Source: Podarcis bocagei (lineage: Eukaryota). From it: DNA of 64,000 bases. The stretch lies in the NCBI GenBank assembly GCA_964188305.1, contig OZ076894.1, one strand, 5' to 3'. The translations under genes were made by a program, and so were the position numbers. This document shows positions 1 through 64,000 of the stretch, in pieces; position 1 is the stretch's first letter, and each line of letters starts with the position of its first letter. The notes beneath the pieces were generated by a model that searched no databases, had not been told where the DNA came from, and was given only the letters and a program-made list of their open reading frames with translations.

Positions 1-1369
1 AACATGATGCTCTGCAGTTCCTTTAATGTGCTCCTGGATCTGTTTGCTATTGGAAACGGGTGATATACACCTGTAGTTTTGGAGAAATCCATGTCAGCCC
101 ATTCCCTTCCCCCTTTGAATCTTAATTTAAATAGGACCATGTACAGGCATCTCTTTTTAAAAGCAAGCAAGACTGGATCCCTCAGGGACAGCTCTGATGC
201 GGTGTAGGAAACCAGGAACAAAATGAATTTCAATCAAAAGTAAATATATAATAGTGTAATGAAATAGCCATGGAATTGTCCTGAACTAAGGGTAGAATAG
301 CATCATTCCCTCAATCAACAGATGGATGAAGCACTCTTTTTGACCCTTATTAGACCCATTTCCTGGACATATGACTGTAATAAATATGCAATTAAGTTTT
401 ACTGTATTGCTGTTTGATGGCTAGCAGTGATGCCTGCTCAAAACATCCAGCAGCTATTCAAACGCCCACACACCTGACAAAGTGGCTGGAATAAGAGTTA
501 TAGGAGCAGAAATTGGTCTTTTTTGGGTGATTTGTTTGATTTTTGTATGAATTTGGAGATAGTGCTGAAGGTGATGCTGTTACTTCTAATTGTACAGAAG
601 AGAATAACATGATAGGCCAATTCCAGATTCCTGAACAAAAGCTCTACATACCTCCCAAAAGTGTGGGAAAGCCCTAAAAGTATGACAAGGATGGATGAGA
701 ACCTATATATGCATCTAAAGCAGTTTCTGGCTGTACACTACTTACATTATGTAAAATAAATTGAAATATATTTATCTTCTCATTGTAAAGCTTTTAATTG
801 AGCTCCTCTTGTACTGTTGATGTGTTAAATATGTATATACGTGTATACCGTTAAAACAAGTTATACAGAAATGCATTTTTGCTAAAAATAAAAATGCCCA
901 TTAAAAAGTCTTCATATTTTAAAATTCAGTTGCCACCAGGAACTGTTATGTGGTATTTAGGCATAGTGAATTACTGAGCACTGTCCCCATAAGCACAACA
1001 CAAACTCTTCTCTTCCTTTTTTCCCTTGGCCGTAGAGAAATCTGCTGCAGGCCTGCCAGGAAGCTATGTAGAATCCTATAAGTCTTTCTACAAGGAAGCC
1101 TAAATTTGGCAGCGGGTATTCAACTGAAAATCAGGGTTTCATTTCATAAGAAATTTTTATAAACTGAACAAATGGAGGCAATTTATTTCATTCATTTCTT
1201 GTACAGAAATGAATGCCAGATTTATGAATAAGGGCGCTTTGTCTGTATTTTGCAGAAGGGTTTCTAATGCATATTGGGAAATTTAAGTTTTTGCAATCAA
1301 AATGTTCTGTTTCCCAAGCATAACGAATCCACTTTAAAAAAGCAGACTTTTTGCAGTTGGGAAAGTGAT

Positions 1370-1969
1370 GGGAGGTTGCCCCTCCTCTTTAAGGGTATTC
1401 CATTAAAGGGATCCAGGGGTGTGGATCTCTTCTGAAGCCTGGGTATGGGCTAGGGCTCTCAGTTGATGTACATTGGAGTTGGCAAGGTTTTACCTGCCTG
1501 GACCCATCAAGTCCCGTGCAGATTTCTCAGTGGGCCAGATTGCGTGCACGTGCGTGATTTTCGGTGTCTGCTCACACACGATTTCTGGCACCGTGGAAGC
1601 AAGTTCCCATGCCACGCCGGTTTAGCACAGCATGCGGGGACTCACCAAACAGGTGGCTCGGTCTGGGGGTGTCTCGTGGGCTGGCTAAACTGCCCCCATG
1701 GGCCACTTGCAGCCCACGGGCCGCAGGTTGCCGACCCCCAATGTACATCAACAGGGCTCCCCCTACTGGTGGTTGACGCTTACTAGACTACCTGCATGGC
1801 ACAGAAGGAATCAGATATAGTTGGTTCAATTCCAGTGCCTAAGCCAATGCCACTCACATTCTGTAACCAATAAAGTTGTGGCCTTTTTAGCCCATTAACC
1901 TAAAATACTAGTGTCCATGTGTTTCATTATTCAACAAAATGGGGGAGGGCTCAGGGTCTTGACACGCAA
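1370..1969 (+). mobile_element. Degenerate DIRS/Ngaro-like non-coding element, 3' part (related to 25125-25938)
   Basis: Shares ordered landmarks with the 25.1-25.9 kb element: TGCCT(A/G)AGCCAA, CACATT, AATA(A/T)AGTTGTGGCC, TCATTATT, a G-run and terminal CACGCAA. The left boundary is approximate and the class assignment is inference. Confidence 0.45.
1474..1740. mobile_element. hAT-type MITE
   Basis: Imperfect TIRs TGGAGTTGGCAA / TTGCCGACCCCCA. 8-bp TSD ATGTACAT at 1466-1473 and 1741-1748. Confidence 0.75.
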
Positions 1970-2242
1970 GAAAATAAGGATGAGCACTCATTGTGGTGTA
2001 GCTCCTCACCAAACAAATATGACAGGCTATTCAATAAAGACTGGATATCATCTAACCTCCCTATAAACATTGCGCAAGCAAATCAAGATGAATGGTTAGC
2101 AAATAGGGCATCTGGAGGAGCCCAGCATTCTGAATGTCACATATCCATTTGTTCCTCATTCATACTCATTCAGAGTTCAGATGGTGGTTCCAATGAATGG
2201 AGGAGGGAAAGGGGGAGTGAAATTACAAACTGCACAACCTTC

Positions 2243-3379
2243 TTCTTTTTTTAAAAAAATAATTTTTATTAACCGACCAATCAAATCACATCACATCACA
2301 TCACATAAATTCCGAATTACAAAGCCGAATTTTAATTTTTTTGTTGGGGGGACCCATATTTCAAGTTCCGAAGGGGATTCCAATCATCATCTTGCTGCTG
2401 CGTTAATATCCACAATATCTACAAATCTGTCCAAATAATATTCATAATTCTATCCAGTCTTATCTTGCTGTTCCTACATCTCATCTTATTCATATATTTT
2501 TCTTTTTTCTTTATGATCTCTTCTGATAATCTCCTTAAGCAAGTAAACACTAGTTATAATCCTGTGTGGATTTTTCCGTTCGTCCAATCACCATATCGAG
2601 ATGGTTTCCATATATCATCACTTCCATAAATAAAAGCACACTTTCCATCATTAATCTTCGCAAATCTGTCGCCTTCTTTAGTCCCACTGAGGAGGCTCGC
2701 CCACATATGAAAACAGATCCATTCCTCCTCCCAGAAATAAGTCTTTCGACAGAACTTGCCAAAATGGCGATGCTATTTTTTACTGCGTCATCCCAAAGCT
2801 CTTATACTCTCCACAATCTCCTTAAAACATGCTTTTGGTTAGAAAATTATCTCCACACAGTCTTAAATCATCAGCTTAGGTCATTTAAGCGGCATTTCTG
2901 ACTTGTGTGGGGGGAATTCTTGGTTAATCACATAGAGAAAAGAAAGGAAAGTCCCCCCCCCATCCAGTCCCGTTGCCGACATACCGAGCCTTGGTGTGTC
3001 TTCTCATGATAAATTCCTGTTTATCCGACCCGTCTTCTTTCTCAGAGATCTCTTCAATTAGCAGTCTTTACTCCCCATTCTTCCTTGAAATATGTGCATT
3101 AGCTTCCTCCTAATTGTTTCTTTTGAAGTTGCTGCAGCTAGAGGCGTGAATCAGAGACAGCGTCCAGGAGCGCCGAAGTCCACAAAAGGGCTTTCTGCCT
3201 AGTGCCCCCACCCCCTCAAATTCGGGGGTGGTATAGGGCACAGCAGGCAAGGGCAGTTCCCCCCACCCGCTTGGGGGGGCCAGGAGGCTGCTTACTCCCA
3301 TCACAGCCTCTTAATTACCTCGTGTGGGTCAGAGAGATGTTATTGTAGACCATCTTCCAATGCGCCCCTAGTGGCCCCC
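2243..3379 (-). mobile_element. Non-autonomous, probably L1-mobilised retroelement (~1.14 kb)
   Basis: 17-bp TSD CAAACTGCACAACCTTC at 2226-2242 and 3380-3396. On the minus strand: GC-rich 5' end (GGGGGCCACTAGGGGCGCATTGGAAGATGG), purine-rich body, AATAAA and an A-rich tail. No RT-coding sequence seen. Confidence 0.75.
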
Positions 3380-4109
3380 CAAACTGCACAACCTTCAACT
3401 CAAATATATTTTAGCAAAAATATCCAACATTCTGCAAGGACTTCGGGCTGGAACTTTTCCTGTCCCCATGTACCCTCTAAATCTGTTCTGAGGGTTTCTC
3501 CAACCCTCTGGAGAAGATGTGGGGGAGGTGCAGGGGTACACAGAGAGAGGAGCAAAGGAAGTTCTGTTGTGCAAATGGCAATCCCTGTGCTAATGGAACT
3601 ACTTCATTCGACAACACCCTGACTTGCCCAATAGAGCCACCATTTCTTTGTGAGTCTAGCTGTATGGCTTTCTAAGTTGCCTACAAAACAGGAACCTTAT
3701 GTTGGAAATTTGGCAGGTCTAACCCCCTGCAAGGGTAATTGCCCGAGAGCAAAAAATTGCCCTCTTTCCTGTCGTCTGTGAGCCCAGGTAGATGTGATGT
3801 TAAATGCACATTTGTATTCCATATCCATATTTTAAAAATGCAGATGACAGCTGCTGGGGAAAGCCAACAATTACGGAGACTGCTGGAGTAGGAGTTTCAC
3901 GCTTTCCTCCACTGTTGGAAATCACTCCTCCAGAGCTGCTCTTTGCCTTGAGAAGGAGGTTAGCAAAAATTTGCCCACCCTACATATGAAATAGAGGAAC
4001 TCCTTTCCTTTTTCACAAAAGGAAATTGTGCTCAGTGCTACCTTTATCTGGTTCTCAGGACTGCACTGTGCATTCTGGCACCACCTTTTTAGTGATTGTC
4101 ACTGCCATA

Positions 4110-4260
4110 GAATCATAAATTTGGGCAGGCTGCCTAGTCCCCTCCCCTGCTTGATGCAGAAAATCCAGAGCTAGAGCATCACCAACAGATGGCTATCTAA
4201 GGAGGGGGAGCTCATCACCCCTTTAGGTAGTTGGTTCCATTGTCAAGCTTCTCTTGCCCA
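4110..4260 (-). mobile_element. CR1 LINE 3' fragment
   Basis: CATAGAATCATA tail and the GGTTCCATTGT block, similar to 29117-29540. Confidence 0.5.
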
Positions 4261-7250
4261 TCTCAGTCGCTGATAGAAATGTTGATGGGTTGGACAGAGC
4301 CATGCTCAAAATAGGTCATGTGTTTCATGGGCAGAACCCTACATGCAAGTAACTGTATGTGTGGTGGCTCTGTTCAGATGTTCAACCAATATAAGTATTG
4401 TTTATGGACTCTGCTGTTTTTCTGCCTATGTATGTGAATTGCATCTGAAGACCTGAATGGGGCTTACATATCATATCACACACAGTGCCTTCATGAAGAT
4501 GTTTTAAAATTGTTTTATCTGTTTTTAATTGTTTTGAAAGGGTTTTAGTATGTTTTTATTTTGTTCTGGATATTGTTGTTTTTAATTATTGCTTTATTAC
4601 TGATGTGTTTGCTGCCTTGGGCTCCTTTGTGAGGAAGGGAAGGATATAAATTTAATAAAACAAAATAGAGGCCCTTTTAATTATGAATGGTTCCCCCCCA
4701 GCCATTATTTCATTTGGGGAAGGGGGAAGGGGCCTGGGAGCCATTGTCATAACAGCCTTTGGATGATTTTAGATTCTCTATCACTGGATCAATACCTATT
4801 GACTGAGAAAGGGCTTATGGCACACCGTGGGGGGACAACCCTGGGAATTATTATTACCTTGTACAACCTGCACTAAATATGTTATGTACCTAAGTTGTGT
4901 ACCTGCCGACTACCTGTTTGGCCTCTTTTATGAATGCTAAGCTCACAAAGATTCAGAATCAATAAAAACAATTTCTGCAGGGAAAGGAGAAATGTTATTA
5001 GGGAAGTTGAAATATGTTTTTGCATTAAAGTGTCTCTTTTCCTAGATTATATGGATATTTTGGAAACAGGACTGCCCACGTTCAAAAATAAAACAAAATC
5101 CTCCAACGTACTATAAAACTTCTTTCTCCAGGAGAGCAGACTATGTAGAAGAGAGAAAATGGTTTTCTGGTGAAGTAAATGTACAACAAACAACATTGTG
5201 TACACTAATTCTGGGCTGAAGGCTGCTCTCTGCAGGGAATGAATAATGGCAGGGCAGCCATCTAACAGCACCATCTAACTTTCACGTGAAAGCTCCAATA
5301 TCAATGAATTTGCTCCTAAGCGCCTTCTGTGGTTTCTGAGATGCCGCGGCTGTAGCCTGATATTCTACCCAATGGTAAAATTAGTAGAACTTGAGTTCTT
5401 GAACTCTTGGGGTGAAACTAGACCTGCAGCACCAAGGAAAAGGTCACAAAGAAGTTAGCAAGATTTTGAGTTCATCAAAACTCTTCGCCGGAGCAGATGA
5501 TACACATAAAAAGAAAGGAAAGGAGCGGGGAAAGACTGTTTTAGAGCAAGATGGAGAAATGCTTTTCAGGTTGAAATGCTTTTTAAGACAGAATGGTGGA
5601 GGTTTTACGCAGACCTAGTTGGTTCTGGTCAATGTTATCCTACTTCTAATGGGCCAGCATCACTATGTGAAATCTTGTAGACTACTTATTATCCCAGTTT
5701 ACTACACATGCTTATGCTACACAGAAACCATTAACTGTTTCCAATGACTAAGGAAGTTTACATTGTTTTCCACATGTAAAATTTGCCATGGAGCATCCTT
5801 GTATTTTCTTAAGTAGGTGAGGTTGAATTTTATCTGTGTTCTCATCCACTGCCAATAATAATGCCCATTTTGGATTCCTTTATGCACCTTGCAATGGCAT
5901 CCCTTGTATACTGGTCACACCATCTGTATGCTCATATGAAGTAGGCTTGACATGTAACTTTTTTTTTTTTTTTGCATGCTTCTTGTCCATTTTTCACTAT
6001 GGAGAAGGGTGTAGATGAAAATGCCATGCAGAGATGGAAAATGTTTCAACCTAAATGAATTCAAAATGCACTTAATTCTAAAACTGCTCTAAAAACCTTT
6101 TCTTGCCAGATTATTGATTTAAAAAGATAGTTGGCAGAGGCTTTCTGATTCCTGAGCAAAATCTTCCCCAGAAATTGTTAATTATGATTGTTAATTGCAA
6201 TTGTTAAGACCAAAAAGGTTACCAGCCTTTATTATCCACACACTCCATCATGCATAGATTTGGTCTGATTTCTTATCTGGGGACAGAGCTGGCTCATTTG
6301 TGTAGCTTGCTTTTATGGGTGATTTAAATGTATTTGCTTGCTTGGAAGTCTGATCCTGAAAACTAACACAAATCTAATCACCCAGGTTATAAAAGCAATC
6401 AGGATAGATTCCATGTTTGCTTATTTTACCAAAATCCATGCAGTGACGGTTGTGTCCACACCCCACACAATCTCTTTGGGAATGCAAGCACTAACACACT
6501 GCAGCAATGGACAACACTTTCAAAATAATAAATCTCAGTGTGGAGACGATTTTAATTGCTTCACATTTGGGAGCTGCATTTTAAGGAGACATACAGATCC
6601 CATTCCAGTAGCAGTGGTGTGTGAGGAAAGCCCGATTATGGATTTTGCATTAACATCCTATTTTGTAGAAACCCCGTTCTCTTCATTAACAAAACATAGT
6701 CCTGATTTGTTTCATGGCATTGCTGCTCTTTTGATTTATGAGTCTGTTATTGTAAGAATTGATTACTGCAACTCTGTTTGAGCTGGTTTTGCTATAAATA
6801 ACTATGTGCCACATTTAATAGGTTTTCCAAACAATTCATGTTCACCTGATATGGGTCAGGAAGCCTAGTAATATTTCTTCATTTCCCTCTTAGGCTTCAA
6901 AATATCCATGTTTACTAGCTGATAATGTTTAAAAATCTTGAGAATGGGTTCCAGGGGTTTGTTGTTGTTTTTTGTCCTTTATGTCAGATAATCTCAGTAT
7001 CATTTTAATTCGCTTGTTAAATAGCTTCTTTTCCTGTTCTCTGCCATAAGCCTTTTTTTTTAAGACAGACTTTTAGCTTACAGTGGAAGAAATATTCATT
7101 CACAAAGAATAGCACCTTAGGCTCCTTATTTCTAGATTTCATATAGACAGATTAATGAAACTTAACCATTTTTCTTCCAAATAAATAGTAAGTCACACAT
7201 TATGAAATTATCAGGCCACTCTGGGTGTCACCAAATAAATAAGTTTTGCT

Positions 7251-7422
7251 GGGGAAGGGCCACCGCTCAGTGGTTAGAGCAACTGCTTTGCACACAGAAG
7301 GGGCCAGATTCAATCCCTGGTGCCTCCAGGAAGGCTGGGAAAGAGCTCTCGAGAGCTGCCACTGCCAGTCAGTGTAGACAGCACTAAGCTAGATGGATCA
7401 GTGTAGGGCACCTTCCTGTTCT
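7251..7422 (+). mobile_element. tRNA-derived SINE
   Basis: A-box-like GCTCAGTGGTTAGAGC and B-box-like GATTCAATCCC. A related copy lies at 43788-44130. Confidence 0.7.
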
Positions 7423-7424
7423 GC

Positions 7425-7715
7425 AGTAAAGGCTGGCGGGGTATAAGGCAGAAAGACCAAAGTAGGCGGAGCCAGAGCTAATGACTTGTGCAATCACAGC
7501 CAATGACAGGCAGAGCCAACTAATTCTAATTTTGTCCCCACTGCCCTCCCTGCCGAGTTCTGCAAGGGCCACACTGGACTGAGGAGAAGGAAGCTGACAG
7601 CCAATGCTGGACCAGTTATAAGTAAGAAGGCAAGCAGGTGGGGGCTGGCTGAGAGGAGACCGAGATGGGTGGGGTAGCATGCCTTTCACCCTAATGGACC
7701 ACTCTCTCCTGGTAC
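7425..7715. repeat. Unclassified interspersed repeat; inverted copy at ~17575-17850
   Basis: GCAGAGCCAACTAATTCTAATTTTGTCCCCA is nearly the reverse complement of TGGGGACAAAATTAGAATTTGCTGGCTCTGC near 17750. Confidence 0.55.
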
Positions 7716-7992
7716 TCTGGATGTGCAGAGAAATTGTCTGGGGTTCCGTGCTACAGATGGTATTCCTCCACCTGATTTTGGGTGATTCTGCACTCTCTCA
7801 GTTAGGGATAGGAGAGGAAGTCTGATGTTCATGTGAACTGACCTGATTTGCACTTTGCAATACAATATGAAAACCAGAAAAAGCTAACCTTCAAAATCCG
7901 CTTGTCTCCAGATTTTGTGGCATGGTTTCCCAGCCAAATAATTTTTACCGACATGTTATGGGAAAGTGTGGATTAAAATGTGTGTACATCAA

Positions 7993-9226
7993 TGGCAGAA
8001 GGATATTTCGAAATTTGTTTGGCAGGGTAAAAAGCCCCGAATAAAATTTAACTGATGCAAAAGAAAGAGGGGGGTTTGCCCTGCCAGACTTAAGGTTATA
8101 TTATGAAGCTGCAGCCTTCTGCTGGATGAAAGATTGGTTACTTTTAGAGAACACTGATGTCCTGGATCTGGAAGGGTTTCATAATTCTTTAGGATGGCAT
8201 GCATATCTGTGGTACGACAAGGTAAAGACTCATAAAATGTTCAAAAACCATATTGTCAGAAAAGCAATATTTATGGTCTGGACAAAATACAAAGACTTAC
8301 TAGAAGGTAAGACCCCGAGGTGGTTATCACCAGTGGAGGCCAAGGCCCGAAAAAACCCCAATATGGAGGCCGGCTGGCTGAAATATGGGGAAATAATAGA
8401 AAAAAATGGTGACAATTGGAGGTTACAGAGCTATGAAAAATTAAAGCATAAGGTGCAAGACTGGTTTCATTATGCTCAAATTCAAGAGGTTTTTAAGTTG
8501 GACAAAAAAACAGGATTCCAGGTGGAAAAATCGAAATTAGAGACAGAACTGTTAGAACCAAAGGCTAAGGTACTCTCGAGAATGTATAACTTGCTGCTTA
8601 AATGGAACACTCAGGATGAGACAGTCAAATCAGCCATGATAAAATGGGCTCAAGACATTGGGTACAACATTATGTTTGAAGACTGGGAAAGGTTATGGAC
8701 CACCGGTATGAAATTCACGGCATGTAGTGCCTTGAAAGAAAATATTATGAAAATGATATACAGGTGGTACATGACCCCAGTCAAGCTTGCTAAAATATAC
8801 CATTTGTCTGATAATAAATGTTGGAAATGTAAGGAGGCTGAAGGGACATTCTTTCACCTCTGGTGGACCTGTCCAAAAGTGAAGGCCTTCTGGGAAATGA
8901 TCTACAATGAATTTAAAAAGGTATTTAAGTATACCTTTCCCAAGAAACCAGAGGCCTTCCTTCTGGGCATTGTCGGCCAGAAAGTGTTAAAGAAGGATAG
9001 AACATTTTTTATGTATGCAACAACAGCAGCAAGAATACTTATCGCAAAGCACTGGAAGACACAAGATTTGCCCACACTGGAAGAGTGGCATACGCAATTG
9101 ATGGATTATATGGAATTGGCCGAAATGACTGGCAGAATCCGAGATTTGGGAGAAGAGATAATGGAGGAGGACTGGAAAAAATTTAAGGATTATTTACAAA
9201 AACATTATAAGTTATATGAATGTTAA
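7993..9226 (+). pseudogene. L1 ORF2p C-terminal remnant (post-RT region and Cys/His knuckle)
   Basis: WQKDISKFVWQGKKPRI, then a frameshift near 8050, then ERGGFALPDLRLYY and an open frame to 9226 including CWKC-x8-HLWWTC. Confidence 0.9.
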
Positions 9227-9592
9227 TAATTTGCATGATTTGGAAAATCAAGCTCCAGCAATAAGATTTTGTATATTGGAAATTAAGATATAACTATGAA
9301 AGGATTAAAGTTTAAAATAACACTGTATTTATTTTAGGGCAAAAACAAATTGATAATAAGTATTTTGAACCCAAAAGAGAATTATTTGAAAGTATTAATA
9401 ACACATGAAACAAGGTATTAATTTGCTGATATTTTTATTGTAAAGAAAGCAGGGTGAGGGAGACGTGGGGAAGTCCAGTTGGTTATGAAAAAATGTATTG
9501 GAAAGTTGGATTTCTTTTATTCTTCTTTTCTTCTTTCTTCTTTTGTTATCTGACTTTATATTTGTATCTGGAAAAAAGTAATAAAATAAAAA
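7993..9592 (+). mobile_element. 5'-truncated L1 LINE (young)
   Basis: 19-bp TSD TAAAATGTGTGTACATCAA at 7974-7992 and 9593-9611. Contains the ORF2 C-terminal region, a 3' UTR, AATAAA and an A-rich tail. Confidence 0.95.
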
Positions 9593-11107
9593 TAAAATGT
9601 GTGTACATCAAACTAAATTGCATCGAAAAATGTTTATACTGTATCAAGAGAAATTTGCACTAAAAGGCTGACAATTTTTCAGCCTTTGAAACTACAAGAG
9701 TCCCATTCACAATGAAGCAGAAATGTGGAGAAATGAACCTAAGGCTGGGGAAATGAGAAACAGGGAGAAACGAAATGTGACACATTCATCCATCCCCTGT
9801 ATGCCACTGTTCAGGATAACTGTAGACCTTAAATAGGATTTAGGAGGTGAGGCACAGGTAGCTGCAGAGGGAGAGGAGGGGACAGGAAACTTCTCTTCTG
9901 TGAACTTCCTTAAGTTAACATTTTAGGATCCAAGCCATTGTCTCTCAATTGAAATGAGCATAGAGCCAATGTATTCTTTGCTTCTTGTTCCCAGAGTGAT
10001 TTCTAAGCCATTAGTCTACCTGTCTTGCTGAGCCTTTAAAGATAGAGAAGGGGCTGGTGTGGTCCAGTCCAACTCAGGTTCAGCTGAGCTTTCCAAGGCT
10101 GGCTGTGTTGGTTTTAGAACGTACTTCAAAGGCAAAGTTGCTAGCATTTGCTGTGAGATGGATGTCACTGTGGAGACAGGATGAAAAGAGATGTCCCTGG
10201 GACCATCTGGTCCAAATGTACGGGATTAGTTTCTTTTGTTGCAGACAAGAATGTGGACAAGATGCTTGGATAGCATCTTTTTTGGGGCGAATGCTGCCTT
10301 TCTCCCCCCCTTTTTTTGGTAGAGTTGAAGCATAAAGGTTGGAACAATGATTTCCATGCCAATTAGGAGCTCAGCAATGTTTACTGAGGAGATGACTCAT
10401 TTTATTGCCCAATATGTTTCTTTTAGTAAAAGGTTGAGGACTCTGGACGTTCTCCCTAGGAAGGCTGGTTGGGGCTTGTTTGTCATGGTTCTCTACAGCC
10501 CAAGGCGCTACCTGCATTAAGCAGGCTCCTGGAAGGGTTTGCACAAGTTTTATGGCTGGTTTAATGGCCTACCTCGGGTGCTCTTCAAGCAGGGCTCTTA
10601 ATCTGACTCTCATTATAGCTCGACTGCATGAAATGATATGAAGCTCCAAGCTAGATGAATAGGTACTACATCTGCAAAATGAGCACTGTATTGAACTCTG
10701 GTCTTCCCTCTAGTACTGCACAACGAAGCTGTAGAGATGACTTATGAGGCAATTCGACTATATTAATTTAGATGACATGCTCTTCCTTCAGAAATAGCCA
10801 AGGCACTCTTCTGCCCACACTGCAAGTACATCTTGCTGATTCAGCAGAAGAACTGCTCCTCATTTCGCTGCCATAAATTTTAAGCAGCAGGCAGTAACAC
10901 ACACAGGGTCAAGGTTAATGTTGGTTTTTAAAACCAGGAGTTATGTTGTCATGTTGTATTGACCTTTCGGTGGTTGTTGGGGGTTAAGAGCATTAATTGC
11001 CCATGTATCATGCTATTTCAATTAAGGACGAGTTTTCTAGCAAACTAAAAGTAATGCACAGGCTAGGAAAAAATGTCTCAACCTAGAAGTGTGGAAGATG
11101 CCTTAAA

Positions 11108-11400
11108 ACAATGGTGGGAACTTCTGGCCCATGGACCAAATCAGGCCCCACATTAGGCTGTCTCCCCAAACTACGCCCATCTACTCCACACATCATATGT
11201 GAGATCAGGTGTGGAGCAGGGAGACTTGCAGCTATAAAGGAACAATGGGGAGCTTTAAAGGGAACTCCTGATTGTTCCTTAACAAATAAGGTTTGCTGTC
11301 AGTGCCAATCAGCTGATCAGTGGTGATAGCAAGCCTCAGTAGGATTGGTTGTGCTATGGAGTGCCCAGTCATGAACTCCATAGCCCAGTTGATTCCTTCC
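11108..11400. mobile_element. Old non-autonomous DNA-transposon-like repeat; inverted relative at ~53430-53830
   Basis: Shared blocks GTGCCAATCA(G/A)CTGATCAGT and AAAGGAACAAT(G/T)GG(G)AG, with internal dyad symmetry. Confidence 0.45.
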
Positions 11401-12588
11401 CAAAGTGACATAGCTTCCAATTGTCCCAATTTTCCAGGGATAGTTCCAGAATCATGAAAGTGCCCCCAGCTTCTGATTTGATCCCGGAATGTCCCTATTT
11501 CTCCCTACCAGTGCTACCGCTGCTGAGCTCAGGGAGGAGGATCAGCTGGTGAATGTCCTGAGCTGTTTAACTTATTGGTTGAATGGGGGGGTGGGAGGAA
11601 TGCTAATTCCCACCACATTCCTAATGAAAATACCCTACTTCCTGTGAAGCTGCTGTTTTGCTCAAAAGCAGGATTGCGTGCGTTCAAAGAGTTTCATACA
11701 CATTACCCAAACAGTCCTCACAACAATCCTGCATTGCAGATGGTGTGGGAGAGCTGGGAGCCAAACTAGGTATGATGTGGATTGCATGAATGTAATAAAC
11801 TTTTTAAAAAAACATTAATAGCAGCCTCCCCCCCACCCAACAACAACAACAACATCAGGACCTAAGGGGATGGGTTGTGGGAGCAGTTTAACACTTTCCT
11901 CTTCTGTGAACCCAATAAAAATATCACCCCACCCCTGAAACTGCTGTTTGTATTGGAAGATAGCTCTCCATGCCTGGAACTGCAATAACAGCTGCTATTA
12001 TGTGGGTTAAAAAAAAATCTTGCAATTAACACCCTGAGGCTAAGAATAGGGGCTTGCCTGCCACTGTTCAGAGCTGAAGTTAGATTTGAGGCAGAGAATC
12101 ATCTGCCTCATATTCTTAAGGCTCAATTAAACATGATCTGGGAGATAATGTGAACAGTCTCTCCCATGCTTGTTTTTTCCTACTTCAAAGCAGCATATAG
12201 GGTTGGTTATGGGACTGGAGAAGCAGTGCCTGGAGACGAGTTAACACTTTCCAACTGCATAATTTCCCATATCTGAATAGTTCCTATTTGCCGAGGGTGG
12301 GGTGGGGGAAGAGACACACGCTCCACATAGAATCTTATAGGTTGGCATATTAGAACAAGGGTATGATACCCAAATATCAGCTTCAATGTGTGTGTGTGTA
12401 TTTATTTGTGTGTGTGTGTGTGTACATGGGAGTGGCATAAAAAAATAGCAGGCCCAGCTGGCTCCTTTGGAGTAAGAAGTCAAGTAAATACTGAGCAATG
12501 ATTCTTTCCTGCCTCGACTCTAGTTTGGTCTTTCAGTGCTATGTCAGCCTTTGGCATAATGTATTTCTCTCCACCTCCAACAATTATA

Positions 12589-12830
12589 CAGTGGTACCTT
12601 GTGTTACCAACGCTTTGGGTTACAAATGCTTCTGGATACAGACTCCGCTAACCCAGAAGTAGTATCTTGGGCGAAGAACTTTACTTCAGGATGAGAATAG
12701 AAATCGTGTGGCCAGGGTGCAGCAGCAGCAGGAGGCCCCATTAGTTAAAGTGTTACCTCAGGTTAAGAACAGTTTCAGGTTAAGAACGGACCTCCGGAAC
12801 GAATTAAGTTCTTAACCAGAGGTACCACTG
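12589..12830. mobile_element. TcMar/Tigger-like MITE
   Basis: TIRs CAGTGGTACCT / AGGTACCACTG with TA TSD. Same family as 33159-33400, in the opposite orientation. Confidence 0.9.
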
Positions 12831-14114
12831 TATGTGCTACATTTCTGAGGAAACTTGTCACAGTGCAAAAGCTAACCTGTCTGCTACTTTGTCATAGGCT
12901 GAGGGTGAGCTCTCGGGGTTAAAAGCTATGATGAAGGTCTATTACCTTGCTCCACCAAGTGCACTGCTTCAAGGAATAATGAGAAGAGTGAAGCATGAAG
13001 GCCACTGTGCCTGAAAATTGTACCTTTCTCACAGAGCACAGGCTGATGGAGATAATCACTTTAAATCTATAATTTCTTCCTATGTTGGGAATATGTGTCT
13101 GGTACACCTGTTTCAATTGATTTTTCCCTTTTTATTAGACGTTCTGATAAGAGATCACCTCTCCTACTGTCACTACATGTGGCTTATCTCTCTGTCTAGT
13201 TTTATAACGGCATGTTCTCTCTGATGTGTTCTTCAAACCTGTACTTTGAGGACAGAAAAGCATCCCAAAGGTTTAAAAATCTATCTGTAACACAGATGTC
13301 CTATTTAGTTGTTCTGTGTATTTTCAGCCAGAAAATTATGCGCTGAAAATCAGAACTGTGACTTCAAATACTATAATGTAGAATGGCGCACACTATTTGT
13401 GACCAATCTCATTCATTTCGATGTGAGATTGCTCCATGACAAAGCGGTCTGGAGTATGAACCATATACCTGGCTTAATGATCTACTCTGGGCTATGTGTG
13501 CTAAGACCTCAGAGCACCATTTGTGAGCAGAATGCAATGAGAGTATTCAGCAGCCACCCATATGAATTGATAGGAAGTTAAGAAGCCTCTGGATTGTGTA
13601 GGCCTTGTATAAATCCTAGCAGTCTGTTTTTCGACCTTTGCCTGGTCAATAAAGCAACACATTTTGTTCCGTCCAGTTCAGGCTGCCCTATTTGGTCACT
13701 CTTAACCCAGCCACTCACGACATGTCCAAGTCAAATACATGTGCATGGAAATGGGAGCAGGCTGAATGTGTGTGTGGTGCCTGTGTATAACTGTATACAG
13801 AGGGCTGTCTGTGCATTGTACACAATGGAGAATGTGGGAAAAGCAAGGCTCCCAATGGTGGGAAGAGAACCATGAATGTGTACATTTCTATATACAAAGG
13901 CTGCACATAGATAGTTGAGGGCCAACCCTAGGCCTGTGGAAGATTCCTACTTCTCCTATCACCCTTTTGTGTAGGATTCCCTTTGCCTTTCGCCATCTAG
14001 GAGTCCTTCACTCTTTTTTACCTATGTGATGAATGCACTGTCTTAGCTTATTCCTTAATATCCACTGCTACTAACCATTTCTGGTTTTATTTATTTTTTA
14101 AATACAGGTACCCT

Positions 14115-14812
14115 TGTGAGGTTTCAGGCCTGAGAAAGACAGGAAGATTTATTTAAAGTGAACCAAATCTAATATTATTTAATCATTTGAAATTTATGTA
14201 CAACATAAGATTCCTATTACTTAACAGGTTGTATATTAAGAGTAGGTTTTGTTGAGTGCTTGCTTCCTATATGCTCAAGATGTTGCTGAAACCTTAAGGA
14301 AATGTCTTTTACCCTGAGATATGACAGTTTTGTAACCTATACTATTAGCCAGTTTCCCTTATCCTAACTTGCTCAGATGTTTAAGCCTGAAGCTTTCCTT
14401 CTGGTCAGGGTCACACTGGTGAAGATGCAGCACAGAAGAGGCTCCATCAGTCGCAGATCCCTGGAGACACCAGCGCTTCTTGAGCTCAGCTGCTCAAGGC
14501 TGATGGGCACAGCTTTTGCTTTGTTGAATGCTTGCTTCAGAATTTTCTCTCTCCCTGGAACTTGCATTCTCAGATTCTGCATGGTAATTTCAGCTCTCTT
14601 GTGTTTCTTCTGCTGCCTTCTTTTCCTCTGGATAGCCACTGCTTGCTGCCTTTCTGTTGCTTCCTCCGACTCCTTTCTTCTTCCTTACGTATGTCTTCTC
14701 CCCTGGGTCCTCCTCCACACTCTCTTCCCAAGGCTCCTTGACCCCAACCAATAACTGACTCAGACAGTGTTATGCCTAGTCTTTTGTTTCCTCCAGCCAG
14801 ACCCCTGCAACA
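14115..14812 (-). mobile_element. Possible solo LTR
   Basis: TG...CA ends (TGTGAGG / TGCAACA), purine-rich minus strand and a minus-strand AATAAA near the left end. No TSD found. Confidence 0.35.
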
Positions 14813-15436
14813 ATTTTAAAGTTAAACTCTGACAGACGGTTAACTCATTGGCCTATATTTATTTTCTTGTACTTATTTCATTTATGAATCGCTTACCCCA
14901 AAATAGTGGCTGTGAGTCCCAGAAGACCTGCTCCCTGCCTTGCAGGCCTTTCCCCACTTGGCCTGGCAGGGCATGGTCCTGATTGACTCCAACTACAAAA
15001 GCTGAGGCTGCTGAAGAGACCAGTGACCACCTTGGCTGTCTCTTAGCGCAGACCCAGATCATCGAGCCTGAGCTTCCACAACTGCTGCCCGCCATGAACC
15101 ACCATTGGCAGGATATTTTATTCTCTTGTTAATTTTGCTGTTTTAAATGTGCACTTTATATATGATTTCTTTTTGTAACAAAAACAAACCAGAATAATTG
15201 TGGTATAAAACAATGGGACATTTCAGCAGGAAATCACAGGATAGGACATGCACTGGTTGAAACTGAAGAGGTGCAACTACCCCAAAACATTTGCAGGTAG
15301 AAGTAGTGCTAAAAGCAAGATCACATATGACTGTCCCAATAGCAACCTGAGCGTAATTCATCATGAATGCATAATAAAAGGGACATCTGCCGGGGCCCAT
15401 AGACTTGGTTCATATAAACTGAAAATATGTTCAGCC

Positions 15437-16086
15437 TGTATCCTGAACCCCTGACCTACCTGGCATCAAGTCACTATGTCAAGTCCAAAGTCTGGAGGTC
15501 AAGCCACATAAGCAAAGTCCAAAATCCAAAGTCCAAAGGTCAGGAAACACAGTCCAGGGTCAATACAAGTAGCCAAGTCCGGCAGTCAGAACACAGTCAA
15601 GAGTCAAACCCAAAGCCCTGTCCCATAGAGGTCCTGGAGCCACCAACATGGGCAGATGAGCAGACACAGCACCACAGCTCTGCTTCCCTTTTGTACTCTG
15701 CATACTAATTGCAGCATCTGGGCTTGATGAGGCATGTGAGGAATCACACAAATCATCTCAGAGCTAGAGTGTGCCACCTGGCCAGCTAGGGGGCTGGGCT
15801 GTGGGCCCCTGTCTGCCTCAGCCTCCTAGAGCTCCCCACCTGCTGTTGTCCATGCCTCAGAGCCTGCTGTGTTTGTGGAGACAGGGTTGAGGTGGGGTCC
15901 TCTGGCTCTGCTGATGGATCCTGCTGTTCTGGTTCCTGTGCACTGACCTCCATTCCCTTGCCATCCTCTGTCACCCTGTGAGTACTTCTCTCCCCATCCC
16001 CTGTTTGCCCTGGTGTATCCCAGTCCTGACTACATCCTTCGCCAGGATCCTCTTCCTCCTCATCATCATCTTGCCAGTTCATGATG
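15437..16086 (-). mobile_element. Solo LTR (family A; relative of 33604-34191)
   Basis: Colinear reverse-complement similarity to 33604-34191 at both termini and internally (GCCTCATCAAGCCCAG.TGCTGCAAT). Confidence 0.7.
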
Positions 16087-16230
16087 ATGTACTGATGGTT
16101 TATTTTTGATATTACTAATCAGCAGAACAATCTTATGCATTGATAAATACACTCCCCTCTCCCAGAAAAAGTGACATGGCTTGGAGACATAAAAGCAACA
16201 TGCCTGCATCAAAGTCATTGAAATGGGTGG

Positions 16231-16602
16231 TGTCAGGTGTTGATATGGTTGCTCGAGAGCAAACAGGCAAGACTCCAACCTGTCTTTTTTAGGCTTTATT
16301 ATCTGTACAAACTATTTGCAGTGCAAAGCGTCGCAAATCCATGTCTGCTTAGTCGCTAGCAGAATCTGGGAGTGGGCGGTCCTTATACCTTCCCCAAAGG
16401 GGGACTTGCCTCCCCTCCACTTTACTCAGGCTCGATGTTGAGGCTCTCCCTAGAATCTTCTGATCCTTCCCCCCCCTCCCCACTGGAGGCGTGGCTTCCC
16501 TCCTCGCCAGAGGAAGAACTACTTTGCAAGATCTTCGGAGGCTCCCTGTAACACAGCTGCCCTTCCACCTCTCGCCTCTGAGCTGATGGCAGTTCCCTGA
16601 CA
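16231..16602 (-). mobile_element. Solo LTR, 372 bp
   Basis: TGTCAGG...CCTGACA termini, 5-bp TSD GGTGG (16226-16230 and 16603-16607) and a minus-strand AATAAA. Confidence 0.85.
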
Positions 16603-18002
16603 GGTGGAATTCAATATTACGCTATGATGTGTGCAAGCATTTCAGCTTGGCAGATGAAATGATTTCCCCCTCCTCCCCCTGTGTGCTGTCCTGGGAGTTC
16701 TCCTGACCTCCCAGAGTTAATTTTGGTGGGGTGGGGAAGAGAGGGTGCAAAGCCCCATTATGCAACCATAAGTCCCCATGCAGGATTTTGACTGGTGGGA
16801 CTTGTTAGGTGAATCCTGCCCTATACATCTAAATGCATTTACTTTGTATTCCCTAGAAGAACGAATGCCTTAATAACCTGACCTTAAACATCCTTGTAGC
16901 CGTTTACCTTTCTGTTGTCTCAACGACAGGAGCAGTAAACAGAAACTTAAAAGATTTAACTTTCTACCTGCCAGATGCTCCTAAAGTACAAGACTAGCCT
17001 TATCTAGGTTCTTCATGCCTCCATGCCTTTTTCCTATACACCTGCAAAGGTTGCAAAAGTGATGGCTTACAAACTTGGTTTCATGTTTCTCACCCCTGCA
17101 GGCAACCTGTCTGTCATGGGATACATGACTTGAGACAGAGGGCTCACAGGAAAGGATGATTCATTGCTCATTGAGGGCTGGCTGGCAATCTAACATCACT
17201 GGGACACTGGTAGCAAGAATGAGTTACTGCCACCAGGCCGTACAATTCAGAAGATGACACACTGAGGGCACAGCCTTCTGAAGGTCTTTAATTAATTAGG
17301 TGCTCCGCCAATGAGTAAAGACTACTTTACCAGGTTCCTGAAAGCCACACTAATAATGACCATTGTTTGCATAGAACACTTGAAATGTTCCAGGGGTGTG
17401 TGTGTGTATAAAATATAATAATTTTAGAAATATTTATAATGGACCTATAAAATAGGTCAGTGTTGTTATTTCTATCCATCTCCAACATGATGTCCTCCAG
17501 GCATTTGGGATGAGAACTCTCATCTGCCTCAGCCAGAATGATAGGGGTTGTCATTCAAAATTATTGATGACAATGGAGGCTGGTATAGTCGGGCAACGTA
17601 CTGTCCAACTAACCTCAGTCTGTGCTCAGCCAACCCCCCTTCCACCTTTCTTCTTAATTGCAACTAGTTTAGGGGTTGGACTTAGCAATCTATTTCTTCC
17701 TCCTTAGTCTCTGCTTTGCCTTTGTAGAACTCAGCTGGGAGGAGGATGGGGACAAAATTAGAATTTGCTGGCTCTGCCTGACATCACCTCTGACTCCACC
17801 TACTGTTGGCCTCCCAACTTTCCACCTTACCATTCCCAAGTGGCATTGGCCACCACTACATCTGAAGGGTGCCATGTTGGCTACCCTGGTCTACATATTG
17901 CAGCAGTAGGCATACATAAGATTAGGTAGTGATTTAAATTTTAGCTACATATGTTAATTGATCTGTTGCACCAAAAATATGAAATGCAATATTTCATATA
18001 CT

Positions 18003-18240
18003 GAAGAAGAGTTTGGATTTGATATCCCGCTTTATCACTACCCCAAGGAGTCTCAAAGCGGCTAACATTCTCCTTTCCCTTCTTCCCCCACAACAAACAC
18101 TCTGTGAGGTGAGTGGAACTGAGAGACTTCAAAGAAGTGTGACTAGCCCTAGGTCACCCAGCAGCTGTGGAGGAGCGGAGACGCAAACCCGGTTTACCAG
18201 ATTACGAGTCTACCGCTCTTAACCACTACACCACACTGAC
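18003..18240 (-). mobile_element. tRNA-derived, MIR-like SINE with L2-type tail
   Basis: The minus strand starts CAGTGTGGTGTAGTGGTTAAGAGC (A box) and ends AAAGCGGGATATCAAATCCAAACTCTTCTTC. An older relative lies at ~53843-54050 (+). Confidence 0.8.
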
Positions 18241-18632
18241 TCAAAGGCATGGATGTTTTTTCATCTTGAGCAAATGGGACTGTACTCTCCCACAACCCCC
18301 TGCAGGACCAGAGCCCCCGCTCTCTATCCCCCAGCCCAAATAAGCAGATCACTCACTCACTCTCTCTGGGGTCCAGTCTCAGTTTCTGTCTCCTATTTCC
18401 TATCAGCTGCAAACCTCCACATGCTTGAACTCAAACAGCAAACCACTGTGTGTTCAGTAGGTTCCACCTTGGTCTCTAGGGGATGGAGGACCACTTTTTT
18501 TAAAAAAAGCATTCCCTATTGTACAAGTCTAGGGAGGGCACCAGGACTGTACACTCCTCTATTAACCCTCTCCCTCTCCCTGATTGTTTACAGGTAGTCA
18601 ATCAGGAGTCCTCTGAGACACAGCAATTGCCA

Positions 18633-18911
18633 TTGTTGTTGTTGTTTAGTCATGTCTGACTCTTCATGACCCCATGGACCAGAGTACGCCAGGCACTCCT
18701 GTCTTCCACTGTCTCCCGCAGTTTGGCCAAACTCATGCTGGTAGCTTCAAGAACACTGTCCAACCATCTCGTCCTGTGTCGTCCCCTTCTCCTTGTGCCC
18801 TCCATCTTTCCCAACATCAGGGTCTTTTCCTAGGGAGTCTTCTCTTCTCATGAGATGGCCAAAGTACTGGAGCCTCAGTTTCAGGATCTGTCCTTCCAGT
18901 GAGCACTCAGG
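18633..18911 (-). mobile_element. Bov-B (RTE) LINE 3' fragment
   Basis: Highly similar to 24386-24660, with a (CAA)n tail on the minus strand. Confidence 0.85.
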
Positions 18912-19539
18912 TCATCTAGAAGTGACCAAAGGATGTGTAGCTGACATGGAGTTAGAACAAAGTACCTGTCAGCTCACACACCACAAGCCATTATTCTATA
19001 TCCCTTCGCCTTTTGAATGTGGCTGTTTCTTAAAGAAGAGAAACATATGATAAAACGTCTCTCTGCAAAAGGGAAATAACAGAAGGCTGATCAGACTGTC
19101 TCATAATTCCCCAGTGGTAGATCGACTAGAGGTGTGTGCTGTTTGTTCTGTAGCAGCTTAAATGAGAAGAAAGAAGGAATGCGGCATATGTAGAGGCACA
19201 GCACAAAAGCTGGCTTGCAGTGCTACTACTTGCTAAGTAGTCCCTATTGATTCCAGCACCGTACTGTGTGTCCTAAAGGTAGCGAGGAAGATGGACACAG
19301 AATACCAAAGAGGAAAAAAGCAAAGCAGCACCAAGAGCAAAAGTGGAACAGTGATTGACAAACACAATTATGTGAATCTCATTATCAGTGTGAAAGAGAC
19401 TTTACTGGGCCGAGATGCGGGGAGACACTGCTATCTCTCCATCAGGTATTAGGCACACTTCTAACTCTGCTCAAAGACATCTGTGTGGTTCCTGGTTCAT
19501 GCCAATGCAAGGATGCCTGGTGGCCCCACTCCTAGTAAT

Positions 19540-20168
19540 ATTGTCTATGCACTGGTAACCTCAAGGTTAGGTTACTGCAATGCATTATAAGTAGGGCTGC
19601 CTCTGTAGACAGTTTGGAAACTTCAGGTGGTTCAGAATTCAGCGGCCAGGTTGCTCACCGGAGCAAGGCGGTTTGAGCATATTACATCAATCCTGATCCA
19701 ACTACACTGGCTACCAGTTAGTTTCCAGGCCCAATACAAAGTGCTGGTTTTGACCTATAAAGCCTTAAATGGATCAGAACCGCAGTAGCTCACACCCTGA
19801 AATCATCTTCTGAGGCCCTCCTTCATGTGCTCCCTCCTTGAGAGGTCCAGAGGGTGGCAACACGAGAACGGGCCTTTTCTGCAGTGGCTCCCCATCTGTG
19901 GAATGCTCTCCCCAGGGAAGTTCACCTGGTGCCTTCATTATACACCTTTAGGCACTAGGCTAAAACGTTCGTTTTTAACCAGGCATTTGGTTGATCTGAT
20001 CAACATCCTATACACTTTTAAAATGTGGCTCTTTTTTGGAGGGTATTATTGGGTTATTGTTTTTATTTTATATATTGTGATATTTTTTGTGAACTGCCCT
20101 GAGACCTCTGGGTATAGGACGATATAGAATTCAATTAACACAACACAACACAACACAACACAACATAA
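19540..20168 (+). mobile_element. L2 LINE 3' fragment
   Basis: Degenerate translation ALVTSRLGYCNAL..LQVVQNSAARLLT..LHWLPV..KVLVLTYKALNG, followed by a 3' UTR and an (ACACA)n tail. Confidence 0.85.
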
Positions 20169-21428
20169 TGATCCCTCTTCTATAAGATTCACGCATGAAG
20201 GCTGCTAAAATATATTTGAATTCAAGGTGCTAGGAATTTGGAGACTTATCTTTCATAGTGGACTCTTTCATAGAGGACTGCTGCCTCTGTGTTTTTGCCT
20301 CTGCTGGCAGCTACACCAACACAAGAATTGGAGGGGGAAAATACAATTTAAATGTTTTATGTTGCAGCAAGCAATGCTAAGGGTCACAATGATGGATCTG
20401 AAGTTCATGTACTGTACCTCCCCCTCACAATGACCTAAAAATACAGAATGCCAACTTTGAGCGTTATCCTAGTTTTGCATTCATTTCAGATTTACAGGCA
20501 ATGCCCCAGAAATGTGTCCTCTTCTGTGCCATTTGCCTAGGACTAGCAGAATGCCACTGGTATTAAGCACTGCAGAAAATAAGTAGAAACATATTTGTGA
20601 TCTATGTGTCTGTGGATGTATCAGTGCTCGTCTTGTGCCCCTGGCCTCCATTATAGCATTATGGCTTGTGCACATCGATCACATTCCATTATTCCTTTAT
20701 CGCTCTGTCAGCAACAATTTAACCTTTAGCATTCCTCATACACAGTTTATATGGTAAATATATCTGAATGACACAACAAGGGATGTATACACAGATTTAA
20801 AACCCATATAATGGAAGGACATATAATCGTTGAGAGGCTCTCATTCAATGCATTTAGGTTGTTTTTGTTTTCTTAAAGGCATCCAGCTATAACTCTGTGT
20901 TTTAAACCGTGTTTTAACATTGCATAGAATATCGCTAATTCTAGCTTACTAGAAATACTTGTGAACTGATGCAAGAGATACAAGCATATTGTCTAAAAAG
21001 GAATAATTTATAGACTTTAATTGTAGGAAAGAGGCCTTTGCTTCAAAGAGCTCATCAACAACCTGTCCTTCCTCTTTTATCAGTAAGCGAAGGAGAGAGC
21101 AAAAAACAGATGGAATGTCCCTTAGTGCCAGTCATATATGTGCATGAAATATAGTCCAATCTACTTCCACTGTGTTATGTCTAGAACAACACAAGATCAG
21201 AAAAGGGATAGGCGAAGGACAAGATGAATGACTGCCTTGTGAATGGATGAGATGCACTTCGACTTGGAATTGGTGCTGTGCTGTTAAACTTTAGACAGGC
21301 TTTGCCAATGTCATGGGAATATGGCAGTGGTGCAAGTGATTACTGGGGCCACCTCACCTGTAATGCCTAAACTGAGCTCCTTGGATGTAATAAATGTAAT
21401 AAAGAAAAGAGAACAAAGAAGTCTAAAT

Positions 21429-21429
<1 letters not shown>

Positions 21430-21464
<35 letters not shown>
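21430..21464. repeat. (TC)n microsatellite
   Basis: Read directly from the sequence. Confidence 0.95.
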
Positions 21465-21470
<6 letters not shown>

Positions 21471-21861
21471 CAAATCATAAGAACAAAAAATATATAAGAG
21501 CACTGCTGGATCAGACCCAAGGCCTTGCTGGTTCAACATCTTTTCCTCCAGAGTGGTCAAGCAGACTTCTATAGGAAACTTGCAAGTATCTGCAAAAGAC
21601 TGTCTCTGTAGGAAAAAAAGAAGAAAAGAAAATAGAAAACAACTCTAAAATGCTGCTTTGTTTACGTGTGACTCCTGATTGGTTTTTTAAAATTGTGTAA
21701 TAATATTTGCGATAAATGTTAGAAATATTCACAACCCAAAGCTGACTGCTCCATATTTGGTGGATTTGTCCTCGAATTACTTTTGGGGGGGGGAGTGGGG
21801 GTAGATAATTTGTACAGTTGGGGGAGAGATGGAGTGAGGTTATCTGTACAATTGTTTTGCC

Positions 21862-21997
21862 CATGGCTTTTTTTCAGCTGGAACTCACCAGAACTCAGTT
21901 CCTTCACCTCTAAGGTAGGTGCCATTGCCATTATAGGAGAACAAGGGAGGTGTTTATGGTGAGTTCCAGCACCTCTTTTTCTAGAAAAATAGCACTG
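21862..21997. mobile_element. Short MITE-like repeat; further copies at ~28167-28293 and ~35741-35875 (inverted)
   Basis: GGCTTTTTTTCAGCTGGAACT...GAGTTCC(A/G)GCACCTCTTTTTCTAGAAAAAT occurs three times in the window. Confidence 0.75.
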
Positions 21998-23846
21998 GTT
22001 TCCCTGTAAGCATGTATAGTGTCAGTTAACTATAGGATTTAGAGGAGGCGCTCAGAATGAAGCACCACCTTGAGATAGTTTGGATTAATCTGGTTTTGAT
22101 TACGGAAAAATGGCCTTTGGCATAAAAGCACAGGTCATTGAATAGGCAAAAATGAATTTCTCAGCTGACATAGTATAAAAGAAAAAAGAAAAAAAAGGAT
22201 GGGACTAGTAGACAGCTAGGCCCACTCTAATGATTTTACAAAGAGCAAATATAATTTGAATGTCAATTTATACAAATTTGCCTCATTGTAATGTGTTACT
22301 TAAGGGTGTGTTTGTATTTGCATTTGGCTTATTATTTTGTTAGATGGAAACTGGCCCCTTATACACAGCAATATAGGCATCTGCCCCTCTGAACTTAGTT
22401 GGGTTTAATTCCAGGTAAGCATATTTAGTATCAGGTTGAATATTACAGGGTTTTTTTTTTGTTCACACACACAGTTGGTAGCAGCAGCACCTTTTTGTTT
22501 CCCCCCTTCCCAAATAGTTTTTCTAAGCATTTCCATTTATTTATTTATTTCCCAATAGGGGTTCTTTCTGGAATTGAGGTCCACCAGGAGATTGTGTCCT
22601 ACATTGACTGTTGACAATTTATTTAGACAAAACTTTAAAAATATTTAATACTTTATTGTTGCAATAAGAGGAACAATAGTTTTATTTCAGTCAGTAGTAT
22701 AAATATGGCATCTTGACTAATCACAAGCTCATTTTAAATTGACGTTTTTGCATAGTCTCAGAAGAAAAGTATTGCCAGTTGGAATGCGTTTCTGGAAAGA
22801 CCATCTCAAATATATTAAAGTTTTCCACATATTTATGGTTTGCCTTTTATTTTTGTATGTTTCTTTGTCTTCTGTTAAAGTCTGGTTCAAAAACTGCACA
22901 TTTTCTCTCTCTCTCTTTAAAATGAAAGATACTGACATTTTGGTCTCCTCTGTTCCACATTTTTATGATACTGTTGACCACAAGGTGGCATCATTGGTAC
23001 AGCTGTAACCTCAAAGATTTCTACAATCTCACCCAAGGTTCTTTGCCAAGAAAGTTGAGAGGGCATCGACCTTAATAGACTTTACAAAGTACCTCTCCTG
23101 TTTAGAAAGCTATTGCGCGAGATAGTTATTTCATATGAGATATCCCAAGGGCAAGGGCTATCTTACTACACATCCTGTGTAAGCCAATCTGGAAATCTTT
23201 TTGGCTAATGTGTGTGGGGTTATAAATTCTTTAAATATATGCATATACAGATCACAGTCATGACCAAACCAAATCCACCCAACCAGTTATTTCTGCGTTG
23301 ACGTGAGAGGCTCAGTTAGCCTTCTGTTTTCCTGCCTCGTTGGAATGTAATAAATGGATGGCAGACTTTCTAGGTTTTATATAGTAAAGTCTGCACACTT
23401 GTTCTAATGAGATTAAATAATTCATTCCTGTTGTAATGCCAACATTGCATCAAGACACCACATCTCTACTCAGGAACTGTTCCATTTGGCCAATAGAAGA
23501 TATATCATGAATTGCAAATACAGGAGAATGATTTCTTTATAGGATGACATATATTATGGGGATTCCAGTTAATGAGAGTTGAAGCTCACTGACATGGAGA
23601 AGAAAACAGCAGAAATTAAGGTTTGTACTGTATCCTGCTTCTTTCAGTAGAATGGCAAGGGAAGCCATTTACAGAAGTTTTCCCTTCCTCTGCAGTCTCC
23701 ACTCCCCTTAAACCAGCTATGAGGTGTCCCTCAACCTTCTGGAGCAGATTCAGTGTGTGGGGTGAGATTCATGTGTGTGCCAAAAAATTATTTCCTTTCT
23801 GTTCTGCTTTCAGAAGCCTTAACACCAGCTGAGTGGCACTGCTGTA

Positions 23847-24191
23847 CAGTGGTGCCCCGCAAGACGAATGCCTCGCAAGACGGAAAACCCGCTAGACGAA
23901 AGGGTTTTCCATTTTTGAGCTGCTTCGCAAGACAATTTTCCCTATGGGCTTGCTTTGCAAGACGAAAACGTCTTGCGAGTGTTCTGATTTTTTTTCCGCT
24001 CCCCCCTTTTTTCTAAGCTGCTAAGCCGCTAATAGCCTTTTAGCCGCTAATCCGCTAAGCCTTTAATAGCTGCTAAACCGCTAATAGCGCTAATCCGCTA
24101 AGCCGCTAATAGGGTTGCTTCGCAAGACGAAAAAACCGCTAGACGAAGAGACTCGCGGAACGGATTAATTTCGTCTTGCGAGGCACCACTG
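23847..24191. mobile_element. TcMar/Tigger-like MITE with internal GCTAA(G/T)CC tandem array
   Basis: 22-bp TIRs CAGTGGTGCC(C/T)CGCAAGACGAA with TA TSD. CpG-rich, so probably young. Confidence 0.9.
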
Positions 24192-24385
24192 TATACAACA
24201 AATAATAAGTGTGAAGACCATACTGAAATTACAGAGATTATATATATTCCTCAATATGACACAGGTGAACAAGAACTATTACAGGAAAGTCCTTTCTTAA
24301 AATCGAAAAAAGAGTCCCAAACTAGTGCTGTCTTCAGATTTTCATCGCTCCTTCCTGTTTGACTTAGGATCCAAGGTCCGAAACA

Positions 24386-24852
24386 TTGTTGTTTAGTTGT
24401 TTAGTCGTGTCCGACTCTTTGTGACCCCACAGACCAGAGCACGCCAGGCACTCCTGTCTTCCACTGCCTCCCGCAGTTTGGTCAAACTCATGCTGGTAGC
24501 TTCTAGAATACTGTCCAACCATCTTGTCCTCTGTCATCCCCTTCTCCTTGTGCCCTCCATCTTTCCCAACATCAGGGTCTTTCCCAGGGAGTCCTCTCTT
24601 CTCATGAGGTGGCCAAAGTGTTGGAGCCTCAGCTTCGCGATCTGTCCTTCCGGTGAGCACCCAGGGCTGATTTCCTTAAGAATGGATAGATTTGATCTTC
24701 TTGCAGTCCATGGGACTCTCAAGAGTCTCCTCCAGCCCCATAATTCAAAAGCATCAATTCTTCGGCGATCAGCCTTCTTTATGGTCCAGCTCTCACTTCC
24801 ATACATCACTACTGGGAAAACCATAGCTTTTACTATACGGACCTTTGTTGGC
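24386..24852 (-). mobile_element. Bov-B (RTE) LINE 3' fragment
   Basis: Translation PTKVRIVKAMVFPVVMYGSESWTIKKADRRRIDAFELW..RRLLRVPWTARRSN is typical of the Bov-B RT C-terminus. The minus strand ends in a CAA-rich tail. Confidence 0.95.
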
Positions 24853-25124
24853 ATATCAACAAAAGACAAATGTGAAAAATGGGTCATTAAGAGAGAAGGG
24901 CCACAGAGTTGGAAGAAGGAAGTAGCAAAACCATTGCATACCGTTTTAGATAAATGACCAGCAATTGTGTTGCTAGAGGAAATGAGTGGGGCACAGCTGG
25001 CAATGGTGTCTCTGAGGAGGCCTGGCTTTCTGGTTTTTGCTTTTGGTTGAAATACATAGCTCAGAAGGAAATGGCTCAGAAGTTCTAGCATAGAAATGGC
25101 TAGAATAGAATGACTGCTCCACGC

Positions 25125-25938
25125 TTAAAACGGGGGGCGCCCTTTGCGTGGACGCGCGCAGCCCCTAGATCTGGAGCGGCTCCAACAGCATAGGCTTGGT
25201 TTGCCTTCCCTCAGGTGGGATACCTGGAGGTCTCCGCCTACCTCAGTCAGTTGTCCAATCCCACCTGGGGGAAGTGTTGCCAAGGAGACCAGGCCAGGTA
25301 GGGGTGGGATTACCTGCCCACACAATAGAGGGAGGATCTTACCTGGGAATCCTCACTTGACTCCAGAGCTTCTCCCACCCTACCCACCCTCAGTTAATGT
25401 CTTATTTGCAGGTTAACTTTTCTTCACAGGTATGCGGGCGCTGCTACGTTAGGGTCGCTGTTAAAGGGCAGGAAAGGAATTTCCCTGCATTGGCAGGTTT
25501 CGCCTTTCCCGTAGCAAAACGTCACAACTTTGGCGGTATCAGGCCTTGGGCGGAATCCTTTAGTCCATCTTCCTCTTTGCGGCGGCGATACCAGGGTTAA
25601 AGGGGTTTCTGAAGGGAGGCTTTGACCGTACGCCGAAAGGTCGTCATTGCTTTCCTCTGCGGCGGCGGCGTAATGGGGGCGGCTATCTATGCTTGAACAT
25701 ATGTTCTCCAGAGCCGGCCCATCCCCCCCCCCCACACTGGATAACCCTGATGCTCCCTAGGTCCCCGGCTGTGGACTGGGGAGGGAGAACGCCCAATGCC
25801 TGAGCCAAGGTCTACCCACATTTGAAAGTTAATATAGTTGTGGCCAATTTAATCCCATAGCACGTTGTCATGAGTCATTATTTCACATGACGGGGGGGGG
25901 GACCGCACGGGATCTGGGGAGTCCGTCTGTCCACGCAA
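25125..25938 (+). mobile_element. GC/CpG-rich non-coding element, DIRS/Ngaro-like
   Basis: Inverted 10-mers TTGCGTGGAC (25144-25153) and GTCCACGCAA (25929-25938). Sharp CpG enrichment relative to the flanks. Related to 1370-1969. Confidence 0.55.
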
Positions 25939-26702
25939 TGGGCCACAAGCAATGATGTAGAATGAACTGCTGTGCTAACTCAGTGACATTAAGCGGGCAT
26001 TAAAGACAAGCAATGCAATGTAGTCCCTGAAATATTGGCAACTGTTGGAGGCTATTGTTGTATTCTATGAACTCTAAGTTTGTGTTTTAAGAAGTTTGTC
26101 CTGGGCGGGATTCAGTAGTTGATGGAAGAGATGGGAGGAATAGAGCAAAATAGGCACTGGGGCCAGAAGCATGAGCCTACAGCCCTTCTACTTCACTCTA
26201 ATAATGCATGAAAACAGCTAAATTAGCCACCCTATCTCACATTATACACCCCCCTCCCAGCAGCTGGAGGCAAATGAACTGCATACATAAGGTAAAATTA
26301 TTACTGTTTGATGGCTAGAAGGCTACCTATCTTTTAAAACCTCTGGCAGGCTGTTGAAGAGTGCAGTCCAAACTGTTTTCACTGCAGTGGCAATGCTTCT
26401 CCACTATGGGGGAGCATAATGCAAAACTACTTGGTAAGTAGCAGGGCTGTGAGATTTTGAGACCTGCTCCATGAACAGAATCTGCCTTTGCAGGGAAAGA
26501 TGCCAGTTCCCTCCTGCATCTAACATGATGCTCTGTGCCTCTTTTGCTGGACCCAAACTTTGTTTCTCAAACTTCCTGCTGCTTAATTAATAAACATGGC
26601 AACTAGATAGAACCTGGCACAAGGCCTTATTCCCATTCAGCACATTGACATACAATTGTAGTGATTTAGATTTGGCACACAGTTCACCAAGCTAGTGACA
26701 CA

Positions 26703-26704
<2 letters not shown>

Positions 26705-26776
<72 letters not shown>
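26705..26776. repeat. Compound (GT)n(GA)n microsatellite
   Basis: Read directly from the sequence. Confidence 0.95.
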
Positions 26777-26780
<4 letters not shown>

Positions 26781-29116
26781 TATAAAAAGTATTAAATTAA
26801 ACAGGTTAATATGACTGCAACATTTCACCCCCTGCTATCCCACAACCACAGTAAATCTGCCACCTGTTTATTTCCATAAAAATTCAATTACAGCATCACC
26901 AGTTTATTCTTCTTATGTGAGCAATTAACTGCTGGATGTTCTCGGCTTAAAAAATATCCCCCCCCCCGTGAAACTAGTTATTTTGTTGCTAACATTTTGT
27001 GGACAGCTGAACCTCTGCTCAGTGGATTGACCTGCCTCGCCCAACACTGTATAGTGTAAAGGCAGGTTCTACTTCAGGTGCTTGGAATGTCAGTCATTGA
27101 CCCAAACTGGACGGACAAAGTTCCTAACCCAATGATTTTCCTGGCATTTGATACTTGTTTTTTCTGGATTAAAATTGTTTTAAATATTGTTTGATGATGT
27201 GAGGAAACATCTTTTTGCAATTGTGGTATAACCCAGTTACTATTACCTTCTAAGTTTGATCCTCCTCTTTATACAGTGTTTTTGAGAAATTGTTCTCTAT
27301 CTAATCTATAGCTATCTGTCTGTCTGTCTATCATCTATCTATGGGATTCAACAATGTCTGTCAACTGTAGCACAGACTATGTCAGCAAACCCTTTCTTTC
27401 CTTGCAGTGATGTCACAACTGGAAGAGGCAGGTGGATGAATGTTGTTCGCAGCATCTACATTCAAAGGAGCATAGTGAATGCATTCAAATGGTGCCTCAA
27501 TTTCTGCCCTTCTTGTGGCACAGAAGCGCACAGCGTGCCCCACCAGTTGCAGCAGCAACAAAGCAAGTTATCAGAAATAGCAGGAGATGATTTTTCCTCC
27601 TTTGTTTTCTTTTTGCCACTGCAGCTATTACACCCACATTATTTCATTCCAGCAGATTATATTCTTGGAATATAATCAACAGAAAGTTAAGCATCCCTAT
27701 GCCCAACTGACATGAATGGAATCTATAACTTGATACTAAATATAGGTACATGGAAGCAAATTCTCTTCCCACATATTTCCCACAGAGCAGGACAGTACAA
27801 GTCATTTCTGACACTGGACATCCAGTGGCAGGGAGATTCATGTCGTGGGAAGTAGGCTTGAAATAGGCCTCTTTCAGATAGCATTTCCTATCTCCGTGGC
27901 TCTCCCACAGGGTCAAACAGCCTGCTTATGTTTGGTGAAAGATAAAGTACACTAACAACTTATTTTCTCCATTTAACACATGAGTTCAAGTGCTCCTTCT
28001 GCTGTGGAAACCTTTTCAGGCAGACGCTGTTTCACTCCAGCAGATTTCCAGATAGAAATGAAGTAAATTCATTGTGTGTGGGCTCTCACACCACAAATGG
28101 AACAACCCCCTAGCACTATGAATTTTGTGTCATGTGCTGGAAATGTGGCATGATATTCACTAAAGGCAGGGCTTTTTTTCAGCTGGAACTGAGTTCCAGG
28201 ACCTCTCAGGTGAGCACTATTGCCATTAAAAGAGAACAAGGGGTGCATTCATAGTGAGTTCCAGCACCTCTTTTTCTAGAAAAATAGTACTGACTAAAGG
28301 AAGGAGTTAATGGCAAATCTGTGCGCAAACACACAGTTGGAAAAGAACAAATCTGCTTGCATTCGACCAACAAATGCAGGGTCTAATGGAGTCAGAAGGT
28401 GTGAAGGATTCACCCTATAAAATGTGTTTCCATCTCAAATGTGGCAAAAGACCTTATAATACATCATTTACGAAGGATGGGAGAGAAATAAGCAGTCACA
28501 GGGCTTTTAGGAGATAATGTCATGTAGAATAGATACTTCCTTAGTTTAGTGGTTGTGAAGTTAGCAGGTGTTGCTGGGGGTGGGAGAGTGAGAAAGAAAT
28601 TAAATTCCATTTTCATTAAAAGGCGAATTTGCCAAGTTTGTACCTTCTGAAACAATCCGGGAACTGAAACATAGCCATCCTTTGAAATTCATACTTGAAT
28701 CTCACACAGTAGTTCTCTAGCCGAGTAAGTCAAGTAATGGGTACAGAAGACTCAGATTCCTTGGACATTGGCCTAGGCCTAGCCACTACTGACCTTCCTG
28801 GCCTTGCTGCACTTCACATTTGCTATTGTTATCTGCCTACCTATCCTCTCTAAGCAAGTGAGTAGTGACAGGACGAAAGACAGCGAGTGACAACACATTG
28901 TCCTTTCCCTTAGGGCTGCTGGCCTGACTCAAGGAGGGGCCAATTGAGGACATCTTTTTCCAAACGCGCCAACATTTAGTGCCAGCACTGATTAGGATGA
29001 AACAATAGCTCATTATGTAGACATTGTTCACACCAGAATAGCACGATCCAGCTAATCAAAGATGCTGCCTTGGGGATGAGAACCCTCTCTCTGCTAACTC
29101 AGCTGCAAAGAAATCG

Positions 29117-29540
29117 TAGCATCATAGAAACGTGGAAGTGGACAGGGACTTGCAGCTCATCTAATCCAAGTGTCCACTTGGTAGAGGCAATCCAGAGCTA
29201 CAGCATCTCCAAGAGATGGCTGATCTACTTCTGCACCAAGGCAGTGGCAGATTGGGGGGGGGGCATGGCTGGTTTGGTTGCACTGGGTGTGGAGCCTCAC
29301 TGGTGCTGCAGGGAACACCACAACTGTGATTTAGAATGGAGCTTGAGAGGCGGGGATGGGTGCTGAATTTTGGCATTGCACAGGATGCCACTGAAATTGG
29401 AGACCCCAAGTTCCACCACTGATGGAGATAGCCGACGAAGACTGTTAGCACACCTTCGGATAGTTGGTTCCATTGTTGAACTGTTCTTACCATCAAGAAG
29501 TTTCTCCCAATGTTAAATTGAAATCTCCCCTCCTGGTCTT
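29117..29540 (-). mobile_element. CR1 LINE 3' fragment interrupted by a ~180 bp CAGTGG...CCACTG MITE (29242-29421)
   Basis: Minus-strand translation QEGRFQFNIGRNFLMVRTVQQWNQL is the CR1 ORF2 C-terminus. Confidence 0.75.
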
Positions 29541-30366
29541 TAAGGCTGTTATATATCACTTAGTCTGTAACTGCTATAACCATTCATATTTCTTTGTCTA
29601 GATTTTTTGTGATTTCCTCCCCTCCACCAAAGTATTTGGTTTTACCATACATATCTAAATGGCACTGCATTTCAAGAGTACTTCATTTCATCCCTTAGAA
29701 CAAACTTTATAGGAAAAAAATAGTGTGAGCAGCATTTATACCGCTCCTCAGACTCTTTCCCTGCCACATGTTACACCATCATTTAACATTTTGCAGAATT
29801 TAAAGGTGCCATATATATACCAAGCAAATAAACAAGTGAAAGTTGGAAAGCTTTTTTTTTCCAGTGTCTGCCACTTAAGAAGGTATGTCCTGTTCTGCAC
29901 TGCATGTTTTGTAATAAAGAGTACTACATTAACATTGTATGACTGCTGTCCCTCCTGGGATCTTCACAAAAAACTCCTGTAGATGTTTATCTCTTATGAT
30001 GTTATCTCATTGAGCAGCTCTTTAAAATAAACTAAGTGTGGCTTATGTAGTTGTAGTGAGAATCTGCCTGGTGGCTATTTTGATGTAAACACCTTTGTGT
30101 CTAAACACTGATGGCTTAGGGATTCTGAATTTTGCATCTCCATAGGAAAATGCCAGATACAATTGTTCTTACCTTTTTGTTTATGCTACATCTGTTTTAA
30201 ATCCTATTTACCACCCTTCTCTTTGCAATTTAGGAAAGATGTTGCAAACATCTCTGACAGCCCCAGTAATGTGTTGGCCTAGAAAGTCTAACCCAGGCAC
30301 TGTCACTCCTGGGTAAGAGATTAGCCCTGATTAGCAGAGTATTTCAGGGAAGAGAAAGACTGGATG

Positions 30367-32497
30367 GATTTCCGGGTTAGCGCCTCCGGCAATGGCGGAT
30401 TTCCTCTGATCGGGAGGAATCCGCTCTGTGGAAATTAGGGTCTGGACCACCACGGCGAGGCGGAGACCCATTAAAAACCACAGGCGGGAGAAGCCTGTGG
30501 ACGTGGGATTCGGCTGGCACCTTTTGCGCCTCCCCTACTTGCGGGGAAACCCGGTTTCAGGGATCCGGAGCGACGTGGGGTGAGCGGCGCGGTGCTTCGA
30601 ATCGACTGCTTTTTTCACGGAGTGAAGCCGCATTGCTGTTGTCGGAGAGCGCTGACTTTTTCCTGTGGACAATTGGACTCTAAACAACTACCCGTGAGTA
30701 GAATGGAAAATTGGATCTCTAAACATCTTAATTTGGCATCAAAACGGGAAGGTTTCAAACAGGAAGTCTGCCTTCCTCTTTTGTAAATAGATTAAAGCAA
30801 AGACGTTGCAAGCTAAAGTCTGGAAAGTCTTTTGTAAAGAATTAAATCTCCATCGGCTAAAATTACTAAACCTCCCTTGGAAGCAGGAGAAGAGGGGGAA
30901 AATTTTAGATCGTTCAAGCCTGCAGGAGAGAGAGTGAAGAAAGATAAATTACCACCGTTTCGAACCTGGGAACGGGCTGCCAGTAAGATTGATGTTTTGG
31001 GAAAGTTCATTGACTGTGAATAAAACATATGTTGACAGACAGTTAAATAAGAGAAATATATTGCTTCCATTGTTTCCTTTTGCACTTAAAAAGGAGCAAA
31101 ATAGTAACTGAAAATCGAAACTAACTTTGTTGCTGGATCTGCGCTTAAAAGGATGGATACAAATAGAAATTGTTTCCCCTAGAGGGAGCTTTTGAAACTG
31201 TTGCAGGAGTGGAGCTGGGGAATTTTCCAGCTGCAGAGATTAAAGACCGTGAGAATCAGAGATTGACCTTGGACAAGAATTTTGACAGAAGAAGCCTTAG
31301 TGATTGCATTTTGCAAGACAAGTGCTTTATTGGAACAGCTTCATGAGAAGACGGATGTGATGATTATTAAAATTGACAATTTGGGACAAAAAATGACTGA
31401 TTTGGGACAAAAAGTGAATACCTATTCAGAAACTACTCAGGAATTGATTCAGGAATCTGTTTTGACATGGCAAGCTGTGGAGAAGACGAAGGAGAAAGTT
31501 GTTGTTGAACCTCGAGTAATTCAAGTGGAGAGAGCCCCGGCCTCACAGAGGCAATTTGATGAACATAAGCTGTTGCCTTTTACGATCGAATCTAGAGAAA
31601 GCCAGATTTGGTGGGATGGAGCCCTGCTTGGATTGGAGAAGGAAAGTTGGATAGATCCTCTTATGCAGGGATGTTCTGGCCTTTGGGATCTGGATTTGGG
31701 TCAGGGGGAGATTGGCGCTCTGAAATATCTTTTGGACTTTAGTTCTGACTATGGAGAATGGGCTGACCTGTCAAGAAGGAATAAAGACATTGTTAGGTTG
31801 GAGTTTCCCTGAGATCTACTCCTCAGTGCCAAAGGAAGGAAATTAAGAACAAGATCAGCAGAAGATAAAGTAAAGTGCATGTATAAATATGAAGAAGATC
31901 TGCAGAAGGGACATGGAAAAGAGTTAAGAGCCTTGGACAGAAGGTCACCAGGTTGATGGACCATATGGAATTGATAGAAAGGACTGACAGAATCCGAGAC
32001 CAGGGAGAAGAGACGGTGGAAGAAGATTGGAAAAAAAGGTTTTTTAAAAAAATTATTTAGAGAAATGTTGCAAAATTAATGAGTGTTAGAAAAATGTTGG
32101 AATGAAATTATATGGCTTTAGTAGAAATGTTATAAGGAGTTAAGTATAAATAAGTTTTAGGGTTTTAATGGTAAGATAAGGCTAAAATAAATTAAGATAA
32201 TTAAATGACAGAAAACAGTGAAAGATGGAAAGGATTTGCTGAAATAATTAATAACTAGAACACAAAAAGGGAGGTGTGAGGAGGTCGATGAAACAAGTTA
32301 ATGAAAGATAAAAATATGGAAATATTGGATGTGTTTTTAATTGTTTTTTGCTTTTGTTTTTGTTTTGATGTATTGTGTCTTTTGCTTTTTTTGATATGCA
32401 CTGTAATGTATTGATTTGTATCGTTTATTTTTTTCTCTTTCTTTTTTACTTCTTTCCTTAATTCTTAAACTTTTAATAAATATTTTTTTTTAAAAAA
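30367..32497 (+). mobile_element. Full-length non-autonomous L1 derivative (HAL1-like), 2.13 kb
   Basis: 17-bp TSD AAGAGAAAGACTGGATG at 30350-30366 and 32498-32514. CpG-rich 5' end with AATGGCGG. The 3' ~550 bp is homologous to the end of ORF2 and the 3' UTR of the L1 at 45508-46689. Ends in AATAAA and an A tail. Confidence 0.9.
31282..31812 (+). CDS. Putative ORF1p-like coiled-coil ORF within the non-autonomous element (start uncertain; first in-frame ATG at 31360)
   Basis: 176-codon open frame. The N-terminal half is heptad-like (LEQLHEKTDVMIIKIDNLGQKMTDLGQKVNTY) and includes a 21-bp, one-heptad duplication. Confidence 0.4.
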   Translation: MTEEALVIAFCKTSALLEQLHEKTDVMIIKIDNLGQKMTDLGQKVNTYSETTQELIQESVLTWQAVEKTKEKVVVEPRVIQVERAPASQRQFDEHKLLPFTIESRESQIWWDGALLGLEKESWIDPLMQGCSGLWDLDLGQGEIGALKYLLDFSSDYGEWADLSRRNKDIVRLEFP

Positions 32498-33158
32498 AAG
32501 AGAAAGACTGGATGAATCCTCCTAAGAAGAGCCTGCTGGATCAGCCACAGGTCCATGTAATCCAGTATCCTATTCTCACAGAGACCAACCAGATGCATAT
32601 GGGGAAGCCTGACTTCTAGACTCTAGTTTAGAAATAATCCAGTTGTACTGGATTATGTTCTAACAGGGACCATTGCTGCACCTTTTGCTGGGGGTGGGCT
32701 TAAAGTGTTATTATCTAATTCATATAATGCTTATATGCAAAAGTGGCTTCTAAGCAGTTTACAACTATAAAATCCATCATAAAATTGACACATAATTAAA
32801 ATACACAATAAAAATTCCACCAGAGTAGAAAACATCCTTAATTAAAATATACACTAAAACAAGCCAGTTAAAAAGCATGGCAATCAAAACAATTGGGAAA
32901 CAGTTAAAACAATAAGATCAGAAGTTGTTCAAGGAAACTTGACAGATGTTCTTTCAGGAGCCAGCGGTATGCCAGTACTAATGGGCCTCTCATATATTAT
33001 CAGGGAAGTTATTCCACAACACTGGTGCCACCAGTGAAAAGGCCACATCTATGTCACCACAAGCTGATAATCATTGGGCTGTGGCAAAGTGAATGGGTTT
33101 CATCTGCTGATCATAATCCCCTTATTGGGCACTGGAGGTGAAGACAGCCTTTCAAGTA

Positions 33159-33400
33159 CAGTGGTACCTCGGGTTAAGTACTTAATTCGTTCCGGAGGTC
33201 CGTTCTTAACCTGAAACTGTTCTTAACCTGAAGCACCACTTTAGCTAATGGGGCCTCCCGCTGTTGCCACACTGCCGCTGCGCGATTTCTGTTCTCATCC
33301 TGAAGCAAAGTTCTTAACCCGAGGTACTATTTCTGGGTTAGCGGAGTCTGTAACCTGAAGCGTCTGTAACCTGAAGTGTATGTAACCCGAGGTACCACTG
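33159..33400. mobile_element. TcMar/Tigger-like MITE
   Basis: TIRs CAGTGGTACCTCGGGTTA / TAACCCGAGGTACCACTG, with TA on the left and TG on the right. Confidence 0.9.
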
Positions 33401-33603
33401 TGGTTTGGTCCAGAGTTACTTAGAACTTAGTGACACATTAAAACTGGCTCAGTGGCTAGTGCAGATCCTTCAGCACTGGTGTGATATGTGCTTGATAAGG
33501 AACACCACTTGGGCTGTAACAAGCTGTACCAGCTTCAGCTTCTGTACCAACTGCAAGGGAGGTCTCACACAGACCACACTACAATAGTCCAGACGTCAGG
33601 TTA

Positions 33604-34191
33604 TGTCATGAATTGGCAGGACAACGGGAAGGAGAAAGAGGAACCCGGTGAGGGGACACACCAGGGCAAGATGGGGATGGGTAAGTGGAGATTGGTATAG
33701 GAAGTACTCACAGGTTGACAACGGCATGAGGGTTGGTGCACAGGAACCAGAGTAGCAGAGCCCACCACCAGATCCAGAGGGACCCCTGTCTTCACAAACA
33801 TGGTGGGCTTTGAAGCATAGGGAATAGCAGGCAGGGTACTCCAGGAGACTGAGGCAGGCAAGGGCCCACAGTCCAGCTCCTTAACTGGCCAGGTGGGGCT
33901 TGCTAGCTCTGGGAGGAGTGGTGTGATTCCTCACCTGCAGTAGGTTTGGAGCAGGTGAAGGTCACATGCCTCATCAAGCCCAGGTGCTGCAATCAGTATG
34001 CAAAGTAAAAAAGGGAAGCAGAGCTGCTGTGCTGTGTCTGCTCAACTGTCCATGTTGATAGATCTTAGCCTGGATTCTCCAGGATCTCAGTGGGACTTGT
34101 CCTTCAGTTTGACCTTTGGCCTTGTGGCTTGACCCAGGAATAGGGACTTGGCATACTGACTTGCTGCCAGGTAGACCAAGGGTTCCACACA
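33604..34191 (+). mobile_element. Solo LTR (family A)
   Basis: TGTCA...CACA termini with 5-bp TSD GGTTA (33599-33603 and 34192-34196). Confidence 0.8.
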
Positions 34192-34609
34192 GGTTACTAA
34201 CATATAAATCAAAGTGGCCAAATTATCCCTGCCCAGGCAGTGGCGGAGTGCAGACGGGGGTGGGGCTGGCACGTGTCCTGGGGGCATGGCATAGCATGCG
34301 TTCTGGGGGTGGGGTGCACTGCCTGCAGGGGCAGGGGGCCCAGAGCGGGTGGAGGAGGGCCAGCCGTGATGGAACACCACCGGGATGACATTGCTGGGGG
34401 TGTTGCACTCCCCCGCCCCCCTCTTCCTCCGCCAGTGTGTCCAGGACATGGTGCTGTTGATGCACCAGCTGCAATTATAATGTGTGAATTATGTGATCAT
34501 ATCATCTTCTATGCTTGCCTAGCACAGGACTTTGCAAGTAACATTAATCACTGAATAGTGATGCCTGCAAACCCTCGTTTATCCCAGCTACATGTTTACC
34601 TACCCAACA

Positions 34610-34890
34610 CCTGCTGGATCAGAGCAAAGGTCTGTCTAGTCCAAGACTGTTCTCACAGTGACCAACCAGATAGCAATGGGAAGCCCACAAGCAAGACCTG
34701 GGTGCAGTTCTACGTCTTCCACTTCTGATTCCTAGCAACTGATATTCAGAAATATACTGCCTTTTACATTGGCGGTAGCACATAGCCATCACGACTAGTA
34801 GCCGCAGCTTTACCCTCCACAAATTAGTCTAATCCCTTTTAAAACCATCCATTACATTTTATGGTAGCAAATTTCATAGTTTAACCACAC
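34610..34890. mobile_element. Old CR1-related LINE/SINE fragment; relatives at ~21477-21590, 32530-32610, 43510-43785, 44870-44980 and 51660-51895
   Basis: Recurrent blocks CTGCTGGATCAG...TGTTCTCACAGTG(G/A)CCAACCAGATG...GGGAAGCCCACAAGCA. Confidence 0.55.
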
Positions 34891-37467
34891 AAAAGAAAAC
34901 AGCTTTGCACCAGCCCAAGAAGAAAGATTTGTAAAGCAATCTCCTCACCTCCAAATTCACAATGTGTGTGTGTGTATTTACTGTCCTGGGAACCTTCTCT
35001 TTTTCTTTGCAAGCTTTCTTCTTGGCTCACTTCCTACACACGTTACTGCAACTGTTCTCCAGTTATTGTCTTCTTGCCAAATCTGAGATCTTCTTGAGTG
35101 TTTGTTCTCTCAAGCTGCCTGCCTGGCTGCCTCTTGTGACACTACAAAGAAGTACTGCATGAGATGATGTTGTGCTTGCCCTATTCAAAGATTGTTCTCT
35201 TCAGCTTGCAGACACCTAAGCAGTGGGGGTAAGACTGCCGTAGAACTCAGGCATGTTGGCTGAATGACCTTTATGTACTTTGATCCAAGCAGAATTTAGA
35301 ACTGTATTTTGTGTTAACCTGCTTATTTTTTATCTCTCTGTTCAAAAAAATCTAGCTTACAAAATATCAGCATCACGTTATAGCTTTCACCGGTTATAGC
35401 ACTGAAACACGAACCAGACTGAAAATAAGACAAAGTTACCTCATTATGGTATTAATGAAGTAATGCAGCCCATCAGATGCTGGGGTCAAATTTTAATCTA
35501 ATGGCACCTAGGTAGCATATGATACTGTTTCTACTCCCACCAAACTTTAAAATAGTTACAGATGTGTTCCGGGGGTCTTTTCTGCTACCAATGACCACTT
35601 ACTCTGTCCTCCAGGTGTAATAAAAATGTCTAGCCAATCTAGTTGATCTGGAACAACATGTAATAGTATTTATGACCAAGAAGGGTTTAATATGGTAGTG
35701 ACTATAGTTTTGTACTCTACTTTTAAAGGGGGTTGTGGGCAGTGCGATTTTTCTAGAAAAAGAGGTGCCGGAACTCATCATGAACACCTCTCTTGCTCTC
35801 TTATCATGGCAATGATTGCCCACCTGTGAGTTGCCAGAACTGAATTCTGGTGAATTTCAGCTGAAAAAAGCCCTGGTTGTGTGAGATTTTGAAGAGAGCC
35901 AATGGTGTATGGCTAGCAGGCTTATGTGCATGGTGGCTGGTCAGCAGAGACACAGAATTGCTTACTATTCATGTACATTCCTTGTTACTTCACAACAATA
36001 ACCATAATCCAATGGACAACTGGGTTTGTTGATTTCAGTGAGACAGACACCCCTACCATTCCCTTATGAGTCACACTGAGTAAGACTTCCACAATTTTAA
36101 GTTTGTACAGTTGCACTCTCCGTTGTTGTCCTTAGGTACTGCATAGTCCTTGGCTTTCTCCAGTAAGAAGTATTAGGCATTCAGTACCCCCCCTTTCCTT
36201 TAAAAAATAAATTCATCTGCATCTTGCATGTTACATTTGGTGGTATTCCATCCAAAGGATTAACTAGATTTGTAACTGCTTTGCTTTCGCAATGCTGTGG
36301 CGCCAGGTTTTTCGCCATGCCTGACACTCCGATCGTGATGGATACATGCTGTTGCTATTCTGTGAAACTTGAAATGCACAACTGTATAATATGCAATCAA
36401 CGGAGGGTTGACAAACCAGAAAATTAAAAAGCATGTGTTTGATTGAGTTACAATATCATATTAATGTACTGGGGTGTACAGTGGATTCAGATGAAGCCTG
36501 AATTTAAGTGGAAGGTTTTGGAGCTTCTCTGAGCCAAAGTGGGATCTTTCCAAACTGCCCAGAACTAAAGCCTCTGAAGCAATTCAAGATGCTTTGGAGA
36601 TTTGGATACTAAGCAAAATAATAATAATACTGCAGACAGTGTGTCTGAAAAAAATTGAAACATTTTGCCCCAAGTTTATCATATAAGGAAAATGCCAGGG
36701 TGAAGAAAGGGGAGAAGGACAGCTTGTTTGTGACTAACAGAACTAGCTTCTAATCAGTGGGGATGCCTTTACCCAAGTTCTCCAGCCACAGGGCTTTGGG
36801 AGAGGGATGTTGAAGTAATGGATCTCCTTGTTCTTGTCTGTTCTGTGCTCTTGCTAATTCTACTTGTGGTGCTTGCTTGGAAAATGCTGGATGTTCAAGT
36901 CCTTCTGCCTCTATGCCACATGCTAGGGGCACTATTTGGTGCGGGGGGAGGTTTGATGGGCCTTGGGCCCCCCTGAAATTTTCAAGGAGGAGGCTGGGCC
37001 CCCTCAATGTCCCATGGCAACATGTGCACACTGTGCATGAATGTTGTGTAACATGCTCACATGATTAGGGCACATAATATGACATGCTCACGCCATGTGC
37101 GCAAGCAGCACAGCAAGCACGCAACAAGCCAGCACATTGTGTGGCATGTGAGTGACATGTCACACATGTGATACGAGCATGTCACGCAGCACAGGATGCC
37201 TCAACTGTGAGGGCAAGCCAGCATATCTGCCCTATACCAACACATCCCCCACCTCTCATGGGCATTGCTGCAGCATCTCCTGTGATACCTGAGGCTCCAC
37301 TCCCAGAGCCACTGTACTGGTTGCACTCTCCTAAATCTGCCTCTGCAAGAACACCCAAACTATGGCATACAGACTCAGTTGCTTCCATTCCCACCCCTCA
37401 CATCAACATTTCTTCAATGGAAAAAGATACTTTTTGTTTGACGCTAGTTTAATATGAAATGGGTTGC

Positions 37468-37965
37468 ATGTCCAAAATGTTGTGGGACATTTCTGTCCCA
37501 TTGTGTACATGGATATCTGCTTCAACAGGGGAATGTTTGAAAAGCTGATCTAATACTTGAAAGTGTGAATCTAGAGCACTAATTCTGAGTGATAAGAGAG
37601 GGCTGAACCCCATCTATGGCATAGATTCTATGCCAATTGTGTCACCCCACTACCTTTCAAAGTAGCTACTATGCTGCACTGTGTTATATTGTTTGACTTT
37701 GTTTGTTAAATTTCTATCCCGCTTCTATTCCTCTTAGCTATAGCTTGCCCTGTACAACCTTATGCACTTCACACTTTCAAGTATTAGATCAGCTTTTCAA
37801 ACATTCCCCTGTTGAAGCAGATATCCATGTACACAATGGGACAGAAATGTCCCACAACATTTTGGACATAAGGAACCCCCCCCCCATGGTGCTTCATGTC
37901 TGTAGTGATAAAATATACTAATAAATAGTTGAGCATTTGCTGCTCATTCATGGACCCCCAAAATC
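37468..37965. repeat. Composite local duplication (two inverted segments and one direct segment)
   Basis: 37468-37569 is the reverse complement of 37768-37869 and 38467-38568. 37570-37724 is the reverse complement of 39110-39264. 37727-37965 is a direct copy of 38426-38665. Confidence 0.95.
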
Positions 37966-39379
37966 AGACTGGAATGTCTGGTAGATTTTCCATGGCTAAT
38001 GCAACAGAGTTGTCTGTTGCCCTCCTCTTCAGTCCCCCCCAGCTCCGCATATTTAAGGGGTGTTAGTATGCAATGGTTGTTCTTTGTGGTCAACACGAAA
38101 TGCATTCGGGGAGGCTCATTTCAGTAGCTGGTGCACAAAAGCATGCATTAAAATGACTGCAACAGCTACTGCTAATTGGCAATTTTTGTGGGCAATTTGC
38201 ACAGAGATGTTGTAGACGGACTGAGCATGAATACTATGCTCTGTCAAGGTCACACTGAGGAAAACTTTGGCTGTTAAAAGACTACTCATGAGGAAAATGT
38301 GCACCAGGACAACAGCTTTCATTCACATCAATAACAGAGAGGGCTCATTTCAAAAGACCATTGATCCTTATAGTAAAATATGAAGGAAATGGTGGCTGCT
38401 GATGATTTACTTGCGGGTGGTGAGCATTCCTCTTAGCTATAGCTTGCCCTGTACAACCTTATGCACTTCACACTTTCAAGTATTAGATCAGCTTTTCAAA
38501 CATTCCCCTGTTGAAGCAGATATCCATGTACACCGTGGGACAGAAATGTCCCACAACATTTTGGACATAAGGAACCCCCCCCCAAATGGTGCTTCATGTC
38601 TGTAGTGATAAAATATACTAATAAATAGTTGAGCATTTGCTGCTCATTCATGGACCCCCAAAATCTGTTGGGTGAAGTGGACCACCTCATACTGCTCAAT
38701 AGCAGGGCCAGCCATGCAACAGGAACAGAGAGTACCATATTTCATGCATGTATCTCTTCGTGCCCTAGGTGTTTGGATGTGTTTGGATGGTTGATACATT
38801 AATGTTGTAAGCACACATGTGCTGCCTATCACACTTGGCCAGGTTGGGTGTTAGATGTTGCTGAGATGAAGTAAGATGTTTCTACAGGGTTCCCTAGGCA
38901 GTTCCACAGCCAGTGCTTCCCACCCCTCTTCTGCATCCAGCCAGTCCATGAGGGCATGTGATTGCTTTTAAATGTTTTCAGATGCGGTAGATGTTTTAGG
39001 TGATTTTTAGTTTTTTTTAAAAAAATGATTTAAATATGCTTTCATTTTATTCAAAGTTGTATCATTTTAATTTTATGATGTTTGCTACCCTGGGTTCCTT
39101 TAGGAGGAAAAGCGGGATAGAAATTTAACAAACAAAGTCGAACAATATAACACAGTGCAGCATAGTAGCTACTTTGAAAGGTAGTGGGGTGACACAATTG
39201 GCATAGAATCTACGCCATAGATGGGGTTCAGCCCTCTCTTATCACTCAGGATTAGTGCTCTAGATTATTATTTAATTCAACACTGTACTGTACTTGGAAT
39301 CCTAGGGTGCAGAAGTGGGTCAATATGGTCTCTCACTAGTGCCAAGACATGTCGTTTCTGAAAGATATAGATCTTGGAA

Positions 39380-39590
39380 ATATCCTCTATCCCTTCATTA
39401 CCTGCAGGTTAGATCATTGCAATAAACTCTATGTGGAACTGCTTTTTAATACTGGATGTTTCAGACTGGCTAGAAACCTCAGCTGGTGCACTTCTTAATT
39501 GGAATGAAATTGGAAGAGCACATTATGGCAGGGCTCCAATATCTGCATCTTCCAGACACAATTAAAGTGATGGGTTTAACCTGCAGAATA
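39380..39590 (+). mobile_element. Highly degenerate L2 RT fragment
   Basis: Translation FITCRLDHCNKLYVEL resembles the L2 motif LVTSRLDYCNALY. Confidence 0.5.
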
Positions 39591-41654
39591 CCTCCACCAG
39601 TCCGAGGTTTGTTTGTTTGTTTTTTTTATTTCAGCGGGAGTGACGTAAGATCACGCTTCTCAAAATATTACTTCAATGCCAACTTTAACCAAATGCTACT
39701 GAAATATATGGAACTTAACAGTGCTTAAGTTTGGTTGAATTGTGCCCCAATTAAGCTTACTATGAATATTAATAATCAACTACAAAATGCAATTTGTTCC
39801 CAAGTGAAAAGTTAGTTCTTAAACTAAACATCATCAGGATATAGGCAGCTTGCTTCTGTGCTATATTCACATGCATTCCCAAGACAAGTCAAGGTCAATG
39901 CAACAGCCTTCAACTTACTTACGTTATGAGACAAGTATTAAAACAGCTGTTCTGTCTGGAATGCTGTGGAAATGTTACATTTCCTATGTCTGCTTCACCG
40001 TTTATTGTCACCTCTGCAGCTCTGTTTGCACAGACAGCTATGATTACTTAATTTCTCCAGAAACCCTCATCAATGCCTCAATTTCCTTTAACCCAGACTT
40101 CAGAATCCCCTTGTCTCTGAACTTCCTTTCACATATTATTTCTGAAATAGTTAATCCTTAGCCAATTTGACCTAGCTTCCCTTTCCTGCCCAGTAACTCT
40201 CCACTGGACACTTCACAGCAACTCCTCACTCCCTAACCTGAGTTTGATCCAAGGAGCAGAACAGTAGGAGAGGCCCGGCCCCTGAAGTGTCATCAGCAGC
40301 TACTGGTCAGGATACAGAGATTCAAAAGCATCATCATTGATTGGACTACTTCCATCATTCAGCATGCAACTCATCCAAAATAACATACCACATAGGGCTA
40401 CAGAGTGGCTGCTGATTTCAGCATTTTTTCTTGCCTGTGATAGGGAAATGAAAGCTTCTCTTTGGTGTTCCATCACTGCTCTTGGAATGCATTTTGGACA
40501 AGGTGATAGCACAACCACAACACATCTCATACAGAATATGCCTTGGGCAACAGAAATAGTAATTAAAAATATATTTCCCTCCCCCTCCAGATAAGCAAAA
40601 ACAGGAAGTGGGGCAATTCACCAAACTTTCCAATTTGTGTGTAGGAGAGCTAACATTACTTGTGGTGGGCCACTTCTCTCCATAAAGGCCAGCAAGAGGG
40701 AGGGAGTTCTAGGGGGAGTTCCAAGTGCAGGATATAGAAGCATGGAAGGCCGCCTATGTCTGAGGTTCCACATCCCTGATTTCAATCCATATTCCATTTA
40801 CTTTCTGCTGTTTTAGCCCATAATTGTTCTATAGCTTAAAGGTAAAGGTAACCCCTGACAGTTAAGTGCAAATAATAATTTAACTTCTCTTATAATGGAG
40901 ACATATCTATATTTTGTTTGATGTGATTACGATTTCCTTTCTCTTGGCCTGACTTATTTATGTTTATTCATTAATATAATACAGAGGTTATGGAAATGGC
41001 ACAATATAATATATATAAACTGCTTACTGCTGCTGAACTGTTAGCAAAGGCTCATGTGTCAATTCAGTAAGCTTTTAGCATAGTGGAGTATGAAACATTA
41101 ATGCCATACTGGAGGAGCACACTGTTGCTAGGTGAGACAGAATCCCTACTTCCCCATTCAATTTGTGTGTGTGTGTGTGTCTTTGATCGGGAGCAGTCTT
41201 GCCACAGAGTTGGATAGGGCAGGAAATAAAGCAAACATGGCTTTTCGTAGAACTATGGCTGGGCAAGAAGTGCAGTAATTAAACAGCTGGATATAGTTTT
41301 TGTCCTTGCCCCACTCTATTATTCTCACTGTAATTCCTCCCCTTCACTTTGTACCCTGCTTTTCAGCCTCAAAAACTCACTCTTATTTGGCTCCTCCAGA
41401 TGACCTGATTATTGAACATTGCTTTGCCTGCACCAAACTTACGCAGACATTAGATTATATCTGACCACTAATGAGCAGCTGGATGATGGCGCATTTGTTC
41501 TGCATTCTTCCTGATTTGCTTACGGGGTGTTTAGATGGCTTCTCATTAGTCATTCATCCACCCCACACTTGTCACTGCATTTCCCTGACACTTTCCAAAC
41601 TACACAAAGTCCTTTTATTTTATTTTAGTGGATTTGTTGTTCTAAAGTGACAGA

Positions 41655-41854
41655 TTACAGGTAGGTAGTACTGTGGGTCTGCCGTAGTTGAAACAAAATA
41701 AAAAAAATTCCTTCCAGTAGCACCTTAGAGACCAACTAAGTTTGTTATTGGTATGAGCTTTTGTGTGCATGCACACTTCTTCAGATACCACACGAAAGCT
41801 TATACCAATAACAAACTTAGTTGGTCTCTAAGGTGCTACTGGAAGGAATTTTTT
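41655..41854. mobile_element. Penelope-like element fragment in fold-back (inverted) arrangement
   Basis: 67-bp inverted arms at 41701-41767 and 41789-41855 (2 mismatches). Flanking direct repeat TAAAGTGACAGA at 41643-41654 and 41855-41866. Confidence 0.75.
41751..41788 (-). ncRNA. Minimal type I hammerhead ribozyme motif (G12 mutated, likely inactive)
   Basis: The minus strand reads GUAU CUGAAGA A GUGUG-CAUG-CACAC AAAA GCUC AUAC. The other arm keeps the intact CACAC GAAA GCUU AUAC half. Confidence 0.6.
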
Positions 41855-43787
41855 TAAAGTGACAGAATTCACTTTAACTGCACCCATTGAGAGTTTAGCT
41901 ACATGACCATTTTCCTTCGGTCTTCTCAGCACATTTATATACTGCTTGATTGCAAGAAAAAAACAAACACCTTAAAGCAATAACACTAGAGAGTTGGAAA
42001 ATCTGGGATGGAGCCTAGGGCTGTTTGCATACAAAACATGCACTCTATCTCTATAAGATGTGAAGTTTTCTTTCTTATTTATCAAAGCTATATTTTATTA
42101 GAAATATTTATAAAATACAGATGTACAACATAGAGTAGATAACATATCCAACTGTAACTCAGGTAGCTGTGATGCGGGTATAAGTGATTTTATACTTTTA
42201 AAGCTTTTATTGTAGATTTTTTTAAAATGTATGGGCAGTTTATAAATATTCTTATAAATAAAATAAAAGTATGTGGGTGGCATTCAACTATATAATTGCT
42301 GCTTCATGGTATAGCAAGAGCATCGCAGGATGTCTCCATTCTATAGATTGGAATCTTGAATGGATGTTTCTGCTGGCCTCTGTTGCCTTCTCTGTAGGAA
42401 GGGTGTAACAAACCGGTACAGAAACAACAACAATTTATTACAGAAGGTGTGTTCAGTTATTACAGGGTCTTTTAAAGACAACAATAGTGTTTCCTGAAAT
42501 TACAAAGGCCAGCACACAAGCTGTGCTATTGTTAGATTATTTATCTTAATTACCACATTCCACAATCGGTTATACTTTTAAAACAACAAGCCAATGAGTG
42601 TGGATCTACACTCCTACTTCTTTGTCTTAGCCTGTGTTTACATTCCTTGCCAAAACAAAGGCACAGAACAAAGTACAGGTGAAAGAGAATAATAATCACA
42701 TCTTGATTTCACTGGGCAAATCCCTGCTCCTGGCACATTTTTTCCCCTTTTGGTGATGGGGTTGGTACACTGATCATTGTATTGGTTACATTATCTCTTA
42801 AATCAATGGTGAAATTTGTTCTTAAATTGCACTAGATTGAAAATAAGTACTAACAACACTTAAAAATGAAGCATTTCTTCAACTTTTGTCTGCTTCTTTC
42901 ATTTGTACTTCACAGGAAATTCTAAAAATAATTCCAGAATTGGAAGAAGTGTACTTTGCCATGGGTTTCTACTTCTTCAATTCATTTGTATCTTCCTCCC
43001 TCTCTGTGTTTATCAATGCACATTGATAAAACACTGCAAAATAATCTTGATGTGACTATGTACATATAATTTGCATTGAAGTGGATTCCTTTGTGTGCTG
43101 TTTTACTGCTATATGAATGCATTCCTGTACAGTGGTGGCTCAGTGTGAGGTGAGAACTGCCCCTTTCCCCCCAAGTGCTGTGAATGTGTAGAAGACATTA
43201 GGAAGAGAGAAGTAGGATATGTCGCTTCATTCCCGATACCTGGGGAAATCAGAGGCAGCTTATGAGAGGCTTGACCTGCTAAACAGCCTGCTTGGCCAAT
43301 TATAAAAATAACCCTGAACCAGCCAGCCTTTGGCATCCTCAGCTATGCAATGGACTACAGTAACACTAAGTTGTGAAGCAGATCTATTTAGTCTGAGTCA
43401 TGCTACAAAGAGGGTTGGCAAGGTCCTGCAGAGAGGTATCCGGTCAACAGTTGGAGTAATGGCTGTCCATGTGCCTTGATAGTAATATGTCAGCAGTTAT
43501 CATGGTGGCCAGATACGTTAGAAGAGGCCTGTTGGGTGAAACTGAAAAGCTCTCTGGTCCTGCATCCTGTTTCTCACAGTGGCTAACTAGATGGCTCTGG
43601 GAGACCCAAAACCACAACATGAGGGCAATTCTTCTTCTTCTCCTCATCCTCCTTGGCTGGTATTCAGAGGCAGCACATAGCCATCATGACTAGTAACCAT
43701 TAATAGCATTGTCCTCCATGAATTTGTCTAATGCTCTTTTAAACCATTTAAGTTTGTGGCCACCACTACATTTTGTGGCAGAGAACT

Positions 43788-44130
43788 GGGGAAGTGTGAC
43801 AGCTTAGTGGTGGAGCGCTTTTGCTTTCCATGAAGAAAGTCCTTGGTTCAGTCCCTGAAATCTCCAGGTACGACTGGCAGAGCCCCATGTCTGAAAGCCT
43901 GAAGTGCCATTGCCAATCACTGTAGACCAGGGTAAGTCAACATGGCGCCCTCCAGACATTATTGAACTAAAACTCCCAGAAGTGCCAGCCAGCATGGCCA
44001 ATGGCCAGGGATGATGACGGCTGGAGTTCAGAAACATTTGGAAGGCACTATGTTGTCCTTCTGGTATAGATAATATTGAGCTAGATGGGCCAATGGTCTG
44101 ACATGGAAAAGGCAACTTCCAATATTCCCA
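43788..44130 (+). mobile_element. tRNA-derived SINE interrupted by a hAT-type MITE (~43928-44062)
   Basis: A and B boxes as at 7251. The SINE resumes after the insert (TGAGCTAGATGG). Confidence 0.65.
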
Positions 44131-45507
44131 TAGTAACTATGTGCAGCATGGGCTTCCTATTGCCAACATTTTCTTCTTTTCCTGAGCTGTCATTCCGCCC
44201 CCCGCTTTTTCATCTAAAGATAAAATAAAGATTACAGCTAGACAGTAAACACAAAGGTATTCTTATCCCCTTCAAGTCCTTAATTTTAACACATTTTCAC
44301 ATATAATTTGTGAAATGGCTGAAAATGTGACGTTTTGCAGTGAGGTGCTGCTATGCATGTCAGAAACATTTTCCTGCTAGCAGAGCTTCCTTCATTTCTT
44401 TGTTTTTTTTCAGTCACAGCAATGCCATCCCATGAACTAAAAGGAAAGGAGAGGCAAATCACTTCTGAACCACTAGTACTATTTTACCAGTAAAGCTAAT
44501 GAATTATCCACATACTGACTGTTTCAGAAGTTCAAATTAAATAATAAGCAGTGAAAGGTTCAGTAAGGTATTGAATATTACTCTTACACTTTCTTTCATG
44601 TGGCAACATTTCAAACAGTCCATCATCATTTGGGTTTGGAGTTGCAGGGGCATTAGGTAACCTCTTCAAAATATGAGAAACTTCAAGTTTTGATTCTGTA
44701 CAAGGTTTTCTCTTGAAGGTGCTAATTAAAGGGCTTTGTGTAGCTATATCCCACCTACCCTGAAATGGTTCAATAATGTTGATATTTTGTAGTTATAAAG
44801 AGGCAACAGCTTTGATTCTTAACAATAGGATGGGAGGCAGCAAACAAGCTACTAGGGAACATTAGTGGGAGAGCCAATGTCTCACTTGGTCACCCTGTAG
44901 GCTTCTGTTTGACCACTGTGGGAGCAGAATGCTGGACCAGATGGAACTTTGATCAGATCCAGCAGGGCTCTACTTATGTTTTTGTGTACATGCAAATGTG
45001 ATTCTGATTTTACACTTGGAACCTGACCAAATTCCTGCATTGAAAACTATTCTTCAGGGACAGAATGGTGGTGGTGGGTCTCAAATGTCACAGCAGATGC
45101 ATGGAAGCAACATCTGCAGCCATTTCAATCCCACCTAAACAATATTATTTTAATTGGGAGAAATATTGAGGGTACCTCCGAACTGTCATTATTTTACAGG
45201 AAGGATTCAAACATACTGAAAATTTAGGTTTGTGGATTACAGTGCTTGCTTCTCTAGTGTCACAAGTCTGCTTTAAAAAAGAATAGAACTTTTGCAGTTT
45301 GAAAAGTGTTGGAAAAATGTATTGAAAAGGGTGGGGTGGTGAATGATGTATAAACACTTCACAAACAAATCAGAATTAATGGAGGATGAATGATCTTTGT
45401 CTTATAACTGTCCTGGAAACAATTCAGAGCATTTGCTCAATAAAGACTGAATATAATCTAACCTCTGTGAAAGCTTTGTGCAAGGAAACCAAGATGAACG
45501 CTCAATA

Positions 45508-46689
45508 TTGGCTCCATTATCACCAAATAATGGAGGCATACAATTTGGACAAAAAAATTGGTTTCCAGGTGGAAAAATCAAAATTGGAAACAGAATTGTT
45601 AGATCCAAAAATCAAGAATTTGTCAAGAATGTATAATTTGCTGTTGAAATGGAATACTCAGGATGAAATGGTGAAATCAGCTATGATTAAATGGGCACAA
45701 GATGTTGGACATAACATAATGATGGCTGACTGGGAACAGTTATTGACCACAGGTATGAAATTCACGGCATGTAATGCCCTAAGAGAAAACTTAATGAAAA
45801 TGATTTATAGGTGGTACATGACACCAGTCAAGCTTGCAAAAATCTACCATTTGCCCGATAATAAATGTTGGAAATGTAATGAGACTGAAGGCACATTCTT
45901 TCACCTTTGGTGGACATGCCCAAGGATTAAGACGTTCTGGGAGATGATTTATAACGAAATGAAAAAGGTATTTAAATATACCTTCCTGAAGAAACCAGAG
46001 GCCTTTCTCCTGGGCATGGTCGGCCAATTGGTGCCAAAGAAGGATAGAACTTTTTTTATGTATGCACCAACAGCAGCAAGAATACTCATTGCGAAGTATT
46101 GGAAGACGCAAGATTTACCCACCCGGGAAGAATGGCAGATGAAGTTGATGGACTATATGGAACTGGCGGAAATGACTGGCAGAATCCGAGACCAGGGAGA
46201 AGAGTCGGTGGAAGAAGACTGGAAAAAGTTTAAAGACTATTTACAGAAATACTGTAAAATTAATGAATGTTCAAAGAATGTTGGAATGAAGTTATATGGC
46301 TTTAGTAGAAATGTTATAAGGAATTAAGTATAAATAGATTAATAGAATATTAAAGGAAAAAATAAGGTTAGAATGTTAAGATAATTATAGGATAGAAAAC
46401 AGAGGAAGATGGAAAGGAATTGCTGAAACAATTAACAGAAGTGGAATACAAAAAGGGAGGTGTGAGGAGGTCGTTGAAATAAGTGAATGAAAGATAAGAT
46501 ATTGAAATTATTACCAAATAATGTTTTAAATTGCTTTTGTTTTTGTTTTGTTAGTTTAATGTGTTAGTGTTTTGTGTTAGTGTTATGTAGTGTTTTTGCA
46601 TTGCATTGTATTGTCCATTCTTTTTTTGTTGTTTTTTGTAGTGTTTGAATTGTTGGAAAAGCAATAAATATTATTTAAAAAGAAAAGAA
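45508..46689 (+). mobile_element. 5'-truncated L1 LINE (young)
   Basis: 17-bp TSD AAGATGAACGCTCAATA at 45491-45507 and 46690-46706. Open ORF2 C-terminal frame with CWKC..HLWWTC, then a 3' UTR, AATAAA and an A-rich tail. Confidence 0.95.
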
Positions 46690-47160
46690 AAGATGAACGC
46701 TCAATAAATAAGTAGTCTGGAGGAGCCATAATGATAGGTATAAGACTGTAAGTAGCTATGTGTTGCAGAATACTGCACTGTGCTGACCCATATTAGAGCA
46801 TTATCTGGCTGAGGGCTTATCCATACTTCCTCCCCCAGGTAAAACTGCTCTTTAGTGCTCAATTAGAGCAAATGGCAATGGGGTTTGCCATGGATTGATA
46901 TTTGTTCTGATTTAAAGTTAGAGGGTGGGGTTTCCCTGGAAAAGGAGAAGAGCAAGAGGAATGGACCCATGCCTAGAAAGTGTGGGTCAAGTGGAAAATC
47001 ACTTAGACCCATGGTCTAAATACAGGACAGGTAGAAGTGTGGATGAACCCATGCTTGGAGAAAATGATGCTCTATTGAAACAGTATATCTGCAATATTTG
47101 TGGCCAGGGTTCCTCATAATTCTGCAGGTGTATGTCATTAACTGGGGCCATTGTGGACCA

Positions 47161-47225
47161 GAGTGCAGTTGAACATGCTTCCCTGTGGGAAATGAGTGCA
47201 GTTGAACATGCTTCCCTGTGGGAAA
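47161..47225. repeat. 33-bp tandem duplication
   Basis: GAGTGCAGTTGAACATGCTTCCCTGTGGGAAA occurs twice with period 33. Confidence 0.9.
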
Positions 47226-47379
47226 ATGACTAAAGTCATCACCAGCCAAGCTCTTTAAGACCTCTAACATTCCATGAAAATGTTGGAAAATTCTATTCCA
47301 CCTTAAGGAGCAGACATGGGATTGTTATGTGTCACATGTCTGTTTGTTGTGTATAGCTTTTGTTTTTGACTCTCTCTCT

Positions 47380-47973
47380 GAGGAGACGAAAGCAGCGATC
47401 CCTCTTGTAGTTCCGACTTCTGGGATAGCCGCGCGAAGCCTCTTCAGGGCAACAGGAGGAACGCTCCCCCTGCCCTGAAGAGGCTTGGCACAGCTATTCC
47501 AGAAGCCAGAACAGCAAGAGGGATCTCTGCTTTCACTGCACAGCAGTTCCCTCTTGCTGTTCTGACTTCGCTTTGCTGGAGAGGCGCTGCACAGAGAGAG
47601 AGAGCTGTGCAGTGCCTCTTCAGCAAAGTGGGAGGAGAAACGAAGCCCCTTCCGTTTCTCCTCCTGCTTTGCTGGAGAGGTGCTGCACAGAGAGGGAGAG
47701 CTGCGTAGCGCCCCTTCAGCGAAGCAGCAGGAGAAATGGAGCCCCTTCTGTTTCTCCTCCCACTTCGCTGGAGAGGCGCTGTGCAGAGAGGGAGAGCTGT
47801 GCAGCGCCCCTTCAGCGAAGCGGGAGGAGAAACGGAGCCTCTTCTGTTCTCCTCCTGCTTTGCTGCAGAGGCACTGCGCAGAGAGGGAGAGAATATTTTT
47901 TTCCTTGTTCTCCTCCTCTAAAACTAGGTGCGTCTTATGGTCAGGTGCGTCATATAGAGCGAAAAATATGGTT
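47380..47973. mobile_element. One-ended TcMar-like non-autonomous element with a 96-bp internal tandem repeat
   Basis: Right end GGTGCGTCTTATGGTCAGGTGCGTCATATAGAGCGAAAAATATGGT. Repeat units start at 47571, 47667, 47763 and 47858. Confidence 0.65.
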
Positions 47974-49087
47974 GTTTATTCTTCAAAAGAGGTATTGCTT
48001 TTATAGAGATATTGTCTATTTTCACATTCTCCACTAATTCCATTGGATTCCCTCATTACCAGACGTATTGGGTCTGTCATATTGCTAAGCTGACACACAT
48101 TATAATAGCTGTTTAAGTTTGGAAGTCCCCATCTTCCAACAGTTGGGTACTGAGGGAATTTTTTTATGTGTGTTCTATCTGATTGGAAATTTATTGATTT
48201 TTATTTCCCATTTGGACATGTGGACTGGTGGGATCCACACTGTTAGGGTTTGGAATAAAAATAATAACTTTGGAACAATAATCATTTTGGTTGTGGCCAG
48301 TCGGTCCATTATAGAAAGTTTCATTTCCCCTCAGCGCTGCATATCTGTGTTTATTGTTTTCCATACTTTGTTATAATTCATCTGATATAACTTATTTAAA
48401 TTATGAGTAATCAGAACAGCTAGGTATCTGAAAGTTTTCTTAGCTATTGGAATTTGTAGATGTTGCATGTTATGTTATGCAATTTGCTCACAACTCTTCA
48501 AGTGAGGCAAACTGAATGCTTCAGCTTAGTGCTGTTGTATTCCATTCAGCTCCTAGATATCCTCTATATGTGTGCAGATTGCAGAATTGGTCTGTGAACA
48601 TAACTTCCTTCATTAGGTGAGTATTAGAACAGATTTATTAAAGCCAAACACCAAAGACTAGACAAATCAGAAGTTCCAGACAGACAGGAGTATCAAGGCA
48701 AACAGATGTAATGTTTTCTCTGGCTTGCAATGGGCTCACAAAAGAGCTGACTGCTGCTTTATTGTGAAATGCTTGAGATTTTTCAGCAGGTGCACATGGC
48801 ATGTGTGAGAGATGTGTATTTTAGAGCTAAAACAGTCCATGACAGTCTGTGGTTTGGATAAGTTTACTGCACCTGCATCCCTCTCTGGAGCGTTTATCCT
48901 CCCTGGGCAATGTGGGGTGGGCTGTGTCGCATTCCACATTGTTCAGGATGGAGAACCCCCTGACCCACTGGAGAGGCTTTTGGAGTGCATAGGAGGCTGC
49001 AGGGAGGAGGAGGGGACCTTCTGTGCTCTTTCTTATTATTTTAGGAGCCCAGACTAGGTGTATAAACCAAGAGCTGCCCAAATCACA

Positions 49088-49908
49088 GTAATGATACAAT
49101 GGGCAAGGGATTTTTGATATAATATACAATTGGCATCATGGGAAAAATTATGGAGGGAAGATTTAAAATTTACAGCATGTTGTATGTTGAAAGAGAACTA
49201 TATGAAAATGATGTATCTCTGGTATCTAACTCCTACTAAACTAGCAAAAATGTATAGAACTGCTGTGGATACATGTTGGAAGTGCAAAGAGAAAGAAGGC
49301 ACATTTTACCACATGTGGTGGACATGCAGGAAAAAAAAGGTATATTGGGAAATGATTTACAATGAGTTGAAAAAATGTTTAAATTACCTTTGTAAAAAAT
49401 ACCTGAAGCTTTCTTACTAGGCATTTTCGGTCCAGAAATACCTAAGGACCAGAAGAGACTATATATGTATGCTACAACAGCTGTGCGGATGCTACTTGCC
49501 CAAAGATGGAAGGAGGACAAACTACCTACAAAAGAAGAAAGGCAGATAAAGATGATGGACTATGCTAAATTGGTGAAAATGACTGGGAAAATCAGATCAA
49601 GAGGACAATAAATTTTACAAAGAATGGGATTTTTTTTAAAAAAAAATTACTTGAAGGAACACTGTAAACAATTGAAAACATTGGCATGATTTTGAAAACA
49701 TTGGCAGTGAAGTGAGAACTATGATAAAAATTGAGTTTTAAGAAAATATGGAGAATATGATATGATGCAGTTTAAAAAGAATATCTGGGGAAACCATGGA
49801 GGGGTGGAGGGAAGTTCTGTGATTCTGAGAATCCTATTTGTAAAATAATTATAATTTATGGATGATGATAAGTGTTAAAAGGGAAAATGAATATAAAAAT
49901 GTTTTAAA
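49088..49908 (+). mobile_element. 5'-truncated L1 LINE (older subfamily, frameshifted)
   Basis: TSD AAGAGCT(G/A)CCCAAATCACA at 49069-49087 and 49909-49927 (1 mismatch). Translation includes CWKCKEKEGTFYHMWWTC. Confidence 0.9.
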
Positions 49909-51950
49909 AAGAGCTACCCAAATCACATAATTGATTTTATCATTAAAGGTCTGCAAGGATAGGTATGTGTATCAAATCTCCTAGCTTACCTGTCAACAGT
50001 CTATTATTCCCTTGCACTGTGCTGAAATCTGCCCCCCAAATTCTCAAAGGCTTTTTTCTGCAAATGAGGCCTCAGATTTCCTGCCACATTCTCAGGGCAT
50101 TTTAGAATGTCGGCAGTTGGTTTCACGCTTACTCATTGTGAGGTAGCCAAGGGTGGTGCATGCAGTTTTTCTTTCGGTAAACATTTCTTCAGCACACTGC
50201 AGATTCTTTGTCTGCCTGCATTTCCTGATAAAAGACCCATGGGAAGAGTTGCCTCATGATGTTTTCCCCTGGACTTTAAAGTGTGGGCACCCAGGAAGGC
50301 TGCAGAGTGCAGTACATTGGTGCGATGTTTTGCAGAGAAAGAAGACTCACAAGTACCCCTTGACCACCTCAAAAATGACTTAAGTTCATAAAAAATCCTA
50401 CACCCTGTCCATGAGAATTTAACCAAACTTTCTCTGATACTTTGGAAATGCATTTTTTCTTATGAATTGATTGAGAAATGTAAACAAGAACAACGAAACC
50501 AGGATAAATGTTCACATATCTCTTGTTGTCCTCCACTCCTCGCCCTTTTCTCCTCATCCAAACCCTGCTGAGAATGAACATATCTGGGAAGTAGCTGCTT
50601 GGTGGATAGGGAGGGAGAAAATGATGGATAGCAAGGTGGGTACCACTGCCTTTTGCCTGTTTTGCTTTACAAATCAGCTCTTCCACTTGCATCTAGAATC
50701 CCACATGACTGGGGCAGAACTGGCTGTACACTAATAGGTTTGCTGCCATTGTGTTTAGTTTGACCCTTAAGCATCAGCCACCCAAACTCTTTGGGGTTTT
50801 CTAAAGCCTGGATGAGAATTAAAAAGACAGAATGGCGACTGAATGCCTGCAGGGTAAGCAGCATTTCAATTATGTGCTGCAGTGCCCTTTAGATTAGTTA
50901 AATGATGAATGGAAATCTCTGCAGGATGGCTGAGGAGTCTTAAGCAAGTGCCGAGTGCCAGGCAGGAATGTGTTAATTTTGGCCAGAAGAGCTGAGGCCA
51001 GACAGCTCAGAGCAGATGGGAACAGTCCCTTGACTTTTGCCTGGATCTTTTTCATTTAGCCAAAAGAAGTTTGAGAATAAATACATTTAAATAAACCAAT
51101 CTCCAACTATCTGAAAGGGGAATAATGCATGTGCACACCTTAGCAGGCTGTCTGCCCTGTAGGCAGACGTGGCTATCAAGTGTCACTGATTTAATTCTTT
51201 TTGAAAGCTCTGCATTTGAATTAGAGCAAAACCACTTTGGCTAAGGGCTGTTTCTGATGTGAATTATCTACATTGTTTAGATTGTGTTTGCTCATTTTCT
51301 ATTTGCAAGTTTGGGCGTCCAAATGTACACCTATGCAGCTCTCCAAGGGCAAAATATGCCTTGCTCAATAATATTTATTGATGTGATCTTGGCGTTCAGC
51401 AATATATAGGAATAGCTTTAGCTCAAAATGCTTCTAGTTGTTGAGGAGGCCTATCCATCCCATTCTAGTGCAGTAGGAGTTTGCCCTGGTTCCAAACAGC
51501 AGCTTAGGGAGGATGAGAAAAATTAGGACTCTGTACACTATCTGCTTATGAGTACTCGAACCCAGGAGTAGAGAACACTGTGTCCTTCAGATGTTAGCCT
51601 TCAGCTCCCATCAGCCACACCCAGCAGGGCCAATAAGGAAGTAAGAGAGTTGACGCCTGCTTTATCAAAGACCCATCTTATCTAGCACCCTGTTCTCTCA
51701 GTGGCCAGCCAGATGCCTATGGGAAGCCCACAAGCAGGACATGACTGAAACAGTGCTCTCCCCACTCATGCTTCCCAGTAACTGGTATTTAGAGACATAT
51801 CACATCTGATAATGGAGGTCTTACATGGCCAACACCCATTATTAGTCTTATCCACCAAATTAAACTCCTTTCAAAGCAATCCAACGTGGTAGCAATGTCC
51901 AGGGCTGGTGGAAGTTGTAGACCTGAAGGGCACCATGCTAAATACCCCTA

Positions 51951-52145
51951 AAAGGAAAAGGTAAAGGACCCCTGACAGTTAAGTCCAGTCACAGATGACT
52001 CTGGGGTTGCGGCGCTCATCTCGCTTTACAGGCCGAGGGAGCTGGCGTTTGTCCACAGACAGTTTTTCTGGGTCATGTGGCCAGCATGACTAAGCCGCTT
52101 CTGGTGCAACAGAACACTGAAACCAGAGCAGTGCACTGAAATGCC
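51951..52145 (-). mobile_element. Sauria SINE 3' fragment
   Basis: AAAGGTAAAGGACCCCTGACAGTTAAGTCCAGTC...GGGTCATGTGGCCAGCATGACTAAGCCGC, with an ACCTTT-type tail on the minus strand. A tiny remnant also lies at ~40838-40866. Confidence 0.8.
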
Positions 52146-52445
52146 TACTGTGGCCCTATTCATGCCTTCTTTTCAATGCTCAATACGGGAGACCAAGGAT
52201 CTAAAATTCACTCATTATGCCTACATAAGTACAGCAGGCTCCCTGCTTCGGATAGTTGTCCTCTGAGGCACAATGCATATATATAACTAACATATCTAGA
52301 TCTTCCCTCATCTGAATTTAATTGCATGAGGAAAATGCCTGCTTCTGTCATGGCTATAGGGAGGTAAGACAGATGTTGTCAGTGGCCCTACGCATCAAAT
52401 GGTAATAGATGATTAGCTAACAGCTAACCAATAAAGAAGGGCCAG

Positions 52446-53049
52446 TGCCATGAATTGGTTGGACAAAGAGGAAAGATGGGAGGAACCAGCTGGGCAACCA
52501 CCAATAGAAGAAGGTTCAGAGCCTGGGAAGTAGTGGTGGAACAGCAATGACAGGTCACAGGGAGAAGAGGAAAAAGACTGGGAAGAGGAGTTGTCAGACA
52601 CTGAAGGGGTAACAGGGTTCAGTGAGTTGCTAGATTCTGTTGCAGAGAGAAGTCAAGAATCAGAGGCAGAAGCTGAAGCAGGTGAGTGGAAGGAGGGAGG
52701 CCAAGAGGAAGAGATTAGTCAGGCTAATGAAGAGTCATGGGTGTCTCCCTCTGCCACTGCAACAAGCTCCCCTTTCGCCACCGATTCCCAGAACCAGGAG
52801 AGGTATGAAACAGGAGGAGCAAAGACAGGCTGCTTGTAGGCAGTCTCAGATTGCTTGCAAAAAGTCCTGGAGAGGAGGAGACATAGATGGCTGTGGAGAG
52901 GCAGGGACTTCCATGGAGTAGTACCTACAGGGCACTAGCAGCTGTGCATATTAGACATGAATCTCAGCCAAGTGAAGATCATGTTTCACTAATGAAGAGT
53001 TAACTCCAGCTTGAACTGCTTGATTTACTGACTGGCTTACTCTGTGACA
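52446..53049 (+). mobile_element. Solo LTR (family B)
   Basis: TGCCA...TGACA termini with 5-bp TSD GCCAG (52441-52445 and 53050-53054). Confidence 0.8.
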
Positions 53050-56000
53050 GCCAGCCGTCAGCCAGTGTTCTTCTGGCTGCTGAAGAGTCCCGCATTGGCT
53101 GCAGAGTGGGTATTCCTACCTAAGGTACCTCCTGCTTCCCTTTCCAGGCTTAATTCACCCAGGAAAGCTGCTAGGTTGTGAATACTTGAAATCTGAATTT
53201 GAAACTTAGGGAGGGCATAGATGTTCCTGTTTCATTGCACACTGCCAAAGAAAATGGTTCTCAGCAATGTGGTGAAATCTGTCATTCAACATGATGAACA
53301 GCAGCATGTAAAAACACCATAGTTTGGATTTCAAGCTATTGTCTGTAGAGGAAAAATGACTATTTGCAGGCACAGTTTGAATCCAAGTTACAAATGGACA
53401 AAGTGCATTGTCAATGAAAGCACACCTTCAAAGTGGCTAGCTGAAAGTGGCTGATCACTGTTGACAGACAGCCCCTTTGGCTGAGCAAGGGAGATCTCAG
53501 TGGGGAACTCCCTAGGGCAACAAATCTTAGTGGGGCTCACTAACAGTGCCTGACTGGTGCTGACAGCAAGCCGCCTCAGCTGTTTAGGGAGTTCCCAGTG
53601 GGGTCCTTCTTAATGCAGCTGACCCCGCTGGGGCTCACTGTTGGTGCCAATCAACTGATCAGTACTGCCAGCGAGCCCTGCTTGCAAAGGAACAATTGGG
53701 AGTTCCCATTAAGCTTTGGAGCCCTGTCCTTACCTGATGCCACATATAACACCCAGTGCAGGTGTGATTATGGGCTGAACTGGGACCTGTGTCAGCCCTT
53801 TTAGACTCACAGGCTGCAGGGTCCTCACTCCTGTGTAAGAGAGTCAGTGTGATGTAGTGGTCAATGTTGGACTAGGACTGAGGATTAACTTCAAATTTCC
53901 ACTCAGACATGACCCTGCCCCCTCTGACCAACCTCAAAAGTATGTTGCAAAGATTAAATAAAAGTGGATTCAATTAAAGATTAAATGAAAGCATGTGGCT
54001 CTGAGCTCCATGGAGGAAGTGTGACATAAAAGTGTAAATAACTAAATAAAAACAAACACAACATTCCACAATTAGTACCATCCTGTCAAATTATACTCAC
54101 CAATAGTCAATGAAAAGTTTAAGAGCAACTATTTCAGCAGTTAAAATAACAGAGCTATATATAATTTACAGTCAACTTCTAGTAGAATAATTGGAGCATT
54201 CTGCGAGTGTTTTTTTTTACTTTTTTGAATTGGAGTTTTGCAAGCAGTGAAGGGCAGGCTTTGCCTATAGCTTTCTCTCTCCATCTTCTGTATTCTGAAC
54301 AGTCATTAACTCACAGTGTTCGTAAACTACCTGTGGGTATTTAAAATATTTATTCAATTCTCTTTTTCTCTGGTTAAAAAAGAAAAAAAAACTTTCTTGC
54401 AGATACTCTCTGAATCTGCCTACTGCTAAACAAGTCCTTAAAGAATAGGATGTGAGTCACCATTTTCTTGACAATAAAAATTGGTACTTAGCAAGAGTTG
54501 TAGGCTTACTTGTATGAGTAGCAATTAAATGAAGTAGCCTACTTGTGTGTGGGCTGTTCTCTTGCCCTAATTTTTGCCCTTCCAGGTACTTTGTTGCAGC
54601 CTCACTCCAATCAATTTGAAAGGGGATGGTGTATCAGTCTGCGCTGCAAAGTCTGTGTCAGCTCTCAAGAGGGTAAAATGAATCTATTTGCTGCTGCTTG
54701 GCACTGACTGATGTGCAGGATGTGGGGTATCACCTTAAAGCGACAAGTGACGACCCAGCTGTGGGAAGTGGTGTGACATTAGCCTTTCATGGAAACCTAA
54801 GATGTGTTGTTGGCAGTCAAAGGTAATCTGTTTTTATTTTGGGTTTCATCTCACTGTAAGTTACAAATGACAAATGCTATCGCATTTTGCCCTATGTCAG
54901 ATGAAAGCTGCAACATACTTTCCACTGATGTTTCTGTCCATAAGGCACCACATACAATCCTTCTGTCTGTAAAATGTTAGTCTGCCATTGCACTTTAATT
55001 TCAACTTGTCAGCTGATCACTGAAATTACTCTTAAGCTTTCTGACCACTGTCTGGTTAGTTGCAATAAATCAGTTATTGAAACTAAGATGGAGTCAGAAG
55101 ATTACCCAGATATTTAATTTGGATAGCATGTTATCCAGCATCAAGTAAAAGGATGCATTACTATACAACAAAGAGTATCTCTCTCCACCCCGTTTTTCCC
55201 TGTGAATTATCCATCAGCTTTAAGTCTGTTGTAGCCCTCTGCCGTTCTAATCACATGAGAGTACATCTCTCGTCTAAACTAATAGCATGTTGACATCGCG
55301 TGTCATTTCATATAGACGCTCGCTTTGTCTTTATTTTTCATGAAGCATCTGGGAATAAAACTTAGAAGGTTCTAGTGTATCTCGTGTCATAAATCAAACA
55401 TTTTGCTGGAGGATAAAGGAGCACTTTAAAAAGTGACACACAAAATTCAGTGAGTCCAAAGACTGAGCAGCAATCCCACCTTAGAAGGTGAACTGCGATT
55501 CATTAGTTAACATAGTCGGGGGGAGGGGATGGAAAGGTTCTTCATTTCACCAGTGCGTGAAGTAATTGCAAACTGATCAGAGAGGGAAACATGCAGCAAG
55601 CATCAAACTGTGCAGCAGAGAGAAGCAAAACAAATAATGGAAAGGGTTTTTATAAGCTTTGTTGCAGATCTCTGTGTGCTTATTGATTGTTCTGTCCCAA
55701 TTGCATTGGGCTGGTCTTGATTAAAATATTGTTGCAACAAGTTGGGCCAGACCAAGGGATGGATGGGCCCCAGCATGAAAGCATTTGAGGGGCCCTATGT
55801 GGATCTCCAAACAGGAGCTGCCTGTATATGTCACCAAGAATGGGGAACCTTTTTCAACCTGAGAGCTGCATTCCTTTCTGGACAACGTTCTGGGGACTGC
55901 ATGCTAGTTGTGGGCAGAGTCAGAGGCAAAAGTGATTGGAGCAACAGAAGTAACTTCTATATTTGTTCAGTAGGTTAGTTTCCATACACACTCATCCCCC

Positions 56001-57179
56001 ATCTCTATCTGCCATCTGGGGGAGAGTGAAATTATAATTATTGGTCAATGACCATGCCCCCATCCATGTGTTCAGCCTAAGGTGTGCACGCATGGACTGG
56101 CCTATCTCTGGCTATGGCTGGTAAATAGAAGCTGAATCAATTCCAAGCACCATGTTGAGAAAGGTTATTGAAAAACTGTTTCCATTCAAAACAAGCACTC
56201 TTTCTAGGATTCTTTTATTTTAATAAACATTGGTCCAGACAATGTATCGTTTCAATACAATTTTAAATGTGGCATTCTATTCAATGGTGGAACTAGTTTT
56301 AAAGTCTGTTGTTATAGATTTCCTTTAAGCAATTCATTATAGCACACAGAATTTCACAGGTGTGCAATTTCCTTTTGCTTTCCTAAGATTTTCCATTAGC
56401 TATATACTCCTTAACCATTTTAAATTAGCTTCTCAATGGTCTTCTCCCTCCCCTTTTTCCACAACTACTTTTATGCAGGGAATGATATTTAGAGAGCCTA
56501 TGCTAAGTAAACTCCTTGAACGATCCTTTCCCCATACAGCTGTTTCCTGTTCTGATTAAGTTTCCCATCACAGCTGATAGAGTCAATAGCAGGTTTAAGT
56601 AGAGTCAAACTACACATTACATTAAATGATGTGTAGTGTGCAGGACTATCAATGTACTTAAAAATAATAATTCTGAGAAGGGTTCATAGGGATTCTACTG
56701 CATGGAGAAGGGTGCTGAAAATATATATTTAAAAATACAAAACATATAGGCTTGATTAGAAAAGCAGACTTGCAAACGTCTTTAAACCTTGGAAAGAGCC
56801 AGCAACACGATATGTAAGTAAGGAAAAGTCAGAATATCAAGATAAAGTTCAGGATGACATACCCCCCCCCCCCGCAAAAGAAAAGTGAACAGAAGTTAGT
56901 CTATGCTCTTCTGGTGAGGAATTAATGAAAGAAATGAAGGGAGACTGGTTATCATAAAATGTATCTCTAGCAATGTCTCCTCCAACTACTCTGTTGTCTA
57001 CTCTGTTGTCTTACTTTGTCTACATGCACAACCTCCCAAACGCTATCATACCAGTTTTTCAAAGTTAACAAAGGATCTCTTCTCCATAAGAATGTGATCT
57101 GCATCTGGGCTCCTCCCAGGAAATGGATTATTACTGGCTTCAATAAAGTATATTGATTTGCTCCTTGAAATAATGGTCA

Positions 57180-57721
57180 TGTCAGGGACAGGTGCCAGGG
57201 GCAGGTCAGAAATAACTTACACGGTGCCAGTGAAGTTAACCCTTTATTCAAAGAAACAAACAGCCCAGGAGGCAAAGCCTAGTGATCTTCCTGCCAATGA
57301 GGCAGTTGTGAGGACTGAAGGTCCCCGCCTTCCCACAGTTGCCTAAGCCTCTTCCTCACCCGAGATTTTTGCAAGCAATTTGAGACTCCGTTGATACGTC
57401 TATCTCTGCTCCACCCTCTTCATACCTCTACTGGTCATGGGAAACCAGAAGGGAAGTGAGCTGGTCATAGTTGTCAGGGGACGTTCCCTGACTTCTTTTG
57501 CTTCTGATTCTGGACTTCCCTCTGCCACAGCCTCTTCCTGCTCACTAAACCCTGTTGCTTCTTCCGCTTCTGACACCTTCTCCTCCCAGTCTACTCCCTC
57601 TTCTCCCTCTGACCACACATTGTCGTCCCACCACCAATCCTCTGGCTCTGAGCCTTTTCCCCTTGGGGGTTCCCCAGCTGGTGCCTCCCACCACTCCTGT
57701 GCATCAAGCCAGCCCATGGCA
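57180..57721 (-). mobile_element. Solo LTR (family B)
   Basis: Reverse-complement colinear with 52446-53049. Minus strand runs TGCCATG...CCTGACA. TSD not evident. Confidence 0.7.
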
Positions 57722-58080
57722 GATAGCAAGGCCAAAACCTAAGTCTTTAACCATTGTAATATTTAGAGTTTTAGAAATCATGTGGAACACATTGTCCCTC
57801 AAAATGCTTTCAGCCTGACATATGGAGGCATATAGCAATTATCTCTTCTAAAGGCAAGAGAGTAGCTAATTTAACCCCTTTACTGCTCTAGTGAAGATAA
57901 TGTGAATGGGAAAGTGAAAATATAAAAGCATGGATGACTTAATGAGGTTTGCAGTGAACAGATGTAAAAATTACTATACAAATCGATGGTAGCTTAAGAC
58001 ATGAATTTTCCAGCAGCCAATCAGGATGCTATTTTTCCTGTTGTCTTTTTTGTGTGTGGTGGTGGTTATAAGGCTAACAC

Positions 58081-58474
58081 AGACCCTCCAAGTGTCCCTA
58101 TATTCCAGGGACAGTCACTGATTTACAGAAGCTGTCCCGGTTTCTGATTTGATCCTGAAATGTCCTACTTTTCCTTAGGATGTCCCTATTTTCATTGGAG
58201 AAATGTTGGAGGATATGGAGTTATGCAACCACTGAGCCAAGGAGATACTGTAAGTAACTAGACAACCTTCAGAAGACATCTGAAGGTAGCCTTGGAATGG
58301 GAAGTTTTTAGTGTTTAGTGTTTAGTGTTTTATTATGTTTTTATGTGTTGGAAGCCACACAGAGTGTCTGGGGAAACCCAGTCATATGAGTGGAGTATAA
58401 ATAATAAAATTATTAGTATTATTATTATTGAATAAGATGTCCTATTTTCATCGGATACATGTTGGAGGGTATGC
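58081..58474. mobile_element. Non-autonomous DNA-transposon-like repeat; partial relative at ~11410-11505
   Basis: ACCCTCCAA / TTGGAGGGT inverted ends and repeated TGTCC(C)TA(T/C)TTT subterminal motifs. Confidence 0.6.
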
Positions 58475-58476
58475 TA

Positions 58477-58503
58477 ACACACACACACACACACACACAC
58501 ACA
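58477..58503. repeat. (AC)n microsatellite
   Basis: Read directly from the sequence. Confidence 0.95.
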
Positions 58504-59918
58504 AATATTCCTACCTATTTTGTAATTGCAAGCCTAAATCTGGAAGACATTTCTTTAGTCTGCCTAAATATAAATGGAAAGAGGCATACATGAACGCTAA
58601 AGCATAACTAGTGTCTGGATTGTGTCCTCTGTGTAGAATTATGAAGGTTGGGAGAGCAAATAGGTATCTCACTGTATATTTATGTAGGAATTAAACTGGA
58701 GACACAATTTCTCCCTCAAAATTAATTTGTAATTTGAATGTAAACCTGCAAGCGAACAAGTAAACACAGAATTCTTTGCACTGTAATAAGTTGTTAGAGC
58801 TGGAATTTGGAGAATTAAAACTAAACAAAGCAAAAGGGAGACTAAAATTGAACATCTGCCTTGCACTTGTTTGCATAGCTTAAAGGTTTGCCTTTGGACA
58901 GATGAGCGACAGATTTAGACAGGTGCAGATAATCAGATACATATTAGGAAATGCTCTTGTGGAAGAAAGTGTGCAACTTTATTGAACTTGATTAGATAAA
59001 AAAAAATGAAAAGGGTGTGCTTTCAGTGGTCACACAGATTATATATCCCGGGTATATCTTATTTAGTTTATTTCCTATTTTCTTTCTTGCTAGGATTCTT
59101 TAAGAGAAGTAATATGCTTTAAATGTGCTTTGGGTATGTGTTGTACATGCAGCCCTGGCTGTTTCTGCTGAAAGAGACAAGTGTAGCTAACCCCTCTGAA
59201 AATCTCTTTGTGGGAAACATCACAAAAGACAGAAATTGCATGCATTTCCAGTGTTGAGTTTTGGCATGCATTTGGGGTTCTGCAATTTTCTGAGGAGATA
59301 CTCAAGCTTAAATTGCTGTCATAATCCTTGACACATCCACAGCTATGTGATTCTTCATTATGGCACCACACATTTACATTTCTGAAGTATATTGTATCAT
59401 TGTCTGAAGGAAACAGGATGGTGCCAAGCAAGTGTTCCTGCCTGCCAGACCAAAAGAATGGTGCTTTCGGCTCAGCCAGTGTTGATTGTGTGTTTATTGT
59501 TAACCTTTAACCTCAGACAAGTGGTCATTTGGGCATCAATAGAGGTGAAAGTGCTGAGCCCATCCAGATCCAGTTGAGGGATTTGGATGAGCTCAGCCTT
59601 GGAAGCCTGATGTGGCCAAGAATAACCATCAGTGACCAATATCTGAATCCCAGAGATGATGTGCTTGTGTGGACCCACATATATGCTATCCTGCTTGAGC
59701 AACTGAGAGCATGTGTTGACTTCAAGAAAAATCTGTGCCTGCTGACTCCCAGCCTATAACAAGCTGGTCTGCACCCATCACTGCCCACAGCATTTGGCTT
59801 TCTATACCTTCTAACAAGCACCATTTCTCCACTGTCTTCTGGAAATGACATGCTGAAAATAATGGCACGGTGAAGGCTGTTAAACCTGTGCTTTCCCTGT
59901 GTTGATGAAATGGCCACA

Positions 59919-60118
59919 NNNNNNNNNNNNNNNNNNNNNNNNNNNNNNNNNNNNNNNNNNNNNNNNNNNNNNNNNNNNNNNNNNNNNNNNNNNNNNNNNN
60001 NNNNNNNNNNNNNNNNNNNNNNNNNNNNNNNNNNNNNNNNNNNNNNNNNNNNNNNNNNNNNNNNNNNNNNNNNNNNNNNNNNNNNNNNNNNNNNNNNNNN
60101 NNNNNNNNNNNNNNNNNN
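59919..60118. other. Assembly gap (200 N)
   Basis: A run of exactly 200 N, probably an arbitrary scaffolding spacer. Confidence 0.98.
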
Positions 60119-61681
60119 TGTGATTGAATCCCACCTGAAAATACAGTCTAGAAGCCCCCTTGAGTTTACAACACGAATGCAATGGGACTCTTGCTCTATC
60201 CCTGCATCAGGCAGCTTTAGGCAGGAGCTACATGAAAGGTCTGTTCTGGGACAGGTATGGAGGGGAAAGCAAGCAGGATTCACAATTGTTCCTAACACAG
60301 AATAGACTATCCCTTTCCTATAGCACAGACACAGCCCATTTACCTGAACAGTATGCTGGTGTAGTTCAAACCTCTCTTTCTGCCCCAGCACTGCAGAGAT
60401 ACTGAAAAACAGAATCAGACTGCCAGAGTAAATTCAAATGATCATTAACATGACAGGGCTTCCATCTTTTCACGTGATAAGCTGCAGTGCATGAGAATTC
60501 TTATAAGCTCATCCTCTAATTCATAAGGCGAGGTTGAGATATAATGGGAAAGAATGATCAGTGATGGCACAGTCAGACATAGAAGCTGCCACATATCATG
60601 CGATAGCTGCAGCAACAGATCACACAGAAAACTCTCAGCACTTTGGCCGATCACATGAATCAGCTCTTACTTGTGGTGGCTTTCACCGATTTTCAGTGTG
60701 GGTCATAAAAATAATATAGGATTGCAGCCAATGCTAGTAGTATAATTCATGAAATCAGAGCATGCTTTGGCTTTGCTCCCAGATCGGGCCTCATGGAGAA
60801 ACTCATTTGGCAGGGGAGAAAGATTGAATGGAGGCTCTGTTTGTTAACTTCCAGCTGGTGTGCTGCAGGATTCTGCCTGAGATTGCAATCTTCCAAACAC
60901 TTTGGAGTGATCACATATATTATGGCAGGGCTGCATTAGAATGAGGCATTTGCAGCTGCAACTTGAGTCTTCTAGGTTTGGGTCCCAGCAGGGTTATAAA
61001 TACTTACTGCAAATCTTTCATTTTGCTCAATTGACATTTTTTAATGCAAGTTCTCCTTCTGTGCACCTGGAGATGTCTATAGATATCTTATAATATACAA
61101 CCACTTAGTATTTCATTTCTCCATTAATGCATTTTTAGGAAAAGTGTGAGCTACGCAATATTCAGTCATTGTTTAGGTAATTTATATACCACTTTGTATT
61201 TCCAAGAAAATTTCCAGGCGGATTACAACATCCTACAAATATCACTAAAAAATGATATAAAAGGTCTATTAAGCCACCTGCCCATTTTAGAGCAGCACAG
61301 ATAACAACCGGATAAACTATTCTCTTAACTATTAAGCACCTGATGTTTAATATAGGAACAAGTACTGAATCCTGTGATTTTTTTTTAAAAAAAAATATTT
61401 TAGAAGAACAGATATCCTAGCTGAGGGCCATCAGTAATGTCGTGCAATCCAAAGCATATTTCTTTGGAAGTAAGGCATATTGTGTTCTGTGGGACTCATT
61501 TCCATGTGCAGAGAGTTGCAGTCTTAGTGGTTAACTCTCATTAGTCTCTCCTCACCCAACAATTTCAACACAGCCAATGAACCATCATGTTCCTCTTATT
61601 GCTGGCTAATCTAGAATATGATGAATTCATGTAAATCAGGGTTGTGAATTTGTGAATCTCTAGCTGTTGTTGGACTACAAT

Positions 61682-61817
61682 CAGGCATCCCCAAACTCGG
61701 CCCTCCAGATGTTTTGGGACTACAATTCCCATCATCCCTGACCACTGGTCCTGTTAGCTAGGGGTGATGGGAGTTGTAGTCCCAAAACAGCTGGAGGGCC
61801 GAGTCTGGGGATGCCTG
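61682..61817. mobile_element. Young palindromic hAT-type MITE nested in an older related MITE (~61637-61912)
   Basis: CAGGCATCCCCA(A/G)ACTCGGCCCTCCAG arms pair over almost the whole length. The flanks form a degenerate element of the same layout. Confidence 0.85.
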
Positions 61818-64000
61818 GACAACATCATCTCTAACCCTTGAGCATGCTGGTTGGCGATGACTGGAACTGTAGCCCAGCAATATCTGGAGAACCATAGGTT
61901 CCCCATCACTAGTGTAAATGTTCCTCTGAACAGACTTCTTCAAAAGCAATAACAGTTTCTCACCTTCTGTCTCATTCTACCCCCAAACCTTTGGGTTGCA
62001 TTTTCTACTCCACATCCCATGCTCACTCAGTCACCACATATAACTGATAGTTATGTCTTAAAATAGTGAAGCTAATTCAATTCCCCAAACTGTGTAGTGC
62101 ACAGCACTTAGCCGAGATGTGCTTACTCAGGAAATCAGCTTAATCAGGATGCCTCCTGGGGAACTGATCTAAGACAAATGATACTTAATGACAATGACTG
62201 GTGATTTATAGGGATAGTAATTCTGCTTAACTGCAGTTCTTTCTTGTGATTTAGTGGTGCTTCAGTTTTTGCGTTCCCCAATCTCATTCCTGATGATTGC
62301 TTTCATTCTAACAAGTGCTGTTAGTGCCACTTTATTTGTGGCCCCATTGTTAAAAAAAAATAATGTTTCTGTTCTGTGCTTGATAGAAAATGTGTAACAG
62401 TCCAACAGATGAAAGTGGAAGATGAAACAGACTTTGCTTCTAATGCTCCAAAGTCTGACCTCACCTTGCCTTCCAACTGCACTGCAGATGAGAGCAACTC
62501 TCCATCTACCCTGGCCCTTCATGTGGACGTCTACCTAACGAAGACAATTCATTTGTCTTTTTAGTCAGACCACCAAAATCATACTTTGGACATTAAAACC
62601 CTCTTCAGGTGTTCAGTGTGAACACATGGAAAGTCAAGTTGGGTGAACTTTGACCCCCAAATGATGCTTGTATGCGCTGAGTACACTCATTAGCCAATAG
62701 GCATGGTTAATTTCAGTTTCCTGAGTTTCTTGTTTTTCCCTTATTATATCCAGTTGTCCACATTTGCACATCATTTTGCAATTTTTTTGAATGGCATCGT
62801 GAAAATTAGCATTTAATGTATTTTTCTCCTAGTTTGTACACAATTTTGCCAAACACACACACATTTTTTGTCAAGCAATTTCCCCTGAAATAATGGATTT
62901 TTATGTTATTTTCACTAATATATGCTTTTTAAGGGGCATTTTACTGCAGTATATGGATTTTTGTATACATTACATGGCTGGAGAACTGTGTCAAAAATTT
63001 TGGAGAAATGTGAATTTCAAAGGATGGCTACAAGGCACCTAACTATGTTCCTATGAGTATGATGAATGCTCACAGAATCATTGAGGGATTGGGGCTCACC
63101 CCAAACATTCCTGCTTGCTCTGTTGTTCTTTCCAATTGAATTCCAGAAGAGGACTTAAGGCTATGTAGCCAAATATTGAGGAATATAATTCGCCACTCAG
63201 CATTCAGCATCATTTTTGAATATGTAGCCCAACAATCCAAAGGACAGGCCATCCATGTTCCCAACTGAGATTGAATTAAAATGAGGAAACTTTTATTCCC
63301 TAGTAAGTTTCACCATTCTTTTGTTTAGCTTGTCAACTTGAGCCACCTCAAAGCCTTTTCTCAGGCAGAACTGGAAAATGGAAAAACAAAAATACATTAT
63401 AGAAGTTAGAGATAAAATTTAAGGTACTTTCCCAATAACCTGCATGACTTTGTATTGTATTTTTTCCTGTCATTTTTTTATTTATTCTGATTACAAAACT
63501 TAAATAAAACATTTATATACATATACATAAGGAATAACTAGATGGCAAAAGCACAATGGAATTATGAGCTAACAAGGGAACTGATACAGTTTCAATGCAT
63601 ATAGGATTGCATAAAAGTACAACCCTATAAATGTCTACTCAGAAGTAAACCCCACTGAGTTAAGTGGGACACACAGAAAGTATAGGATGATTTGTAGCCT
63701 GATCAAGACTTTTACAGCACACTCCTATACATACTTACTCAGAAGTAAGTTATGTTGAGTTTTAATAGTAGTAATTAAATTGTCAGAGGAAGATTGGAAT
63801 TATATTTGTAGTACAGACCTGGTGGTCATTCTAATTGTTGTAATTTAAAGAATAATTTTGCAAGATAATTTTCTTTTCAGTGGTATTATATGTCTTTGAG
63901 ATTTAAGAACATGCATAGTACTGCTAATTGCAGAGGTTGCAGATGCCAGATACACAAATGGTGGGAATGTAAAATTACTATATAATCACTTACATAATTT

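Follow-up and report, generated by a model that had tools for sequence, protein, structure and literature searches.

The window, that is, the whole stretch of 64,000 nt of Podarcis bocagei DNA that was analysed, contains at positions 30367-32497 of the plus strand a unit of 2,131 bp that is a structurally full-length half-L1 insertion and a coding-dead copy. As proposed in the first-pass annotation of this DNA, the unit is bracketed by a perfect 17-bp target site duplication (TSD), AAGAGAAAGACTGGATG, whose left (30350-30366) and right (32498-32514) copies on the plus strand are identical at 17 of 17 positions. Since this perfect 17-mer is duplicated 2,148 bp apart, exactly at the ends of an L1-type unit, a chance match was dismissed. 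The CpG-rich 5' end and the leader of approximately 0.9 kb described previously were also confirmed, with 26 CpGs in the first 300 bp and a total leader length of 915 bp (30367-31281). Downstream of the leader and of an ORF1-derived frame lies the deletion junction, at 31951/31952, followed on the same strand by a remnant of L1 ORF2 (31952-32143), which comprises its last 60 codons and is non-coding, with an 8-nt insertion and stops; an L1 3'UTR-derived tail (32144-32491), with an AATAAA at 32475-32480; and a short A tail (32492-32497), which reaches 8 A with the two bases that open the TSD. The hallmarks of target-primed insertion are thus all present in the element: 17-bp perfect TSD, AATAAA and A tail.

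No endonuclease or reverse transcriptase (RT) sequence was found in the 2,131-bp unit, in agreement with the first-pass annotation: the unit is too small, its only ORF2 content is the last 60 codons, which are out of frame, and a Pfam scan yielded coiled-coil noise only. Likewise, the ORFs of at least 110 aa scanned elsewhere in the window did not show any Pfam domain.

The 5' terminus (30367-30670, plus strand) is CpG-rich and of L1 type, resembles the lizard L1 5' consensus and is the presumed internal promoter. It starts with GATTTCCGGGT, followed by 14 nt and ATGGCGG, whereas for clade-1 L1 of Anolis the 5' consensus in the literature reads GACTTCCGGTG-N8-ATGGCG (PMC5381506). The first 300 bp of the unit have a GC content of 0.58-0.60 and an observed/expected CpG ratio of 0.67-1.39, and the terminus shows 73-81% identity, with equal CpG counts, to that of a copy from P. 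lilfordi. The remaining L1-derived 5'UTR (30671-31278, plus strand) aligns to the 5'UTR of this P. lilfordi copy (locus L003) and, at 77-79% identity, to that of an L1 in locus L006. The idea that the element keeps a promoter of its own was therefore not sustained, because the consensus likeness and both alignments identify an ordinary lizard L1 5' terminus and UTR.

The ORF1-derived reading frame

The first part of the ORF1-derived frame (31282-31809, plus strand; 176 codons) includes a coiled coil, a diverged start of the RRM, a deletion of the RRM core and a remnant of the CTD. The open frame extends over 31282-31812 including its stop, an in-frame ATG first occurs at 31360, and the TTG listed as the start of the ORF at 31282 is a product of the bacterial code used in the ORF listing. 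Alignment places the lost start codon at 31279-31281 (plus strand), now ATT, which is ATG in family members L001, L003 and L004 as well as in the canonical L1 from L006. At the other end, the TGA at 31810-31812 (plus strand) is premature; L002 and L003 have CGA at the corresponding codon, so that the stop is a product of CpG decay. The rest of the family ORF, corresponding to the end of the ORF1 CTD, continues in the same frame (31813-31956, plus strand) up to the family stop, TGA at 31954-31956, and can be aligned with P0005, P0008 and the C-terminal portion of canonical ORF1p. We also considered an ORF ending at the start of the RRM and followed by a large deletion, which was rejected because the alignment with canonical ORF1p shows the frame running to 31956.

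The 176-codon ORF noticed in the first-pass annotation is therefore real as an open stretch but not as a whole gene: it represents a disrupted form of a family ORF that spans approximately 200-224 codons, with the copy in the window retaining 176 of about 224. As it lacks the start codon (ATT) and carries a CGA to TGA stop, the family protein cannot be produced from this copy, for which a dead insertion is the best reading. It also bears, at 31379-31417 (plus strand) in the coiled-coil region, a tandem duplication of 21 nt (one heptad), evident from a repeat search and from a 7-codon gap in most other members; the duplication is absent from L001, L002, L003 and L005, while L004 has its own 7-codon repeat in the same place. 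Neither a word-index protein search with the window ORF nor an exact protein look-up with the ATG-started ORF returned any match.

Using HMMER with the ORF against 1.84 billion representative sequences, we found seven matches. These include short forms of 174-212 aa, among which P0001 (E-value 4e-18) aligned end to end, and canonical ORF1p (P0002, 2e-17; P0004, 5e-8; P0006, 3e-5); all the significant relatives are lizard ORF1-type proteins, except for one bacterial coiled-coil repeat protein. P0002 is a gene model of L006 whose spliced annotation runs across nested repeats, and only its first contiguous ORF1 part was used. P0006, from locus L007, is a genuine ORF1, because an ORF2 with an endonuclease-like N-terminus begins 8 nt downstream and because its best match in the PDB is human L1 ORF1p (2ykp, E-value 0.005). 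A PDB profile search with a mixed alignment retrieved only coiled-coil matches. Pfam did not recognize the half-L1 ORF and, at E ≤ 0.01, it likewise missed canonical lizard ORF1p.

In a colinear alignment with canonical ORF1p the coiled coil and the end of the CTD are present and the RRM core is gapped. A complete RRM was not found, with approximately 40-53 core residues missing in every short form and the remaining start of the domain strongly altered; the half-L1 ORF1 also lacks the N-terminal ~50 residues. For the CTD, the alignment to canonical ORF1p is limited to the final portion, and the AlphaFold2 model of P0008 has a pLDDT below 50 from residue 66. This model (mean pLDDT 47.8) consists of one long helix spanning residues 4-66, with pLDDT values of 75-88 over the first 40 residues which, together with weak Pfam coiled-coil matches and the heptad-sized 21-nt duplication, show that the N-terminal coiled coil is retained in the half-L1 ORF. 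The first-pass description of a diverged ORF1-like protein thus holds for its homology to lizard L1 ORF1p, supported by HMMER and alignment, with the correction that the RRM core is absent.

Copies in other genomes and the origin of the deletion

The junction of the half-L1 was also found in other genomes and sequencing runs. Locus L003, on a P. lilfordi chromosome, contains at about 5080-7173 a copy of 2.09 kb in which start motif and junction are the same as in the window, with a spacing of 14 nt between GAYTTCCGG and ATGGCG as in the window copy, and its own TSD of approximately 18 bp after an A run. Additionally, two of four public contigs of around 1 kb (L002 and L004) span the junction, and the other copies of the family differ from the window copy in approximately 30% of their DNA. 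Together, these results indicate that half-L1 is a family of independent insertions with the same deleted structure, as judged from other genomes and runs, and they back the earlier proposal of a squamate non-autonomous family with ORF1 only, since the TSD-flanked P. lilfordi copy and the other contigs share its junction and architecture. A search of sequencing runs retrieved 20 runs from eight organisms holding 8-64% of the 31-mers, which fits an orthologous locus or a young multi-copy subfamily alike.

Internally deleted L1s do exist in these genomes, as exemplified by L006, where the N-terminal part of ORF1 is joined to the C-terminal part of ORF2 within a nested rearranged region, and the unit in the window could in principle be an ordinary L1 with a one-off internal deletion that did not go on to spread in this form. 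We consider this highly improbable, because the same junction, RRM-core gap and size are found in the TSD-flanked copy from P. lilfordi and in contigs that are around 30% different.

Human SpIREs (spliced integrated retrotransposed elements) are L1 copies lacking an internal segment, with a recurring junction, and half-L1s could similarly be repeated dead-end by-products of full-length L1 RNAs, generated by splicing or at a deletion hot spot. Such a recurrent origin would agree with the UTRs of the window copy, which are 77-82% identical to those of the L1 relative in L006 versus 68-71% to those of the P. lilfordi half-L1, and an AG precedes the ORF2-side breakpoint in L1. However, the ORF1-side breakpoint in the one canonical L1 available for this comparison (L007) reads ...CACCTG|AC, with no GT donor, and the stretch of L1 that precedes the 3' breakpoint is rich in purines and hence a poor acceptor. 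Half-L1s also share derived characters: in the RRM remnant, the loss of one codon and the changes E>G, L>W, F>P and K>G, which are absent from canonical ORF1p, and in the tail, GGACTGACA instead of the TGACTGGCA of L1 and GATA instead of GGCG, which are absent from L1s. The presence of these derived characters in all half-L1s argues for a single origin and, together with a frame that stays open through many in-frame indels, makes repeated by-products a very unlikely explanation. Nevertheless, that the UTRs of the window copy are nearer to the L006 L1 than to the P. lilfordi half-L1 is not predicted by a simple clock-like tree with a single origin, and calls for unequal rates or recombination with L1s.

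The maintenance of the frame was examined across the family, in accordance with the test of ORF conservation (dN/dS) that the first-pass annotation had put forward. Every indel that separates deep lineages has a length divisible by three (6/6, 6/6, 4/4, and 6/6), and we observed 0-1 in-frame stops versus 8-10 expected under neutral divergence (P(≤1) of 0.0012 or less), in a comparison whose family ORFs came via protein databases, which favours open frames. An open frame persisting through many in-frame indels implies descent under selection. The NG86 omega was 0.31-0.39 in frame (Fisher p of 1.6e-4 or less) and 0.40-1.16 off frame, whereas substitutions were spread evenly among codon positions (60/57/66; p = 0.71) with a method that included positive controls. 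Purifying selection on the basis of NG86 was therefore rejected, since the off-frame control and the codon-position counts show that the values are mostly a bias of the method; because of this even spread, and of an off-frame omega only a little higher, we claim neither amino-acid constraint nor a protein of specific function. The kept open frame thus stood up to this test, but amino-acid constraint did not, and the comparison of family members indicates that the frame is kept open across half-L1s with an amino-acid sequence that is barely constrained.

An open frame in several lineages, and the annotation of P0008 as a 'hypothetical protein' in P. lilfordi, could also be expected from a host gene or a domesticated ORF1-derived gene. 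This is extremely improbable: every copy forms part of a retroelement that is flanked by a TSD, ends in poly(A) and occupies an unrelated locus, the copy in the window lacks its start codon and stops prematurely, and the amino-acid constraint is weak. Overall, half-L1 is very probably a lacertid family, a non-autonomous lineage that derived from L1 by deletion and would be moved in trans.

The L1-derived 3' tail and a model for mobilisation

The closest L1 tail in the window belongs to a 5'-truncated L1 fragment with its own TSD (45508-46689, plus strand), which comprises the C-terminal part of ORF2 and the 3'UTR. The tail of the half-L1, from 31952, is 79% identical over 508 bp to positions 46144-46637 of this fragment, which correspond to the last 60 codons of ORF2 followed by the 3'UTR, and a 25-mer said to be common to both elements is indeed present in both. 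The assignment of the tail to the ORF2 end and 3'UTR of this L1 was thus correct, although it comprises 60 codons rather than the ~40 initially estimated. A second 5'-truncated L1, from another subfamily (8126-9590, plus strand), resembles the half-L1 tail in the end of ORF2 alone and has a different 3'UTR. The fragment at 45508-46689 had been taken as the likely partner of the half-L1; the 1.18-kb fragment, which is dead, 5'-truncated and only 79% identical in the tail, shows that a related subfamily exists in the genome, but does not show that it is the driver.

It was also suggested that the L1 recognises 3' sequence and not only poly(A). In such a case the tail would be a recognition element for a 'stringent' lizard L1, and half-L1s would keep, and perhaps update, the tail of the current driver. 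In line with this, approximately 550 bp of the L1 3' end are retained in all half-L1 lineages; the block at 32075-32131, which is non-coding in half-L1s, is 84-88% identical to L003 and L004, 69% to L002 and 91% to the L1 tail; and the tail of the window copy resembles the local L1 tail more closely than it does those of other half-L1s. Against it, RNAalifold gave only -0.15 kcal/mol for the best-conserved block in an alignment of six tails (few, and hence of low power), with a single pair changed on both sides; an Rfam search gave no match; and identity to the tail of the L1 at 45508-46689 is only 79%. No conserved fold was thus found for the best-conserved block in these six tails, and retention of the tail is explained by it being where the deletion ended. 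Therefore, the suggestion is not supported by these data, and we regard a recognition role of the tail as unlikely.

The preferred reading of a single deleted lineage leads to the following model. A deletion in an ancestral L1 would have removed ~35 codons from the end of ORF1, together with the spacer and almost the whole of ORF2, giving rise to the half-L1 lineage. Its copies would be transcribed from the internal CpG-rich L1 promoter. Autonomous L1s of a related lineage would provide ORF2p in trans, which would reverse-transcribe the RNA at a nicked target; as half-L1 has no copying enzyme, it must borrow the complete LINE-1 machinery. Translation of the ORF itself, or its coiled-coil product, may help the RNA to reach this machinery. 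A more specific version, which we consider quite unlikely, is that this is a long-lived squamate lineage in which selection, with little constraint on the amino acids, keeps the ORF open for ribosome transit or for a generic coiled coil, and not for a specific ORF1p activity; together with the L1 tail, this would bring the RNA to ORF2p. If true, lizard L1s would be parasitised via cis-acting RNA or translation features beyond poly(A) alone.

Comparison with known systems

Half-L1s share with Anolis clade-1 L1 (Boissinot and Sookdeo, 2016; PMC5381506) the conserved motif at the 5' terminus, a 5'UTR that is long and CpG-rich, a 3'UTR that is AT-rich and a coiled-coil ORF1. They differ in the absence of endonuclease and RT, in an ORF1 that is cut inside and at both ends, and in the GAYTTCCGG-ATGGCG spacing, which is 14 nt in the window and P. 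lilfordi copies versus N8 in the Anolis consensus. The retention of an L1 tail is reminiscent of the eel UnaL2/UnaSINE1 elements, a SINE/LINE pair with a common 3' tail and recognition of the stringent type (PMC3747384), in that one genome contains a non-autonomous element and an autonomous LINE whose 3' ends are alike. However, the half-L1 tail is a deletion leftover and not a module captured on a pol III head, and no conserved 3' stem-loop was found in it. The likeness to SpIREs consists in the lack of an internal L1 segment at a recurring junction; unlike them, half-L1 breakpoints do not show evident canonical splice sites and the derived changes point to one deleted ancestor.

The nearest known counterparts are the mammalian HAL1 elements, non-autonomous L1 derivatives reported to have several independent origins (Smit, 1999; Bao and Jurka, 2010; both as cited in PMC5753468). 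Both groups combine an L1-type 5' end with a single gene, derived from ORF1, and lack ORF2; their copies end in poly(A), are flanked by TSDs and presumably depend on L1 for movement in trans. We found no description of HAL1-type elements in lizards or snakes in the open literature, a search that did not extend to Repbase and Dfam. The comparison with mammalian HAL1 is by description and not by sequence; unlike these elements, the lizard half-L1 derives from a lizard L1 lineage, according to its nearest ORF1p relatives, and we infer that it probably arose independently. Its peculiarities are the shrunken ORF1, the last 60 codons of ORF2 kept as a non-coding tail and an open frame with drifting amino acids. 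The value of the locus in the window is itself modest, the copy being coding-dead. The interest of a reptile counterpart to HAL1 is that it bears on which parts of ORF1p are needed by a parasite of L1, with the coiled coil and the open frame kept and the RRM core dispensed with, and that it offers a natural system for questions on trans-mobilisation in genomes with many co-existing L1 lineages.

Structure of the element and of its open frame

The element at 30367–32497 is a 2,131-bp unit flanked by a 17-bp TSD, AAGAGAAAGACTGGATG, at 30350–30366 and 32498–32514 (17/17 identical). It starts at 30367 with GATTTCCGGGT, followed after 14 nt by ATGGCGG, and its first 300 bp contain 26 CpGs, with a GC content of about 60%; this terminus is closely similar to that of Anolis clade-1 L1s, which reads GACTTCCGGTG-N8-ATGGCG and belongs to long, CpG-rich 5′UTRs (PMC5381506). 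A leader of 915 bp precedes an open frame of 176 codons (31282–31812), whose TTG start was discarded as a product of the bacterial genetic code used in ORF calling. From 31952 to the element end there is an L1-like tail, 79% identical over 508 bp to a 5′-truncated L1 (46144–46637), with AATAAA at 32475–32480 and then a short A run. Neither an endonuclease nor an RT was found in the element using Pfam, and its size alone rules both out. The first-pass annotation had described all these parts correctly, from the TSD, CpG-rich 5′ end, leader and ORF to the L1 tail and missing enzymes, except that the tail matches the last 60 codons of L1 ORF2 (46145–46327) and not the last 40 or so.

Pfam and word-index protein searches with the window ORF gave no matches, and the exhaustive HMMER protein search run after these blank results retrieved seven. 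Among them, P0006, P0004, the first exon of P0002 and the C-terminal part of P0007 are canonical lizard L1 ORF1; P0006 has human L1 ORF1p as its best PDB match (2ykp, E 0.005) and is followed after 8 nt, in contig L007, by an ORF2 whose N-terminus resembles the start of the endonuclease domain. P0003 is bacterial, combines coiled-coil repeats with a glycosyltransferase domain, and was rejected as a relative. P0002 is an annotated spliced model, of which only the first contiguous part was used; it joins the N-terminal part of an L1 ORF1 to an L1 ORF2 fragment in a region (L006, positions 3900–9300; GCA_027172205.1, CM049768.1) also containing pieces of one or more further LINEs, and seems to be an artefact of annotating nested repeats. 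The predicted protein P0007 (422 aa) carries a RING/B-box (TRIM-like) N-terminus fused to the RRM-CTD part of L1 ORF1; either a TRIM gene has exonised L1 ORF1 or the annotation is chimeric.

The short proteins P0001 and P0005 (short forms of 174–212 aa) aligned end-to-end with the window ORF in the HMMER search; P0008 (201 aa, a Podarcis lilfordi "hypothetical protein"), P0009 and P0010 came from a profile search. The joint alignment of the window ORF, the short forms and canonical ORF1p is colinear: the short forms retain the coiled coil, the start of their RRM is strongly altered, and around 40–53 residues of the RRM core are absent before the alignment picks up again at the CTD end. Beyond the TGA at 31810–31812 the window frame stays open for 47 codons, up to a second stop (31954–31956) that is the end point of P0005, P0008 and P0009. 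Canonical ORF1p extends some 35 residues further; the founding deletion thus starts near the end of ORF1 and stops where 60 codons of ORF2 are left, with its junction at 31951/31952.

The coiled-coil part of the window ORF contains a tandem 21-nt duplication of exactly one heptad (31379–31417, NLGQKMT/DLGQKVN), which is absent from L001, L002, L003 and L005; in L004 a separate 7-codon repeat occupies this site, and the length of the coiled coil therefore seems to change in whole heptads.

A family of half-L1s and the state of the window copy

The P. lilfordi chromosome OX395127.1 (L003) contains a 2.09-kb half-L1 at about 5080–7173, with its own TSD (AAAGTATGACTCA[C/A]GCGA) and with the start (GACTTCCGGGG...ATGGCGG), part order and junction of the window element, to which it is 68–71% identical in 5′UTR, ORF and tail. 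The junction is also spanned in L002 and L004, contigs of other public runs, so it is not unique to the window locus; the ORF is also present in contigs L001 and L005. Relative to canonical ORF1p, every short form has the same changes in what is left of the RRM (loss of one codon plus E>G, L>W, F>P and K>G), and half-L1 tails share GGACTGACA plus GATA where three L1 tails read TGACTGGCA plus GGCG/GGCC. These common changes point to a single origin, although a difficulty remains: the UTRs of the window copy are 77–82% identical to the L1 relative in L006 versus 68–71% to L003, such that a single origin requires unequal rates or exchange with L1s. An origin of the deletion by splicing is not favoured, because there is no GT at the ORF1-side breakpoint in the sole canonical L1 available and the L1 sequence ahead of the 3′ breakpoint is purine-rich.

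Positions 31279–31281 are ATT in the window, the starting ATG in L001, L003 and L004, and an internal ATG in the canonical ORF1 of L006. The TGA at 31810–31812 corresponds to CGA in L002 and L003 and is thus a CpG transition; L001, distantly related to the window copy, has the same TGA from the same CGA codon (926–928), probably by recurrent CpG decay at one site. Having lost its ATG and acquired a premature TGA, the 176-codon ORF is therefore what remains, in broken form, of the ~224-codon family ORF, and the window copy is unable to make the family protein. Over the first 300 alignment columns, the window and L003 copies have 27 CpGs each; the perfect TSD and undecayed CpG island are consistent with a fairly recent insertion.

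Selection on the ORF

Initial NG86 dN/dS values of 0.31–0.39 in frame (Fisher p 1.6e-4 to 7e-8) were read as purifying selection, but the controls altered this reading. The two wrong frames gave 0.40–1.16, and differences between the window copy and L003 were spread evenly over codon positions (60/57/66, p = 0.71); the positive controls showed the third-position excess, both for the ORF2 C-termini of the two window L1s (31/22/88, p = 1.5e-12) and for canonical ORF1 (67/57/99, p = 0.0015). The amino-acid sequence is thus barely constrained. The frame, in turn, is clearly kept open: indels between deep lineages are all multiples of three (6/6, 6/6, 4/4 and 6/6), and simulated neutral divergence predicted 8–10 in-frame stops versus 0–1 seen, with P(≤1 stop) = 0.0012 for the window lineage, whose discovery did not involve a protein database. 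What matters would be either translation itself or a general feature of the product (a trimerising helix); in the P0008 model, the sole confidently modelled part is one long N-terminal helix.

The L1-like tail and comparison with HAL1

The tail is homologous across all half-L1s and the L1 lineage of 45508–46689 and L006; the L1 at 8126–9590 has only the end of ORF2 in common with it. Its best-conserved block (32075–32131), non-coding in half-L1s, is 84–88% identical to L003 and L004, 69% to L002 and 91% to the L1 tail. Neither a conserved fold nor an Rfam match was found for this block, and the proposed recognition of 3′ sequence by L1 is therefore as yet unsupported. The L1 in the window regarded as the element's partner is a dead fragment and is evidence only for the existence of a related subfamily. 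This 5′-truncated copy of 1.18 kb (45508–46689), an ordinary dead-on-arrival L1, has a TSD of ~17 bp (AAGATGAACGCTCAATA, 45491–45507 and 46690–46706) and an intact ORF2 C-terminal frame.

A 25-mer at 32255–32279, shared with this L1, includes GGAGGTC, which could pair with the first seven bases of the element (GAUUUCC, 30367–30373) through five Watson-Crick and two G-U pairs and aligns with GGAAGTCC in the 3′UTR of the other L1 (9469–9476); a 7-mer of this kind would occur by chance about once per two tails. Elsewhere in the window, 59919–60118 are 200 N, an assembly gap or masked stretch.

A search of the open literature found no published description of a lizard half-L1. Functionally, the window element is of the HAL1 type. 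HAL1s are known in mammals and, according to PMC5753468, are said to have had several independent origins; the lizard half-L1 is probably separate in origin, deriving from a lizard L1, and is set apart from them by its shrunken ORF1.
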